A DNA stretch of 64,000 nucleotides from Gammaproteobacteria bacterium (GCA_030148865.1 JASBSR010000040.1:141145-205144), one strand, 5' to 3'. Counted from the first letter of the stretch, positions 1-64,000 are shown. Notes: a model not told the origin generated them from the sequence alone. Numbers and translations: made by a program.

Positions 1-618
1 CCTGCTTTGCACCATGGCCATTTCGCTCGGCAATAGCAAGGGCGCGGCATCAAGGCTGTGTGGAAAGTTTTTACTCAAGGTGCGCGCCAGTTGGGGCACT
101 GCAAAAAAACTGATACCGCATTCACCCAGCTGGTGGCTGAAGCCACGCACATTGACCCCCTGCGGAACAGGGCTATCAGCAATCACCAGATCGATTCGAT
201 GCAAGGCCAGTTCGGCCAGGAGCGCGTTAATATTGTCTTCCCGACAAACGATACGCACCGGCTCCGGCAACGCTAGCGCCGGCGCGAGCAAGCGATAGGC
301 AATGGATTTTGGCACCACATCGGCCACACCCACCTTAAATACCAGCGGCCTGCCATCGGGTAAATGACGCACGACTTCTTCCAGCTCACCGCCCAGGGCA
401 AAAATTTCGTCAGCATAACTCAAGGCCAGGCGACCGGTCTGGGTCAGTTCCAGATGCCGCCCGACGCGATTAAACAGCGCTTCACCCAGATTTTCTTCCA
501 GCAGACTGAGCTGTCCGCTGATGGTTTGCGGCGTCAGATGCAGGCGCTCGCTGGCGCGGGCAATACCGCCTTCTTTTGCCACCACCCAGAAATAATGTAA
601 ATGCTTATAGTTGATCAT
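1..618 (-). CDS. LysR-family transcriptional regulator, NhaR-like (N-terminal ~205 codons; 3' end of gene is beyond window start)
   Basis: Minus-strand translation from ATG (complement of 616-618) reads MINYKHLHYFWVVAKEGGIARASERLHLTPQTISGQLSLLEENLGEALF..., a LysR winged-HTH very similar to the E. coli NhaR N-terminus (INYNHLYYFW...LYLTPQTITGQI). Plus-strand ORFs 14-298 and 364-600 are antisense artefacts of this gene. Confidence 0.6.
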   Translation of the reverse strand, partial: MINYKHLHYFWVVAKEGGIARASERLHLTPQTISGQLSLLEENLGEALFNRVGRHLELTQTGRLALSYADEIFALGGELEEVVRHLPDGRPLVFKVGVADVVPKSIAYRLLAPALALPEPVRIVCREDNINALLAELALHRIDLVIADSPVPQGVNVRGFSHQLGECGISFFAVPQLARTLSKNFPHSLDAAPLLLPSEMAMVQSR

Positions 619-740
619 AGCCTGCATGTTACTTCGTTAAATACGAACAATATAACAATAATAATCGACTTTTTCTTAGTTTTAAACAGGCTTAGTCTGG
701 TCATGTTTTCCTCACTTGATCCAGACAATCGGAGAAGCCT

Positions 741-1118
741 ATGCAAATCGATATCCAGGCACGTAATTTTTCCCTGACTAATGCCTTGCGCGGCCATATT
801 CAACGTCGCCTTGGCTTTGCACTGGGCAACAGAGACGATCATATTCAGCGTATCATGGTGCGATTGTCCGATATTAATGGACCACGCGGTGGCGAGGACA
901 AATGCTGCCATATTCAGGTGGTGCTACCACAACTCAGTGACGTCGTTATTGAAGATACCGAGGTGGATATAGTTACCGCCATCGACCGCGCCACTGATCG
1001 TGCTGGTCGTACTGTCGGACGCCGGCTGACGCGCCAGCGCGACAAAGCTCGCACTAACGACCGGCACGAATTGCAATCGCTGGTGATGCCCTCTGAAACT
1101 GAATCACATGAAAATTAA
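741..1118 (+). CDS. ribosome hibernation promoting factor / YfiA (RaiA)-family protein
   Basis: 125 aa. MQIDIQARNFSLTNALRGHIQRRL...IQRIMVRLSD...HIQVVLPQ...DIVTAIDRATDRAGRTVGRRLTRQRDK matches the HPF/YfiA pattern (MxIxIxGxxxxITxALRxYVxxKL...VxVxLS...AIDxxxDKLxRQLxKxK). Confidence 0.55.
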   Translation: MQIDIQARNFSLTNALRGHIQRRLGFALGNRDDHIQRIMVRLSDINGPRGGEDKCCHIQVVLPQLSDVVIEDTEVDIVTAIDRATDRAGRTVGRRLTRQRDKARTNDRHELQSLVMPSETESHEN

Positions 1119-1139
1119 CCTGACTAGAGAAGATCGCCA

Positions 1140-1814
1140 ATGAATACATCCATCAACCACACGATAGCCCGCGAAGCTAGCGCAATTCTGGCCAGCAACC
1201 GGGTCATCCGTAATACGTATATCCTGCTGTCGATGACCTTGCTGTTCAGTGCATTGGCTGCGGGCATTGCCATGACCCTGAATCTGCCGCATCCCGGCCT
1301 GCTGCTCACGCTCGGCGGTTATTTCGGCCTGCTGTTCGCAACCACAAAGTATCGTAACAGCAGTCTCGGCCTGGTCTGCGTATTCGCCCTGACTGGTTTC
1401 ATGGGTTACACCCTGGGGCCGATGCTGAATGCCTATCTGGCCATGGCCAACGGCGGCGAGATTGTGATGACAGCGATGGGCACTACCGGCGTAATCTTCC
1501 TTGGATTATCCGGATACGCGCTCACCAGTCGCAGAGACTTCAGCTTCATGGGCAGCTTTCTGCTGGCCGGAATTCTGCTCGCTTTCCTCGCCGGTCTTGG
1601 TGCCCTGTTTTTTGCAATACCCACGCTCTCACTGGTCGTGTCTTCGCTGTTTGTGCTGCTCATGGCTGGTCTAATCCTGTACGAGACCAGTAATATTATT
1701 CATGGTGGCGAGACCAACTACATTATGGCAACGGTGACACTGTACGTCTCCATCTTCAATTTGTTCACCAGTCTGTTACATCTACTCGGCTTCATGAATG
1801 GTGGCGATGATTAA
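1140..1814 (+). CDS. Bax inhibitor-1/YccA-family inner membrane protein (FtsH modulator)
   Basis: 224 aa with seven hydrophobic segments. The N-terminus and the GYTLGPML.. / ..LYVSIFNLFTSLLHLLG segments are typical of the BI-1/YccA family. Confidence 0.75.
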   Translation: MNTSINHTIAREASAILASNRVIRNTYILLSMTLLFSALAAGIAMTLNLPHPGLLLTLGGYFGLLFATTKYRNSSLGLVCVFALTGFMGYTLGPMLNAYLAMANGGEIVMTAMGTTGVIFLGLSGYALTSRRDFSFMGSFLLAGILLAFLAGLGALFFAIPTLSLVVSSLFVLLMAGLILYETSNIIHGGETNYIMATVTLYVSIFNLFTSLLHLLGFMNGGDD

Positions 1815-1844
1815 TCCCCTGTGCAATATAACACTGGCAAAACT

Positions 1845-1872
1845 CAGCCAGCCTCAATGGCTACGTTTTTTT
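1845..1872 (+). terminator. weak putative rho-independent terminator after yccA-like gene
   Basis: Short GC stem (agcc...ggct) followed by a TTTTTTT run 35-60 nt after the stop codon. The stem is poor. Confidence 0.25.
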
Positions 1873-1968
1873 ACCCTGCTATTATTGCTACCAAGTGGAT
1901 CCGTGATGAACGGCCGATGACAAAACTATGCGCTCCGTAATAAAACCACAGGTAATACGAGACTGACG

Positions 1969-2709
1969 ATGAACCACAAACCCGATTCGACAATGCAAAC
2001 CGCCACCGCCCATAAGCCACGGCCGATGCTTGACCTGCTACTCAGTCTTGTGCTGCCCTCGCTCATCCTGATGAACTTCAGTGGTGATGAAAATCTCGGT
2101 GCAGAGACTGCGTTAATCGTAGCGCTGGCATTTCCACTAAGCTGGGGCCTGCTCGAATTACTGCACTATAAAAAATTCAATTTTATTGCGCTGCTGGGCT
2201 TAATCAGCGTATTACTGACTGGTGGCATCGGCCTGTTCCAGCTTGATCCACAATGGCTGGCGATCAAGGAAGCCGCTATCCCTGCACTGATTGGCATTGC
2301 AGTGCTGATTTCCACCCGCACCCCTTATCCACTGATCAGAACCCTGCTATATAACCCGGCAATTATAGATGTCGGCAAAATCAAACAGAAACTTGAGGCC
2401 CGCAACTATCGCGTCGCGTTTGAATTACGTTTACTGAACGCCACTTATCTACTGAGCGGCACCTTTCTGTTTTCAGCGACGATGAACTACATGCTGGCGA
2501 GATGGCTGGTGACCAGCCCGGCGGGCAGCGCCGCCTTCAACGAAGAACTCGGACAAATGACCCTGCTCAGTTACCCGGTGATTGCAATCCCTTCCATGCT
2601 CATGATGCTGAGTATTTTTTATTATCTGTGGCGCAGTATTCATGGCATGACCGGACTCACGCTGGTAGAAATTATGCCGACAAAACCTGACCATCATGTA
2701 TCAGATTAA
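1969..2709 (+). CDS. inner membrane protein, YciB/IspZ (intracellular septation protein A)-like; start may be internal (M20 at 2026)
   Basis: Polytopic membrane protein. MLDLLLSLVLPSLILMNF...KFNFIALLGLISVLLTGGIGLF resembles YciB MKQFLDFLPLVVFFAFYK...KMALITFVLVVVFGGLTLF. Family assignment from motif memory only. Confidence 0.4.
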   Translation: MNHKPDSTMQTATAHKPRPMLDLLLSLVLPSLILMNFSGDENLGAETALIVALAFPLSWGLLELLHYKKFNFIALLGLISVLLTGGIGLFQLDPQWLAIKEAAIPALIGIAVLISTRTPYPLIRTLLYNPAIIDVGKIKQKLEARNYRVAFELRLLNATYLLSGTFLFSATMNYMLARWLVTSPAGSAAFNEELGQMTLLSYPVIAIPSMLMMLSIFYYLWRSIHGMTGLTLVEIMPTKPDHHVSD

Positions 2710-2801
2710 AAATTCACTACCAGACCTGCCCGGTTTCAACACTACTCAGCCGTGATGCATATGTAATACAAACTCGGCTCAATATTTGAGGATGAATTAT
2801 T

Positions 2802-3995
2802 ATGGCCTTAGTTAACATGCGCGATATGCTCCAGCATGCTTACCAGCATGGCTACGCAGTGGGTGCCTTCGATCTGGTCAGTCTTGAATTTCTGGAAGGC
2901 ATCATGGATGCTGCCGAACGCTGCCATGCCCCGGTGATATTGAGTCTGGCAGAATCACATTTCGAATATTTTGATTTTGAACTGATCATGCCCGCAGTGG
3001 AAGCTGCCGCATTGCGCGCCTCGGTGCCGGTGGCTATTCATCTGGACCATGGTGAGAGTTTTGAATCGGCGCTACGCGGCATCCATCTTGGCTGCAACGG
3101 CATCATGGTCGATTCCTCACAACATACGCTCGCCGAGAACATACACATGACACGCGCCGTGGTCAACATGGCACACGCCTGTGGTGTTCCAGTCGAAGGC
3201 GAACTCGGTTATGTCCCTGGTGTTGAGGGCGAAGATGCCGAGCGCCATCCCGGCGAAATTGCCTATACCACAGTCGCCGAAGCCCACGATTATGTAACAC
3301 AGACCGCTGTCGACTTTCTCGCAGTCTCCATCGGCACGGTGCATGGTCGTATGCTGGGCGAACCCGAACTCGACTTCGAACGACTCCAGCAAATTAACGC
3401 AAGCCTGGGTATTCCACTGGTGATTCATGGCGGCACCGGGCTGAACGATGATCAATTTCGACAACTGATCGCCAGTGGTGTGAGTAAAATAAATTATTAC
3501 ACCGCGCTCGCCGACCGGGCCGGCATCCACATACGCGATAATGCTAGCAGTCACCAACAGAACGGCTACACAAGTTTAACCAAAGGCGTTAAAGCAGCGA
3601 TCAGTGCCGAAGTCGAGCGTTGCATACGCCTGTGGGGAAGCGCTGACCGTGCCGCAGCACTAATGACTCAGTGCGCGCCCTGGTCAGCAGTGGATCACCT
3701 GATTATCTACAACGTCAACAACATCAGCGAGCACGAAGTGGATGCCATCATGGCCGAAGGTCGGCGCGTACTCAGCAGCATCCCTGGTGTGCGCGAAGTG
3801 ATCACTGGCCGCGCCGTCAAACAGGATGCAAAGTATCGTTACACCTGGCTGGTACGTTTCTGTCACCCAGCAGTCATTGACAGCTATCGCGATCATCCCA
3901 GCCACGTGGCATTTGCCGATCAGTATTTCCGTCCGGTGGCGGGCGACCGTATTAGCATTGATTATGCACGAGTCTTACACAGCACTTATATTTAA
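2802..3995 (+). CDS. class II (zinc) ketose-/fructose-bisphosphate aldolase fused to a C-terminal Dabb (stress-responsive alpha/beta-barrel) domain
   Basis: 397 aa. Residues 1-285 align with KbaY/GatY-type class II aldolases (VAIHLDHGES, PVEGELGYVPGVEG, SIGTVHG, PLVIHGGTG, i.e. the three Zn-ligand His contexts). Residues ~295-397 (HLIIYNVNN...IPGVREV...YRYTWLVRF...HPSHVAFADQYF) match the Dabb/stress-responsive A/B barrel pattern including the HPxH motif. Confidence 0.8.
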   Translation: MALVNMRDMLQHAYQHGYAVGAFDLVSLEFLEGIMDAAERCHAPVILSLAESHFEYFDFELIMPAVEAAALRASVPVAIHLDHGESFESALRGIHLGCNGIMVDSSQHTLAENIHMTRAVVNMAHACGVPVEGELGYVPGVEGEDAERHPGEIAYTTVAEAHDYVTQTAVDFLAVSIGTVHGRMLGEPELDFERLQQINASLGIPLVIHGGTGLNDDQFRQLIASGVSKINYYTALADRAGIHIRDNASSHQQNGYTSLTKGVKAAISAEVERCIRLWGSADRAAALMTQCAPWSAVDHLIIYNVNNISEHEVDAIMAEGRRVLSSIPGVREVITGRAVKQDAKYRYTWLVRFCHPAVIDSYRDHPSHVAFADQYFRPVAGDRISIDYARVLHSTYI

Positions 3996-4215
3996 ACACT
4001 GTAACTAGAGTTCAGCACATGAATCACGACTTTAAAAACATGCCCGTTCTATCTTGCCTCGACCGCCCTTGCGGGTCGCGGCTCTGTCATTAATATGGGC
4101 GTGTTGGTGACAGGCTCAGCACTGGCTGACTCAGGATCTGAGCTTGATCAAGGAATTTACAAATAGTTAACGCAGTTAAGTCGTAAACTATGGCCAGGTC
4201 TTTATTTCACTCTGT

Positions 4216-5439
4216 TCAAGATTCAGCTGACATAGAATTCAATCGGTGAGAGTGGTTTTTATAAAACCACTTCATAGCGAAAGGTGGGATAACTGTGGTA
4301 AATACAATAACAATGACTAGGCTGGCATGAATTTCGTTATCAATTACACCGCTCAATCGGCCAAGCTCTGCAAAAATTAGTCCCACTTCACCCCGAGGTA
4401 TCATCGACATACCAATCAGTAAACGTGATGACCAGCTTTCACGAATAAATAAAGCACCGAGAAGTTTGCCGGCGAATGCGGATATCAGAAGAATTAAGGA
4501 AAAACTCCAGATATCTGACGAACCCCAGTCAATTTCTCTAAAATTTATCGACAGCCCGACCACGACAAAAAAGATTGGTGTAAATAAACTGATAATTGGC
4601 TGCATCTGGCGCTCAATCGAACTGGCAAAAGTTTCGTCCGTATGTAGACTTAAACCCAATGGAAGAAAAAATCGCCGCGAAAGAGCAAGTCCAGCAGCAA
4701 ATCCTCCCAATAGTTCTGGCGCACCGACACCGTGCGCTAACCAGGCAAAAAAGAGCACGAGTGAAACTATAGTCGTTGGCAATAATCCTGGTAGCTCACT
4801 GACAGCGTAGAAACGTTTAATAATCATTGACATGATTTTCGCTAGCACAGGCGCCATCACAAAGAACACAGTAACAAACACCAGAACTCTGCCAGAGCTG
4901 GAAAGGTTAACTTCGCCAGCGGTTGAGAACTCATACAGCATGGCCAGCAACATGACACCCATCACATCATCAAGCACAGCCGCACCAAGTACAATCTGGC
5001 CTTCATGTGAGTGATTGATTCCAAGCTCTGTCAAAACACGCACTGTAATACCAATGCTGGTCGCGGTAAGCGTGCCACCGATAAACATAGATTCAATAAC
5101 GGTGAACTCAAACAACCAGTAACCGGTGGCAAATCCAAGCAGCATTGGCGCTGCAAATCCAACCAGCGCAACCATAGTCGATTTCATCCCGGTATTGAGC
5201 AATCGCTTGATATCACTCCCTATTCCGACTTCGAACAGCAATAGAATAATACCAATCTCTGCCAGCAGCCTGAACGCTTCCACCGGTTCTACCCAGCCCA
5301 GTATGCTCGGCCCTATCAGGACGCCGGCGAATAACTCACCTATAACAGATGGCGCTTTAAGACGTACCGCGATTTCAGCAAAGATTCTTGCTGTCAGTAG
5401 AATAATCAGAAGATATAAAATAAATGTGTGCGATTGCAT
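4216..5439 (-). CDS. cation:proton antiporter (CPA family Na+/H+ exchanger membrane domain)
   Basis: 407 aa, 11-13 TM helices. The N-terminus LLIILLTARIFAEIAVRLKAPSVIGELFAGVLIGPSILG is the canonical Na_H_Exchanger start. No C-terminal TrkA/KTN domain. Confidence 0.75.
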   Translation of the reverse strand: MQSHTFILYLLIILLTARIFAEIAVRLKAPSVIGELFAGVLIGPSILGWVEPVEAFRLLAEIGIILLLFEVGIGSDIKRLLNTGMKSTMVALVGFAAPMLLGFATGYWLFEFTVIESMFIGGTLTATSIGITVRVLTELGINHSHEGQIVLGAAVLDDVMGVMLLAMLYEFSTAGEVNLSSSGRVLVFVTVFFVMAPVLAKIMSMIIKRFYAVSELPGLLPTTIVSLVLFFAWLAHGVGAPELLGGFAAGLALSRRFFLPLGLSLHTDETFASSIERQMQPIISLFTPIFFVVVGLSINFREIDWGSSDIWSFSLILLISAFAGKLLGALFIRESWSSRLLIGMSMIPRGEVGLIFAELGRLSGVIDNEIHASLVIVIVFTTVIPPFAMKWFYKNHSHRLNSMSAES

Positions 5440-5812
5440 TATATATCGTCAGCTTTGTAAACTTCGGATTCGTGTTGTTATGGTACCAGTAAATCCTCGG
5501 TAGCGAGTCATTTTCGAGCTCACCCAGTATTCTTTCACCATCGATTCGAAGGCCACACTACCATAATATATAACAGAGAAATGCTCGTTTATTATTTCGA
5601 TCAACCTCAAACTGGCGCGTTGAGCATTGGGCTGCATGCCTCAGCCCAACCTGCGACTGGCTGGCGAAACACGAAAGACTGTGGGTCCCTGACAAAAACA
5701 TTCGGGAATGACGAGATTGAAATATTAGCACCCTGATAAAAACATTTGAGGCTAACACAATAAAGTCAGCATTTGCTCTGGTTTCTATCTATGACTATAA
5801 TCTTCCGTCATA

Positions 5813-6256
5813 TTGACAGCAATTAATGAGGAGAACACCTTGGCATCTAATGAAGGAAGAGCCTTCTTCGCACTAAGTGGTTATCATTTTAATCCCGATG
5901 ACATCACTCGTCTGCTTGGCATCGAACCCACCTCAACCAATGCTGCCGGTGCGCACAGCGGATTGGACAGGCCCGTGATCAGTTCATGGGAATTATCGAC
6001 AGATAAAGTTATTGATGATGTGGATGTTTATAAATTGACAGAAATCATCATGAAGCAACTGGATCCGATCAAGGACAAGATTATTGAAGTATGCAAAAGC
6101 CACAATCTATCACCCAGAATGGGCGTCGTACTAACTTTATCTGTGGCTAAAGATGAAGTAAGTCCGGATGTTGGTTTTGGCGCCAGAACGATTCGTTTTC
6201 TGGCGGATATTGGCGCATTTATTAATGTGGATTACAAACTTTCTGAGCGTATCTAA
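5813..6256 (+). CDS. hypothetical protein, DUF4279-like
   Basis: 147 aa. FFALSGYHFNPDDITRLLGIEPT ... SWELSTD ... VVLTL ... TIRFLADIGAFINVDYKL follows the DUF4279 pattern (FSLxGdxFDPDxITxxLGIxPT...W...IxFLxxxxAxIdVDxY). Assignment from memory of the family; the gene is AT-richer than its neighbours. Confidence 0.45.
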   Translation: MTAINEENTLASNEGRAFFALSGYHFNPDDITRLLGIEPTSTNAAGAHSGLDRPVISSWELSTDKVIDDVDVYKLTEIIMKQLDPIKDKIIEVCKSHNLSPRMGVVLTLSVAKDEVSPDVGFGARTIRFLADIGAFINVDYKLSERI

Positions 6257-6398
6257 GCTTTAGTCAATTAAAACGTGGCTGCCATTTGCTGTCAGCCGCT
6301 AGCACCAAGTGCGAGCACAACTGAATAGCACTGCTCAACTACTCAAAAATATCCCAATAGCGGCCGCGCGACCTGACAGGTGCGCGCGGCTGATTACC

Positions 6399-6560
6399 TT
6401 AAGGCTTCTTGGGGGTGCTGTAAGGCACTTCTTTCTGGAAAGATTCCCAGATAGTATCGTAGCCAACGTAGCCCTTTTCATTAGCCGCTTTTTGACGGGT
6501 GGTCAGAAAACGTGATTTGCCTTCTGGAACCTGAGGTCTGGTTTTTGGTGCATCACTCAT
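6399..6560 (-). CDS. small basic hypothetical protein (53 aa)
   Basis: MSDAPKTRPQVPEGKSRFLTTRQKAANEKGYVGYDTIWESFQKEVPYSTPKKP. Start chosen at the internal ATG because of a canonical AGGAG RBS 8 nt upstream (minus strand ...AGGAGTTACGATAATG). The longer ORF to 6635 lacks an RBS. Confidence 0.45.
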   Translation of the reverse strand: MSDAPKTRPQVPEGKSRFLTTRQKAANEKGYVGYDTIWESFQKEVPYSTPKKP

Positions 6561-6644
6561 TATCGTAACTCCTAAAATGGTTGAAACGGGAGGAATATAA
6601 GCATATGTCAGTCCCCCCCACTTAACTGACGTCAATAATACAAT

Positions 6645-7058
6645 CTATCGCTTGTAATGTCCCTTTTTGGGAATCACATGCCGCACACCTCCCTGGGGAT
6701 TCTCAACATCACCCTGATAGCGGGGAATGATGTGAATATGGACATGAAATATACTCTGTCCGGCTGCCGGCCCTACGTTAACGCCGATGTTATAGCCATC
6801 GGGGTTGAACTCCGCATCCAGCAGTTTGCGCTCCTCGGTGATCAGTGTCATGCAGGCATTGATCTCCTCGGGCGTCAGGTCGAAAAAGCTGGCGACATGA
6901 CGTCTGGGGATGATCAGGGTATGACCCGGGCTCACCGCATAGCTATCACGAGCGCTAAACGCAAGTTCGTTATTCAGCGACACCCCTTGCGGATCAGTAC
7001 AAAACAGGCATGGGTTATTAGGGTCTCGCTTTTTTTCCTGCTTGGCTTCTAATAACAA
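6645..7058 (-). CDS. HIT (histidine triad) family nucleotide hydrolase/transferase
   Basis: 137 aa. CLFCTD..., canonical HVHIHIIPR histidine triad. Confidence 0.85.
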   Translation of the reverse strand: MLLEAKQEKKRDPNNPCLFCTDPQGVSLNNELAFSARDSYAVSPGHTLIIPRRHVASFFDLTPEEINACMTLITEERKLLDAEFNPDGYNIGVNVGPAAGQSIFHVHIHIIPRYQGDVENPQGGVRHVIPKKGHYKR

Positions 7059-7261
7059 ACTTCAATACCCTGAATCTAAATGCTTTATTGGTCAGAAAAA
7101 CCACGGCTGAAAACCAGCCCTGATCTGTCATTTTCACATCTTTTGCCACAAAAATATAGCTTGCATCGGGTCAATAACGGTCATGCCGAATTGAACATAG
7201 TCGATAGAAAATCCATATTTTGTGAGCGGATTTTCTGAGCAGATTTGTTCAGTCTTTGCCA

Positions 7262-8284
7262 CTAAGCTTTTTCTAGCCGTAACTGCGCCTGCTTCAGCTG
7301 CTCCTCACAATGCTTTAAACACAGTGGTTGCAGGGCATGGCGAAAACATTCGATCATTAATTCAAACTCATCGGCCACCTCCAAGGCAAGTGCGGCATCT
7401 TTTGTCAACTCGGCCAGCGCACTGCGTGCAGTAGCCTTATTGACCCTGCATAGCACTGCCAGATGAATCGGAAGCTGCTGCTCCATGCATATTGTGAATG
7501 CTGTTTCATATGATCGTATAGCTTCTTCCAGGCGATCTGCATTTTCTTCTGACTGCCCCAGATGATGCAGTACCGCACCGCGATTATTATGGGTGGCGGC
7601 TAATTCCAGTGCCGTATTATCGGCATCAAACACGGCAAGTGCATTTTTATAAGCAACGACAGATTTTTGTAAAGTACGATTACCTTTAAGCAGTTTGCCA
7701 TGCGCATGCAAAGTGGTGCCGAGCTGATGCATGGTTGCCCCCCACTCCAGGGGCATTTTTTCTCTGCTCCATACCTGCAAGGCGTCGGTATAAGCGTCAG
7801 TGGCCTGTTTCAAACATTTCGCATCACCCAGTTGCCGGCCCAGTGCCTGGTTGGCTGTGCCCAGGTTATATTGTGCAGCGGCCCATTCCATTGCCGAATC
7901 TTCCTGATTGAACACTTCAAGTGCACTGTTAAATGATTGAATCGCCTTTTCGTACAAGACTTCATCTCGCATCTGCTGCGCCAGTGCCGCAAGAATATTG
8001 CCAAGACTATTCTGAGTCTCAGCCCAGACTAAGGGCCTCTGTTCGCGACATGCATCGGTCAGCGATTGTTCAAGTGCTTCACGGGCACTTTCAAGAATAT
8101 TGGAACTGAAACGGTGTTGCTCATAGTTCCCACGGGTATGAAGAAAATTATCAGCGGCGGTTACCTGGGTATCCGGCGCAGCAGCTGCGGCCAGCTCTTC
8201 ACCCAGCATGCCGATAGAATTCGCGATTGCAAGCTCCAGGGCCTTATTGTCCGGATAAAACAGGTACGTATTTGCGAATTTCAT
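7262..8284 (-). CDS. tetratricopeptide (TPR) repeat protein
   Basis: 340 aa made of repeated 34-residue W-LG-Y/A-F-P-like helical units (e.g. AAAQYNLGTANQALGRQLGDAKCLKQATDAYTDAL). Its start codon abuts the stop of the upstream FKBP gene (TAAATG). Confidence 0.7.
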   Translation of the reverse strand: MKFANTYLFYPDNKALELAIANSIGMLGEELAAAAAPDTQVTAADNFLHTRGNYEQHRFSSNILESAREALEQSLTDACREQRPLVWAETQNSLGNILAALAQQMRDEVLYEKAIQSFNSALEVFNQEDSAMEWAAAQYNLGTANQALGRQLGDAKCLKQATDAYTDALQVWSREKMPLEWGATMHQLGTTLHAHGKLLKGNRTLQKSVVAYKNALAVFDADNTALELAATHNNRGAVLHHLGQSEENADRLEEAIRSYETAFTICMEQQLPIHLAVLCRVNKATARSALAELTKDAALALEVADEFELMIECFRHALQPLCLKHCEEQLKQAQLRLEKA

Positions 8285-8791
8285 TTAGGTTCGGCTAAGA
8301 ATTTCATTGAGGTCAGGGTCGGCACCAACTGCTCCGCCAAGGTCGAGTTCTTCATCACTAGCATCACGTATAGTCAGAACTTCCACCATAAAAGTGACTT
8401 CTCTACCACACAGCGGATTATTTCCATCGACGGTTAATGTTTTGTCATCAAAACGAGTGACGATAAAATTTCTCGGCTCACCCTTTTCATTTTCCATGGT
8501 GATGGTCATACCGATTTCCCGATATTCCTCCGGGACATTTTCGATATGATCGGTAAACACCAGCGATTCGTCTCTCTCGCCATATAACAGCTTAGTGTCA
8601 ACTGGCACTTCGATGATATCACCGACTTTTTTGCCATCCAGATATTTTGTCACATCTTCAGACAGAACATCATTCACACCATGGACATAACCCAGAGGAT
8701 AATCAACCGTCACAAGTACGTCACCAGTTTTATTATCGACGACCCTGTAATTAAGTTCAACGAATTTTTCGTTTTGTATTGTATCTGACAT
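8285..8791 (-). CDS. FKBP-type peptidyl-prolyl cis-trans isomerase, SlyD/FkpB-like
   Basis: 168 aa. VVDNKTGDVL..DYPLGYVHG.. and ..GREVTFMVEVLTIRDASDEEL align with the SlyD FKBP plus insert-in-flap architecture. Confidence 0.7.
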   Translation of the reverse strand: MSDTIQNEKFVELNYRVVDNKTGDVLVTVDYPLGYVHGVNDVLSEDVTKYLDGKKVGDIIEVPVDTKLLYGERDESLVFTDHIENVPEEYREIGMTITMENEKGEPRNFIVTRFDDKTLTVDGNNPLCGREVTFMVEVLTIRDASDEELDLGGAVGADPDLNEILSRT

Positions 8792-8821
8792 AACTAAAAA
8801 AGCCTGTTATATAGCGCTGCC

Positions 8822-9172
8822 TTAGAACAACGTAGCACCAAAAATTTTTATCTTCTCCTTTTCAAAGCCCAGCACCAGCCTGCCCAGCCATTCACTTTTA
8901 TCCTTGCTGTTCGTCTGTTTATAGAGCACCGTTACATACTCACCGCGACGGATGATACCAAGATATTCATAATCTGCTGACAGGTTTTTCGCCAGATCGC
9001 TCCTGGCAAACTGCTTACCCATCTCGATTTCATTCGCACCCATTTGCATAGCCGTTGAAAAATTTCGAGTGAAAGCACCGTAGTTTTGTTCATTCGAATA
9101 TTTAACAAGATCAGCCCACATCGGGTGCGCCACCTCTAAAATTTCTTCATCTGTTTTTTCAATAATATTCAT
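8822..9172 (-). CDS. hypothetical protein (116 aa), no recognisable family
   Basis: Clean ORF 30 nt upstream of the SlyD-like gene on the same strand, and downstream of the aprA terminator. AT-rich codon usage. No motif recognised. Confidence 0.4.
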   Translation of the reverse strand: MNIIEKTDEEILEVAHPMWADLVKYSNEQNYGAFTRNFSTAMQMGANEIEMGKQFARSDLAKNLSADYEYLGIIRRGEYVTVLYKQTNSKDKSEWLGRLVLGFEKEKIKIFGATLF

Positions 9173-9248
9173 CTTTCTATTCTTCAGTTAAAACATGGTT
9201 AGTTTTGCAGGACTATCCATGATAAAAAGGCCGCATACTATGAAACAT

Positions 9249-9287
9249 AAAAAAAGACCAACACACAATATGTTGGCCTTTTTTTAA
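9249..9287. terminator. bidirectional rho-independent terminator downstream of aprA
   Basis: AAAAAAA-GACCAACAcacaataTGTTGGCC-TTTTTTT: a GC/AT hairpin flanked by an A-run and a T-run, 45 nt after the aprA stop. Confidence 0.7.
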
Positions 9288-9330
9288 AGACAAGTAAAAA
9301 TCATTCCTGATTTTTACTCAGCTATAACCT

Positions 9331-11196
9331 CTATTCATCACCTACCAGGTGATAAAGAGGTGCTTTCTCCATTGTGTACTCACCAGTGTTGCGATCACGA
9401 TGGGAAACTGTCAGTACATGCCAGTTTTCATCATCCAGTTTCATCGCATCACCACGGTAGTAGTAACCAGGCCAACGTGTCTCCTTACGGAACAAGGTAT
9501 GCTGGAATACACTTTCGGAAGTCAGGTAACGATGTTTCAGTTCCCATGCACGTAACAGTTCATGGATATCCGAAGCAGCGATCATCTCCAGATCTTCGCC
9601 AAAAGTCTTCATTTTCTTAAGACCAATCTGGAGCAGCTTTTCGTTGGTCATGTAGTTGACACCAAAACCACCACAGTACTCGTCCATCATCTTCTGCAGA
9701 CGATCAAGACCCTGTCTTGGGTTGATGAAGTTAGGGTTAACAGTACCGGCAACCACTTCATTGCTATACACTTTATAAGTTTCTAATGGCTTGTAGATCT
9801 TATCTTTAAGATTAGAAATCTGCTCTTCAGAAACACGAATGCCTTCTGCTTTGCCATCATCAATATACTTACAGGCAGCTTTAGCAGCCAGACGACCTTC
9901 AGTGAAAGAACCCGATGAGAATGCGTGTGGTGTACCACCGACTGCATCACCGGCACCGAACAGACCTTCGACTGTGGTCATACGGTTGTAGCCCCAGAAA
10001 TACTCTTCAGGAGAAACATCTTCCGGACCCGAACACCATGCACCACAACCAGTGGCGTGTGAACCCATGACGTATGGCTCAGAAGTGGTTAATTCAGGGT
10101 TTTCGTATTTAGGATCAACGTCAGTTGCCGCCCAAAGTACTGCCTGACCAACAGTCATACCCAGGAAGTTGTGCCAGCCAATCTCCTCAAGATGCGGGTC
10201 CTGGAAGGCTTCCATGGTAACCATGTGAATTGGACCACGACCGGCATTCACTTCAGAGATAAATGCGTGGTTACGCAAACAGGTCGGGATTGGTTTATGG
10301 GATAAATGCTGGCCTTCGGTATCCAGATATTCTTTACCAACCATTTCCGTCAAAGCCGGGAACCACTTGGACTCATACTCTTCACCCAGACAGTTTTGGG
10401 TATAAGTCTTGAGATGCAGGAAGTAAGCGCCGACAGGACCGTAACCATCTTTGAATCGTGCCAGTACGATACGGTTTTCCATTTGCGTCATCTTCGCGCC
10501 AGCTTCGATCATCAGACCATAAGCAGAACCCGATGACCATGGTGCGTACCATACACGACCCGCGCCTTCACCAACTGAACGTGGTTTAAAGATGTTAGAA
10601 GCGCCACCAGCACCACAGATAACAGTCTTGGACTTGAATACGTGGTAGTTACCAGTACGTACGTTGAAGCCTACAGCACCTGCAACGCGGTTCGCTTTGG
10701 CATCATCCATTAACAGATGGGTTACGCAGATACGGTTGAATACTTTGTCTGCTGATTTTTTCGCGGCTTCGGCAACAATCGGCTTGTATGATTCACCGTG
10801 AATCATAATCTGCCAGCGACCTTCACGCATGTAGGTACCCGTCTTAGGGTTGCGCATTAATGGCAGGCCCCATTCTTCAAACTGGTGCACGGCAGAATCC
10901 ACGTGACGCGCCATATCAAATGCCAGGTCCTCACGCACCATCCCCATCAGATCCATACGCGCATAACGTACGTGATCTTCTGGGTTGTTTTCGCCGAAAC
11001 GTGTACCCATGTAACAGTTAATCGCATACAGACCCTGGGCTACCGCACCGGAACGATCGATGTTTGCTTTTTCAGCAATAACAATTTTTTTGTCCTTGCC
11101 CCAATATCTTGCTTCAAAGGCGGCACCGGTACCACCAAGGCCCGCACCTGCAACCAGGATGTCGATATCGTCTTCAATAATTGTTTTGTAAGCCAT
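9331..11196 (-). CDS. aprA: adenylylsulfate (APS) reductase alpha subunit, FAD flavoprotein
   Basis: 621 aa. The N-terminal FAD fold ILVAGAGLGGTGAAFEA, IMIHGESYKPI, MTTVEGLFGAGD and the C-terminal ETRWPGYYYR are hallmark AprA motifs (aligns along its length with A. fulgidus/A. vinosum AprA). Confidence 0.92.
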   Translation of the reverse strand: MAYKTIIEDDIDILVAGAGLGGTGAAFEARYWGKDKKIVIAEKANIDRSGAVAQGLYAINCYMGTRFGENNPEDHVRYARMDLMGMVREDLAFDMARHVDSAVHQFEEWGLPLMRNPKTGTYMREGRWQIMIHGESYKPIVAEAAKKSADKVFNRICVTHLLMDDAKANRVAGAVGFNVRTGNYHVFKSKTVICGAGGASNIFKPRSVGEGAGRVWYAPWSSGSAYGLMIEAGAKMTQMENRIVLARFKDGYGPVGAYFLHLKTYTQNCLGEEYESKWFPALTEMVGKEYLDTEGQHLSHKPIPTCLRNHAFISEVNAGRGPIHMVTMEAFQDPHLEEIGWHNFLGMTVGQAVLWAATDVDPKYENPELTTSEPYVMGSHATGCGAWCSGPEDVSPEEYFWGYNRMTTVEGLFGAGDAVGGTPHAFSSGSFTEGRLAAKAACKYIDDGKAEGIRVSEEQISNLKDKIYKPLETYKVYSNEVVAGTVNPNFINPRQGLDRLQKMMDEYCGGFGVNYMTNEKLLQIGLKKMKTFGEDLEMIAASDIHELLRAWELKHRYLTSESVFQHTLFRKETRWPGYYYRGDAMKLDDENWHVLTVSHRDRNTGEYTMEKAPLYHLVGDE

Positions 11197-11678
11197 TAGT
11201 AGTACACCCCTGCTTTCAATTTCAGGCCGTTTGATTTAAGCGTGTGCAAGCCACCCTCATCCATGCGGACATACTTAGGCTCGTTATACAATAGCTCACT
11301 GTCGCGCATTTCATTACTGGGTGCTGCTACTTCAGATAGCTGTGGGATACACGTTCCCCACGGCTTAGTGGTAATAGGTGCAAGCAGATCCATGTCTTTT
11401 TTGCCGTTGCGGAACTTGATGCGCCACGCAATCGTGCCTTTTTCTTCATCACGGTGCACGCGTACCGAGTGACCCAGTGGTGCGAAATCCGCATAGCCGC
11501 GCACATCAATCGCGTGGTGAGGGCAGGCTTTTACACAGGAATAACATTCCCAGCACATGTTTGGCTCAATGTTATAAGCACGACGCAGAGTTTTGTCGAT
11601 GTGCATGATGTCAGATGGGCAGATATCAACGCACTGCCCACAACCATCACATCGAGTCATATATACAAAAGTTGGCAT
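11196..11678 (-). CDS. aprB: adenylylsulfate reductase beta subunit (2x[4Fe-4S] ferredoxin-like)
   Basis: 160 aa. MPTFVYMTRCDGCGQCVDICPSDIMHID...YNIEPNMCWECYSCVKACPHHAIDVRGY has two Cx2Cx2Cx3CP clusters and the AprB-specific tail (WRIKFRNGK...TKPWG). Start overlaps the aprA stop. Confidence 0.92.
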   Translation of the reverse strand: MPTFVYMTRCDGCGQCVDICPSDIMHIDKTLRRAYNIEPNMCWECYSCVKACPHHAIDVRGYADFAPLGHSVRVHRDEEKGTIAWRIKFRNGKKDMDLLAPITTKPWGTCIPQLSEVAAPSNEMRDSELLYNEPKYVRMDEGGLHTLKSNGLKLKAGVYY

Positions 11679-11714
11679 AATATTCTCTCTTTCTTAAATT
11701 GTTCTTAAATTAAT

Positions 11715-12566
11715 TTAGTAGTGGTTTGCTGGCTCACGTCTAATACCATGTCCCATGTACGCTGGATTCTTACCCATGTACTCCGGAATATCCGGGAATT
11801 TTGCCTGTACCGCAGGATCGGTCAGATCATAATCAGCCGGCAAATTCTCTCTTGAACCATCGGCCTGGGTAACACGTTTCTGGAACGCGGCAGCGGGCTT
11901 AAAGAACATATGCGCGAACTTCGACCACAATACGGTGGCAAACAGTGTCGTATTTGAAACAATAAACAGAACCAGGAACAGGGTTGACCATCCTTCAATG
12001 CCTTGCGACTGGGTAAAAGACCAGAGCAATGCGAACGTCGCGGTGGTGAGCAGCGAAACAATAAACAGATCCGCACGCTCGAAACGATACCATGAAAGAC
12101 CTTCCGCAGAAACGTCAACACGGATAAAGAACCAGAACCAGTAGCCGCCAAAGCAGAGCATCAGCGCACCTATATGCCAGAGTTGTGGCAGGATTTCAGG
12201 TGTCGCAGTCTCAGGAGTTGCATAACCAAAAATCATAATCGCAGTAGTCGCCACGAATATGATGAAGCCGTACATGGTGAAAAGATGGGAAATTCTGCGT
12301 TTTGTATTGCAGAATTCACCGGAAGTTAGCACTTCTTTCGCTAGCACCTGAACTGCGATCGAGGCTTTTTCACCGGTACCGACTGTGCGCTTTGCAGATT
12401 TTTTGGCTTTTTTCGCGTTTTCGAAAAAATACTGCGCGCTTTTCTTATGGATCATATCAAGTACGGTCCCGCCGACTACCAGCAGGATCATCAAGATGAT
12501 ATACCCCTGCATGACTGTGGCGGGTATTGACGCCGAAAGCTCGGCAAAGGGATTGCTCATGAACAT
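11715..12566 (-). CDS. aprM: APS reductase membrane anchor AprM (quinone-interacting, QmoC/HdrE-like membrane domain)
   Basis: 283 aa, 5-6 TM helices, located immediately upstream of aprBA as in the aprMBA operon of Allochromatium-type sulfur oxidizers. Strong GAGGAG RBS. Confidence 0.7.
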   Translation of the reverse strand: MFMSNPFAELSASIPATVMQGYIILMILLVVGGTVLDMIHKKSAQYFFENAKKAKKSAKRTVGTGEKASIAVQVLAKEVLTSGEFCNTKRRISHLFTMYGFIIFVATTAIMIFGYATPETATPEILPQLWHIGALMLCFGGYWFWFFIRVDVSAEGLSWYRFERADLFIVSLLTTATFALLWSFTQSQGIEGWSTLFLVLFIVSNTTLFATVLWSKFAHMFFKPAAAFQKRVTQADGSRENLPADYDLTDPAVQAKFPDIPEYMGKNPAYMGHGIRREPANHY

Positions 12567-13029
12567 TTGGTTCTCCTCAATTTTTGATGCGTAAGATTAT
12601 ACTCAAATCGGTTAGCCGTCGAGCATAGTAAAATTTATTGCCCTATACAAAAAACTCCATTCCCCCGCGAAGTCACCACTATTCTTTAATTTGGCCGTAC
12701 AATATTGGGGCTGGAGAGCTAATTGCGGCTGGAGTGCGAATATACCCTAATATTGGACAGAATTGTGCTCTCAGCGCCTATTTTTTACTCACCAGCGAGC
12801 TGATACCGCAAAAAACCATACAAAATGCAATGTCATTACCAGCACGAAGGCATAAATATCATAAGTCATTGTTTTTAAATTGCAGAGCTGAGATCACCAT
12901 AAATCAGCCGGACAATAATAAGGTGTGATGCTTTACACCACGCGATGGTCTGGCAGATACAAGATTTAAATCCTTCGCAAAGACGGGACTCCTTCACTTC
13001 GCTCAGGACACTTCGCACAGCCAGGCGCC

Positions 13030-13710
13030 GTGGCCCAGGATGTCAGAAATGGCCGCCGGGGGCGCGCAGAAGTACGCCACCCAGGACCCGATCTTGCCGC
13101 ATTTGCCAGCCTCACCCGGGGCATACAGCTGGAACTGGTCACTACCGACGAAGAACTAGATTTGAAAAAACGTGAAGCAGATGTCGCGATTCGTCTCACG
13201 CCAACACCACCTGAATACGCCGTTGGTAAGCGCATACTGACACCAGGCCGATCGGTATACGCCTCGCACACCTACATCGAACAACACGACTCACTCAATA
13301 ATCCTGAGAAAGTACACTGGATCGGCTGGGATGATACTGATCCAGCACCGCAATGGATCAAAGACAGCAAGTCCCCCAATACGCCGGTCCATCACCAGAG
13401 CGGCAAGCTTCATGTGCAGATCGAAGCCGCGAAATCAGACCTGGGGCTGGCGATGTTATCCTGCTTTATTGGCGACGCCGAACCCGAGCTGCAAAGACTA
13501 TCATCGGAGACTTCAAACACCTGTGGAGACATATGGATTTTGACGCACAAAGATTTGCGCAACGCAGCGCGCGTCCGCGCCTTCATCAATTTGATAGTAA
13601 TCGCGCTGGATAAACACCGTGACCTCATAGAAGGCAGACAATGCACCCAGACGCCAGTCACGCAGAAATCCAGACCCACACCCCGGAACTCTGAACTAAC
13701 TCTGGCATAA
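13030..13710 (+). pseudogene. LysR-family regulator remnant: substrate-binding (C-terminal) domain only, N-terminal HTH missing
   Basis: The 226-aa ORF (GTG start) has LysR effector-domain motifs (VTTDEELDLKKREADVAIRLTP; DLGLAMLSCFIGDAEPELQRL; IWILTHKDLRNAARVRAFINLIV). Upstream in frame there is a stop at 12967-12969 and no wHTH-like sequence in any frame of 12600-13030. Confidence 0.55.
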
Positions 13711-13726
13711 TCCACACTGACTGCGG

Positions 13727-14695
13727 TTAATGCACTCCCAGTAACTGCACACTGAACATTTTCGCTGGGTCGGTCCAGACTTGCTCGACCGCGAAACCCG
13801 CCTTTCCGGCCAGTCGGGCAAATTCATCGAGGCTGTACTTGTAGGAGCTCTCGGTGTGAATGCTCTCTCTGGCTGTTAGCTCGAAGACTTCATCATCGAG
13901 CATGATCGTCTGTCTGCGTTCACTCACCAGATGCATTTCTACCCGGCTTTGCTCCGGGTTGTAGAAAGCCTGATGGTGGAAGGCATCGAGTTCAAGTTCA
14001 GCTGCCAGCTCGACCTGGATACGTTGTAATAAATTGAGATTAAACGCGGCGGTAACACCGGCTGCATCGTTATAGGCACGGTTTAAAATTACACTATCTT
14101 TTTTCAGATCGACACCGATCAGCAATTTTCCGCCCTTGCCAACACAAGCGGCCACCTGCCGCAAAAACTGTAGCGCCGATGTCGGTTCAAAATTACCAAT
14201 ACTGGAACCGGGGAAAAACGCTACCACCTGACCACGTTGCGCCTGTACAGGTAACTCCAGCTGCTGCGAAAAATCGGCACACACCGCGTGCACTTCCAGT
14301 TCGGGATAATCCTGTGCCAGACGCCGGGTTGATAACAGCAAAAACTCTTTTGAAATATCCACCCCCATGTAACTCGCAGGTGATAAGGCATCGAACAGAA
14401 CCCGGACTTTTTCACTGGCACCGCTGCCGAGTTCCACCAGCACCGATTCGGCCCCGATCAGCGCCGCAATCTGCCGCGCATTATGCTGCAGAATACTGAT
14501 CTCGGTTCGCGTCGGATAATATTCGGGCTGCAAACAAATTTCATCGAACAGTTCAGAGCCACGCTGATCGTAGAAAAACTTGGGCGATATTTTTTTCGGC
14601 ACGCGCGACAGACCTTCGACCACCTCGGCGAGAAAGTCACTGCCCGTGGGCGCATAATCGTGAAACTTAACCTGACGTTTGGCGACTGTGCTCAT
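13727..14695 (-). CDS. egtD: L-histidine N(alpha)-methyltransferase (ergothioneine biosynthesis EgtD)
   Basis: 322 aa. [45 protein letters not shown] and TAAFNLNLL match the EgtD family nearly motif-for-motif (M. smegmatis EgtD [30 protein letters not shown]). Confidence 0.85.
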   Translation of the reverse strand: [322 protein letters not shown]

Positions 14696-15984
14696 GCGTC
14701 CTCCGCGAGGCGTATGCCGCTGAACTGCCAGCGGTCGGCGGGATAAAAGAAATTGCGATAACTCGCGCGAATATGGTCTTGCGGAGTGGCAAACGAGCCA
14801 CCGCGCAATACCATCTGGCTACTCATGAACTTGCCGTTATATTCACCGATGGCACCGGCTGCCGGACGATAGCCCGGATAGGCGCGGTAAGAACTCGCAG
14901 TCCATTCCCAGACATCACCGTAAAGCTGTGTCATCTGATTCGATTGCGCGGGCAGAGTTTGCAGTGCCGCCTGCTCGCGTAAATTACCGGCAATAGTGTG
15001 CTGACTGGCAACCTGCTCCCATTCAAATTCTGTCGGCAGGCGTTTGCCCGCCCAGCGCGCATAAGCATCGGCTTCGAATAAACTGACATGGCACACGGGT
15101 GCCGCAAGATCTATCGCCTGCATACCCTGCAAACTAAACTGCCACCAGTTATCATCGCGCCGTTCCCAGTACAGCGGTGCCAGCCAACCCTGCTGTTGAA
15201 TCACAGCCCAGCCTTCGGACAGCCAGAACTCGGAACGCCGATAACCACCATCATTAATAAATTCAAGATACTCGGCATTGCTGACCAAACGACTGGCGAG
15301 CGCAAAATCTTCCAGCCAGACTTTGTGGCGCGGGCCTTCGTTATCGTAAGCGAAGCCATGGCTGTTACTTACATCGTGACCGACTTCGATCAGGCCACCG
15401 GAAAAGTTTTGCCAGGCCAGGGACACAGGCATGGCGCTGGTTTGTTTCAGCTTTGTAGATCGGGTCTCGAGGTAAGCAGGTTTTAGCGGATTATGCGACA
15501 GGATATGTTTGATGTCAGTGTAAAGCAACTCCTGATGTTGTTGCTCGTGGTTAAGCCCCAGCATCAGTAAAAATTCAAGCTCACGGTAATGCGACTCATC
15601 CAGCGTAAGCAGTAATGCTTGCATCGCTGAGTCAACAGTTTCGCGATAGTGCAAAATGTCTTTCAGAGTTGGTCGCGAGAGAAAACCACGCTGTGCTCGC
15701 GTAAACGGCTGGCCGTGGGTTAAATAATAAGAGTTAAACAGATGATCATAAGCAGGATGAACCGCTGTGTAATGCCTGGCAAAGCGGGTAAGTAAAAAGG
15801 TTTCAAAAAACCAGGTGGTGTGCGCCAGATGCCACTTTGGCGGGCTGACGTCCACCATAGTCTGAATACAATGATCTTCAGTTTCCAGCGGCGCGCATAT
15901 CGCAAGTGACTCGCGACGTATCGCTGAATAAGCATCCAGCAATTGTTCGCGCGGTATCTGTTCCGCCCGGCGTGCAGTGCTCAT
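14692..15984 (-). CDS. egtB: ergothioneine biosynthesis sulfoxide synthase EgtB (DinB_2 + FGE-sulfatase domains)
   Basis: 430 aa. N-terminal DinB-like four-helix domain (HLAHTTWFFETFLL), C-terminal FGE-like domain (GDVWEWTASSY...RGGSFAT). 4-nt overlap with egtD; GGAGGG RBS. Confidence 0.85.
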   Translation of the reverse strand: MSTARRAEQIPREQLLDAYSAIRRESLAICAPLETEDHCIQTMVDVSPPKWHLAHTTWFFETFLLTRFARHYTAVHPAYDHLFNSYYLTHGQPFTRAQRGFLSRPTLKDILHYRETVDSAMQALLLTLDESHYRELEFLLMLGLNHEQQHQELLYTDIKHILSHNPLKPAYLETRSTKLKQTSAMPVSLAWQNFSGGLIEVGHDVSNSHGFAYDNEGPRHKVWLEDFALASRLVSNAEYLEFINDGGYRRSEFWLSEGWAVIQQQGWLAPLYWERRDDNWWQFSLQGMQAIDLAAPVCHVSLFEADAYARWAGKRLPTEFEWEQVASQHTIAGNLREQAALQTLPAQSNQMTQLYGDVWEWTASSYRAYPGYRPAAGAIGEYNGKFMSSQMVLRGGSFATPQDHIRASYRNFFYPADRWQFSGIRLAEDA

Positions 15985-16144
15985 AATCCCTCCTGCTGTT
16001 CAGCTGCGCTGCTGTTTCAGTACCTGACTGCGGCGGTTCGCAATCCTTACCAAGACCATCAGAGATAACTGAGTAAATTACCTTAGCAGCTCTATTCAGG
16101 ACATGCAAAATACAGCCTGTACACTGCCTGCCGCTGCACAATAT

Positions 16145-16837
16145 CTAAAAACCACCACCCCAGCTATCGCGTTTGCGCCATTTAATGCTGGGAATAATCA
16201 AACCTAAAAATAAACTAATTAGTGTGACGCCGCCACCGATGACAAACCATTCTTTGATACTGCGATCACGCAACTGCGTATTCTCGGCCTGTACTGCGGT
16301 GAACTCAGTTTTAATTGCAGCCAGTTTGGTTTCCAGGTTTTTGTTCTGTTGCGCAATCGCCACTGGCCGCGATGCCAGCTGCTTAAGTTCGGTGAGCTGC
16401 GTGGCGATAGCGTCACGATCTTTTTCCAGTGTTCGATTGTCACTTTCCAGCTGTTTTATACGCGCATTCAATTCAGAAATATCACCCACGCTCTGCTTAA
16501 GATCTGATTTCAGGGTTTCAATTCGTTTATTAAGCGTCACCAGTTGCGCGCGTGCACTCGGCGATTTCATCAACTGCTCGGTTTTCACCCAGCCATCTTT
16601 ATCGTCAGCCTGAACGTGTTGATAATTCCCGTCATCACTCGCCTCAAGCACTTCCAGCGCCGTCCCGCTGGGTAAAAAGCTGATAATACGATGCTGCATG
16701 GTGGCACCACTGCGCAGCGGCACGGTGAGCTCATCACTGACGTACAGGGTTTCAGCCGACGCCATCGCGGCCGAGCCGAACAGGGCGAGAAAAAAACACT
16801 GGGTCATACATCGCAATACAGATTTTCTGATCATCAT
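16145..16837 (-). CDS. SH3-domain protein YgiM-like (TIGR04211): signal peptide, SH3b, coiled coil, C-terminal TM
   Basis: 230 aa. AETLYVSDELTVPLRSG...coiled-coil...WFVIGGGVTLISLFLGLII..RKRD parallels E. coli YgiM. Confidence 0.7.
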   Translation of the reverse strand: MMIRKSVLRCMTQCFFLALFGSAAMASAETLYVSDELTVPLRSGATMQHRIISFLPSGTALEVLEASDDGNYQHVQADDKDGWVKTEQLMKSPSARAQLVTLNKRIETLKSDLKQSVGDISELNARIKQLESDNRTLEKDRDAIATQLTELKQLASRPVAIAQQNKNLETKLAAIKTEFTAVQAENTQLRDRSIKEWFVIGGGVTLISLFLGLIIPSIKWRKRDSWGGGF

Positions 16838-17118
16838 GGCTAGAGTCTGGATTTTCTGGCTAGGTTGTTGCTGGTTTTGTGGCTATGGCATGGTCTGGCT
16901 TTTTCAGACAGCAGGTTTTTATTGTGGTTCAGCCAAATGCAAAACCAGTTTTGTATTAAACGCAAGCCCCGTAGGACAAAGCAGATAGCAAACAGGCTCA
17001 CGATATGGGCCTTTTTGCAAACCGATCGAGACTGCCAGAATCCGTTTCTGAAAACTGAAGTGGCAATACTTAGCAGCGAACAGCGAACCCGCCCACCCTG
17101 GCAGCTGTCAGAAGGCGG

Positions 17119-18546
17119 CTAGTCCCTGTAGGCGAAGACACTATCGGCGTCATCTTCGTGACGCTCTTCAACCCATCTCAACTTGTTGTGCAGAGCCACG
17201 ACTTCACCGACAATGATCAGCGTCGGTGGCTTGATGTCTTCTTTGGCAATCACATCTAACAGGCTATCCAGGGTGGCGGTGAATACGCGTTGCTGTGGTG
17301 TCGTGCCCTGCTCCACCAGCGCTACCGGAGTGGTCGCGGGCAGGCCATGGGCGACCATTTCCCGGCATAAAGTCGGTGCACCGTGCAGGCCCATATAAAA
17401 CACCACGGTCTGATTGGGGTGCGCCAGCGCCTTCCAGTTGATAGCCACCGAACCGTCTTTGAGATGGCCGGTGACAAAAACGCAGGACTGGGCATAATCA
17501 CGATGCGTTAAGGGAATGCCGGCATAACTGGAACAGCCACTGGCAGCGGTAATCCCCGGCACAATCTGAAACGGAATACCTTCTTCGGCAAGCTCTTCGA
17601 TTTCTTCACCGCCGCGACCGAAGATAAACGGATCGCCGCCCTTGAGCCGCAGCACGCGCTTGCCTTCTTTGGCGAGACGCACCAGCAGCTGATTAATATT
17701 TTCCTGGCGCATGGTGTGTTTGTCGCGTTCTTTGCCAACATAGACAATCTCGGCATCACGACGTACCAGCTCCATAATCGCGGGCGATACCAAACGGTCA
17801 TAAACCACGACATCGGCCTGCTGCATCAAACGCAGGGCACGAAAGGTGAGCAAATCCGGATCACCCGGGCCGGCACCAACCAGAAACACTTCACCGGGCA
17901 CATCGGGAATCTCTGCCGCGCCATCGACCGCTTTCTGCAGGGCAATGCCGGCTTCTTTATCGTGGCCAGTGAACACCAGTTCAGCGACGCTGCCTTCGAG
18001 AATGTGCTCCCAGAAAATCCGGCGTTTTTCGACGCTGGGAAAAGCCGCTTTCACCTTGTCGCGATAGGACTCGACCAGCGCACCGAGGCGGCCATAAGCC
18101 GCCGGAATCATACCTTCGAGTTTGGTGCGAATCAGCCGCGCCAGCACTGGCGAGGCGCCGCCGGTGGAAATCGCGATTTGCACCGGCGAGCGATCGACTA
18201 TCGAGGGTACGATGAAACTGCACAGCGGCTGGTTATCAACTACGTTGACCGGGATATTCTGCGCCTGCGCCAGCTCAGAGACGCGCTGGTTGACACCCGC
18301 ATCATCGGTCGCCGCGATCACCAGCGCCCTGCCCTCGAGATCACCAGCCTCGAAGCCACGCGCGCTGTATGCAATTGCCGCTGAGTCGGCCAGAGCCTGG
18401 AGTTCGCCACACAGCTCGGGCGAGACCAGCGTAATGCGGGCACCGGCCTTGTTAAGCAGCGCCACCTTGCGCGCTGCCACCGAGCCGCCACCAACCACCA
18501 GACAGCTGCGCTGACTGACTTTCATGAAAACAGGTAAGTAATTCAC
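17119..18546 (-). CDS. cysG: siroheme synthase (precorrin-2 dehydrogenase / sirohydrochlorin ferrochelatase + uroporphyrinogen-III C-methyltransferase)
   Basis: 475 aa. N-terminal Rossmann [11 protein letters not shown] plus C-terminal SUMT domain ([15 protein letters not shown]...VVYDRLV...[16 protein letters not shown]). Confidence 0.9.
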
Positions 18547-18596
18547 ATTATCTCTCGTGCGACATCATTATGACGCAGGCTAGTGGGCTACAGCGC

Positions 18597-18860
18597 TCAG
18601 CTGGCGCCAAGCAGGCTGTCAAGCTCACCGCTCTGATTAATCGCAGAAAGATCGTCAAAACCACCGACATGGTGTTTACCGATGAAAATCTGCGGCACGG
18701 TGCGCCGTCCAGAAGCTTCGATCATATAATCGAACATGGCGGGGTCTTCATCGACCTTGATCAGCTGATATTCAATGCCTTTGCTGCTGAGCAATCGCTC
18801 AGCAGCGACACAATATCCGCAAAAACGGCTGGAATAGACTTTAACTTCTGGCTTGGACAT
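18597..18860 (-). CDS. grxC: glutaredoxin 3
   Basis: 87 aa. CGYC active site, TVPQIFIGxxHVGGxDDL motif. Confidence 0.9.
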   Translation of the reverse strand: MSKPEVKVYSSRFCGYCVAAERLLSSKGIEYQLIKVDEDPAMFDYMIEASGRRTVPQIFIGKHHVGGFDDLSAINQSGELDSLLGAS

Positions 18861-18890
18861 ATTGCACCTTTATATTAGCAAACCCTTATA

Positions 18891-19277
18891 TCATAGACCG
18901 GCGATCACTGCCTGCAGTTTTTGCCGCACTTCACCTGCGATTGTCCCCAACGAGGGGTTCTCGATCGCCTGCATGGATGCGATGGGATCGACCGCCGAGA
19001 CTTCGACACTGCCATCATCGTGCTGCTGCACGATGACATTGCAGGGCAGCATGGTGCCGATTTTATCCTCGGCCTGTAGCGCCTTGAGTGCGTAGCCGGG
19101 GTTACAGGCACCCAGAATGGTGTAGCGATTCAGGTCAACATCGAGTTTTTTCTTCATGGTGGCGCTGACATCAATCGTCGTCAGCACCCCGAAACCGGCT
19201 TCGCCCAGCTCAGCGGTGACCCGCTCAATGGCAGCGTCAAAATCATCATTAACAGTTTTGGAAAAATAATAGCTCAT
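18891..19277 (-). CDS. DUF302 domain protein
   Basis: 128 aa. ...ILGACNPGYALKAL...MLPCNVIV... is a typical DUF302 (TT1751-like) pattern. GAGG RBS. Confidence 0.7.
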   Translation of the reverse strand: MSYYFSKTVNDDFDAAIERVTAELGEAGFGVLTTIDVSATMKKKLDVDLNRYTILGACNPGYALKALQAEDKIGTMLPCNVIVQQHDDGSVEVSAVDPIASMQAIENPSLGTIAGEVRQKLQAVIAGL

Positions 19278-19527
19278 AGGTCACCTCTCTCTGCAAACAA
19301 GCTGTGCATTATACCGGAATATGGCGACAGCTGAATCCGCCTTAATGGGTGTTAAAAATATGATTTGGCGACAGAGGCACAGAGGAGACGGAGATAAATA
19401 CGGTTCAAAATAATAAATACAGAAAGCACAGATTTCGTAATACTATTTACCTGTTTTCCAACTTTATGGCACCTTTAGAAAGCAACTCTGTGTCCTCTGT
19501 GCTTTTGTGGCAAATTTTTAAGGGCTT

Positions 19528-21315
19528 TTAAGACTGGCTATCCAGCGGCGGCGGTGCCACGCGCATGACTTCTTCAATCGTGGTCAACCCCTGGGCAATT
19601 TTACTGGCGCCGCTTAAGCGCAGCGGTCGTAAACCATCCTTCACTGCTTGTTTACGCAAAGCCTGGAGATCGGCATTATCGGTGATCAAACGGCGGATAT
19701 CCTGCGAGAAACTGAACATTTCGTACACGCCCATGCGCCCCATATAACCAGTGTTACGGCATTCGAGGCAACCCACGGGTTTATAGACTGTTTCTGGTTT
19801 CAGCGCCTTCCAGGGTTTGACCAGCAGCTTCCAGTCTTCATCGCTGATCGGTGTCGCTGCCTTGCAGTGCGGGCACAGGGTGCGCACCAGCCGCTGCGCC
19901 ATAATACCGAGCACCGAGGACTGCACCAGATAAGGCGGAACACCTATGTCGAGCAGCCGCGAAATCGCCGCCGGGGCGTCGTTGGTGTGCAGGGTGGATA
20001 GCACCAGATGACCGGTGAGCGCAGCCTGAATTGCCATTTCGGCTGTTTCCATATCGCGAATTTCGCCGATCATAATAATATCGGGATCCTGCCGCATGAG
20101 GGTACGCACACCACGGGAAAAATCCAGGTCAATATTTTTTTGTACCTGCATTTGATTAAACGCCGGTTCGACCAGTTCGATCGGATCCTCGATGGTGCAA
20201 ACATTCACATCTGGTCTGGCGAGTAACTTCAGCGTCGAGTACAGGGTGGTGGTTTTACCCGACCCGGTGGGACCGGTAACCAGAATAATTCCGTGTGGCT
20301 GCTGGATCATTTTACGCCAGATGTCTTCATCGCTATTACTAAAACCGAGATCGGTGAAACTTTTGACGATCACTTCAGGGTCAAAAATACGCATCACCAT
20401 TTTTTCACCAAACGCAGTCGGCATGGTGGATAAGCGCAGTTCGACTTCCTGACCTTCCGGGGTGCGGGTTTTTAAGCGCCCGTCCTGAGGCCGACGTTTT
20501 TCGGCAACGTCCATGCGACCGAGTATTTTAATGCGACTCGACACAGCCGCCATCACCGCTGTCGGTATCTGATACACCTCGTGCATGACACCATCAATGC
20601 GAAACCGCACATTACTCATTTCACGGCGCGGTTCAAGATGAATATCACTGGCGCGCTGATCGAATGCATATTGCAATAACCAGTCAACAATATTGATGAC
20701 GTGCTGGTCGTTAGCGTCGAGCTTGCCGGCACGACCCAACTCCATCATCGATTCCAGATTTTGCAAATTGCCGACAAATGGATCGGCATCGGCCTGAGCA
20801 CCAAGTACAGATTTAGACACCGAATAAAACTCGAGCAGGAAACGGCGAATATCATCTGGGTTCGCGATTACCAGTTCAAAGTTCTGTTTATTAATGCGCG
20901 AAAGCTCATTCACCCATTCGCGCTGGAAAGGTTGCGCGGTGGCGACGGTAATGACTTTGTCTGTTACCTTCACTGGCAATACATTGTAGCGAGCAGCATA
21001 AGCGTAGGACATCACCGAAGTCACGCGCGTGACTTCAACTCTGAGCGGATCAATGCGTCGATACGGCAGGCTAACGTGATCCGCAAACCAGACGGTGAGC
21101 ACTTCCAGCGTCAGCGGTTTGCCGGTTTTGATATTTTTCCAGCCACGTTCGGCGATAAATTCCAGCGGATGCTTGTGCTCGTACTTGCCACTGGATGCCA
21201 GCGAACGCAGCATAGCGGCATTTTCGCTATCGACCATACCATCGGCTTCCAGCCAGTCGAGAATATCCGGAACCCTGAGTTCGCGTTCTTTATGTTTTTC
21301 GATGACTGCGCTCAT
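19528..21315 (-). CDS. GspE/PilB-family secretion ATPase (type II secretion / type IV pilus ATPase superfamily), orphan
   Basis: 595 aa. Walker A GPTGSGKTTTLYS, Asp box, Walker B DPDIIMIGEIRD, His box LVLSTLHTND, tetracysteine CPHC...CLEC zinc motif, and a ~180-aa N-terminal GspE_N/MshEN-like domain. No gspF/pilC/pilD neighbours. Confidence 0.85.
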   Translation of the reverse strand: MSAVIEKHKERELRVPDILDWLEADGMVDSENAAMLRSLASSGKYEHKHPLEFIAERGWKNIKTGKPLTLEVLTVWFADHVSLPYRRIDPLRVEVTRVTSVMSYAYAARYNVLPVKVTDKVITVATAQPFQREWVNELSRINKQNFELVIANPDDIRRFLLEFYSVSKSVLGAQADADPFVGNLQNLESMMELGRAGKLDANDQHVINIVDWLLQYAFDQRASDIHLEPRREMSNVRFRIDGVMHEVYQIPTAVMAAVSSRIKILGRMDVAEKRRPQDGRLKTRTPEGQEVELRLSTMPTAFGEKMVMRIFDPEVIVKSFTDLGFSNSDEDIWRKMIQQPHGIILVTGPTGSGKTTTLYSTLKLLARPDVNVCTIEDPIELVEPAFNQMQVQKNIDLDFSRGVRTLMRQDPDIIMIGEIRDMETAEMAIQAALTGHLVLSTLHTNDAPAAISRLLDIGVPPYLVQSSVLGIMAQRLVRTLCPHCKAATPISDEDWKLLVKPWKALKPETVYKPVGCLECRNTGYMGRMGVYEMFSFSQDIRRLITDNADLQALRKQAVKDGLRPLRLSGASKIAQGLTTIEEVMRVAPPPLDSQS

Positions 21316-21327
21316 AATATTAGCGGT

Positions 21328-21618
21328 TTACATTGTGGGCCGAATATCAAACCGGCTGAAATACTCAAATGTTGCGTCCTGTACCTCTATAGTAGACACT
21401 TTTGCCTGTGTCGGGCCAATTTCGAGCCAGTTTTTCAGTGTAAGCTGCTGGTCTGCAGAGCCACAGGCATACACTTCGACCCGACCATCACGCAGATTTC
21501 GTACCCAGCCAGTGAGAGCCAGTTGCTGCGCTCGCTCCTGCGTGGCGACTCTGTAACACACGCCCTGCACCCGCCCGCTGATGAAATATCGCTGGCAGAC
21601 CATTGCCGTTGCTGTCAC
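21328..21618 (-). CDS. acyP: acylphosphatase
   Basis: 96 aa. VSGRVQGVCYRVATQERAQQLALTGWVRNLRDGRVEV matches the acylphosphatase signature VQGVxFR...GWVxNxxDGxVE. 4-nt overlap with the upstream MFP gene. Confidence 0.8.
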   Translation of the reverse strand: MTATAMVCQRYFISGRVQGVCYRVATQERAQQLALTGWVRNLRDGRVEVYACGSADQQLTLKNWLEIGPTQAKVSTIEVQDATFEYFSRFDIRPTM

Positions 21619-22415
21619 GGTAACAGCAAACTGACACTGTCTCCCGGTTTGAATAAACCACCGGGGTCGACCGCGAACACAACTTTGAGCGCATAGCTCT
21701 GCCCGGCTGCATCGCCTGGGGTCATCGCCATACTCTGAACACTGCCCGTATAATCCTGACCACGATAGCGCACCTTGATCGCCTGACCAAGCTGCAGCTG
21801 ACTCAGTACTTCATAACTCACCTGAGCCACGGCGAGCCGAGCGTCGGCACGCGCCAGCACGATCAAGGGCTGAATGCGTAGATCACCGGTTATCACCTGA
21901 CCGGACTCGATGTTCCGGTTAATGACCCAGGCAGCCCAGGGCGCGTACTGCGTGGCGCGCGACAGTTTCACGGTGGCTTCGGTGAGCAGCGCCTTAGTTT
22001 CGCCCAGTTTTGCATTAGCAATGTCAAACGCCATTTTGGCGTGCTGTAATTCAACATCGGAAAGTACGGTCTGTTCGTAAAGCGCCTGAGCATCGCGATA
22101 CTCGCGCTGGGCATCAGTCAATGCTGGATACGCCGCCGCTACCCGTGCTTGCGCCTGTTTTACTTTTGCCGACAGCACCGCTGTATTTAAGGCAAATAAT
22201 TTTTCGCCTTTGTTCACACGCTGCCCCACCTGCACGAATACACTATCGACAAAACCATTTACCGGTACGCTGGCATAATGCAGTTCTGCCCAGCCAAGTC
22301 TGGCAGCAACTTCAGCGCTTTGCACTGACAGTGCAAACAGAAACAAACTGCCCGCCAGCCAGCAACGCAGGCCTGTCTTTATGATTTTAATTTTCATTGG
22401 CTTCACCCGTGGCAA
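21615..22415 (-). CDS. HlyD-family periplasmic adaptor (membrane fusion protein), minimal form with signal peptide
   Basis: 266 aa. Signal peptide, lipoyl/biotinyl-like half-domain (VFVQVGQRVNKGEKLFALNT), alpha-helical hairpin, beta-barrel. No membrane-proximal domain. Confidence 0.7.
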   Translation of the reverse strand: MPRVKPMKIKIIKTGLRCWLAGSLFLFALSVQSAEVAARLGWAELHYASVPVNGFVDSVFVQVGQRVNKGEKLFALNTAVLSAKVKQAQARVAAAYPALTDAQREYRDAQALYEQTVLSDVELQHAKMAFDIANAKLGETKALLTEATVKLSRATQYAPWAAWVINRNIESGQVITGDLRIQPLIVLARADARLAVAQVSYEVLSQLQLGQAIKVRYRGQDYTGSVQSMAMTPGDAAGQSYALKVVFAVDPGGLFKPGDSVSLLLP

Positions 22416-23775
22416 AAACTTGAAACGATACCTTTTGATGATCGATTACGCTACGCGGCATCTGCCCGGTTAGCATCGTCAAACGCATTGCTGCGACAAT
22501 AGTGTCAAATTTATTTTTTGTCTGTAAATAACGAACCCGCGAAGTATTCACCAGAGTGTCGCCATAGTCAGTGCGCAATTCAAGCTCATATTCACCCCGA
22601 CTTTTATCAAGTGCACGGTCAGCGGCGCGGGCTGCAGTTTTAAGCCCCTCAGCTTCGGACAGTAAATTTTTAATCCCCAGCCAAAGATCGTATACCTGCT
22701 TGCGAACATCCGACTGCAAGCGCGAATACTCAGCCCGCCGCTGTAACCAGAGCACACGTTGGTCAGATATCTGCGATTTCACGCGTGCGTTTTCAAACAA
22801 CGGAATTTTAAGATTGAGCGAAGCGCGCCAGTTCTCGCGCGAAGGCAACTTACGTGTATATTCAATCACTTCTACTTCTGCATCCAGTGATGGTCGTGAT
22901 AACTTACGTGCAGCTTCCATTGCAACCTGTGCGGCGTCAACCCGACGCGCCTGCGCCTGAATTCCAACATTCGACTGCATCGCACGTTTGATCAGTATTT
23001 CAACATCTGGCAGCTTTAAATCAGTCAGATCGACCCCAGGTGCGACCAGTTCTGCCGAAAGCTCGCCAGGACGATTGATTACCTCTGCCAGCTGCGCGCG
23101 ACTGATGCGCTGCAAAGTTTCAGTGTTGCGTCTAACCGTCAGTAATTGCTGATAGTCGGTTTCTGCACTGAGCAAATCAATTTCCGAAACCTGTTTTAAA
23201 TCGTACCGGTCACGCATTTTGTCAACGCGCACGTACAGCATCGACATGGCCTCGTTATCCCAGGAGAACTTTATGTCTGACAAAATTGCATCAAAAAAAC
23301 TACGCGCTATTGCAATCTGCTGTTGCGCGAGAACACGGCGATAGTCGAGTTGCTCAGCATCGATAGCTGTTTCGGCGGCTTCGATACGGGTACTGCCATA
23401 ACCAAAATCATACAGGGGCTTGCGAATATTCAGGCTTGCCTTGTGATCGTTTGGTGAAAGATCAAATGCATTGGCGGCAGGCTCGATGCGAGCAGCTTCA
23501 AGATTGATTTCAGCTTCCAGTGCATAATCACCCTGTACGCGCTGCAGACCTGCACGCGCCGCCTGTTCTCGCGATTGCGCCGCAAACAGCACAGGCTGAA
23601 GCTCAGATGAGCCGATCATCATCGCCTGCTGTAGATTAAGAGGCGTCGGCAGTGGCTCCGCTGCCCAGAGCACACCACTGTAAAGCAGAGCCATATAGTA
23701 GCAACTGCGAAACCCCATCGGGGTGACAGCATCGAAGATATGCCATCGACTGTACGCCTGTTGCCTGACAGTCAT
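22387..23775 (-). CDS. TolC-family outer membrane efflux/secretion channel (true start probably internal, M20 or M28, giving a signal peptide)
   Basis: 462 aa with the two-repeat OEP architecture (long helical segments alternating with beta-strands). 29-nt overlap with the MFP gene. Confidence 0.75.
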   Translation of the reverse strand: MTVRQQAYSRWHIFDAVTPMGFRSCYYMALLYSGVLWAAEPLPTPLNLQQAMMIGSSELQPVLFAAQSREQAARAGLQRVQGDYALEAEINLEAARIEPAANAFDLSPNDHKASLNIRKPLYDFGYGSTRIEAAETAIDAEQLDYRRVLAQQQIAIARSFFDAILSDIKFSWDNEAMSMLYVRVDKMRDRYDLKQVSEIDLLSAETDYQQLLTVRRNTETLQRISRAQLAEVINRPGELSAELVAPGVDLTDLKLPDVEILIKRAMQSNVGIQAQARRVDAAQVAMEAARKLSRPSLDAEVEVIEYTRKLPSRENWRASLNLKIPLFENARVKSQISDQRVLWLQRRAEYSRLQSDVRKQVYDLWLGIKNLLSEAEGLKTAARAADRALDKSRGEYELELRTDYGDTLVNTSRVRYLQTKNKFDTIVAAMRLTMLTGQMPRSVIDHQKVSFQVFATGEANEN

Positions 23776-23780
23776 GCGAA

Positions 23781-24311
23781 TTAGTTCGGCTTCTTATTGT
23801 TCAACTTGTAGCGTGTAAAACTCATCTCACGAAATTTTTCATCGATCACATAACGCCCTAACAGCATAAAATCATCAGTCCCCGAAGTCGGCCCGGTAAA
23901 TCGCGTCACCGCCTGGCCTTTCAGGTTATAAAAAATAAACACCGGTGTCGCGCGCACTCGATTCACCTTGAAAGCAAAGTCTTTTTCTTTCATGGCGACT
24001 CCGGTCATATCATGAATTTCAATGTCACCTTCTATATCAACCGGGAATATCAGAAAGTTTTTCTGAAAAAAGTCCTGCACTTCAGACTGGTTCAAAACTG
24101 TCGCTTTCATACGCGCACAAAACGGGCATTCATCCTGCTCAAACATGAGCAAAATACCTTTCTTGCCTGCTGCTTTCGCCTGCTGCAGCTCTTCAGAAAA
24201 ATCCCCCAGTGTCTGGTTGAAAAAATTACCCTCCACATCACGGATTTCAGCATGCGCCAGTTGAGCGATAACGAATAGCGTCATGAATAAAAATTTCAAC
24301 CCGCACCTCAT
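23781..24311 (-). CDS. periplasmic thioredoxin-fold protein (CPFC active site)
   Basis: 176 aa. Signal peptide MTLFVIAQLAHA, then GILLMFEQDECPFCARMK, a thioredoxin-like CxxC. Confidence 0.7.
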   Translation of the reverse strand: MRCGLKFLFMTLFVIAQLAHAEIRDVEGNFFNQTLGDFSEELQQAKAAGKKGILLMFEQDECPFCARMKATVLNQSEVQDFFQKNFLIFPVDIEGDIEIHDMTGVAMKEKDFAFKVNRVRATPVFIFYNLKGQAVTRFTGPTSGTDDFMLLGRYVIDEKFREMSFTRYKLNNKKPN

Positions 24312-24377
24312 TAAACTGTATGTGATAGCAGAACCCTGTAAAACTATAGGACGCTATACCACAGGTGTAATTCCCAA

Positions 24378-24406
24378 ACAAAAAAAGGCCCGAGAACGGG
24401 CCTTTC
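24378..24406 (-). terminator. rho-independent terminator after LysM lipoprotein gene
   Basis: Minus-strand reading GGCCCGTTCTCGGGCC followed by TTTTTTTG, 22 nt after the stop. Confidence 0.75.
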
Positions 24407-24427
24407 GGGGTCAAACTGAAAGCGGTA

Positions 24428-25102
24428 TTACTTGTTGAGGTAGTCCAGATCAGACTGCTCAACGTCGCCTACCGACCAGGCACCACGAGTTTTGGCGTGA
24501 TTAATAGCGGCATTGATCTCGGCAGATGACGCATTCTGATCGATATCCAGCACCTGCCCGGGGCGAATCAGGTCAGCATCTTTGATCTGGCTACGGTTGG
24601 TTTTATAAATCAGCGGCCACTGATAAGGATTGGCATAGACTTCATCCTTACCTGAAATGTTCCACAGATTGTCGCCACCCTGAACAGAGTAACTGCTGAC
24701 TTTGCCAGCGGCTGACTGGTTGCTGTCCTGTGCCAGACTGCTACCCGAAAGCGCGGCACGATCTGCGGCACTCAGACTGTCGAGATATTTCTGATGCTCG
24801 GCAGCTTGCTGTTTAATGGCATCTTCGGCCTGTGCCTGAGCTTTATTAGCCAGCTTGATCGCTTCATCAGTGTTGCCGTCGGCCAGTGCGGCTTCGGCTT
24901 TCTTGATAAGTTTACCAGTGTCGCGCCACTCGTAGCCAACCGCTTTAGCATCCGTGTTGGCAGCTTTTGCTGAAGCAATCGCCTGTTCAGCTGCAGCGGT
25001 AGCATCATTGGTCGAGGAACCAGTGTCTTCTGTGGTAGCACAGCCAGCCATTAAACCCAGGCTGAGGAATGCAACTGAAATCAGTCTTGCGGGTGTACGC
25101 AT
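24428..25102 (-). CDS. lipoprotein with C-terminal LysM peptidoglycan-binding domain
   Basis: 224 aa. Lipobox LMAGC, Ala/Lys-rich linker, C-terminal LysM (YSVQGGDNLWNISGK...ADLIRPGQVLDI). Confidence 0.8.
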   Translation of the reverse strand: MRTPARLISVAFLSLGLMAGCATTEDTGSSTNDATAAAEQAIASAKAANTDAKAVGYEWRDTGKLIKKAEAALADGNTDEAIKLANKAQAQAEDAIKQQAAEHQKYLDSLSAADRAALSGSSLAQDSNQSAAGKVSSYSVQGGDNLWNISGKDEVYANPYQWPLIYKTNRSQIKDADLIRPGQVLDIDQNASSAEINAAINHAKTRGAWSVGDVEQSDLDYLNK

Positions 25103-25288
25103 GTGTTTACTCCGAATATTTGGAAAGATCGTGCAATTAATTGTTGGTGTTTATCTATGCATTCTATAGCTCCAGAAACTAACAATGCAAGCCTGTAGTG
25201 TCAAGAAATCATTTTTAGTTTAGGTCAACCGGTCAGGATATTGTAGAATTTGCTCCCAGAATCATTCATCAGGCAAAATTGACCTATC

Positions 25289-25642
25289 ATGAGCTCCAAC
25301 GTTCGTCTTCTTTACAATCCTGACTGCACAAAATGCCGACTCAGCAAGGAATTGCTCGAACGCCAGGGCGAAACTGCCGAGGTGGTCGAATACCTCATCA
25401 ATCCGCCCAGCCGGGATGAACTTGAACAAATTTTGACCATGCTGGGGCTGGCACCGCGCGCGCTAATGCGCCGCCACGAACCCCCTTATCACGAGCTGAA
25501 TTTGGATAAGCCCGAGCTCAGTCATGAGCAGCTGATCGCCGCCATGATCGCACATCCGATCCTGATCGAACGCCCGATCGTGATCAAGGACAACAAGGCC
25601 GTGATCGGTCGCCCCCCCGAGCGTATTCTGGATATTCTCTGA
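25289..25642 (+). CDS. ArsC/Spx-family reductase (YffB-like)
   Basis: 117 aa. LYNPDCTKCR..., ArsC-family fold motifs. Confidence 0.75.
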   Translation: MSSNVRLLYNPDCTKCRLSKELLERQGETAEVVEYLINPPSRDELEQILTMLGLAPRALMRRHEPPYHELNLDKPELSHEQLIAAMIAHPILIERPIVIKDNKAVIGRPPERILDIL

Positions 25643-26235
25643 TGTCTGAAATTCTGATCTTATATTACAGTCCTGGCGGCACCATTGCCGAAATGGCCAA
25701 TGTCATCGCGCGCGGCGTCGAGCAGGTATCCGACGTGCAGGCGCGGGTGCGCACAGTGCCCGCAGTCGCGCCCGTGGATCAAACCACGACACCGGTCACC
25801 AGCACGAGTGCGCCCTTCGCCACGCATCAGGATTTACTCGACTGCAGCGGCCTGATTCTCGGCAGCCCAACTCACTTTGGCAATATGCCAGCGGCGATGA
25901 AATATTTTATCGATGGCACCAGCAAGCTCTGGCTGGCGGGCAAACTCGCGGGCAAACCCGCCGCTGTATTTACCGCCAGCACCAGTCTGCACGGCGGCCA
26001 GGAAAGCACCCTGCTGAGCATGATGCTGCCCCTGCTACACCACGGCATGCTGCTGGTCGGCCTGCCCTACACCGAAACCGAGCTGTTCACCACCACCAGC
26101 GGGGGGGCGCCCTACGGCGCGACGCGTCTGAGTGATGACACGGGCGAACGCCAGCTCAGCAACGACGAACGCCAGCTCAGCCTCGCGCTGGGCAAACGGG
26201 TGGCCGAAACCGCGCGCAAACTGGACGCAGAATAA
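25642..26235 (+). CDS. wrbA: NAD(P)H:quinone oxidoreductase WrbA (flavodoxin-like)
   Basis: 197 aa. ILILYYSPGGTIAEMA, GSPTHFGNM, WrbA-type. Confidence 0.85.
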   Translation: MSEILILYYSPGGTIAEMANVIARGVEQVSDVQARVRTVPAVAPVDQTTTPVTSTSAPFATHQDLLDCSGLILGSPTHFGNMPAAMKYFIDGTSKLWLAGKLAGKPAAVFTASTSLHGGQESTLLSMMLPLLHHGMLLVGLPYTETELFTTTSGGAPYGATRLSDDTGERQLSNDERQLSLALGKRVAETARKLDAE

Positions 26236-26237
26236 TT

Positions 26238-26633
26238 ATGGAGATGAACAACAACACTGTGCCGTCCGTAGCGCGCGTCAAATATGCCCACTGGCTTAGT
26301 CTGACCGGGTATTTCGCCCTGGTGATCGGGATTTACCTCTGGCACATCGTGATTCATAAAACTGAACATTATATGATCTCCCTGATCCTGCTGGTGCAGC
26401 TGGGGCCCCTGATCTTTCCTCTGCGCGGGCTGTTGCACGGTAGAATCTATACCCATGCCTGGTCGATTTATCTGGCGATTTTTTATTTTGTCGTCGGTGT
26501 CTGGTATTCCAGTGCCGCCGAAACACTGGGCTTCGGTCTTTATCTGGTGGCGGCCAGCCTGCTGTTTTTTATCGGCTGTGTGCTCTACACCCGGCTCGCC
26601 TCGCGCGCCGTCAGAGCAATTCAGAGTGACTGA
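26238..26633 (+). CDS. DUF2069 membrane protein (conserved partner of wrbA)
   Basis: 131 aa, 4 TM. Position and size match the wrbA-adjacent DUF2069 family. Confidence 0.6.
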   Translation: MEMNNNTVPSVARVKYAHWLSLTGYFALVIGIYLWHIVIHKTEHYMISLILLVQLGPLIFPLRGLLHGRIYTHAWSIYLAIFYFVVGVWYSSAAETLGFGLYLVAASLLFFIGCVLYTRLASRAVRAIQSD

Positions 26634-27334
26634 CTGAACACCGTTTTGACGAACGGGATGGTTAATTTGCGCTGCATCGCCATGGCGGCGGTGTCGAGCG
26701 CATCCAGACGTTCGAACAGGGCAAAAAGATCGCGCGGGTAATGGCGCAGCAAATATTCCGCGACATTGCCCGGTAGTTCCAGCCCGCGCAGTTGCGCGCG
26801 CGTCTGCAACGCCGCACGCTTGTCAGCATCCGACAGTGCCTGCAACTGAAACACCGGCCCCCAGACCAGACGCGAACGCAGGTCGGCTAATTGCACCGTG
26901 AGGTTTTCCGGGACTTGATTCGCGCTCAGCAGCAAACAGCAGTCGCTGGCGCGTACCCGGTTGATCAGATTAAACAGCGCGACTTCCCAGTCGGCATGAC
27001 CCGCGAACCACTGCACATCATCCAGACACAGTAAATCCAGCTGTTCGAGACCATCGAGACAGTCTGCGGCTTGCGCAATGATTGCGGCTGCCGGCAAATA
27101 ACAGACTACCGCCCCATGTTCGGCCGCGAGATGACACGCCGCCTGCAATAAGTGGCTTTTGCCACGGCCCCGCTGTGATGACCATAGGTACAGCTGTTTT
27201 TCACCCGTGCCCGCCGCCAGCTGCCGCACCATGGCGACTGCGAGATGGTTTTCACCAGCCACATAAGAATCAAAACTGAAAACTTCACGCGGGGTAAAAC
27301 TTAAGGGTAATTGCCTGAACACAGAAGACTGCAT
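26621..27334 (-). CDS. hda: DnaA regulatory inactivator Hda
   Basis: 237 aa. Walker-type GxxGxGKSHLL, RIDA box, C-terminal QRKLTIPFVK identical in pattern to E. coli Hda. Confidence 0.9.
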   Translation of the reverse strand: MQSSVFRQLPLSFTPREVFSFDSYVAGENHLAVAMVRQLAAGTGEKQLYLWSSQRGRGKSHLLQAACHLAAEHGAVVCYLPAAAIIAQAADCLDGLEQLDLLCLDDVQWFAGHADWEVALFNLINRVRASDCCLLLSANQVPENLTVQLADLRSRLVWGPVFQLQALSDADKRAALQTRAQLRGLELPGNVAEYLLRHYPRDLFALFERLDALDTAAMAMQRKLTIPFVKTVFSQSL

Positions 27335-27346
27335 AAACTGCCAGAC

Positions 27347-28543
27347 TTAATTCAGCAGCCGGTAGTAGTAACGCCTGCCGGTAACTTCCGGGCTTGTCTG
27401 TAGACCGACCGGCACGACCGCTGGCTCAGGCACGCCCGTTTGCGCCGGCGTTGCGGCGGCATTAACGGTGGTTATCGTTGGCGGCACGACGGGTTTTTCC
27501 ACGGCTCTGAGTTGCGAACTCGTGGCCAGCAGGTTGCGCAAATCATCCACCCGCGAACGCAACGCGAGACTGAACTCAACATTGTCACCACCGAGCCGGG
27601 TTAGCTGTACGTTCTGTACTGCCTGCAAACTGGCGAGATATTTTTTCACGCGCACATAGGCCGCCAGCGTGCTGACATTTTCGATATCCAGCTGCACCCG
27701 GGCTTCGGTGGAACCGTCGCTGGATTCCAGCACTGCGTACTGTTTGCCAAGCGCATCCGCCATCTGATTGACTGCATCCGAAAGCAATTGCTCGTAGTCA
27801 GCGCTGCGCAAACTCCAGCGCTGAGAGTGACGCGCATCGAGCAAGGTCCAGTCGCCACTCCAAACGCTGCCATTCCAGGCCAGATTGCCGGCCAGCACCG
27901 GCCCCTGACTGTAGCGCGCCGAGACCTGTTGCAGGGGTTCGCTAAATCCGGCCCAGACATCGGCAAATTTAATCAGCGCCTGATCGCGTTTATCATAGCT
28001 CGGCCAGATGACGGGAATGCCGCGCTGACGGAACAGTTTTTCCAGCTGGCTTTTGAACAACGAAACATCGCTGGCTTTCAGTAAATATTGATTACGACCA
28101 TCGCGCACCGCCAGCCAGAGCACCGCCACCGCGCGATGTTCACCCCAGATCGGCAGGCCATTGCTGCGCAGGAAATCCATAATCCGGGTACCGTTGTACT
28201 GCAGGCGTATCTGCTGATTTTCAGCCGTACCATTGCTCTCAGGCGACGATTGAACAGGGCGAGCTTCATAACGGTATTGTTTGACGTAGGCGCCGGCATT
28301 CGGTGGCGTGATTTTTTGCAAAATCTGACCGTCACCTGACTGGCGCACCAGCATTTCGGCGAGGCCATCAGCCATTGCGGCATTACGTACTGCGGCGCTT
28401 TCGTCGGCCACCGGCAGCACCACTTCGTACAGATCGGGCACCCACTCGGCGTGGGCAATCGCGGGCAATACCAGCAGCAGCCAGCCGCAACGGCGTAGCA
28501 GACTCAGGATCGGGAATGGAGGGCAAAACTGTGACAATGGCAT
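27347..28543 (-). CDS. DUF2066 domain periplasmic protein
   Basis: 398 aa with signal peptide. The conserved position between hda and purM is typical for DUF2066. Confidence 0.55.
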
Positions 28544-28634
28544 GGAGTTTTTTCAGCTGGGACTAAATAAGCTTTACGGGTGCGTGTACAATACCACACC
28601 TTTGAAACCATCAAACCCTGGTTGTTGCACTCGA

Positions 28635-29681
28635 ATGTCAGAAAAAAACCCCGATCCCAGAGCCTCACTCAGCTACCGCGATGCCGGCGTCGATATCGAC
28701 GCAGGTAATCTGCTGATCGAAAAAATCCGTGACAGCGTCGCCAGCACCCGGCGTCCCGGGGTGCTTGGTGGTATCGGCGGCTTTGGCGGCCTGTTCGAAC
28801 TGCCCGCCGGCTACCAGCAACCCGTGCTGGTCTCGGGTACCGACGGGGTCGGCACCAAACTGAAACTCGCGATCGAGCTGGGCAAGCACGATAGCATCGG
28901 CATCGATCTGGTGGCGATGTGCGTCAATGATATTCTGGTGCTCGGTGCCGAACCGCTGTTTTTTCTCGATTATTACGCCACCGGCAAACTCGAGCCAGTG
29001 ATCGCCGCCGATGTGGTCGCCGGCATCGCCGCAGGCTGTCGCCAGTCGGGCGCCGCGTTGATCGGCGGTGAGACTGCTGAAATGCCTGGCATGTATCAGG
29101 CCGGGGATTATGACCTCGCCGGCTTTTGCGTCGGGGTGGTCGAAAAAGCCGAGATCATCGACGGTAGTCAGGTCAAAGCCGGTGATGCCATGATCGCACT
29201 CGCCGCCAGCGGCCCGCACTCCAATGGCTATTCTCTGGTGCGCAAGGTGCTCGAAGTCAGCGCCGCGAAACTCGATCAGGCCTGTGGCGAGACCACGCTC
29301 GGTGACGCCCTGCTCGCACCGACCCGCATCTATGTGGAATCGGTACGGCAGGTACTAAAACAGCTGCCACTGCACGCGCTGGCGCACATCACCGGCGGCG
29401 GATTGCTGGAAAATATTCCGCGGGTACTGCCCGCAGGTACGCGCGCTGCCATCAAACGCAATAGCTGGACGCTACCGCCGGTTTTCGACTGGCTGCAACA
29501 GGCCGGCAATATCAGTGACAGCGAAATGTATCGCACTTTCAACTGCGGTGTCGGCATGGTGGTGGTGGTCAGCGCTGATCGCGCCGCCGCAGCGATCAAT
29601 GCATTCAACCAGGCCGGCGAACATGCCTGGCTGCTGGGCCAGGTGGAAGCGGCTGCCGACAGCGAAGTTGTCATCGCCTGA
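28635..29681 (+). CDS. purM: phosphoribosylformylglycinamidine cyclo-ligase
   Basis: Start set at M32 of ORF 28542 ([25 protein letters not shown] is the canonical PurM N-terminus). AIR synthase N and C domains throughout. Confidence 0.92.
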
Positions 29682-29706
29682 ACCTGCACACTGAACCCGA
29701 CGATTA

Positions 29707-30375
29707 GTGAAAATGAAATCTTTTGTCGTGCTGATCTCGGGTCGCGGCAGTAACCTGCAGGCGATCATCGATGCCATCGATGGCGGTCAGATCACAGCCC
29801 GGATCAGCGCGGTAATCAGCAGCCGCGCCGATGCCAGAGGGCTGGAACTCGCCCGCGCCGCAAACATTCCACAAATAGTAATCGCCGCCGTGCCCGGGCA
29901 AAGTCGTGACGCCTACGACCGCGCTCTGATCAAGCAAATCGACGCGTTACCGGTGGATTTTATTGTACTCGCCGGTTTCATGCGTATTCTGAGCACAGAA
30001 TTTATCAACCACTATCCACAGCAGATACTCAATATCCATCCCTCGTTGTTACCCGAATTTAAAGGTCTGCACACCCACCGCCGCGCGCTGGCTGCCGGCT
30101 GCAAAAAACACGGTGCCAGTGTGCATTTTGTCAACGCCGAACTCGACAGCGGCGACGTTGTTTTACAGGCTGAAATCGCGGTACAGGCAGACGATACCGA
30201 ACGCAGCCTGGCACAACGCGTACTCCAGGCTGAACATGTGATATACCCCATGGTCATACAGTGGTATGTTGAGGGCCGCCTGGTATTCAAAAACCACCAG
30301 CTTTTTTTCGATAATCAAGCCCTGGCTGCGGCCTGCCTATGGAAAAACCAGCAACTTGTTCTGCCACAGGCCTGA
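29707..30375 (+). CDS. purN: phosphoribosylglycinamide formyltransferase
   Basis: 222 aa. VVLISGRGSNLQAI, ...HPSLLP.FKG... Confidence 0.9.
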   Translation: MKMKSFVVLISGRGSNLQAIIDAIDGGQITARISAVISSRADARGLELARAANIPQIVIAAVPGQSRDAYDRALIKQIDALPVDFIVLAGFMRILSTEFINHYPQQILNIHPSLLPEFKGLHTHRRALAAGCKKHGASVHFVNAELDSGDVVLQAEIAVQADDTERSLAQRVLQAEHVIYPMVIQWYVEGRLVFKNHQLFFDNQALAAACLWKNQQLVLPQA

Positions 30376-30401
30376 TGTCCAAACTGCCGAGAAATTCAAA
30401 T

Positions 30402-31127
30402 ATGATCTCCCGACTACTATTGTCAGCCATATTGAGCGTCGCATCATTAACGGCGCAGAGTGCCGAACTGCAGGATTTCGCGGCGACCTACATGATTGAG
30501 AAATACGATATTATCATCGGCGTCGGCGATTACCATCTGGAACAGGATGCGGGCAAGGCGCATTTTTTCATGCGCAGTAAACTCACCGGGCTGGCCGCTC
30601 TGTTCCGCAATGACCGCGCCGAAGAAGACAGCTGGCTGGAAAAAGACCACCAGGGCAGGTTGCAGCTAATGCACTACCGCTACCAGCAATCTGGCAGCAA
30701 ACACAATCGCAATACTGACCTGACTGTCGCCTGGACTGAAGATTGCACCCATGGCCGGGTCAGCGGCAGTCACGCCGGCAAGCCGGTGAGTTTTGATGTT
30801 AAAGCCACTGTCCGCGATGCCTTGTCGTTTCAGCTTTCATTGATGCAGGATGCCGCCAGCGAACGCGCACTCAGCTACGCCGTGTTGAACAAAAACGAAC
30901 TCAAATCTTACATTTTCACCCGCAACGGTAATGAGACTCTGAGCCTAGCAAATCAAAACGTGGAAACCCTGATTGTGGAGCGCAAGACCGATGATCGCAT
31001 CACTCGCTTATGGCTGGCAAAACAATTTCAGTACACTCCGGTTAAAATCGAACAGATTAAAGATGGCACTATTAACACCCGCATGGTGATTGATACCTTG
31101 ACGCAAGCAGGACAAAAAAAACTGTAA
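30402..31127 (+). CDS. DUF3108 domain protein (secreted)
   Basis: Start at M22 of ORF 30339 gives a signal peptide MISRLLLSAILSVASLTAQSA. Position downstream of purN is typical for DUF3108. Confidence 0.55.
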   Translation: MISRLLLSAILSVASLTAQSAELQDFAATYMIEKYDIIIGVGDYHLEQDAGKAHFFMRSKLTGLAALFRNDRAEEDSWLEKDHQGRLQLMHYRYQQSGSKHNRNTDLTVAWTEDCTHGRVSGSHAGKPVSFDVKATVRDALSFQLSLMQDAASERALSYAVLNKNELKSYIFTRNGNETLSLANQNVETLIVERKTDDRITRLWLAKQFQYTPVKIEQIKDGTINTRMVIDTLTQAGQKKL

Positions 31128-31666
31128 TGAATGCCGATGACACCCATGTTGATGACTACGTCAGCAAATCGCAGATCAAGCGTGAGTGTGACGCCTTACA
31201 AAAACTTGGCGAGCAATTACTGCAATTAAAATCTGCTGAACTGGATAAAATTAATTTACCCGAGAAACTGGCCTCTGCTATCCGCGAAGGCAGGAAATTA
31301 AAAGCTCGTGGCGCCCTAAAACGCCAGCGTCAATACATTGGCAAACTGATGCGCGAAGCCGATAGCGAGAACATTGAAAAACAGCTATCATTGATCCAGC
31401 ACCTGCATGATTTTAATGTTACACGCGCCAAACAAACCGAACGCTGGCGCGACCGCCTGCTCAGCGATGATAACCAGGTGGTCACCGAACTGATCGACAC
31501 CTACCCTGATATCGATCGCCAGCACATCAACCAGCTGGTCCGGCTAAGCAAACGCGAGCAGGAGGCAGGCAAACCGCCCGCTGCTGCGCGCAAGTTATAT
31601 AAATATCTTCACGATATCAGCAAACAGAAAATGCTGGCATCAACCCAGAACGAAACGAAAGAATAA
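31127..31666 (+). CDS. yjgA: ribosome-associated protein YjgA/DarP (DUF615)
   Basis: 179 aa. VSKSQIKRECDALQKLGEQL...RQRQYIGKLMRE...KPPAAARKLYKYLHDI aligns with E. coli YjgA (VSKSEIKRDAEELKRLG...RQLQLIGKMLRQ...KPPKSARQIFQYLREL). Confidence 0.85.
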   Translation: MNADDTHVDDYVSKSQIKRECDALQKLGEQLLQLKSAELDKINLPEKLASAIREGRKLKARGALKRQRQYIGKLMREADSENIEKQLSLIQHLHDFNVTRAKQTERWRDRLLSDDNQVVTELIDTYPDIDRQHINQLVRLSKREQEAGKPPAAARKLYKYLHDISKQKMLASTQNETKE

Positions 31667-31674
31667 ACCACTAG

Positions 31675-31774
31675 TCCGCAAATAAACGCAAATAAAAACA
31701 GAATAATATTTATAGTGTAGTGCGCCGCAGGCGCACAAACTAAACATTCGCGTTTATTTGCGTTCATTAGCGGA
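31675..31774. repeat. palindromic intergenic repeat element, copy A (terminal inverted repeats around a central GC hairpin)
   Basis: TCCGCAAATAAACGCAAATAAA ... GTGCGCCGCAGGCGCAC (perfect 7-bp stem) ... TTTATTTGCGTTCATTAGCGGA. The arms are reverse complements. Lies between convergent yjgA and the C-N hydrolase gene. Second copy at 40311-40419. Confidence 0.65.
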
Positions 31775-31813
31775 TAAAGTTTTTTGCTTTTTGCGAACTA
31801 ACGCTCCAGGCCA

Positions 31814-32644
31814 TCAGATTTTACAGTCAATGCGTCGATGCGCCAGTACCGGGAACGATTTACGTGTGCGTGCCAGCATGGTCATATCGATTTCCGAGAC
31901 CACAACACCAGTGCCGTGCGGTAGTCGATTTAAGATGACACCCCAGGGATCGACGATCATACTATCGCCATGGGTTTCGCGACCGTTGACATGATAGCCG
32001 CCCTGTGCTGCCGCTACAACAAAAGAAAGGTTCTCGATTGCACGCGCGCGCAGCAAAGATTCCCAATGCGCCTTGCCCGTCATACTGGTGAACGCCGAAG
32101 GTAATACGCAAATCTCCATGCCCGCATCCGCCATGGTTCTGAATAACTCAGGAAAACGCAGATCATAACATACTGCCATACCAAGCTTGCCGAACGGGGT
32201 ATCGACCACCACCACTTCATCACCCGGTATGATAGTTTCTGACTCATGATAACTTTCATTACTGGCTTCAATCTTGACGTCGAATAAATGAATTTTGTTA
32301 TAACAGGCGACCATTTCGCCGTTATCGTTATAAAGATGACAGGCACCATAAACCCGGCCAACGTCTTTCGATGCTATCGGGATGGTGCCACCCACCAGCC
32401 AAATTTTATGCTTGCGCGCCTGTTCACTCAGAAAACTCTGTAACGGGCCATCACCCTGCTCTTCAGCGGCGTTGACTTTATCCATTTCACTCATGCCCAT
32501 GATGGCGAAATTTTCTGGCAGCACTATGAGTTTTGCATCCTGTTGAACTGCTATGGCGATCAGTTTCTCCGCCTCGGCCATATTGGCTTTAATATTTGGT
32601 CCTGATGCCATTTGGATGGCCGCAACCTTACTCACCTGATTCAA
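31814..32644 (-). CDS. carbon-nitrogen hydrolase (nitrilase superfamily)
   Basis: 276 aa. Glu-Lys-Cys catalytic context (LPENF..., ...CYDLRFPE... with Cys in LGMAVCYDLRFPELF). Confidence 0.85.
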   Translation of the reverse strand: MNQVSKVAAIQMASGPNIKANMAEAEKLIAIAVQQDAKLIVLPENFAIMGMSEMDKVNAAEEQGDGPLQSFLSEQARKHKIWLVGGTIPIASKDVGRVYGACHLYNDNGEMVACYNKIHLFDVKIEASNESYHESETIIPGDEVVVVDTPFGKLGMAVCYDLRFPELFRTMADAGMEICVLPSAFTSMTGKAHWESLLRARAIENLSFVVAAAQGGYHVNGRETHGDSMIVDPWGVILNRLPHGTGVVVSEIDMTMLARTRKSFPVLAHRRIDCKI

Positions 32645-33051
32645 TCTCCAGTCTGGATAATTTCAAAACGAATAACATCGGCTTCACCACTACCGGGCAC
32701 AGCGTTCATATATTTCGAAGGGACTCCGAGGGAAACCAGCCAGTCCATCAGTGCTTCTACCCAGAGTTCACCTTCTTCGCCACCCGGATAACGCAGTTCA
32801 ATTTTTTGATGTGGGCGGGCAGCCCAGGTATTGACCAGCTGCTGCAAGACGGGCAGCGCCAACAGACGCTCACCTTCACGCGCCATTTCCCACTGCTCGG
32901 CACGCAATATGATCTCGTTGTTACTCTCCGAGACTGATTCTATCGCATAACTGGCGACAGGCAGAGCGCCAGGCACAAAAAAAACCAGCACCAGCCGCAC
33001 AAAATTCCAGCGCGGACAATATCTATAGTGATTTTTAATCATCGCCTTCAC
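32641..33051 (-). CDS. hypothetical secreted protein (136 aa)
   Basis: Signal-peptide-like N-terminus (LVLVFFVPGALPVASYA). Overlaps both neighbours by a few nt (operonic with yhdP). Confidence 0.4.
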   Translation of the reverse strand: MKAMIKNHYRYCPRWNFVRLVLVFFVPGALPVASYAIESVSESNNEIILRAEQWEMAREGERLLALPVLQQLVNTWAARPHQKIELRYPGGEEGELWVEALMDWLVSLGVPSKYMNAVPGSGEADVIRFEIIQTGD

Positions 33052-36000
33052 CTGGCCTGGCCGGCTTATCTGAATTTGATGTCTTTTTAATGACCGGATT
33101 ATCCCATTTCCCGGTAATCACGTATTTTTCGCGCGCAAGTTTGTCGATCCCCAGTAATTTTTCCAGTAATACCAGACCGGCACCAACGATTGGGCCACCT
33201 GCGATGGTGCCACCGGTGAATGCGGCTCCTGAGGAATTAGGTCTAACTTCCATTTTCAGATCATAATCTTCTGCCGTCAGGCCAACACGGCCATCAATAT
33301 TGATATTGGCAGAAGCAGCTTCGATATTAATGTTTCGTGTTGTCACATTGCCGCCGACAAATGCCAGATCACCACGAATTCTATCAAAGACAAAGCCATC
33401 TTTATAAACATCACCGAAATCCAGCATAAGGCGCTGCGGTAACTGCAGCACATTCAACAGCCCCAGCAGACGCCCACCCGCACCAGGCTTAACATCCAGC
33501 ATAATGCCTTTTTCAAGTTTAAAGCCGGCTGACCCGGTTAACTCAGCCAGCGAAAAGCGGTACGGTTCCGCCAGCCATTGCCAGTCAACGCTGGCCTCAA
33601 GCTCGCCGCGATCGAATACTCCCGGATATCCCAGGCCACTGAGTGCATCGCCCAGATGTTCGCTGCGCACCTGTAATTTAAAATTCGTTTCCTGCCTGTG
33701 TTGCCAGCTGGTCAGCCAGCTGCCCTTGCCGGTGATATCCAATGCTCTGCTGTGCACGCGGATGTCGTTGATTAACATACCATGGCTGTGGCGCTCGCTC
33801 TGTAGTGATACATTGGTTAGATTCAATTTGTCCCAGTCGAGTCGATCAGCATGAAAATTTAGCGACGGCACTGTGGATGGATCAATACCATTATCACTCG
33901 ACTGTGAATCAGCAGTTTTCACCAAAGCGGATAAATTCGCGTAATCCAGGTCAATATTGATCTGCGAATCAGGTGAAAGGCCTTCTACAAAACCAGCTTC
34001 GCCTTTTAGCCAGGGCGCGTCAAATTCCAGCTGCCAGCGTTTATCAGCATCTCGATTAGCAACCACGTGCGCCACATCATCGGAATTCATGGTGAGCCGT
34101 AACGCATTATTCAGCCGGTTCAGCGTCAGCTGTATTGGTTGTGAGGCCTCCGCTGATTTGTTCCATTGATCGGAAATCGACACCGCCGTACCTTTTAGCG
34201 TGGAAGACATATCCACGTTAAACCCATTGGCGGCATCCAGTGGAACATGAACCAGAACATCCCAGTCCGAGCGACCCTTAAACCAGTTTTCGGGCATCCA
34301 TGCAAAATGTTTTAACAGACCGTCTATGGGTAAGCGGCCTCTAACTCGAAACACAGATTCAGTTTGCGCGGACCTTACCGTGGTTGCCGTAATTATCACT
34401 GGCTCGGCCTCGAAGCTTGCCGTCAGTTCGCGAGCCTCAAGCGATTTATCGGTGAATACCAGTTCACCGTTAAGGTCATTCAACTGATAATCCATCACTG
34501 GCAGTAACAGCACATTCTTCTGAAAGTTTAGCCTGCCCAGGGTCTGTACTGATTTGTGCTTTTGACCATACGGAATGGTCAGTGCCAGATTAAGATTGAG
34601 GTCACCAATAAGTTGTACCTGATGCATGGCATCACCCAGCACGGTATTCAGGCCGCTATTCCATATGTATTTGCGCATATCTTCAGCCGGCGCAACAATG
34701 TCACCATGCAGCTCGAGCGGACTAGTGTTCAGATTATCAATGCTTGCGCTCGCATGACGTAATTCACCACGGTACACCCGCGCCCTGGCCTGCTCGATTT
34801 GTAAGCCCTCATTATAAAATCGAACCTGCGCCGCTACTGATTCCAATGCCGGCCAGTCAGGTAAAAAACTGAGTGTTACATCACTGACTTTAAACAATAC
34901 TTCCATCACACCTTGATTGTCTAAAAACGGGAACTTGTTCACATCACCTTTAAAAATAACCCCCCCTGGCTCGATATGACCACCCGAGAGCGATGACTCT
35001 AACCATGAAACAGTATCAGCAGGCAGCACTCCAGCTGGATAATATTTTGCTATCGCATCGCCATGCACTGGTCCGAAATCAGTTTGCATATCAAGATACA
35101 CATCGCCGCTATCTGGCCAGCGCGCATAAATCCGTGAACGCGTTGCAATATCATCGTTTGCCAACAAAAATGAGTTAGCGTTAATAATCCATTGCTGATT
35201 CTCTCGGTGCGCATTAACGGCACCGTGCAATCGCGTCACAGCAATCGCCTGACGAAATACAGTACCCAGCTTCACATGCGCATGATCACTGGCTAGCAGC
35301 ACATGAACTTGTCCATCCTGGTAAGCGAAATCACCGTCGATACCCGACATCTCTATCTTTTGTTTTGGCAGTACAAAGTCGAAGCCGTGCAGAACTGCGC
35401 CCAGTTCTGGATCCCTGGCTGTAGCACTGGTTTTATCATCCGGTGGCAATGTCAGATTCAGGTTATACACATCTCCGGCAAATCGAGTCGATGCCAGCGA
35501 TTTGAGCTGATCTGGATAATGTTTAGCTGGTATCACCGACAACAAATCACTAACATCGTCGAGTTTAAGGTAGTTCGCCGATACCTGATAACCTGTTGCT
35601 GTGTTTTCTCGCAACAGCAAGTTGCCTGGCAGCGCCCATGTGTGACCATTTCTGCGCAATTGCAGATTATTGATATCCAGCCGCCAGGCAGCAGAATATG
35701 TCTGCCAGAAAATATCTGCGGAAAGCGCCTCTGCCTGCCAGTGCTGCACCCGGCCTGACGTCTGCTTCGGTATCTGTAAATCCAGCTGCGTGAAAGCGAA
35801 ACGCGACTTAAGCTGTTTCACCTGTCTACCGTTCAGGCTCAGCCATATTTCAGCATCAGCAACACCAGTCGCAGCGAGATGTTTTTCCAGATCCAGTTTG
35901 CCGATAAAAGACTTCAGCTGTAATTGCTGAACATTGAAATAGATTTCAGAATTCGCCGATTCAAGCGCTGATAAATCACCGTCGACTTCAGCTATCATTT

Positions 36001-36628
36001 GCAAACGCTTGCCATAGCTATCAGGCAGGTCGACACTGGCCTGCACAGCGTGCGTGCCGAGTAAGTTTTCCACCCGAATATTAACATTTTTCAAATCAAG
36101 ATTTTCGAACGCGTGCTGTGCGTCATGCAGTTGTACACGGCTATTCAAAAGAGAGTAATTCGAATTATTGATCTGATTAATCAGTTCATCTGAAACCCGT
36201 TCGCTATCTGAACGTGCAATCTGAATACCTTGTAAAAACCATTGGCCCTGCTTGTTCCGTTCAATCAACAGATCTGCGCCTGACAGACTGATGTCACCAA
36301 TCATTGGCGACATAAACCGAATGGAGTCGATGTACGAAAATGCGAAGGTGATTTCATCAAACTGAACTAACACGCTTTTGCCATCAGCGTTGTACACCTG
36401 GACATCCACCAGCTTAAGCTGCGGTCGCAGCCAGCTCATATCCGCATCCAGGGATGCTATTTTTACCGGCAGACCCAGCTGCATTTCCAGCGCGCGATCA
36501 ACTTCTTTTAGATATCCCGTGGCGTGCGGCAATACCGCGCGCAGAATAGTGAACGCAACCGCCAGCACGATAATGATAATCGCCACTGTTGTGATCAGGC
36601 AGACACGAAATTTTTCGAGCCAGGCCAT
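33035..36628 (-). CDS. yhdP: YhdP-family (AsmA-like) envelope protein, putative phospholipid transporter
   Basis: 1197 aa, N-terminal TM anchor then a huge beta-rich periplasmic domain. Conserved maf-rng-yhdP synteny. Confidence 0.8.
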   Translation of the reverse strand: MAWLEKFRVCLITTVAIIIIVLAVAFTILRAVLPHATGYLKEVDRALEMQLGLPVKIASLDADMSWLRPQLKLVDVQVYNADGKSVLVQFDEITFAFSYIDSIRFMSPMIGDISLSGADLLIERNKQGQWFLQGIQIARSDSERVSDELINQINNSNYSLLNSRVQLHDAQHAFENLDLKNVNIRVENLLGTHAVQASVDLPDSYGKRLQMIAEVDGDLSALESANSEIYFNVQQLQLKSFIGKLDLEKHLAATGVADAEIWLSLNGRQVKQLKSRFAFTQLDLQIPKQTSGRVQHWQAEALSADIFWQTYSAAWRLDINNLQLRRNGHTWALPGNLLLRENTATGYQVSANYLKLDDVSDLLSVIPAKHYPDQLKSLASTRFAGDVYNLNLTLPPDDKTSATARDPELGAVLHGFDFVLPKQKIEMSGIDGDFAYQDGQVHVLLASDHAHVKLGTVFRQAIAVTRLHGAVNAHRENQQWIINANSFLLANDDIATRSRIYARWPDSGDVYLDMQTDFGPVHGDAIAKYYPAGVLPADTVSWLESSLSGGHIEPGGVIFKGDVNKFPFLDNQGVMEVLFKVSDVTLSFLPDWPALESVAAQVRFYNEGLQIEQARARVYRGELRHASASIDNLNTSPLELHGDIVAPAEDMRKYIWNSGLNTVLGDAMHQVQLIGDLNLNLALTIPYGQKHKSVQTLGRLNFQKNVLLLPVMDYQLNDLNGELVFTDKSLEARELTASFEAEPVIITATTVRSAQTESVFRVRGRLPIDGLLKHFAWMPENWFKGRSDWDVLVHVPLDAANGFNVDMSSTLKGTAVSISDQWNKSAEASQPIQLTLNRLNNALRLTMNSDDVAHVVANRDADKRWQLEFDAPWLKGEAGFVEGLSPDSQINIDLDYANLSALVKTADSQSSDNGIDPSTVPSLNFHADRLDWDKLNLTNVSLQSERHSHGMLINDIRVHSRALDITGKGSWLTSWQHRQETNFKLQVRSEHLGDALSGLGYPGVFDRGELEASVDWQWLAEPYRFSLAELTGSAGFKLEKGIMLDVKPGAGGRLLGLLNVLQLPQRLMLDFGDVYKDGFVFDRIRGDLAFVGGNVTTRNINIEAASANINIDGRVGLTAEDYDLKMEVRPNSSGAAFTGGTIAGGPIVGAGLVLLEKLLGIDKLAREKYVITGKWDNPVIKKTSNSDKPARPGEGDD

Positions 36629-36669
36629 ACGAATTATTGAGTACCTGTGGAATAAATCATTAGTGACCG

Positions 36670-38151
36670 CTACATAATCACAACATCGTACTGCTCTGGT
36701 GTGAACATGGCTTCAACCTGAAATTTGATTGGAATCTCAATAAAACCTTCCAGCTCGGCGAGGCTACCGGATTCTTCATCAACCAGCAGGTCGACCACTT
36801 CCTGCGATGCCAGTACCAGTAGTTCTCTGGCATCAAACTGTCTGGCCTCACGCAATATCTCGCGGAAAATTTCGTAACAAATGGTTTCAGCCGTTTTAAT
36901 CGTACCGCGACCTTCACAGGTGGGACATACCCCACAAAGCACATGCTCCAGGCTTTCGCGGGTACGTTTGCGCGTCATCTCTATCAACCCTAACGATGAA
37001 ACATCACACACGTGCGTGCGGGCATGATCTTTTTCCAGCGCCTTTTCCAGTGCACGCATCACCTGACGTTTGTGTTCGTCTTCGCTCATATCGATAAAAT
37101 CAAGAATAATAATACCGCCGAGATTGCGTAAACGTAACTGACGCGCGATGGCCTGTGCGGCTTCGAGGTTAGTTTTAAAAATGGTTTCTTCGAGATTACG
37201 ATTACCGACAAAAGCGCCCGTATTCACATCGATCGTAGTCATGGCTTCGGTCTGATCAATAATTAAATAACCACCAGACTTGAGATGTACTTTTTTTTCC
37301 AGGCCTTTCTGGATTTCGTCTTCTACATTATGCAAGTCAAAAATCGGACGTTCACCGGGATAGTGCTCGATCAGCTCGACCACTTCTGGCACATATTCAC
37401 TAGCAAAGCTCTGCATGATCTGAAACGTCTCGCGCGAATCGACACGTATTTTTTCCAGATCTTCATCCACCATGTCACGCAGTACGCGTAGATACAGCGG
37501 TAGATCCTTGTGTACAACATCACCGGCTTTGGCGCTGCTGGCATCACGAATTTTTTGCCAGAGGCGATTCAGATATTTGATATCGCGCGAGATCGATTCT
37601 TCTGTCGCTACTTCGGCGGCGGTGCGCAAAATATAGCCCGAACCCTCACTGCGATCTTCGTGATTTGTCAGCATGGCACGCAGACGTTCGCGTTCTTCAT
37701 CGCTGTCTATGCGTGACGAAACACCGATATTATCCGAATTGGGCATGAACACCAGATAACGCGATGGTACCGTGATGTTTGAAGTCAGACGCGCACCCTT
37801 GGTGCCCAGCGGGTCTTTTACCACCTGCACCAGCAATTCCTGCCCTTCCTGCAGAACTCGGCTGATATGCAACTGGCCATTGCTTTCGGCCTGTTGCCTG
37901 GCGCTCAAGGCCATATCTGAGACGTGTAAAAACGCGGCCCGTTCGAGACCGATTTCAACAAAGGCGGCTTCCATACCTGGCAGTACGCGCACAACCTTGC
38001 CCTTGTAGACATTGCCGACAAGACCGCGGTTACGGCTACGCTCGATATAGAGTTCGTGCAGCATGCCGTTTTCCAGTATCGCGACCCGAGTTTCCTGCGG
38101 CGTAACATTGATCAGGACTTCCTTACTTATACTCATAAAACTCTGACTCAA
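36670..38151 (-). CDS. rng: ribonuclease G
   Basis: 493 aa. S1 domain, then RNase E/G catalytic domain (size and motifs of Rng rather than Rne). Confidence 0.9.
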   Translation of the reverse strand: MSQSFMSISKEVLINVTPQETRVAILENGMLHELYIERSRNRGLVGNVYKGKVVRVLPGMEAAFVEIGLERAAFLHVSDMALSARQQAESNGQLHISRVLQEGQELLVQVVKDPLGTKGARLTSNITVPSRYLVFMPNSDNIGVSSRIDSDEERERLRAMLTNHEDRSEGSGYILRTAAEVATEESISRDIKYLNRLWQKIRDASSAKAGDVVHKDLPLYLRVLRDMVDEDLEKIRVDSRETFQIMQSFASEYVPEVVELIEHYPGERPIFDLHNVEDEIQKGLEKKVHLKSGGYLIIDQTEAMTTIDVNTGAFVGNRNLEETIFKTNLEAAQAIARQLRLRNLGGIIILDFIDMSEDEHKRQVMRALEKALEKDHARTHVCDVSSLGLIEMTRKRTRESLEHVLCGVCPTCEGRGTIKTAETICYEIFREILREARQFDARELLVLASQEVVDLLVDEESGSLAELEGFIEIPIKFQVEAMFTPEQYDVVIM

Positions 38152-38777
38152 ATAGTTTCATCTGTTACCAAATCATAGCCTGAATCCGGACATGAAAACG
38201 GCCCGGTTTCACAGCTTTTCAATAACCCACAGGTTTCGTACAACGGCAGTCCCATCACGCCGGAATAACTGCCGTTGAGATTTCTTATAAATTGCCCACC
38301 CAGCCCCTGTATCGCGTAGCCACCGGCTTTATCCAGGGGCTCACCGCTGGCAACATAGGCTTCAATTTCTGCCGGCGTGAGCGCAGCGAATTCGACCTGA
38401 CTACTGCTCAAAACTGAGCGCAGTCGCCCGGCACAATAAATACACAGCGCGGTATGCACGACATGCTGCCGAGCCGAGAGCATGGCCAGCATGGCTTGCG
38501 CCTGATGCGCACCGACCGGCTTGCCAAGAATCTCACCATCGCATTCGACGATGGTATCTGCCGCCAGGACAGGCAAGTGGATATCCTGCGCGGCAGCAAG
38601 TTCAGCCCCGGTACGAGCTTTTTCCTGCGCCAGGCGCAGCACATAATCGCTCGCGGCTTCACCGGCACGAACAGTTTCATTGATTTCGGTCGCTAGCACA
38701 CGAAAACTCACACCGATTTGTCGCAGCAACTCAGCGCGTCGCGGTGATGCCGAAGCAAGAATGATTTCAGGTTTCAT
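38148..38777 (-). CDS. maf: Maf-family nucleoside triphosphate pyrophosphatase (septum formation protein)
   Basis: 209 aa. ILASASPRRAELLRQIG... Confidence 0.9.
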   Translation of the reverse strand: MKPEIILASASPRRAELLRQIGVSFRVLATEINETVRAGEAASDYVLRLAQEKARTGAELAAAQDIHLPVLAADTIVECDGEILGKPVGAHQAQAMLAMLSARQHVVHTALCIYCAGRLRSVLSSSQVEFAALTPAEIEAYVASGEPLDKAGGYAIQGLGGQFIRNLNGSYSGVMGLPLYETCGLLKSCETGPFSCPDSGYDLVTDETI

Positions 38778-38780
38778 GCG

Positions 38781-39251
38781 TCAGCCGCGATGATAAGGGT
38801 GATTTGCGAGTATGCTCCAGGCACGATACAACTGTTCGCAAAGCATGACACGGATAAGTGTGTGGGGAAAAGTCAGCTCCGAAAGCGACAACAAACTGTC
38901 TGCCTGCTGTCTGAAATCATCGCTAACGCCATCGGGCCCGCCGATGACAATAGCCACATCCTGCCCGCTTTGCTGCCAGCGCCCGAGTTGCTCGGCGAGT
39001 TTTTCTGTACTCATGGCTCTGCCTTTAACATCGAGCACCACGGTTATGCTGCCGGTGGGAATCGCCTGCTGCAATTTAAGACATTCATCGCGTTTGATGC
39101 GTTCGATATCAGGATTTTTCCCGCGCTTGATCAGCGGCAATAATTTTGCCTGGAGTTTGATTTCCGGTGGCAGACGGCGAATAAAATCATCGCAGGCGGC
39201 CTCAACCCATGCTGGCATTTTGTGGCCAATGGCAATGAGATGAATATTCAT
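38781..39251 (-). CDS. rlmH: 23S rRNA (pseudouridine1915-N3)-methyltransferase
   Basis: 156 aa SPOUT. MNIHLIAIGHKMPAWV..., YbeA family. Confidence 0.9.
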   Translation of the reverse strand: MNIHLIAIGHKMPAWVEAACDDFIRRLPPEIKLQAKLLPLIKRGKNPDIERIKRDECLKLQQAIPTGSITVVLDVKGRAMSTEKLAEQLGRWQQSGQDVAIVIGGPDGVSDDFRQQADSLLSLSELTFPHTLIRVMLCEQLYRAWSILANHPYHRG

Positions 39252-39273
39252 CCGATGTGGTGCTCAGAACCCG

Positions 39274-39627
39274 TCAGGATGCATCCTGGCGTTCGCGCTT
39301 GATTACATCGAGTCGCCACAGGCTTTCCAGGTCATAGAACTCACGGCTCTGGGGCTGCATCACATGCACAATCACATCACCAAGGTCAACCAGCACCCAT
39401 TCACCATCGCTTTCCCCTTCTATCCCCAGCGGTTGCACACCCGCTTTTTTCGCTTCGAGCACAACATTGCTGGCCAGCGATTTGACGTGGCGGCTGGAGG
39501 TACCGGTGGCGATAAACAAAAAATCGGTGACGCCGGTCTTGTCTTTAACATCAAGTTCGGTGATATCTTTGGCTTTCAGGTCTTCCAGTGCATTGCGCAC
39601 CAAGGCTCTGAGTTGGTCTAAGGTCAT
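39274..39627 (-). CDS. rsfS: ribosomal silencing factor RsfS (Iojap/YbeB)
   Basis: 117 aa. ...[14 protein letters not shown]...[12 protein letters not shown]... Confidence 0.9.
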
Positions 39628-39636
39628 GTGTTCGGG

Positions 39637-40338
39637 TTAGCTCCGTAGGGTTTGCGCCAGATACTGTTCAACGGCTTCCGGCAGCAAATAGTGAATGCTC
39701 TGCCCTTCCCGAACCTGCTGGCGTATGGCACTGGAAGAAATCTCCAGCAAGGTTGTCGATTGTAACAGGATTTTGCCGGCCACGGCTGTGCGCAGCTCAT
39801 CGGCGTGCTGTGCGTGACAGGCAGCCAGCCCCGCCAGAACTGGATTCTGCGGCCAGTCGAAACCCGGTCGCGTGGTCACCACCAGATGGCAGTACTGCAA
39901 AATCTCCTGCCAGCGGTGCCATGCTGCCAGCCCGGCGAACGCATCCATGCCCACTATCAGGCAGAGCGTAGTCCCGGGGTACTCGGCGCGCAGGGATATC
40001 AGGGTATCGATGGTGTAAGACGGGCCGTCGCGATCGAGTTCGCGCGTATCCAGGACAAAACCCGGGGTATCGGCGAGTGCAATTTCGAGCAGCGCTTGGC
40101 GGGTCTCGACCGGCAACCACGGAACTTCACGGTGCGGCGGAATATGGTTCGGGATAAAGCGCAGCTGCTCCAGTGCCAGCGCCTGCATCACTTCCAGCGC
40201 CGGGCGCAAATGTCCATAGTGCACGGGATCGAAAGTACCGCCGAGAATTCCGATCACGGAAGTAGCAATGAAATATGAGACGTAAAAAGCGAACAAAGAA
40301 AAACATTTGGTCCGCCAATGAACGCCAATAAACGCCAA
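39637..40338 (-). CDS. nadD: nicotinate-nucleotide adenylyltransferase (start codon probably downstream of annotated ORF start, near 40257)
   Basis: IGILGGTFDPVHYGHL (HxGH motif) and ISSSAIRQ. The first ~27 codons of the ORF overlap repeat copy B and are probably not translated. Confidence 0.85.
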   Translation of the reverse strand: MAFIGVHWRTKCFSLFAFYVSYFIATSVIGILGGTFDPVHYGHLRPALEVMQALALEQLRFIPNHIPPHREVPWLPVETRQALLEIALADTPGFVLDTRELDRDGPSYTIDTLISLRAEYPGTTLCLIVGMDAFAGLAAWHRWQEILQYCHLVVTTRPGFDWPQNPVLAGLAACHAQHADELRTAVAGKILLQSTTLLEISSSAIRQQVREGQSIHYLLPEAVEQYLAQTLRS

Positions 40339-40419
40339 TGTTTTGTTTGTGTGCCTGCGGTGCCCTGCACTCGTATATTCTTTTGCTTATATTCGCGTTC
40401 ATTGGCGTTCATTGGCGGA
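40311..40419. repeat. palindromic intergenic repeat element, copy B
   Basis: TCCGCCAATGAACGCCAATAAACGCCAATG ... GC-rich core ... ATTCGCGTTCATTGGCGTTCATTGGCGGA. Arms are reverse complements and share the (A)ATGAACGC/ATAAACGC blocks with copy A. Lies between proA and nadD. Confidence 0.65.
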
Positions 40420-40472
40420 TTCATATTTTTATTTTTTACCGGTACATCAATGCATAGTTAAACAAACACTGT

Positions 40473-41756
40473 TCACTTTCTAATCTGCCCATCGCCGAGC
40501 ACAATGTATTTCTGCGAAGTCAAACCTTCCAGTCCCACCGGACCGCGAGCGTGCAGTTTGTCGGTGCTGATACCGATTTCGGCACCAAGCCCGTACTCAA
40601 AACCGTCGGCAAAACGGGTCGAGGCATTCACCATCACCGAGCTGGAATCCACTTCGCGCAAAAACCGGCGCGCGTGGCTATAGTTTTCGGTGATGATGGA
40701 CTCGGTGTGCTGTGAACTGTGTACCGCAATGTGGTCGATTGCGTCGTCAAGCCCATCGACCACACGAATCGACAAAATCGGTGCCAGGTATTCGGTATCC
40801 CAGTCTTCTGCAGTCGCCGATTTAATTCCACTGACAATTGCCTGAGTACGCTCACAACCGCGCAGCTCGACACCTTTGTCCTGATACTGTTTGCACAGAT
40901 CAGGCAACACCTGAGCTGCAACCTTTTGCGCGACCAGCAGGGTTTCCAGAGTATTGCAGGTACCGTAACGCTGGGTCTTGGCGTTGAAGGCAACACGAAT
41001 CGCTTTATCGAGATCCGCATCGGCATCGATATACACATGACAGATTCCGTCGAGGTGTTTGATCACTGGTACTTTAGATTCATTGGCAATGCGCTCGATC
41101 AGACCCTTGCCCCCACGCGGAATAATCACGTCGATGATGTTTTGCATGCGCAGCATTTCGCCCACGGCAGCGCGATCGGTGGTGGCAACCACCTGCACAA
41201 CTTCGCCCGGCAGGCCGGCGCTGGCCAGAGCGCGTTGAATGCAGGCGGCAATCGCCTGGTTGGAGTGGCTGGCCTCCGAGCCACCACGCAGAATCACCGC
41301 GTTGCCCGCCTTCAGACACAGACCTGCGGCGTCGGCTGTAACATTCGGCCGCGACTCATAAATGATGCCAATCACCCCCAGCGGCACACGCATCTTGCCC
41401 ACCTGAATCCCCGAGGGACGATAGGCCATATCGGTGATCACACCGATCGGATCTTCCAGCACGGCGATCTGACGCAGGCCTTCTGCCATCGCGCTGATGC
41501 GCGCATCCGTGAGTTCGAGGCGATCCAGCAAAGCCGCATCCAGACCTTTCTCGCGCCCGGCCTGCAGATCCAGAGTATTGGCCTGTTGCAGCTGCTCAGC
41601 TTCCGCCAGCAGCAGGTCAGCGATCGCAAACAGCGCCTGATTTTTTTGCCCGGTGTCGGCACGACTGATGACCCGCGCCGCCGCCAGTGCATTCACACCC
41701 AGCTGTTGCATATAGTCTTTGACGTTAATTTTCAGTACTTCGGCTTTGGCAGTCAT
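40473..41756 (-). CDS. proA: glutamate-5-semialdehyde dehydrogenase (gamma-glutamyl phosphate reductase)
   Basis: 427 aa. Aldehyde dehydrogenase fold with the ProA-specific motifs (IYESRPNVT, catalytic Cys region). Confidence 0.9.
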
Positions 41757-41924
41757 TGCAGGTTGGTCACACTATTAATTCAATACAGGATACAAGATTA
41801 TATCGAATCAGGCTCGATTTTGATCGATATTTGGCAATCGCCGTTTTCATCGCAGGTCGTAACCACTGAACCAAAAAAAGCGGCTCCCTCAGGAGCCGCT
41901 TTTTGATAACTGCTGCTGGCAAAT

Positions 41925-42581
41925 TTAGCGACGTCGCGCAACAGCCATCAGACCCAGAAAACCGCTGCCAAATAACCAGAGCGCGGCAGGCACAGGCACG
42001 ACAGTATTTGCCATGTACTGGAATTCTTTTGCACTGCCACCAGCCCCGGTCGTTGCCTGACCACGCAGACCCACCATCACCCAGTCAGCAAGGCCGAGAC
42101 CCAAATCAGCAATCTGAAAACTGCCAGTACCGCCGCCACTCAGATCATTGTCATTTTTCCAGGCGATGCCAACATCAAATAAGTGACCGGCGAACGCGCC
42201 AGCATCCGAACCCAGCTGAATATTAGAATTACAGCCCTTTGCCCCAGAAACATGATTGGTATTAAAACCCTGGCCACAGCTGGCCGGAGCCGAGATATCG
42301 ACCAGACCCAGGTTGCCAGCATGGTAGGGACTGTTGTCTGCGACAAAGGGGTCGGCTACATCGAAAAAGAAGCCCGTGAACTTGGCTGTAGTGTAAACGC
42401 TTAACGGATTAACCTGGTAACTAATGGTGAATACACCCGCAGTGTCATCGGATACTGTGACAATATAATCAACATCATCAGAGCCCAGATGACTGAAATT
42501 GGAAAATGTGATCGCTGCAGCATGCACAGTCGGAGTCATAGCCAGCAGAACCAGTAGGCTAAAAATGTTTTTGTAGTGCAT
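41925..42581 (-). CDS. PEP-CTERM sorting-domain protein (exosortase substrate), secreted
   Basis: 218 aa. Signal peptide; C-terminus VPVPAALWLFGSGFLGLMAVARRR is a PEP-CTERM motif (VPxP + TM helix + Arg cluster). Confidence 0.8.
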   Translation of the reverse strand: MHYKNIFSLLVLLAMTPTVHAAAITFSNFSHLGSDDVDYIVTVSDDTAGVFTISYQVNPLSVYTTAKFTGFFFDVADPFVADNSPYHAGNLGLVDISAPASCGQGFNTNHVSGAKGCNSNIQLGSDAGAFAGHLFDVGIAWKNDNDLSGGGTGSFQIADLGLGLADWVMVGLRGQATTGAGGSAKEFQYMANTVVPVPAALWLFGSGFLGLMAVARRR

Positions 42582-42630
42582 TTAGTGCTCCAGAAACCTT
42601 GTTTTAACAATTAATTGCTTATCACATGAG

Positions 42631-42645
42631 GCAATATGCAAGCCA
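42631..42645 (-). promoter_or_regulatory. sigma-54 (RpoN) -24/-12 promoter for PEP-CTERM gene 41925-42581
   Basis: Minus strand TGGCTT-GCATA-TTGCC. TGGC and TTGC are spaced exactly as in the consensus TGGCAC-N5-TTGCW. The element is 50-64 nt upstream of the ATG. Confidence 0.6.
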
Positions 42646-43101
42646 ACTTTAAAAACTCATTAAAATACATGCCTTTAGAACACGATAAAAAACCATCTCC
42701 GTTATATCGAAGAAGAATTAATTAAAATATTATAAAAAGTGTATGAATTATCGACAAATATTTATATCAATAAGCATAAATAACAAAAAATCTGCGCAAT
42801 TCAGACAGGTAATCGAGCTCAAATGCTTATCAAAAATAAGCTAAGTAATTGATATTTTATATAGTAGATTAACTTCGGCCAGCACGCATAATGTAAAAAA
42901 ATAAATATTTTCATGTAGTTATGACTTAAAATAAAAAGTGTAATTAATATCGACAATTTTAAGCGGTTCAGTCACGCCTGCCACTACTGCAAGAGGGCAT
43001 CCCTGTGCAATTAAAAACTCCAGGCACCAGCACGGCTGCACGAGTCATTCTGGTTTCATAAGATATTTTGCGAGTCAAAAAAAAACGACCCTGAAAGGTC
43101 G

Positions 43102-43806
43102 TTATTTTAAGCATCTGGCGCCCGGCGACGCGTGTTTTCGCCGGACAACGCCTATCAGACCCAACAGACCTGAGCCGAACAACCAGAGCGCGGCAGGAAC
43201 CGGTACCGCAGAAACATACTGGCCATCATGGCTGAAGGGTGCAAATGCAGTCACAATGTTTTTGTCCTTGACGGCATTATAATCAGCGGTGAACAGATCA
43301 ATGTGTATTCCAGAAACATTGAGCGAGGAAATATCGACGGTAATCGTTTCCCAGTAGCCCAGGCCGGTGCCACTATCACCTGGCTGAGTATTGCCAATCG
43401 CGGTCTGGGTGCCATCGAAACCCACCTGATAAATTTCTGACCAGGTATCATAAATACCGTGTGGTGCCAGGCTGTTGGGGTCTTCAAACGGCGGCGTACC
43501 GTAACCCGAGCTGGTCATCGCCAGCGTGCCAACATCATCGGACACAGTCACGTTAAATTCGTCAGTGGTGACCATCGGCACAGCCGCGAGCACAATATAA
43601 GCTGTCAGACCGGTCTGCCCCGTGGTGTAAACATTAAATGAGAAGCTGGAAGCGCCGTCAAACATCCAGGTCTGGGTGCCAGTATCATAGATCGCAGCAG
43701 TATCAGATGGATCGGGACCAATCTGCAATATGGGTAGCGCGTGCGCGAGAGGCACCATTAACGCACTGAGCAGGACTGCTATCCGTAAAAAAGGTTTGAT
43801 ATCCAT
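43102..43806 (-). CDS. PEP-CTERM sorting-domain protein (exosortase substrate), secreted
   Basis: Start at M32 of ORF 43102-43899 (GGAG RBS 7 nt upstream; gives signal peptide MDIKPFLRIAVLLSALMVPLAHA). C-terminus VPVPAALWLFGSGLLGLIGVVRRK. Confidence 0.8.
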   Translation of the reverse strand: MDIKPFLRIAVLLSALMVPLAHALPILQIGPDPSDTAAIYDTGTQTWMFDGASSFSFNVYTTGQTGLTAYIVLAAVPMVTTDEFNVTVSDDVGTLAMTSSGYGTPPFEDPNSLAPHGIYDTWSEIYQVGFDGTQTAIGNTQPGDSGTGLGYWETITVDISSLNVSGIHIDLFTADYNAVKDKNIVTAFAPFSHDGQYVSAVPVPAALWLFGSGLLGLIGVVRRKHASPGARCLK

Positions 43807-43868
43807 TTTGAACTCCATATTTATATCATTTGCCCGCTGCATAACGGCACAACAGTGATTAGACCAGC

Positions 43869-43884
43869 TGCAAATCCCAGGCCA
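43869..43884 (-). promoter_or_regulatory. sigma-54 (RpoN) -24/-12 promoter for PEP-CTERM gene 43102-43806
   Basis: Minus strand TGGCCT-GGGAT-TTGCA, a perfect fit to the GG-N10-GC spacing and the TTGCA -12 element. Lies between the two candidate ATGs, supporting the downstream (43806) start. Confidence 0.65.
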
Positions 43885-44219
43885 GGAATTAGTCAACACT
43901 TGTAATTACAGATAGTTAGCTGGATTACCATATAGCCATCTGTCCGGCTGGTGGCTGACGCAGCTGTGACTCATGGTGAAAACTTAAAAATATGTCATTA
44001 TTTCCGACAAAATATCATGCGCTATCACCAGCCTGGGATCGTTACCATTTTAAATTCAATAACTTGGAAAAAGCACTATGCAGGCAAGATTGTTATGAGG
44101 ATGCCAGTCGTTCACAAACATCACCATTATTTAACGATTAACACCTTAATTAACAATAGGTTATCTATTAATACCCGAGCGTAAAATATACTGACACACC
44201 ATACCAGCACTCCGCGACC

Positions 44220-45227
44220 TCAGCGTCGCCGCGTGCTGCCCGCGAGTGCAAAACCCAGACCGCGCAGCTCATCCTGAACATTGGCCTGCGCCACACCTTT
44301 GATCGCCTGGTCGATTAGCGCACAGCGCCTGAGCATTCGGTGCAATGCTGGTGCATGATGACGCTGCAAACAGGCCTTAAACAGGCCAACGCGATTCGCC
44401 CAGACACCGGCGCGCTTCAGGGTATAGTCGGCAGCACCCGGCTCAGCCGCCAGCTGCACGAGCAGACGAATATCTTTCGCCAGCGCCCAGTTGGTAATGA
44501 TGGGCTCAACGCCTTCAGCAGCAAGCCCCTGCAACACGCGCAGCACCCGGGCGCGATCCCCCTGTAAGGCGGTATCGACCAGCTCGAATACATTAAAACG
44601 TGAATTTTCGGTGATCGCTTCGCGGACATGGTCAAAACTGACCTTGCCCGGACCCAGCATCAGATACAACTTATCGATTTCCTGTGCCGCCGCCAGCAAA
44701 TTGCCTTCGACGTGCTGGCAGACAAAATCCACGACTTCCCGATCCGGCTGCATATTGGTGGCGATAAAACGCTGCTGTACCCAGGCCGGGAGACGATCCA
44801 GCGTCACCGGCCAGCAGGCAAGCAAGGCACCCGCTTTATCAATGGCCTTATACCAGGCGGCAAGCTTGCTGGCAGCATCCAGCTTGCCGCTGGTGATTAA
44901 CAATATGGTGTCCTCGGCCGGGCGCTCGAGATACTGCTTCAGCACCTGACTGCCTTCGCGCCCGGGCTTGCCGGTGGGCATGCGCAGATCCAGAATTCGC
45001 CGCGAGGAAAATAGCGACATGGTGGCGGCCACATCACTGAAACGCTGCCAGTCGAAATGGCGATCGACGTCCAGCACTTCACGTTCCAGATACTCCTGCT
45101 CGCGGCACGCGGCACGAATCCGGTCACCCGCTTCCATCATCTGCAGCGGCTCGTCACCGCTGACCAGATAAACCGGCAGCAAAGACTTGCTCAGAGCGGC
45201 GCTTAACTGGTCGGGGCGAAGTTGCAT
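44220..45227 (-). CDS. holA: DNA polymerase III delta subunit
   Basis: 335 aa. LPVYLVSGDEPLQ... Position after lptE as in E. coli. Confidence 0.85.
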   Translation of the reverse strand: MQLRPDQLSAALSKSLLPVYLVSGDEPLQMMEAGDRIRAACREQEYLEREVLDVDRHFDWQRFSDVAATMSLFSSRRILDLRMPTGKPGREGSQVLKQYLERPAEDTILLITSGKLDAASKLAAWYKAIDKAGALLACWPVTLDRLPAWVQQRFIATNMQPDREVVDFVCQHVEGNLLAAAQEIDKLYLMLGPGKVSFDHVREAITENSRFNVFELVDTALQGDRARVLRVLQGLAAEGVEPIITNWALAKDIRLLVQLAAEPGAADYTLKRAGVWANRVGLFKACLQRHHAPALHRMLRRCALIDQAIKGVAQANVQDELRGLGFALAGSTRRR

Positions 45228-45717
45228 CAGGGAGTCAGTGGCCTGGTAGTTGCCTGCAATTGCTGCAAAATCAGACGCGCTGCCTCGGTTTGCATATCGC
45301 GATACAAAGTTTGCTGTTCGTGGCTATTGGCCAGCACATTTTCAGGATCAAATGCCAGTTCACGACGCAGCTTGACCACCTTATCCACATCGACGTGCCT
45401 GCTTTTGAGCCTGTATACCACCGCATAATTGAGTTCGTACTCGCGTGCGCGACCGAGTGAATCGACCGAGAGCACACGGCGGGTTTGTTTTTGACTGACA
45501 ATTTTCAGACTGCTGGCAGCTTGCTCAGCAGAATCGGCGAGCGCGGCTTTATTTTCCGCCAGTAAAATCGACAACTGATTCACCAGCGCATCATCGCCGG
45601 CAGCGTATAAATACAGCGGCTGCAATTGCGCCGGCAACTCGACCGTGCCGCGCAACTGAAAACCACAGGCCGAAACACTCAGCAGAAAAGTGAGATAAAT
45701 AACAATACGATACATCA

Positions 45718-45718
<1 letters not shown>
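45227..45718 (-). CDS. lptE: LPS-assembly lipoprotein LptE
   Basis: 163 aa. Lipobox LSVSACG. Located between leuS and holA. Confidence 0.85.
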
Positions 45719-48186
<2,468 letters not shown>

Positions 48187-48354
48187 TTAAGCCAGCTACA
48201 GTTCGTCGGGTATCAGCAACAATGACGATTTTTCTGGTCTATAAAATTGATGAAAACTTGATTCAGTACAGCTTGTTGAGCGCCAGAGAAGGATACACTA
48301 GCGTTGAGCGTAATGAAACTATTCAGCCTGAGACAACGCTATTTAAGGAGTGAC

Positions 48355-48891
48355 ATGAACCAGATTACCCCCAAATCCCGCAGTCATTTAATCAACGCCT
48401 ATAACCAGATGATGCAGACGATACGGACTGCATTTGATGCCAGCGAAAGCGTCGAGATGAGCTTACAAAAAGCTCTCGATATGGCCAAACAACAGGCCAT
48501 TCATCTCGGTGAAATCACTGTCGAAGAAGCACACGAAGTCAGCGAATTCGTCAAACGTGATATCAATGACGCCGCCGAATATATGCTGGAAACCAGTTCG
48601 GATCTTGGCGACTGGTTAATGCTGGACATCGAAGTGCTGGAACGCAAAGTCATTGATATGTTTCTTTCAGTCGCCGATCGCACACGAATCGAACTCGAAG
48701 CACTGAAACAGCATAATCGTGAAGTCAGTTTATATTACAGCGGTGAAATTACCGGCCCCGGAACGCTAAAATGCACCCAGTGCGGCAAGTGCATCCCATT
48801 TTTAACTACAAGCCATATCGAAGTCTGCAAGGTCTGCGGCAATAACAGCTTTCAACGCGCCGAAAAACATAAAGACTGTAAAGGGCAGTAA
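48355..48891 (+). CDS. YbeL-like DUF1451 protein with C-terminal zinc ribbon
   Basis: Start at M18 (AAGGAG RBS). C-terminus YYSGEITGPGTLKCTQCGKCIPF...VCKVCGNNSFQR aligns with E. coli YbeL YHSGEVVGLGNLVCEKCHFHLPI...LCPKCGHDQFQRR. Confidence 0.7.
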   Translation: MNQITPKSRSHLINAYNQMMQTIRTAFDASESVEMSLQKALDMAKQQAIHLGEITVEEAHEVSEFVKRDINDAAEYMLETSSDLGDWLMLDIEVLERKVIDMFLSVADRTRIELEALKQHNREVSLYYSGEITGPGTLKCTQCGKCIPFLTTSHIEVCKVCGNNSFQRAEKHKDCKGQ

Positions 48892-49105
48892 GCTGACACA
48901 ACCGTGACTTCATTCTGAGCTGCTGTTATGAAGGCCTGTCAGCTTTCAGGCGTTAGCGCAGGTAGATACTTCTTCGCAAATAACACGAATCTCGCAAATG
49001 GCTGGTCACTCTGCTTTTAGCTTTGCGTATTTTGCGGCAGATGTTTTGCTTTTTAATGTAAACCTGCTGCCGTCCTGAGTTGCTGTGGTGAAGAATCTTA
49101 ACTGG

Positions 49106-50599
49106 CTACTGTCTGGCAAAAGGTTTCGCCGCCCAGATCAGACTGGCAAGACCGAACAAAACTATAAAACTGTCGCCCCACCAGACATAAGGTGTCACAC
49201 CCGTCATGGGCTGCGCCTGGGCGCGTAATACATAGCTGGCAAATTGTGGTGCAAGCGCAATAACTTCGCCGTGATTATCGATCACCGCACTGACTCCGGT
49301 ATTGGTGGCACGCAACATATAACGCCCACTTTCCAGGGCGCGCATGCGTGCAATCGCGTGATGTTGATGGGGCTCGTGCGAATTTTCAAACCAGGCGTCG
49401 TTACTCACGTTTACCAGTAAAGTCGCTTCGGGTAGATCGTGGCGCACATCGCGTGAAAATGCGTCTTCAAAACAAATGCTCAATCCCAGCGGTTGCCCAG
49501 CTGCCCGTAACAGTGGCTGTTTCTCGGCGCCCGCTTCTATATCAGACATCGGGATATCCACCCAACGTTTAAAAAAGCTGATTAAAAAGCGTAGTGGAAT
49601 GTATTCTCCGAGCGGCACCAGATGACGTTTGTGATAAACGCCGCCATTCACACTTTGTACCGAATTAAAATAACGCCGGGTTTCCGGGTTTCTAACAAAA
49701 AGACCCAGTAGTATATCATTACCCTTTTCTTGTGTGCTGCTCTGCAAGGCCTGCAGATAAGATGAGACTCGATGTTTAAAATCCGGTACCGCGGTTTCCG
49801 GCCAGATAATCAAATCGCTGTCTGCCGCCTGTCGACTGAGATCACGATACAACGCCAGTGTGTGATCGCGATATTCCGGACGCCACTTTATCGCCTGCGC
49901 GATATTGCCCTGCACCAGCGCCACTGAAATCGGCTCACCACTCGCGCGGGTCCAGTCCACATGCCTGAGCGCAAAACCCGACAACCAGAGCAGCACCAAC
50001 AGACTCAGCACACCGAGCCTGTGGGCAGGACTGCGCTGGCGATAATTTGTGACCAGAGATAACAATGCACCAGCGCTCGTCATTACCAGCATACTGACAC
50101 CGTGGGCACCAAAAACAGGCGCAAAACCTGCTAATGGATAATCAATCTGGCTATACGCGGCCTGCATCCAGGCAAACCCCGTCATTACATAGCCCTGCAA
50201 CCACTCTGTCACCGCCCAGGCCACTGGAAATAACCACAGCATTTTTATCGTACTATTCGTTTTGCAAAACCGCGCCACCACATAGGCTGCCAGCGCCGGA
50301 TACAATGCCAGATACATCGACAGCAATACAATCATCAAACCCGCCAATAATGCCGGCGTACCACCATGATAATGCAGACTAACATATATCCAGCTAACGC
50401 CTGCACACTGCAAACCAAAACCGAATAACCAGGCGTGGATCAAAGCAGTTTTGGGACTGGCATCACGCCATTGCCACTGTAACCAGGTGAAGCCGAGTAG
50501 TAGTAGCCAGGCCTGATCATACGGTGCGAACGCCAGTACCATAGTAGCGCCAGACACTGCACTAATCAGGTATTTCCAGAAGGGTGGTAATGGTTTCAT
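49106..50599 (-). CDS. lnt: apolipoprotein N-acyltransferase
   Basis: 497 aa. N-terminal 6-7 TM domain plus C-terminal nitrilase-like domain. Confidence 0.9.
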   Translation of the reverse strand: MKPLPPFWKYLISAVSGATMVLAFAPYDQAWLLLLGFTWLQWQWRDASPKTALIHAWLFGFGLQCAGVSWIYVSLHYHGGTPALLAGLMIVLLSMYLALYPALAAYVVARFCKTNSTIKMLWLFPVAWAVTEWLQGYVMTGFAWMQAAYSQIDYPLAGFAPVFGAHGVSMLVMTSAGALLSLVTNYRQRSPAHRLGVLSLLVLLWLSGFALRHVDWTRASGEPISVALVQGNIAQAIKWRPEYRDHTLALYRDLSRQAADSDLIIWPETAVPDFKHRVSSYLQALQSSTQEKGNDILLGLFVRNPETRRYFNSVQSVNGGVYHKRHLVPLGEYIPLRFLISFFKRWVDIPMSDIEAGAEKQPLLRAAGQPLGLSICFEDAFSRDVRHDLPEATLLVNVSNDAWFENSHEPHQHHAIARMRALESGRYMLRATNTGVSAVIDNHGEVIALAPQFASYVLRAQAQPMTGVTPYVWWGDSFIVLFGLASLIWAAKPFARQ

Positions 50600-50621
50600 C
50601 GAGGGCAGCGAAACGAATTAA

Positions 50622-51476
50622 TCAGGCATCGTTTTCGGGCTCTGACGTTTTCGGCATCAGCGTAAGTTGCAAATTATTAATGCGGCGAGAGTTAGCACTA
50701 ATTATTTTGAACAAAAAGTTTTCGATCGCAACTTCTTCGCCGCGTTCAGGAAGATGCCCCAGTGCGTGCGTGACTAACCCAGCAATAGTATCGAACTGAT
50801 CATCGCTAAATTTAGTCTCAAAGAAGGTATTAAATTCCGGGATTGGCGTTAAACCGCGCACGGTATAGCGATGGTAGCCATGCCGGCGAATATTAATCAC
50901 GTCCGCAGCATCGTGCTCGTCATCGATGTCACCGACAATCTGTTCGAGTACATCCTCAATTGTTACCAGTCCGGATATACCGCCGTATTCATCCACCACC
51001 ATCGCCATATGATAGCGTGAGGTACGAAAGTCTTTCAGCAACACATTCAGACGCTTGCTTTCCGGCACAAATACCGCTGGGCGCAGGACATCTTTAATAT
51101 CAAATTTCTCACTACTGTTTTCATCTGCGTAGGGAATCAGATCCTTTGCTAACAGCACGCCGATAACATCATCAAGATCATCGTCGGTTACCGGAAAACG
51201 CGAATGCCCAGAATTTACAATTACGGGCTGCATTTCCTTAACACTGCTGTCACCGCTGATCACTACCATATGTGAACGCGGCACCATAATGTCGCGTACC
51301 CGCAATTCGGATACCTGGAACACGCCCTCAATCATCGCCAGCGCATCTGTATCGAGTACGCCTTTTTCCTGCGCCTCACGTAATTCATTTAACAAGTGCG
51401 CACGCTCATCGCGCTCGCCGGAAAAAATATCTAATAACCTGGAAAACCAGGAGACATGTTTGTGTTTGAGTTTCAT
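50622..51476 (-). CDS. corC: Mg2+/Co2+ efflux-associated CBS-domain protein CorC (YbeX)
   Basis: 284 aa. Tandem CBS domains plus CorC_HlyC C-terminal domain. Near-collinear with E. coli CorC (RVRDIMVPRS..., SRFPV, RYHMAMVVDEYGG). Confidence 0.9.
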   Translation of the reverse strand: MKLKHKHVSWFSRLLDIFSGERDERAHLLNELREAQEKGVLDTDALAMIEGVFQVSELRVRDIMVPRSHMVVISGDSSVKEMQPVIVNSGHSRFPVTDDDLDDVIGVLLAKDLIPYADENSSEKFDIKDVLRPAVFVPESKRLNVLLKDFRTSRYHMAMVVDEYGGISGLVTIEDVLEQIVGDIDDEHDAADVINIRRHGYHRYTVRGLTPIPEFNTFFETKFSDDQFDTIAGLVTHALGHLPERGEEVAIENFLFKIISANSRRINNLQLTLMPKTSEPENDA

Positions 51477-51985
51477 GAGCGTAATGTCTGATACGGGTTA
51501 TCAAAACCCAGAGATTGAAGAATTTGTATTTCCAGTGCTTCCATTTTGGCTGCGTCATTATCGTCGATATGATCGTAACCCTGCAAATGCAGCGTACCGT
51601 GTACCACCATGTGCGCCCAGTGCGCAGTGATAGCCTTACCCTGCTCATGCGCTTCACGATTAATCACCGCTGCACACAGCGCAATATCGCCCAATGGAGG
51701 AACAACCTGAGTGTCCGGGCTGTCAAGTAACGCCGCATCCAGCTCTGGATCTATGGCCATCGGGAATGATAATACATTGGTCGGGTAATCTTTGCCCCGC
51801 CAGTCATGATTAAGCTGCTGCATTTCGCGTTCACCAAGCACCTGCACACTTACCCTGCACGAGGCATCGGATAAAAAAGCATGTTGTGCCCAGCTGGCGA
51901 TTAAATCAGCACGCGGACAACCGGGAACATCCTCATCATCTTCAGTGAGCGCTTCAGAAACAGAATAATCGACCTCCAGTGTCAC
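51473..51985 (-). CDS. ybeY: rRNA maturation endoribonuclease YbeY
   Basis: 170 aa. HxxxHGxLHLxGYDH metal-binding motif (VVHGTLHLQGYDH). Confidence 0.9.
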   Translation of the reverse strand: MTLEVDYSVSEALTEDDEDVPGCPRADLIASWAQHAFLSDASCRVSVQVLGEREMQQLNHDWRGKDYPTNVLSFPMAIDPELDAALLDSPDTQVVPPLGDIALCAAVINREAHEQGKAITAHWAHMVVHGTLHLQGYDHIDDNDAAKMEALEIQILQSLGFDNPYQTLRS

Positions 51986-51987
51986 CC

Positions 51988-52962
51988 TCAGCCGCCCTCC
52001 GCTGCTTCGTAGGCATCGACGATTCGTTTCACCAGCGGATGACGCACCACATCATTGGCATCAAACTGAGTAATACTGACGCCTTCGATGTTCTCCAGCA
52101 AATGCATCGCATGACGCAAACCCGAAATTTTTTCGCGCGGCAGGTCCACCTGGGTAACATCCCCGGTGACCACCGCGCGAGAACCAAAACCGATACGCGT
52201 CAAAAACATTTTCATCTGGTCGATGGTAGTATTCTGCGCTTCATCTAGAATGATGAAGGCATCGTTCAGTGTGCGACCGCGCATATAGGCCAGCGGCGCA
52301 ATCTCGATGACATTACGCTCGATCAGTTTGGCGACTTTTTCTGTACCCATCATATCGTAAAGTGCATCGTATATCGGGCGCAGATACGGATCGATTTTTT
52401 GCGCCAGATCACCCGGCAAAAATCCTAGCCGTTCGCCTGCTTCTACTGCAGGGCGTACCAGCACCAGACGTTCGACTTCGTCATTGTCGAGTGCGTTCAC
52501 CGCACAGGCAACCGCAAGATAGGTTTTACCGGTTCCCGCCGGACCGACGCCCATGGTTAAATCATTGATCTGAATCTGTTTCAGGTAAATTTTCTGGTGC
52601 TTGCCACGACCACGGATAGTGCCTTTGCGAGTTTTCACACTCCAGTGTTCAATCTCGTCATGGCTGTCTTCATGATGCACACGATCATCATTAATTTCAC
52701 TGAGAAATAATTGCACCAGCGCCGGTGTCAGGGCTTCTTCGTCGGCATAGTGGTACAAAGACTGAATCGCATCCATCGCCGCCTGCGCGCTGCCATCCAG
52801 ACTCTGGTCGCGACTGCGGATCTGGAATTGATTACCGCGACAATCAATTGCGACATCAAAAAAACTTTCCAGCTGATGCAGATGCTGATTAAACTGGCCG
52901 CATAAATTCGCCAGTTTCACATTGTCTTCAGGTTGTAACTCGAAATCGAGACTGTCTGGCAT
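51988..52962 (-). CDS. ybeZ: PhoH-like ATPase YbeZ
   Basis: 324 aa. Walker A GPAGTGKTYLA, PhoH family. Confidence 0.9.
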   Translation of the reverse strand: MPDSLDFELQPEDNVKLANLCGQFNQHLHQLESFFDVAIDCRGNQFQIRSRDQSLDGSAQAAMDAIQSLYHYADEEALTPALVQLFLSEINDDRVHHEDSHDEIEHWSVKTRKGTIRGRGKHQKIYLKQIQINDLTMGVGPAGTGKTYLAVACAVNALDNDEVERLVLVRPAVEAGERLGFLPGDLAQKIDPYLRPIYDALYDMMGTEKVAKLIERNVIEIAPLAYMRGRTLNDAFIILDEAQNTTIDQMKMFLTRIGFGSRAVVTGDVTQVDLPREKISGLRHAMHLLENIEGVSITQFDANDVVRHPLVKRIVDAYEAAEGG

Positions 52963-54362
52963 CAGGTGGTCCTGGCCTCTCCACTAGAATACTGATACTG
53001 CGCCCTGCTTACCGCATCGTCGATCGTAATCAATTCACCCTGTAACGAGTTGGTCCACGACGCGGTAATGCGTACATCGACAAATTTGCCGATAAGCGAT
53101 TCATCGCCGTCAAAATTCACCACTCGACTATTTTCAGTGCGACCGGACATTTGCGGCGTGGTTTTATGTTCCAGGGTTTTGCGCGACGGGCCTTCGACCA
53201 GAATGCGCTGCACACTGCCAACCATAGCTTTGCTAATTGCAGTTGCGTTGCTGGCAATCACATCCTGCAAAATCGCCAGCCGGTGTTTTTTAATCAGCAA
53301 GGTAGTGTCGTCGATCATATCGGCGGCCGGTGTGCCAGGACGCGCGCTATAAATAAAACTGAAGGACTGGTCAAAGCCGATATCGTCAATCAACTGCATG
53401 GTAGCGTTAAAGTCTTCATCGCTTTCGCCGGGAAAACCAATAATAAAATCAGAAGAAATCGAAATATCCGGGCGCACTGCGCGCAAACGTTTTATTTTAT
53501 CGCGATAATCATCAGCCGTGTGACCGCGTTTCATCGCTGCGAGGATGCGATCCGACCCGCTTTGCACCGGCAGATGCAAAAAACTCACCAGTTCGGGGAC
53601 TTCGGCGTAAGCATTGATCAGGCTATCGCTGAATTCCACCGGGTGCGAGGTGGTAAAACGGATGCGTTCAATACCCTCGACCGCCGCGACGTATTGAATC
53701 AACAATGCAAGATCGGCGATCGTGCTGTCTTCCATCGCACCCTGATAAGCATTGACATTCTGGCCAAGCAGATTGACTTCGCGCACACCGCGCGCGGCGA
53801 GACCGGCGACTTCGGCGAGCACATCATCGAAGGGACGGCTGACTTCTTCACCGCGGGTGTAGGGCACCACGCAAAAAGTGCAGTACTTGCTGCAGCCTTC
53901 CATAATCGAAACAAAGGCGCTGGGGCCTTTGACGCTGGGCTGCGGCAGGCAATCGAACTTTTCGATTTCGGGGAAGCTGATATCAACCACTTTCTGCTGC
54001 CGGGTCTGTACGCTTTTCAGCAGCTCGGGCAAGCGGTGGATGGTCTGCGGGCCGAATACCATATCGACATAGGGCGCGCGCTGCTGAATCGCGGCACCTT
54101 CCTGGCTGGCGACACAGCCGCCGACGCCGATCACCAGATCGGGCTTGTTCTGTTTCCAGTGTTTCCAGTGACCGAGTTGCGAGAACACTTTTTCCTGCGC
54201 TTTTTCCCGAATCGAACAGGTATTGAGCAGCAGAACGTCGGCATCTTCGGGATTTAAGGTCAGCTCAAGATGGTGGGATTCGGCGAGCACATCGGCGATG
54301 CGGGAAGAATCATATTCATTCATCTGGCAGCCAAATGTCTTGATATACAGCTTGCGGCTCAT
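52962..54362 (-). CDS. miaB: tRNA-2-methylthio-N6-dimethylallyladenosine synthase (radical SAM methylthiotransferase)
   Basis: 466 aa. MTTase N-terminal cluster [16 protein letters not shown], radical [15 protein letters not shown] domain. Confidence 0.92.
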
Positions 54363-54574
54363 GGTGTCCTGAGGCGATTACACGGAGAGCAAGATTATCA
54401 TGTTTGGCGAGGCGATAGCACCCGCCACAAGGAGCTATTCAGCCCCGGCTGGCGGTCAGAACACAGATTCCAGCTGGGTCGGGATTTTTTTTGTCCAGCA
54501 CCGGCGTCAGTCGTCCTGCAGAGGGCGCTACAGCCGGCGCTGTGGTAAAACCGCACAGCAGTCAGGCAGAATCC

Positions 54575-55330
54575 TTAATGATGCCCTCCCTGCCCGTGCA
54601 ACGGGTGACCTTCCGCATCATAAAAGCCTGAGGCACCGTGTTTGACAAAACCGAGATTAATCATCTGCATCAAAAACGGATCCGATTCATTATCACCGAT
54701 ATCGATATAATCCGTGGTTTGATAGCCATCCCACTCTGACAATCGCTGCCGGATGCGATTTGGATCAATCACGACTTCTTCCAGCTCCCAGAGCAATTCG
54801 GCCCTGGCTGTTTTTTCGCTAAACCTTTTCACCAGTTTTTTTGCTGGCAGCCAGTCCAGCTGGAGACTCGCGTGACCCTGATCACCTGCATAACTGAGCA
54901 CCTGCTCACAGCCAGTGCCAGCGTCAGCGACACGCTCCATTTTGTGGATCAGTTGATCGGATATCAGCTGGTATTTAAGACTCCAGTCCTTTTCAACGGA
55001 GTTCTGCTTAATTTCATCCGGCGCATATTCGATACCACGCCGATGGCGATCAAAATATCGTACCAGACGCAATCGATCTCCGGTGACCGACTGCCAGAGC
55101 TCACTGAGACCGCGCTCCTGATACTGATGCACCACCTGATTCTTATCACGCCACAACACAACATGCTCCGTGGCTATGTTTTTTGCAGCTGTGTTTTTTG
55201 CAGCTGTGTTTGTTGTTGCAATTCTGGTGACCTTGTATTTTGCTGAAACAATATCAGCGTCAATATCGCAGGCAGTATGCGCCACATCGGCAAATGTCAC
55301 GGTTGCTATAAATAACAATACAAGTTTCAT
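54575..55330 (-). CDS. hypothetical secreted protein with internal pentapeptide repeat and His-rich C-terminus
   Basis: 251 aa. Signal peptide, ...TAAKNTAAKNIA... repeat encoded by a 15-bp tandem repeat, C-terminal HPLHGQGGHH. Confidence 0.45.
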   Translation of the reverse strand: MKLVLLFIATVTFADVAHTACDIDADIVSAKYKVTRIATTNTAAKNTAAKNIATEHVVLWRDKNQVVHQYQERGLSELWQSVTGDRLRLVRYFDRHRRGIEYAPDEIKQNSVEKDWSLKYQLISDQLIHKMERVADAGTGCEQVLSYAGDQGHASLQLDWLPAKKLVKRFSEKTARAELLWELEEVVIDPNRIRQRLSEWDGYQTTDYIDIGDNESDPFLMQMINLGFVKHGASGFYDAEGHPLHGQGGHH

Positions 55331-55417
55331 TGTGATTCACTCAATAAGCTGGACAATAAAAAATGAGGGGCCATGCCCCTCATTAGCATTACTTGTAGAA
55401 AACTCTGACAATTTAAC

Positions 55418-57037
55418 TTAGTCGTCCAGAGCGTCTGCCGCTTTTTCTTCAAGATTGGCCGCACGATCCATGACATGGAAAACAATGTTCTGCTCGTTAG
55501 TGCCGCTAACCAGATGCGCACCCGGACCCTGACCATAAACAGCCACATCTTCGCCCGCATGTGTTTCAGAACTGAGTGGCACCATCGTTTCCTGATGGAA
55601 ACCACTAATTTCAGTATCCACTGCAGTGAGATCAACTCGACCATTCACATTGGGAAGACCATAAGTCGCATCGGCATTAGTTTCATTACCCAGATCACGG
55701 AAACCGCGTCCGTTTGTGTAACCCAGTGTGGTGTAAGGCAGACCATCTTTCGCCAGCGCGGGTGTTTCAGCACCAACCCTGACGACTTTACCCAGAATCG
55801 GGTTACCACGTTTTGGATAACCAGCAATGGTAAAGACATGACTATGATCGGCCGTGACAAGAATCAGGGTCTCGCTCATATCGACAGACGCCACCGCTGC
55901 CTGTACCGCTTTTGCAAACTCGATGGTATCGGTGAGCGCATTATAAGCACTGCCCGCGTGGTGACCGTGATCGATACGCCCTGATTCAACCATCAGGAAA
56001 AAACCTTTTTTGTTGTTATCCAGCACATCAATCGCCTTTGTTGTCATCGCACTCAAAGAAGGCTCACCAGCGATGTCATTGCCCCGATCTGCTTCATACT
56101 GCATGTGTGATTCATTGAACAGACCAAATACCCGTTCCGTCCGTGCCGGGTCAATAGCATCAAAACCGGCCTGATCAAACACATATGTACCGTTGGGGTA
56201 AGCGGCTTTCCATTCTGCAGTCAGGTCACGACCATCGGTACGATCGCCTTCGGTAGAGCTAACCGCGTCGAGGCTATTGAAGGCTGCATCTTTTGGCAGG
56301 AAGTGACGACGGCCACCCCCCATCACCACTTCGATGCCATTCACTTTGCTAGCGGTGGGATAGCGTGATTTCAGCAGGGTTTCAAAACCAACCAGCTGTG
56401 CTGCAATATCAACGCAACCGGCGGCAACTGCTTCTGCCGGCATATCTGAGATATCTTCCCAGTTACGATCAGCCGAACTGGAATAAGTAGCCGCAGGTGT
56501 TGCGTGAGTAATACGTGCAGTCGAAACGACCCCGGTAGACATGCCGGCAATTTCAGCCAGCTCCAGCGCAGTCACCAGCTCATTGCCGGCAACCGTAGAA
56601 CAATCACCGCGAACAATGTTTTCATCAACACCGATAACACCAACATCAGTTTTCACGCCTGTCATCATGGCGGTCATGGTGCCAGCTGAATCAGGTGTTT
56701 GAGCATCAACATTGTAGGTTTTAGCCATGCCGGTGAAAGGAAACATGTCGAAACTCAACTGATTCTCTTCACCCTGCATACCTTTCATTTGACCTTCAAG
56801 AATTCGCGCCGCTGTGACAGTGGATACACCCATGCCATCACCGACAAAAAGAATGACATTCTTCGCTTTCTTGTTACCGGCAAGCTTAGGCTGAGCTTCT
56901 ATTGTTGCGACCGCCTCAGTAAACCAGGGGTTGTTTGTTTGATGTGCAGGCAATACCTTTATATCATCATCAGCACATGCTGTTGATGTGAACGCCAGCG
57001 CTGCCGCGCTCGCCAGAATAGCAGGTGTGACTTTCAT
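55418..57037 (-). CDS. phoA: alkaline phosphatase (PhoA family)
   Basis: Start at M21 of the ORF (GGAAGGGAG RBS; signal peptide MKVTPAILASAAALAFTSTACA). VILFVGDGMGVSTVTAARI and DSAGTMTAMMTGVKT (active-site Ser context) are classic PhoA motifs. Confidence 0.85.
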   Translation of the reverse strand: MKVTPAILASAAALAFTSTACADDDIKVLPAHQTNNPWFTEAVATIEAQPKLAGNKKAKNVILFVGDGMGVSTVTAARILEGQMKGMQGEENQLSFDMFPFTGMAKTYNVDAQTPDSAGTMTAMMTGVKTDVGVIGVDENIVRGDCSTVAGNELVTALELAEIAGMSTGVVSTARITHATPAATYSSSADRNWEDISDMPAEAVAAGCVDIAAQLVGFETLLKSRYPTASKVNGIEVVMGGGRRHFLPKDAAFNSLDAVSSTEGDRTDGRDLTAEWKAAYPNGTYVFDQAGFDAIDPARTERVFGLFNESHMQYEADRGNDIAGEPSLSAMTTKAIDVLDNNKKGFFLMVESGRIDHGHHAGSAYNALTDTIEFAKAVQAAVASVDMSETLILVTADHSHVFTIAGYPKRGNPILGKVVRVGAETPALAKDGLPYTTLGYTNGRGFRDLGNETNADATYGLPNVNGRVDLTAVDTEISGFHQETMVPLSSETHAGEDVAVYGQGPGAHLVSGTNEQNIVFHVMDRAANLEEKAADALDD

Positions 57038-57186
57038 TGCTCCCTTCCTCGTAGTAGAAAATGGTTTCGTTATGATGGCAAACAGACGATTGCGCATTCA
57101 TTCAAATCCATCATACAAACTATCTATTACGAAATAATTAATGACAGGTTGCAGCTTTGTGAAGGATATTATACTGCAGTGACCAT

Positions 57187-57420
57187 AGATTCTTCTTCGC
57201 TGAACAACGCTCATCAGCATGACAGAGTGGGTGCAGCGCTCATCAGCATGACAGTGCGGAACGTGACACCCGCCCCTGAATGACAAACCCAACACTGTCA
57301 TCCTGAACGGCAGTGAAGGATCCCAACCCACGGCAGCGGGATTCTTCTTCGCTGAACAACGCTCATCAGCATGACAGAGTGGGTGTGGCGCCCATCAGAA
57401 TGACACGATTGTGTGCTCGT
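57187..57420. repeat. nested direct-repeat array in phoA-glmS intergenic region (46-bp perfect repeat x2, 18-bp sub-repeat x3-4, CTGTCAT heptamers)
   Basis: GATTCTTCTTCGCTGAACAACGCTCATCAGCATGACAGAGTGGGTG occurs identically at 57187-57232 and 57341-57386 (154-bp period). CGCTCATCAGCATGACAG recurs at 57208, 57237 and 57359, with variant GCCCATCAGAATGACAC at 57390. Palindrome ATGACAAACCCAACACTGTCAT at 57280-57301. Confidence 0.75.
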
Positions 57421-57438
57421 AAGTCACACAATAGCGAC

Positions 57439-59271
57439 TCACTCGACGGTGACTGACTTGGCCAGATTACGCGGCTGATCAACGTCGGTGCCTTTACCCA
57501 CGGCGACAAAATACGACAATAACTGCAAGGGGACGGCGTAGAGCACCGGCGCTAGTTCAGCAGCGATTGCCGGAAGGCGGATCACGCTGCAGGCGGTGTC
57601 GAGATCATCCAGCTGGATACACTCGTCAGCAAACAGATAGACCTTGCCGTTGCGCGCCAGAATTTCCTGAATATTGGATTTGATCTTGCCTTCGTGACCG
57701 TCCATGCAGGCGATGGCAATGGTCGGCATGTCCTGATCGATGAGCGCGATCGGGCCGTGTTTGAGCTCCCCGGCAGGGTAGGCATCAGCGTGGATGTAAG
57801 AAATTTCTTTGAGCTTGAGCGCGCCTTCCAGCGCGATCGGATAAAGCAGGCCGCGACCAATAAAAATTGCATTTTTCAGGTCGGTGAAATCTTCCGCCCA
57901 GCGCTCGATGACTGCCGCATTCTGCAACACCGAATCGATTAGCGTCGGCAGCATCAGTGCCTGCTGCAACAGGGTATGCGCCTCGGCTTCGGCCATGCCG
58001 TTACGCCGACCCAGCGCCACTACCAGCAGCAGCAAAGACAGTAGCTGACTGGTGAAAGCCTTGGTCGAGGCAACACCGATTTCCGGGCCAGCACGGGTCA
58101 TCAGCCGCAGTGCGGACTCACGCACCAGCGAACTTTCTGGCACATTGCAAATGCTTAAGGTAGCGCTGGTCTTTGATTTAATGCCGCGCAATGCCGCCAG
58201 AGTGTCGGCGGTTTCGCCGGACTGCGAGATCGTCACCACCAGCGTGTTATCCAGCAGCACCGTTTTGCGATAACGGTATTCACTGGCGACTTCAACATGA
58301 CAGGGAACACCCGCCAGCGCCTCCAGCCAGTATTTCGCCACCAGCCCGGCGTGATAGCTGGTGCCACAGGCAATGATCTGAACATGACGCGTGCTATCGA
58401 GAATTGCTTCGGCGTCGGGGCCAAACACCGAAGCCAGCAGCCGGCCGTCGTGCACCCGGCCTTCGAGCACATCGATCAAACAGGTGGGCTGCTCGTGGAT
58501 TTCTTTCAGCATGTAGTGCCGATATTCACCACGGGCGGTGGCATCGGCGCTGAGCTCGGACTCACGAATCTCGCGCTCGACAAGGTCGCCGTTGGCGGCG
58601 TAAATAACCAGTGAGTTACAGCGAATGTCGGCGATATCACCTTCTTCAAGATAGATAAATCGGCGCGTCACCGGCAGCAATGCCGAGGCATCGGAAGCGA
58701 TAAAATGCTCACCAAAGCCGATACCGATCACCAGCGGGCTACCGCGGCGAGTGGCCACCAGACGGCCGGCATCGGCGACAGAAACCACACCCAAAGCGTA
58801 GGCACCGTCAAAATCGGTGACCGCGAGTTTCACCGCCTGCAACAGATCGCCGTGTTGGTTCAGATAATGCTCGATCTGATGCGCGGCGACTTCAGTGTCC
58901 GTCTCGGAAGTGAACTTGAATCCCACAGTTTTCTGGCTCTGGCGCAGGCTGCCGTGGTTTTCGATAATGCCATTGTGCACAATCGCGACCTTGCCGTTGC
59001 AGATATGAGGATGCGCATTGCTCTCACTGGGGCTGCCGTGGGTGGCCCAGCGGGTGTGGGCGACCCCGTAAAAGCCTTTCAGCGGCGAAGCGTCGAGGGC
59101 ATCGGATAAAGCCTTCACTTTACCGACCCGGCGCAGACGATCGATACAGGTCGCCTCATTGATCACGGCAATACCAGCCGAATCATAACCCCGATATTCG
59201 AGGCGACGCAGACCTTCCAGCAAAATGGGGGTGACATTACGCTCGGCGACAGCGCCAACAATTCCACACAT
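57439..59271 (-). CDS. glmS: glutamine--fructose-6-phosphate aminotransferase (isomerizing)
   Basis: 610 aa. N-terminal MCGIVGA (Ntn amidotransferase Cys2), two SIS domains, C-terminal ...VTVE. Confidence 0.95.
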   Translation of the reverse strand: MCGIVGAVAERNVTPILLEGLRRLEYRGYDSAGIAVINEATCIDRLRRVGKVKALSDALDASPLKGFYGVAHTRWATHGSPSESNAHPHICNGKVAIVHNGIIENHGSLRQSQKTVGFKFTSETDTEVAAHQIEHYLNQHGDLLQAVKLAVTDFDGAYALGVVSVADAGRLVATRRGSPLVIGIGFGEHFIASDASALLPVTRRFIYLEEGDIADIRCNSLVIYAANGDLVEREIRESELSADATARGEYRHYMLKEIHEQPTCLIDVLEGRVHDGRLLASVFGPDAEAILDSTRHVQIIACGTSYHAGLVAKYWLEALAGVPCHVEVASEYRYRKTVLLDNTLVVTISQSGETADTLAALRGIKSKTSATLSICNVPESSLVRESALRLMTRAGPEIGVASTKAFTSQLLSLLLLVVALGRRNGMAEAEAHTLLQQALMLPTLIDSVLQNAAVIERWAEDFTDLKNAIFIGRGLLYPIALEGALKLKEISYIHADAYPAGELKHGPIALIDQDMPTIAIACMDGHEGKIKSNIQEILARNGKVYLFADECIQLDDLDTACSVIRLPAIAAELAPVLYAVPLQLLSYFVAVGKGTDVDQPRNLAKSVTVE

Positions 59272-59470
59272 ATAATTAACTCAAATAATAGTTTCCTGGC
59301 TCTATTCTAGACGATAAGTCATTACGAATGTGCACACACCGCTGGCAAGCTATATACTGCTGGCAAAGCCGCCAGGCCTGTTTTTTTTTGCGCAACAGGC
59401 AAGATAAATATCCTCACTCTGTTTCGGCGCACCTTGAGTACCAGAACAGGGTCAACCGTCGAGGTCGAAC

Positions 59471-61090
59471 ATGGTTAGATACTGGTTATTTACGCTAGCT
59501 GCATTCGCAGCTCTGACAGTGGCACTCGTCGCTGTTAGCAAACCAGAAATTCTCTGGTCACTGGTGATTCTGCTGCCACTTATCGGGCTATTAATCAGAG
59601 ACAGCGTGCAACGCAAACACACTGTGCTGCGCAATTTCCCCATCATTGGTCATTTTCGTTATTTTATGGAAATGGTGCGCCCCGAAATTCAACAATATTT
59701 TATTGAAAACAATATTGATGCCTTCCCCATCGAGCGCGAATTCCGCAGTGTCGTCTACCAGCGCGCCAAGGGTGAACTGCAAACTAAACCCTTTGGCACG
59801 CAACGCGATGTCTACCGCATTGGTTATGAATGGGCCAGTCACTCCATCGCGGCCAGAAAGGCGATGCAGGAAGCGCCCCGGGTTCGTATTGGTGGCAGCG
59901 ACTGCCAGCAGCCTTACCAATCCTCAATATTAAATATTTCTGCGATGAGCTTTGGCGCTCTTTCCAGTAACGCGGTGCGGGCACTGAATCACGGTGCCAA
60001 AAAAGGCGGTTTTGCGCATAATACCGGAGAAGGCGGCATCTCGCCTTATCATCTCGAACCCGGCGGCGACCTGATCTGGCAAGTGGGTACCGGCTACTTT
60101 GGCTGTCGTGATAAGGCGGGCGACTTTGATGCAGATTTGTTTGAGCAAAACGCTCGACGTGAGTCGATCCGCATGATTGAACTCAAGTTATCACAGGGTG
60201 CCAAGCCCGGCCATGGCGGCGTCCTGCCTGGTGTTAAAGTGAGCCGCGAAATCGCTGAAATCCGCGGCCTCGAACCGGGCAAGACCGTGATTTCACCACC
60301 GGGTCATAGTACCTTTTCCACCCCGATTGAACTCATGCAGTTTATTGCACGCCTGCGCAAACTCTCTGGTGGTAAACCCGTCGGCTTCAAGTTTTGCGTC
60401 GGTCGGCGCAGTGATGTGTTCGCAATCTGCAAGGCGATGCTGGAAACCGGCATCAGGCCTGATTTCATCACGGTGGATGGCGGTGAAGGTGGCACCGGCG
60501 CAGCCCCGCTGGAATTTACCAACTCACTGGGCATGCCGGCGCGCGACGCCTGGATTTTTGTGCATAGCGCACTGACAGGGGCCGGTTTGCGTGATGACAT
60601 CAAACTCATTGCCAGCGGTAAAATTCTGACGGGCTTCCATCTGATCCGCGCAATGGCGCTCGGCGCCGACCTGTGTGCCTCGGCACGAGGCATGCTGTTC
60701 GCGCTGGGCTGTATTCAGTCGCTGCGCTGCAATACCAATCACTGCCCCACCGGCATCACCACTCAAATTCCTGCGCTGGTCTACGGGCTTGATGTCACCG
60801 ACAAAGCCGAGCGTGTCTATCGCTTTCAACGCGGAACCCTAGAAAGTGGCCTCGAACTGCTCGGCGCTATGGGCCTGCAAAGTTTTGCGGAACTTGAACC
60901 GCATCATATTTTCCGGCGCGTCGATGACTTACGCGTGCGCCACATGAGTGAGTTGTATGATTATCTTGAACCTGGACAATTACTGGATCAAAAGAATTTA
61001 CCTGACGGCATCAGAGAAGAATGGCGTAACAGCCGCCCAGACTGCTGGACGCTGCACCCCGAACAGGGACAGCACAGTGATGAGCTATAG
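59471..61090 (+). CDS. FMN-binding glutamate synthase family protein (GltB FMN/Fe-S domain homologue, membrane-anchored)
   Basis: 539 aa. N-terminal TM segment then Glu_synthase domain (ISAMSFGALS, GEGG, KPGHGGVLPG, VDGGEGGTGAAP). Confidence 0.8.
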   Translation: MVRYWLFTLAAFAALTVALVAVSKPEILWSLVILLPLIGLLIRDSVQRKHTVLRNFPIIGHFRYFMEMVRPEIQQYFIENNIDAFPIEREFRSVVYQRAKGELQTKPFGTQRDVYRIGYEWASHSIAARKAMQEAPRVRIGGSDCQQPYQSSILNISAMSFGALSSNAVRALNHGAKKGGFAHNTGEGGISPYHLEPGGDLIWQVGTGYFGCRDKAGDFDADLFEQNARRESIRMIELKLSQGAKPGHGGVLPGVKVSREIAEIRGLEPGKTVISPPGHSTFSTPIELMQFIARLRKLSGGKPVGFKFCVGRRSDVFAICKAMLETGIRPDFITVDGGEGGTGAAPLEFTNSLGMPARDAWIFVHSALTGAGLRDDIKLIASGKILTGFHLIRAMALGADLCASARGMLFALGCIQSLRCNTNHCPTGITTQIPALVYGLDVTDKAERVYRFQRGTLESGLELLGAMGLQSFAELEPHHIFRRVDDLRVRHMSELYDYLEPGQLLDQKNLPDGIREEWRNSRPDCWTLHPEQGQHSDEL

Positions 61091-61091
61091 C

Positions 61092-61140
61092 CGCAGCTGA
61101 TCACAGCTGCCCGCTGCAGATCTGCAGTGAACACCATTTT
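61092..61140. terminator. putative bidirectional terminator between convergent genes
   Basis: GCAGCTGatcacAGCTGC hairpin, then CTGCAGATCTGCAG palindrome, then CCATTTTTCTGG T-run, right after the stop at 61090. Confidence 0.4.
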
Positions 61141-61167
61141 TCTGGTGGTTATTTTGCACAAACGTTA

Positions 61168-61479
61168 TCACTGCCTGGATCTCAGGCGGTCAAGCATGCG
61201 CTGAACAGAATCCTTAATACTTAACCAGGCCGCTTCCAGATCTGAGTGCTGATGCTCACTGAGGTGGGCCGCTTCCTGTTTGGCTTTTTCGATTTTCACA
61301 ATAAGATCCTGTCGCTTCAGGCTCAGCTGGGTAAGTTCGTGCTGATACTGGTCATGCTGTGCTTTGTTATTTGCGTCTCCTGCCTGCTCGACCATACCCG
61401 CAATCTGCTGCAGGCTAGTTTCCAGGCCGGATAATTCTAATAACAAATTATTAAGATAGCGATGATGAATTTCACCCAT
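61168..61479 (-). CDS. hypothetical coiled-coil protein (103 aa)
   Basis: Gln/Glu/Leu-rich predicted coiled coil. No family recognised. Confidence 0.35.
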   Translation of the reverse strand: MGEIHHRYLNNLLLELSGLETSLQQIAGMVEQAGDANNKAQHDQYQHELTQLSLKRQDLIVKIEKAKQEAAHLSEHQHSDLEAAWLSIKDSVQRMLDRLRSRQ

Positions 61480-61826
61480 AGAGCCACCTCCATTTTATTC
61501 AATAGCCGAGGATCAGGGCCTTGCTACTATCGCATCTCTGACAGCCCAGACATGAAAGCGCGCAAAGTTTTTCTGACCAACACCAACCGCGCCTTTATTA
61601 AGATAGAGTGCCCACGCCCAGCCGGGTTCACATATTCTGTGTGGTAGCTGGCCAATAGTGGAAACTCGGCGAGACTAGCATTTCATGGCCAGACCAGCTC
61701 GGTCAATCGGTCGATCACGACAAGGCCCTGAACCTCAAAGTACGGCTCGGCCGGGCCGGAACAAAATGCCACATTCTGACCGCTGCCCGGTTTGCAACAT
61801 TCATCGAACACCACTACCGATAGCAC

Positions 61827-63212
61827 TCATTGCATATTGTTATCTTGTGTTCGCACGGAGCCCAGGCGTAACCACAAATACCCGGAGAGGCCTGCGCACA
61901 ATGACGCCAGCAGGACAGCCGTTTTAGCCGTTACCAGTGCTTCAGGCGAATCTGCAAAACCCAGGCCGGCAATAAAGATCGACATAGTAAATCCCATTCC
62001 ACCCAGTAAGCCGATGCCAATAATATGATGCATTGTGACGCCGTCCGACAATCGTCCAAGCTTCAAATATAGTGCCAGCCAGACCATAGCACTGATACCC
62101 ACAGCTTTACCCACAACTAGCCCCAAAATAATGCCTGTACTCAGGGGTTCAGTCCACAGCGCCGGGTATGAACTCAAATCAACCGGAACTCCCGCATTCA
62201 CCAGGGCGAAAACCGGCATCACAAATAATGCTACCGGATGCTCCAACGCACGTTCCCAGCGACGCAACGGCGTCGAGGCCAGCTTTGCCGAATCCTGTAC
62301 ATGTTCAACAACTTTGTGCTGCTGATCTTCACCCAGGATAGGACGCGTAGCTTGCGCTTCAATATCTTCAAATTCATTCACCAGCTTGCGGGTACGTCTG
62401 ACAAACCATTCGGAACCACGTTTAGGTCGCGCGGGAATAGTTAATGCCACCAGAATTCCCGCGACTGTAGCATGCACACCAGAGCCCAGCATGGCGAACC
62501 AGACGATAACACCACCGATAATAAAAAATATGGGGCGGCGACAACCCAGGCGATTACATACCACCAGAGCGGCAAAAAACACAGCGGCCAGACTCAAAAA
62601 AAATAAATTAATGCTACTCGTATAAAAAATCGCAATCACCAGAATGGCCCCCAGATCATCGATAATCGCCAGCGCAGTCAGAAAAGTAATTACAGCCAGC
62701 GGAATACGGCGACCCAATAAAGCCAGGATACCCACAGCAAAGGCTGTATCTGTTGCCATGGGAATACCCCAGCCATGTGCACTAAAAGTACTCACGTTCA
62801 ACAAATAAAAAATACCGGCCGGCAATAACATTCCACCCAGGGCTGCTGCCATAACCGGCAGCGATTGCTGTGGATTCTTAAGCTCTCCCACTAGAATTTC
62901 GCGCTTAATTTCCAGACCAAGGACAAAAAAGAATAATGACATCAAACCGTCATTGACCCAGTCTCTCAAACTCATTTCGAACGACCAGGTATGCAACACA
63001 AACCCGGCGTGCATAGCAAGAATGTTTTCATACTCTGGCGCCAGTGAGGAATTGGCGATGACAACCGCTATGACTGTACAGATAATCAGCAGAATGCTGC
63101 CTGTTGTTTGATCCCGAACAAAGTCATGAAACGGTGTGAGCGCACGCTCAAAACGTGCCTCCAGGGGCCGAGGGTAGTTTCTGTTATGACTATCGTCATT
63201 TTCGCTTATCAC
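61827..63212 (-). CDS. nhaA: Na+/H+ antiporter NhaA
   Basis: 461 aa. GWGIPMATDTAFAVG, ALAIIDDLGAI and LLGGMGFTMSIFIA are NhaA signature motifs. Has an N-terminal extension and a ~50-aa cytoplasmic loop insertion relative to E. coli NhaA. Confidence 0.9.
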   Translation of the reverse strand: MISENDDSHNRNYPRPLEARFERALTPFHDFVRDQTTGSILLIICTVIAVVIANSSLAPEYENILAMHAGFVLHTWSFEMSLRDWVNDGLMSLFFFVLGLEIKREILVGELKNPQQSLPVMAAALGGMLLPAGIFYLLNVSTFSAHGWGIPMATDTAFAVGILALLGRRIPLAVITFLTALAIIDDLGAILVIAIFYTSSINLFFLSLAAVFFAALVVCNRLGCRRPIFFIIGGVIVWFAMLGSGVHATVAGILVALTIPARPKRGSEWFVRRTRKLVNEFEDIEAQATRPILGEDQQHKVVEHVQDSAKLASTPLRRWERALEHPVALFVMPVFALVNAGVPVDLSSYPALWTEPLSTGIILGLVVGKAVGISAMVWLALYLKLGRLSDGVTMHHIIGIGLLGGMGFTMSIFIAGLGFADSPEALVTAKTAVLLASLCAGLSGYLWLRLGSVRTQDNNMQ

Positions 63213-63291
63213 AATTAATTTTTAGCTTCTGTGTTCTCTAAACTAACTATGACAGATAGCCATAGCGGTGGCGGCTGAAGCCCTTTCGAAA

Positions 63292-64000
63292 CTAATCCGA
63301 CTGCACATAAACCTGTGCATAGTTGATTGCTGCCACCATAGCAACACCACCAATAGTGTTACCAATCAAAGTCGGTATAAAAAACTGCCCAAGACTGTTC
63401 ATAGGTGCTGCAATACCCGTCACTAAGGCATAGAAAACCTCCGTAGAACCCACAATAATATACGGGAATCCCGCTATACCAACAAGATATGTAATGATGA
63501 TGATAACGGTAACTCGCCCGGTATCAGCAACAGGTAACAACCAGACCATCAGTGCAATCAGCCAGCCAGCAAAACAGCTTGCAACAAAGTATTCAAGAAA
63601 CCACCTGACAAAGCATGCGTAGCAATCGATTTGAGTGCCATAATATGCTGCGCATCAACCACCGATGCGGCCGCTAGCGCGTAGGCAAATGCCAGAGTTC
63701 CCAGTCAATTAGCAACCAGCACTACAGCCCATAAACGTATCGTATTCATCAAGATAGTAAGTGTTTTTTCCTGAAAGAGCTGCAATACAGGGGTCAGCGT
63801 ATTCTCCGTGAAGAGCTGTTGCCTGCCCAGAATAACAATCAGGAAACCGACGGAATAGCCAAACTTGGAAATCAGAGGCCGCCAGGAAACATTCGGCAAG
63901 CCGGATTGCAATAATGCTTCTGCCAGAAATGAGAAGCACACTGATAATCCAGCAGCCAGCCCAGACCAGAGCAAAGCTCGGTTAGGTCGCGACAATTCCG
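63292..64000 (-). pseudogene. formate/nitrite transporter (FNT) family gene, disrupted (in-frame TGA near 63703 plus frameshift near 63560); N-terminus beyond window end
   Basis: ORF 63705-63995 ends ...LFTENTLTPV...LWAVVLVAN*. Translation continues in frame after the TGA as LGTLAFAYALAAASVVD...FLNTLLQAVLLAG, then shifts frame into ORF 63292-63549 (WLIALMVWLLPVADTG...YLVGIAGFPYIIVGSTE...TLIGNTIGGV). All segments are FNT-like (FocA/NirC). Confidence 0.55.

Follow-up and report, generated by a model that had tools for sequence, protein, structure and literature searches.

The preliminary description of the 64-kb window, by which we mean the whole stretch of DNA that was analysed, placed five tightly packed minus-strand ORFs at 19528-24311, and ORF calling recovers them with exactly these coordinates (Table 1); the domains it assigned to all five are borne out by profile searches against Pfam and NCBIfam. 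The clean terminator that it reported after a LysM gene is also present, as a terminator-like hairpin that ends the gene of a LysM/DUF4398-type lipoprotein and forms the upstream boundary of the unit. Sigma-70-like matches adjoin the thioredoxin ATG on its upstream side, and a consensus scan of the minus strand within 19528-24311 found nothing resembling a promoter or a terminator. As for the claimed junctions between the genes, the 12-nt spacing of acyP and the ATPase gene is firm, but the two overlaps hang on alternative starts: the 29-nt overlap of the TolC and adaptor genes requires a TTG start of the adaptor, which in public gene calls starts at ATG 22397 (260 aa) and overlaps the TolC gene by 11 nt, and the 4-nt overlap of adaptor and acyP requires a GTG start, the public acyP call being an ATG 15 nt further downstream. 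From the spacing and the signal scan we infer that the five genes are co-transcribed. The 250-nt spacer 3' of tfpB holds no canonical terminator that we could find; an inverted repeat within it, with a predicted RNA fold of -46.1 kcal/mol (z = -2.4), may be the 3' boundary structure of the unit.

Table 1. Genes and sequence features of the locus, in window coordinates.
Feature	Position	Strand	Remarks
Intrinsic-terminator-like hairpin	24383..24406	-	10-bp stem, 6 G-C pairs, T-run
Two overlapping sigma-70-like promoter matches	24315..24371	-	Consensus matches alone, 9/12
Periplasmic thioredoxin-fold protein, first module gene	23781..24311	-	Signal peptide, CPFC site
TolC-family outer-membrane factor	22387..23775	-	Pfam OEP 76 bits (cutoff 22), two repeats
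Soluble "mini" periplasmic adaptor	21615..22415	-	Signal peptide, lipoyl domain, AcrA-length alpha-hairpin, beta-barrel
Cytoplasmic acylphosphatase (acyP), usual last module gene	21328..21618	-	Pfam PF00708 81.6 bits
TfpB-type PilB paralogue, orphan type IV pilus extension ATPase (by orthology)	19528..21315	-	Last gene of unit
Imperfect inverted repeat, 29 nt	19365..19514		79% complementary, arms 92 nt apart

The ATPase matches T2SSE (443.7 bits) and MshEN (60 bits) in Pfam and carries Walker A at residue 348, the Asp box at 375, Walker B at 410, the His box at 434 and CPHC and CLEC cysteines at 481 and 516; in a PDB search its nearest solved structures are PilB proteins. It was rejected as GspE (537 bits, cutoff 630) and as PilB proper (534.8 bits, cutoff 675.65). 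We assigned a protein to TfpB if its whole-protein score reached the curated equivalog cutoff and was also better than with the PilB and GspE models, and the ATPase reaches 914.8 bits with NCBIfam NF053534 (cutoff 850) over model positions 4-583 of 584; the same cutoff is exceeded, at 896-940 bits, by eight further ATPases taken from diverse related loci. In Acinetobacter baylyi, experiments showed TfpB to be a second motor for type IV pilus extension (Ellison et al. 2021, PMC8213720; reviewed in PMC11656802); it was named for the absence of pilC synteny and serves the regular type IV pilus machinery (PMC8213720). The orphan position of the ATPase, which had been described as unexplained by known architectures, is therefore what one expects of a family defined by not adjoining pilC. 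Like A. baylyi TfpB (PMC8213720), the protein passes the equivalog model over its full length, has a PilB-like architecture with intact catalytic boxes, and has a gene that stands apart from pilC and pilD; unlike it, its gene closes an operon that opens with envelope genes, has acyP as its upstream neighbour in this lineage, and is given its role from sequence. By orthology, that role would be pilus extension.

Of the window's roughly 70 ORFs, about 55 were scanned for protein families; a few ORFs gave no family match, and those with a match are housekeeping genes only. No GspF/PilC, prepilin peptidase, pilin or ABC/RND/MFS exporter was found among the roughly 55 scanned ORFs, in agreement with the earlier statement that the window holds no inner-membrane transporter or platform gene. 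The GspF/PilC and (pseudo)pilin genes that would mark a type II secretion or type IV pilus cluster are absent beside the ATPase in the window annotation, and of the parts that make up a tripartite pump or type I secretion system the locus has the outer-membrane factor and the adaptor but no cognate transporter gene. Nor do transporter genes of the ABC, RND or MFS type turn up repeatedly within 6 kb at 56 related loci. The absence of a transporter beside the TolC/adaptor pair is conserved and not a local loss, and the preliminary description was right to see a real puzzle in it.

The TolC-like protein stays below the 225-bit cutoff of TIGR01844, at 82 bits, so that its membership of the TolC group holds at the superfamily level only; it has no lipobox, and its true start may lie downstream of the called one, because the signal peptide begins near residue 20. 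The thioredoxin (Thioredoxin_2, 59.3 bits, and also Thioredoxin_7 in Pfam) has kept its CPFC site in 75 of 84 homologues. The nearest folds to its AlphaFold2 model (pLDDT 92.4) are HP0377, the DsbD gamma domain and DsbH, all of the reducing branch (TM 0.63), and by sequence it matches 4fyb (E = 2e-6) and, weakly, the NCBIfam DsbH model. With these proteins (the DsbD gamma domain, Helicobacter pylori HP0377 and Chlamydia DsbH) it shares export, a CxxC site and nearest fold and sequence, but the identity is 13-20% and the CPFC motif is distinct; no gene for a DsbD/CcdA electron donor lies near it. The acylphosphatase passes NCBIfam PRK14442 (100.3 bits, cutoff 98) and has intact catalytic motifs, GRVQGVCYR and GWVRN, for the pattern VxGxVQGVxFR and the catalytic Asn; its phosphate-binding loop is kept in all 35 module-linked copies.

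The adaptor matches HlyD_3/HlyD_D23 in Pfam and exceeds the cutoff of TIGR01730 RND_mfp (103.6 against 94.9 bits), which makes it a periplasmic adaptor (MFP). Its AlphaFold2 model (pLDDT 89.3) consists of a signal helix, lipoyl domain, hairpin and beta-barrel and ends at the barrel, confirming the earlier reading that the protein is limited to the last three of these; neither the model nor the N-terminus, which looks like a cleavable signal peptide whose hydrophobic core spans 14 residues, reveals a membrane-proximal domain, lipid anchor or TM helix. By fold the adaptor comes closest to 2f1m, the core fragment of AcrA, with TM 0.75 (query) and 0.86 (target); by sequence its top PDB matches are TriB, MexJ and also MacA. 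The family numbers 758 representatives with a typical length of about 255 aa, the top 150 all falling at 243-306 aa; hairpin-tip residues L106/Y107/L112/S113/L117 are conserved, with the L-x6-S part invariant, and all 24 aligned N-termini resemble Sec signal peptides, only one with a possible lipobox. This is a genuine, uniform family and not a truncation. It shares with AcrA/MexA-type adaptors, which work with TolC/OprM in tripartite RND and MacAB pumps, the hairpin/lipoyl/beta-barrel core (TM 0.71-0.75 to AcrA), the invariant L-x6-S at the hairpin tip and an adjoining TolC-family gene. It differs from them in that it has neither a membrane-proximal domain nor a lipid or TM-helix anchor, that no RND/ABC/MFS gene adjoins it here or at the 56 related loci, and that it is always accompanied by a periplasmic thioredoxin and usually also by an acylphosphatase. 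EmrA and HlyD likewise have no membrane-proximal domain, and some mini-adaptors match HH_EMRA (Pfam) weakly; unlike the present adaptor, however, EmrA and HlyD contact the transporter through a TM helix at the N-terminus, their hairpin is longer, and a transporter gene adjoins theirs (PMC4446572).

A sample of loci anchored on the thioredoxin, independent of the sample taken around TfpB and counted over assessable loci, shows how these genes travel. TolC follows the thioredoxin in 47 of 60 loci, the adaptor comes next in 28 of 31 and acyP after that in 19 of 22, with median junctions of -4 nt, although the sampled loci share ancestry and the counts are not independent events; in 12 of the 60 acyP follows the thioredoxin directly, and many relatives have a TlpA-like WCPPC redoxin upstream of the module. 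TfpB comes after the module in 2 of 19 assessable loci and is missing from the other 17; L084, L166, L167 and L169, for instance, have the module without it. The 5 kb downstream of the module contain the unrelated housekeeping gene proS, taken as a control, in 5/12 and tfpB in 2/12, and the same purMN-Hda-ArsC ... SLT-ProS backbone holds the module both with and without tfpB. The thioredoxin and the acylphosphatase go with the TolC/adaptor pair and not with the ATPase, and the four-gene set is apparently both separately conserved and undescribed.

Seen from the side of TfpB, in 80 loci from other gamma- and betaproteobacterial genomes, the neighbours are variable and in most genomes unrelated: the thioredoxin/TolC/adaptor trio is found at 3 of them and acyP directly upstream at 9. 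Seven close relatives, with TfpB 71-77% identical, have the order LysM-acyP-tfpB-DUF302-Grx-CysG without thioredoxin, TolC or adaptor. The comparison of gene order across relatives, set in advance as a check that could refute the preliminary reading, gives a divided answer: the order of the four-gene module recurs, but the place of the ATPase is not conserved, which for the ATPase counts as a refutation. The order adaptor-acyP-tfpB is seen in the window and in L165, L085, L010 and L163, and adaptor-tfpB without acyP in L028, L034, L083 and L168; TfpB is about 60% identical between the two groups, and the gaps go down to 10-45 nt. Where TfpB is 60-71% identical, TolC is 27-40% and the adaptor 25-31% identical. 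This old and tight linkage in two diverged configurations could reflect some functional tie between module and tfpB.

The block is probably a composite operon in which two parts, an envelope module and a tfpB passenger, have separate functions. The first part (23781-21328) would comprise the periplasmic CPFC thioredoxin, the TolC-like channel, the soluble mini-adaptor and the cytoplasmic acylphosphatase. In the second (21315-19528), tfpB would help to extend ordinary type IVa pili, by homology to A. baylyi TfpB, using a PilC platform, pilins and a secretin encoded elsewhere in the genome, so that an adjoining platform gene would not be needed; it would lie 3' of the module through inherited local synteny and not as the power source of the TolC/adaptor pair. 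An exit duct may be built by six adaptor copies whose conserved hairpin tips engage the tip of the TolC trimer, and the periplasmic cargo that leaves through it would be one on which the reducing-type thioredoxin or thioredoxins act. Our tentative preference, held at somewhat less than even confidence, is that this duct docks on an inner-membrane pump encoded elsewhere. Adaptors are coupled to transporters either through a membrane-proximal domain (RND/MacB) or through an N-terminal TM helix (MFS/ABC), and the proposal of an unlinked pump is weakened because the adaptor, having neither, fits no known mode of coupling (PMC4446572).

The same two missing features, and the lack of any recurring transporter gene near the 56 loci, speak for a duct that works without a pump, in which the adaptor opens TolC, cargo diffuses out and the thioredoxins prepare the cargo or gate the duct. 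Outer-membrane factors can indeed be opened by adaptor binding alone, with neither transporter nor energy (PMC4446572). The constant linkage to periplasmic CPFC and WCPPC redoxins and a host that is a sulfur oxidiser with AprBA also fit such a redox-linked exit. Its possible cargoes include reduced peptides and sulfur or thiol compounds. Against this, we know of no TolC system without a transporter, a duct left open without a gate would let the outer membrane leak, the beta-barrel domain may nonetheless rest on an unlinked RND or MacB pump, the cytoplasmic acylphosphatase is left unaccounted for, and the idea is built entirely on architecture and on absence of evidence; we regard it as rather unlikely and favour the unlinked pump over it.

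Within the composite operon, the passenger itself was offered a different role in the preliminary description, as a c-di-GMP-binding regulator of the MshEN type that is no pilus motor and is merely co-expressed with efflux-like genes. The Pfam MshEN match at residues 83-168 (E = 2.3e-16) and the isolation of the gene from any platform gene are in its favour. Wang et al. reportedly described in 2016 a tandem c-di-GMP motif, RLGxx(L/V/I)(L/V/I)xxG(L/V/I)(L/V/I)xxxxLxxxLxxQ, in the N-terminal domain of such proteins; by regular expression, a test of the motif only, both its strict and its core form are absent from residues 1-200, where a single loose 12-residue match is out of register. The resemblance to MshE and other c-di-GMP-binding MshEN ATPases thus stops at the domain match, which spans a portion of the N-domain common to all PilB/GspE proteins, and msh pilus genes are not nearby. 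With catalytic boxes and zinc-binding cysteines all intact in a TfpB equivalog, a regulator seems improbable, and what stands of the suggestion is that the gene rides on its neighbours.

Still less probable is a single new secretion machine made up of the products of all five genes, with the GspE/PilB-type ATPase powering the TolC/adaptor duct, as was first proposed. Tight packing uninterrupted by promoter or terminator matches and the adjacency of adaptor or acyP to tfpB in two diverged lineages would suit it, but the ATPase belongs to a family found mostly in unrelated contexts, the module is without it in 17 of 19 assessable loci and is linked more often to proS, the close relatives keep acyP-tfpB with the trio lost or never present, and no polytopic platform connects a cytoplasmic ATPase with a soluble periplasmic adaptor. 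The patterns of presence and absence largely refute such a machine; the claim of an undescribed envelope or secretion module survives for the four-gene set and fails for the ATPase. That the TolC/adaptor pair is a decaying, functionless remnant of a tripartite pump, as the absent transporter gene and fast-diverging sequences might suggest, is the least credible reading of all given the intact reading frames, the size and uniform length of the adaptor family, its invariant tip residues and Sec signal peptides at every N-terminus, and a gene order with 4-nt overlaps kept across dozens of loci.

In the composite operon that we favour, tfpB, accounted for as a motor of a known type, would be carried behind the pump-less four-gene module.

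All five minus-strand genes named in the preliminary description are present at the positions stated there, and each assignment is upheld by Pfam and NCBIfam. The clean terminator claimed after the LysM gene is there as well, as a 10-bp G+C-rich hairpin followed by a T-run, and a consensus scan places two sigma-70-like matches (candidate promoters) between this hairpin and the thioredoxin start, with no minus-strand promoter- or terminator-like site within the block; the five genes would be co-transcribed from a promoter region at about 24.32-24.37 kb. As to the tight packing, the spacing is close and the 12-nt gap between the acylphosphatase (acyP) and ATPase (tfpB) genes is firm, but the two overlaps originally quoted require rare start codons; in public annotations the adaptor begins with the ATG of position 22397 (260 aa) and acyP with an ATG 15 nt further in. 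The remainder of the window holds housekeeping genes, including AprBA, EgtBD, CysG, Hda, PurMN, YhdP, RNase G, LeuS, Lnt, GlmS and NhaA. As had been remarked, the window ORFs scanned contain no gene for a platform, a pilin or an exporter, and the block at 31.8-40.3 kb was rejected as a source of minor pilins or PilY1, since it encodes YhdP, RNase G, Maf, RlmH, RsfS and NadD. An Rfam scan over the full window had no match at the gathering thresholds.

Features of the five-gene block and of other parts of the window
Feature	Position	Strand	Assignment or remark
ATPase (tfpB)	19528-21315	minus	T2SSE + MshEN (Pfam/NCBIfam)
Acylphosphatase (acyP)	21328-21618	minus	Acylphosphatase (Pfam/NCBIfam)
Mini-adaptor	21615-22415	minus	HlyD_3/HlyD_D23 + TIGR01730
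TolC-like protein	22387-23775	minus	OEP
Thioredoxin	23781-24311	minus	Thioredoxin_2/7, CPFC site
Terminator hairpin and T-run	24406-24383		after LysM gene
LysM lipoprotein	24428-25102		N-terminal region like SAXB
Inverted repeat	19365-19514		in tfpB-DUF302 spacer
aprBA	9331-11678		APS reductase genes
ORFs downstream of aprBA	8822-9172, 8285-8791, 7262-8284		unassigned; two larger without Pfam match at 1e-6
egtD/egtB	13727-15984		
Aldolase-Dabb fusion	2802-3995		class II fructose-bisphosphate aldolase, C-terminal Dabb (stress-responsive A/B barrel) domain
PEP-CTERM-type protein	41925-42581		218 aa, C-terminal sorting signal; weak NCBIfam PEP-CTERM matches, no Pfam match

Several features around the block deserve mention in their own right. 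No canonical terminator was found 3' of tfpB; the 250 nt that separate tfpB from the DUF302 gene include an imperfect inverted repeat of 29 nt, with arms 79% complementary and 92 nt apart, whose core motif occurs in the window at those two arms only (2 matches with up to 3 mismatches, a number reached in 5 of 100 shuffles) and whose RNA fold has an energy of -46.1 kcal/mol (z = -2.4). In its N-terminal region the upstream LysM lipoprotein resembles the SoxAX-binding protein SAXB at 84.9 bits, under the cutoff of 95, and two of the related loci from other genomes or metagenomes compared with the window (numbered with an L; here L166 and L167) have separate DUF4398 and LysM genes in place of this single one. 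The aprBA region and egtD/egtB point to a sulfur-oxidising gammaproteobacterium as the host.

The ATPase had been taken for an orphan that known architectures do not explain. It matches NCBI's equivalog NF053534 ("type IV pilus assembly ATPase TfpB") over its full length at 914.8 bits (cutoff 850), stays under the cutoffs of the GspE and PilB equivalog models, carries every catalytic box as well as the tetracysteine motif, and has PilB proteins as its nearest solved structures. TfpB, first found in Acinetobacter baylyi, is a homologue of PilB that is phylogenetically distinct from it and is required with it for pilus extension; it was named for lacking pilB's synteny with pilC (PMC8213720; review PMC11656802). 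As the family is defined by not sharing that synteny, an orphan position is its expected state and no anomaly. By sequence, the ATPase is thus a further member of the already-known TfpB kind, a second pilus motor that would serve type IV pilus machinery whose genes lie elsewhere, and its combination with TolC and adaptor genes is no new ATP-driven secretion machine. The alternative once offered, a c-di-GMP regulator riding along, finds no positive support, the protein being without the strict MshEN c-di-GMP-binding motif.

A TfpB alignment scanned against one genome per species returned 80 loci (58-77% identity) in Gamma- and Betaproteobacteria, all eight tested among them passing the TfpB cutoff; the family turns out to be widespread in both classes and its contexts variable, with highly variable neighbours over the 80 loci. 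The thioredoxin/TolC/adaptor trio lies upstream of tfpB in three of the 80 only (L010, L028, L034), and seven of the closest relatives (L002-L004, L006-L009; TfpB 71-77% identical) have the order LysM-acyP-tfpB-DUF302-Grx-CysG with no trio. The same five genes as in the window recur in a 90%-identical relative, L165. Its TfpB is 90% identical to that of the window and its adaptor only about 60%, so that within one operon the ATPase changes much more slowly than the envelope genes do.

An alignment of four thioredoxins led to 5535 homologues and to 80 metagenomic loci, which were labelled by iterated profile searches, the counts taking only loci with enough sequence. Thioredoxin is followed by TolC in 47 of 60 loci and directly by acyP in 12 of 60, TolC by the adaptor in 28 of 31, and the adaptor by acyP in 19 of 22, with a median of -4 nt at the module junctions; TfpB comes next after the module in 2 of 19. 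A TlpA-like redoxin (AhpC-TSA/Redoxin, WCPPC) usually lies 5' of the thioredoxin. The module occurs without TfpB (L084, L166, L167, L169), or with TfpB and without acyP (L083, L028, L034, L168), and these loci have a chromosomal backbone in common (purN-purM, DUF2066-Hda, FMN_red-ArsC, LysM ... SLT-ProS). With proS taken as internal control, the 5 kb downstream of the module contain this gene in 5 of 12 loci and tfpB in 2 of 12, so the linkage of tfpB to the module is not above background synteny. We conclude that the conserved unit is thioredoxin-TolC-adaptor-acyP, to which tfpB is joined at the 3' end as an optional passenger. What nevertheless keeps a functional tie with tfpB alive is the adjacency itself, which exists in two configurations with very short gaps and TfpB proteins only about 60% identical between them.

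Other arrangements around the thioredoxin may be recorded here. In Beggiatoa alba the homologue (L082) stands alone. About a fifth of the loci found through the thioredoxin have acyP immediately after the CPFC thioredoxin gene (median gap 39 nt) and lack TolC, adaptor and TlpA-like genes (L093, L096, L097, L103-L105, L110, L113, L115, L123, L129, L140, L143, L152), which implies that thioredoxin and acyP are the constant pair and that TolC and adaptor are optional between them. A NarL/GerE-type response regulator, which may regulate the module, adjoins it in about 13 loci, lying upstream of the TlpA-like gene in L084, L136, L137, L151, L156, L157 and L164 and, together with a histidine kinase, forming a divergent insert between the TlpA-like and thioredoxin genes in L094 (7674-9831) and L130 (7584-9787).

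A word-indexed search gave about 35 adaptor clusters of 248-268 aa and then a clear score gap before the canonical adaptors of 370-430 aa; an exhaustive profile search found 758 representatives at E <= 1e-30 (taken at 50% identity, about 255 aa each), the top 150 all of 243-306 aa. The mini-adaptor family is real and uniform, and a truncated pseudogene was rejected in view of the family's size and uniform length. The AlphaFold2 model (pLDDT 89.3) has a signal helix, a lipoyl domain, a hairpin whose two helices are 33-36 residues long, and a beta-barrel, with nothing after. Foldseek ranks AcrA at the top, the best fit being an AcrA fragment without the membrane-proximal domain (2f1m, TM 0.75/0.86), and by sequence TriB and MexJ are the nearest solved proteins. 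The N-termini all resemble cleavable Sec signal peptides. Conservation is highest at the hairpin tip (L106, Y107, L112, S113, L117), which, by comparison with AcrA, has the L-x6-S spacing of the RLS motif; an adaptor hexamer would dock on the TolC-like trimer via this tip. In known adaptors, a membrane-proximal domain accompanies a transporter with large periplasmic domains, and a transmembrane helix one that is buried in the membrane (PMC4446572); the mini-adaptors have neither.

The TolC/adaptor pair thus resembles the outer half of a tripartite pump but fails two of its defining features, a cognate transporter and a transporter-coupling domain in the adaptor. Relatives were searched for the transporter by neighbour clustering over more than 80 loci and by looking within 6 kb for ORFs that reach 800 aa or have six or more transmembrane segments, and no recurring transporter gene was found within 6 kb of the module in 56 loci; the single RND gene met in the neighbour survey belongs to a locus without the module. 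On these scans a transporter adjacent in relatives is rejected, the sole recurring find being an upstream membrane protein of the BrkB/YihY family (Pfam; about 13 loci), with UPF0114 at two loci. A duct that sits on an unlinked inner-membrane pump is only tentatively favoured over a pump-less one, and we hold it rather doubtful that the duct works without any pump.

Immediately upstream of the TlpA-like or thioredoxin gene, and on the same strand, there is often a gene for a small polytopic protein of the inner membrane, belonging either to the BrkB/YihY family (PF03631) or to UPF0114 (L094 6284-7105 and 12 other loci; L166 7532-8074; L167 3953-4513). No other membrane proteins recur near the module, and neither of these two has a homologue among the window genes scanned.

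The thioredoxin model (pLDDT 92.4) has HP0377, the DsbD gamma domain and DsbH as nearest relatives, at modest similarity, all three of them reducing-branch periplasmic proteins; the acylphosphatase has no signal peptide, and its catalytic loop is kept in 35 of 35 copies. The duct would serve cargo handled by the periplasmic redoxins. It is unlikely, on our estimate, that the thioredoxin/TolC-like/mini-adaptor/acyP set, often with a TlpA-like redoxin, forms a distinct undescribed envelope system of sulfur-oxidising and related Gammaproteobacteria in which an unanchored adaptor opens an outer-membrane duct and, with no inner-membrane pump, lets out, under redox control, a thiol- or sulfur-linked cargo from the periplasm. 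A limited full-text search (acylphosphatase/TolC/thioredoxin; TlpA/TolC/MFP; acylphosphatase gene neighbourhood) gave no published description of the module.

Of the new secretion module first proposed, the coupling to an ATPase dissolves, but a conserved pump-less TolC/mini-adaptor/thioredoxin/acyP set remains. Recognising the ATPase beside the TolC and adaptor genes as a TfpB-type second pilus motor removes a false lead and isolates a cleaner puzzle: a large family of short, soluble periplasmic adaptors, consistently with TolC-like and periplasmic CPFC thioredoxin partners, usually with acyP last and with no pump gene alongside. If the pair works without a transporter, or via a new coupling, this would extend the accepted rule by which the type of transporter sets the architecture of its adaptor, and it would suggest that sulfur-cycling bacteria have a redox-linked route of export.
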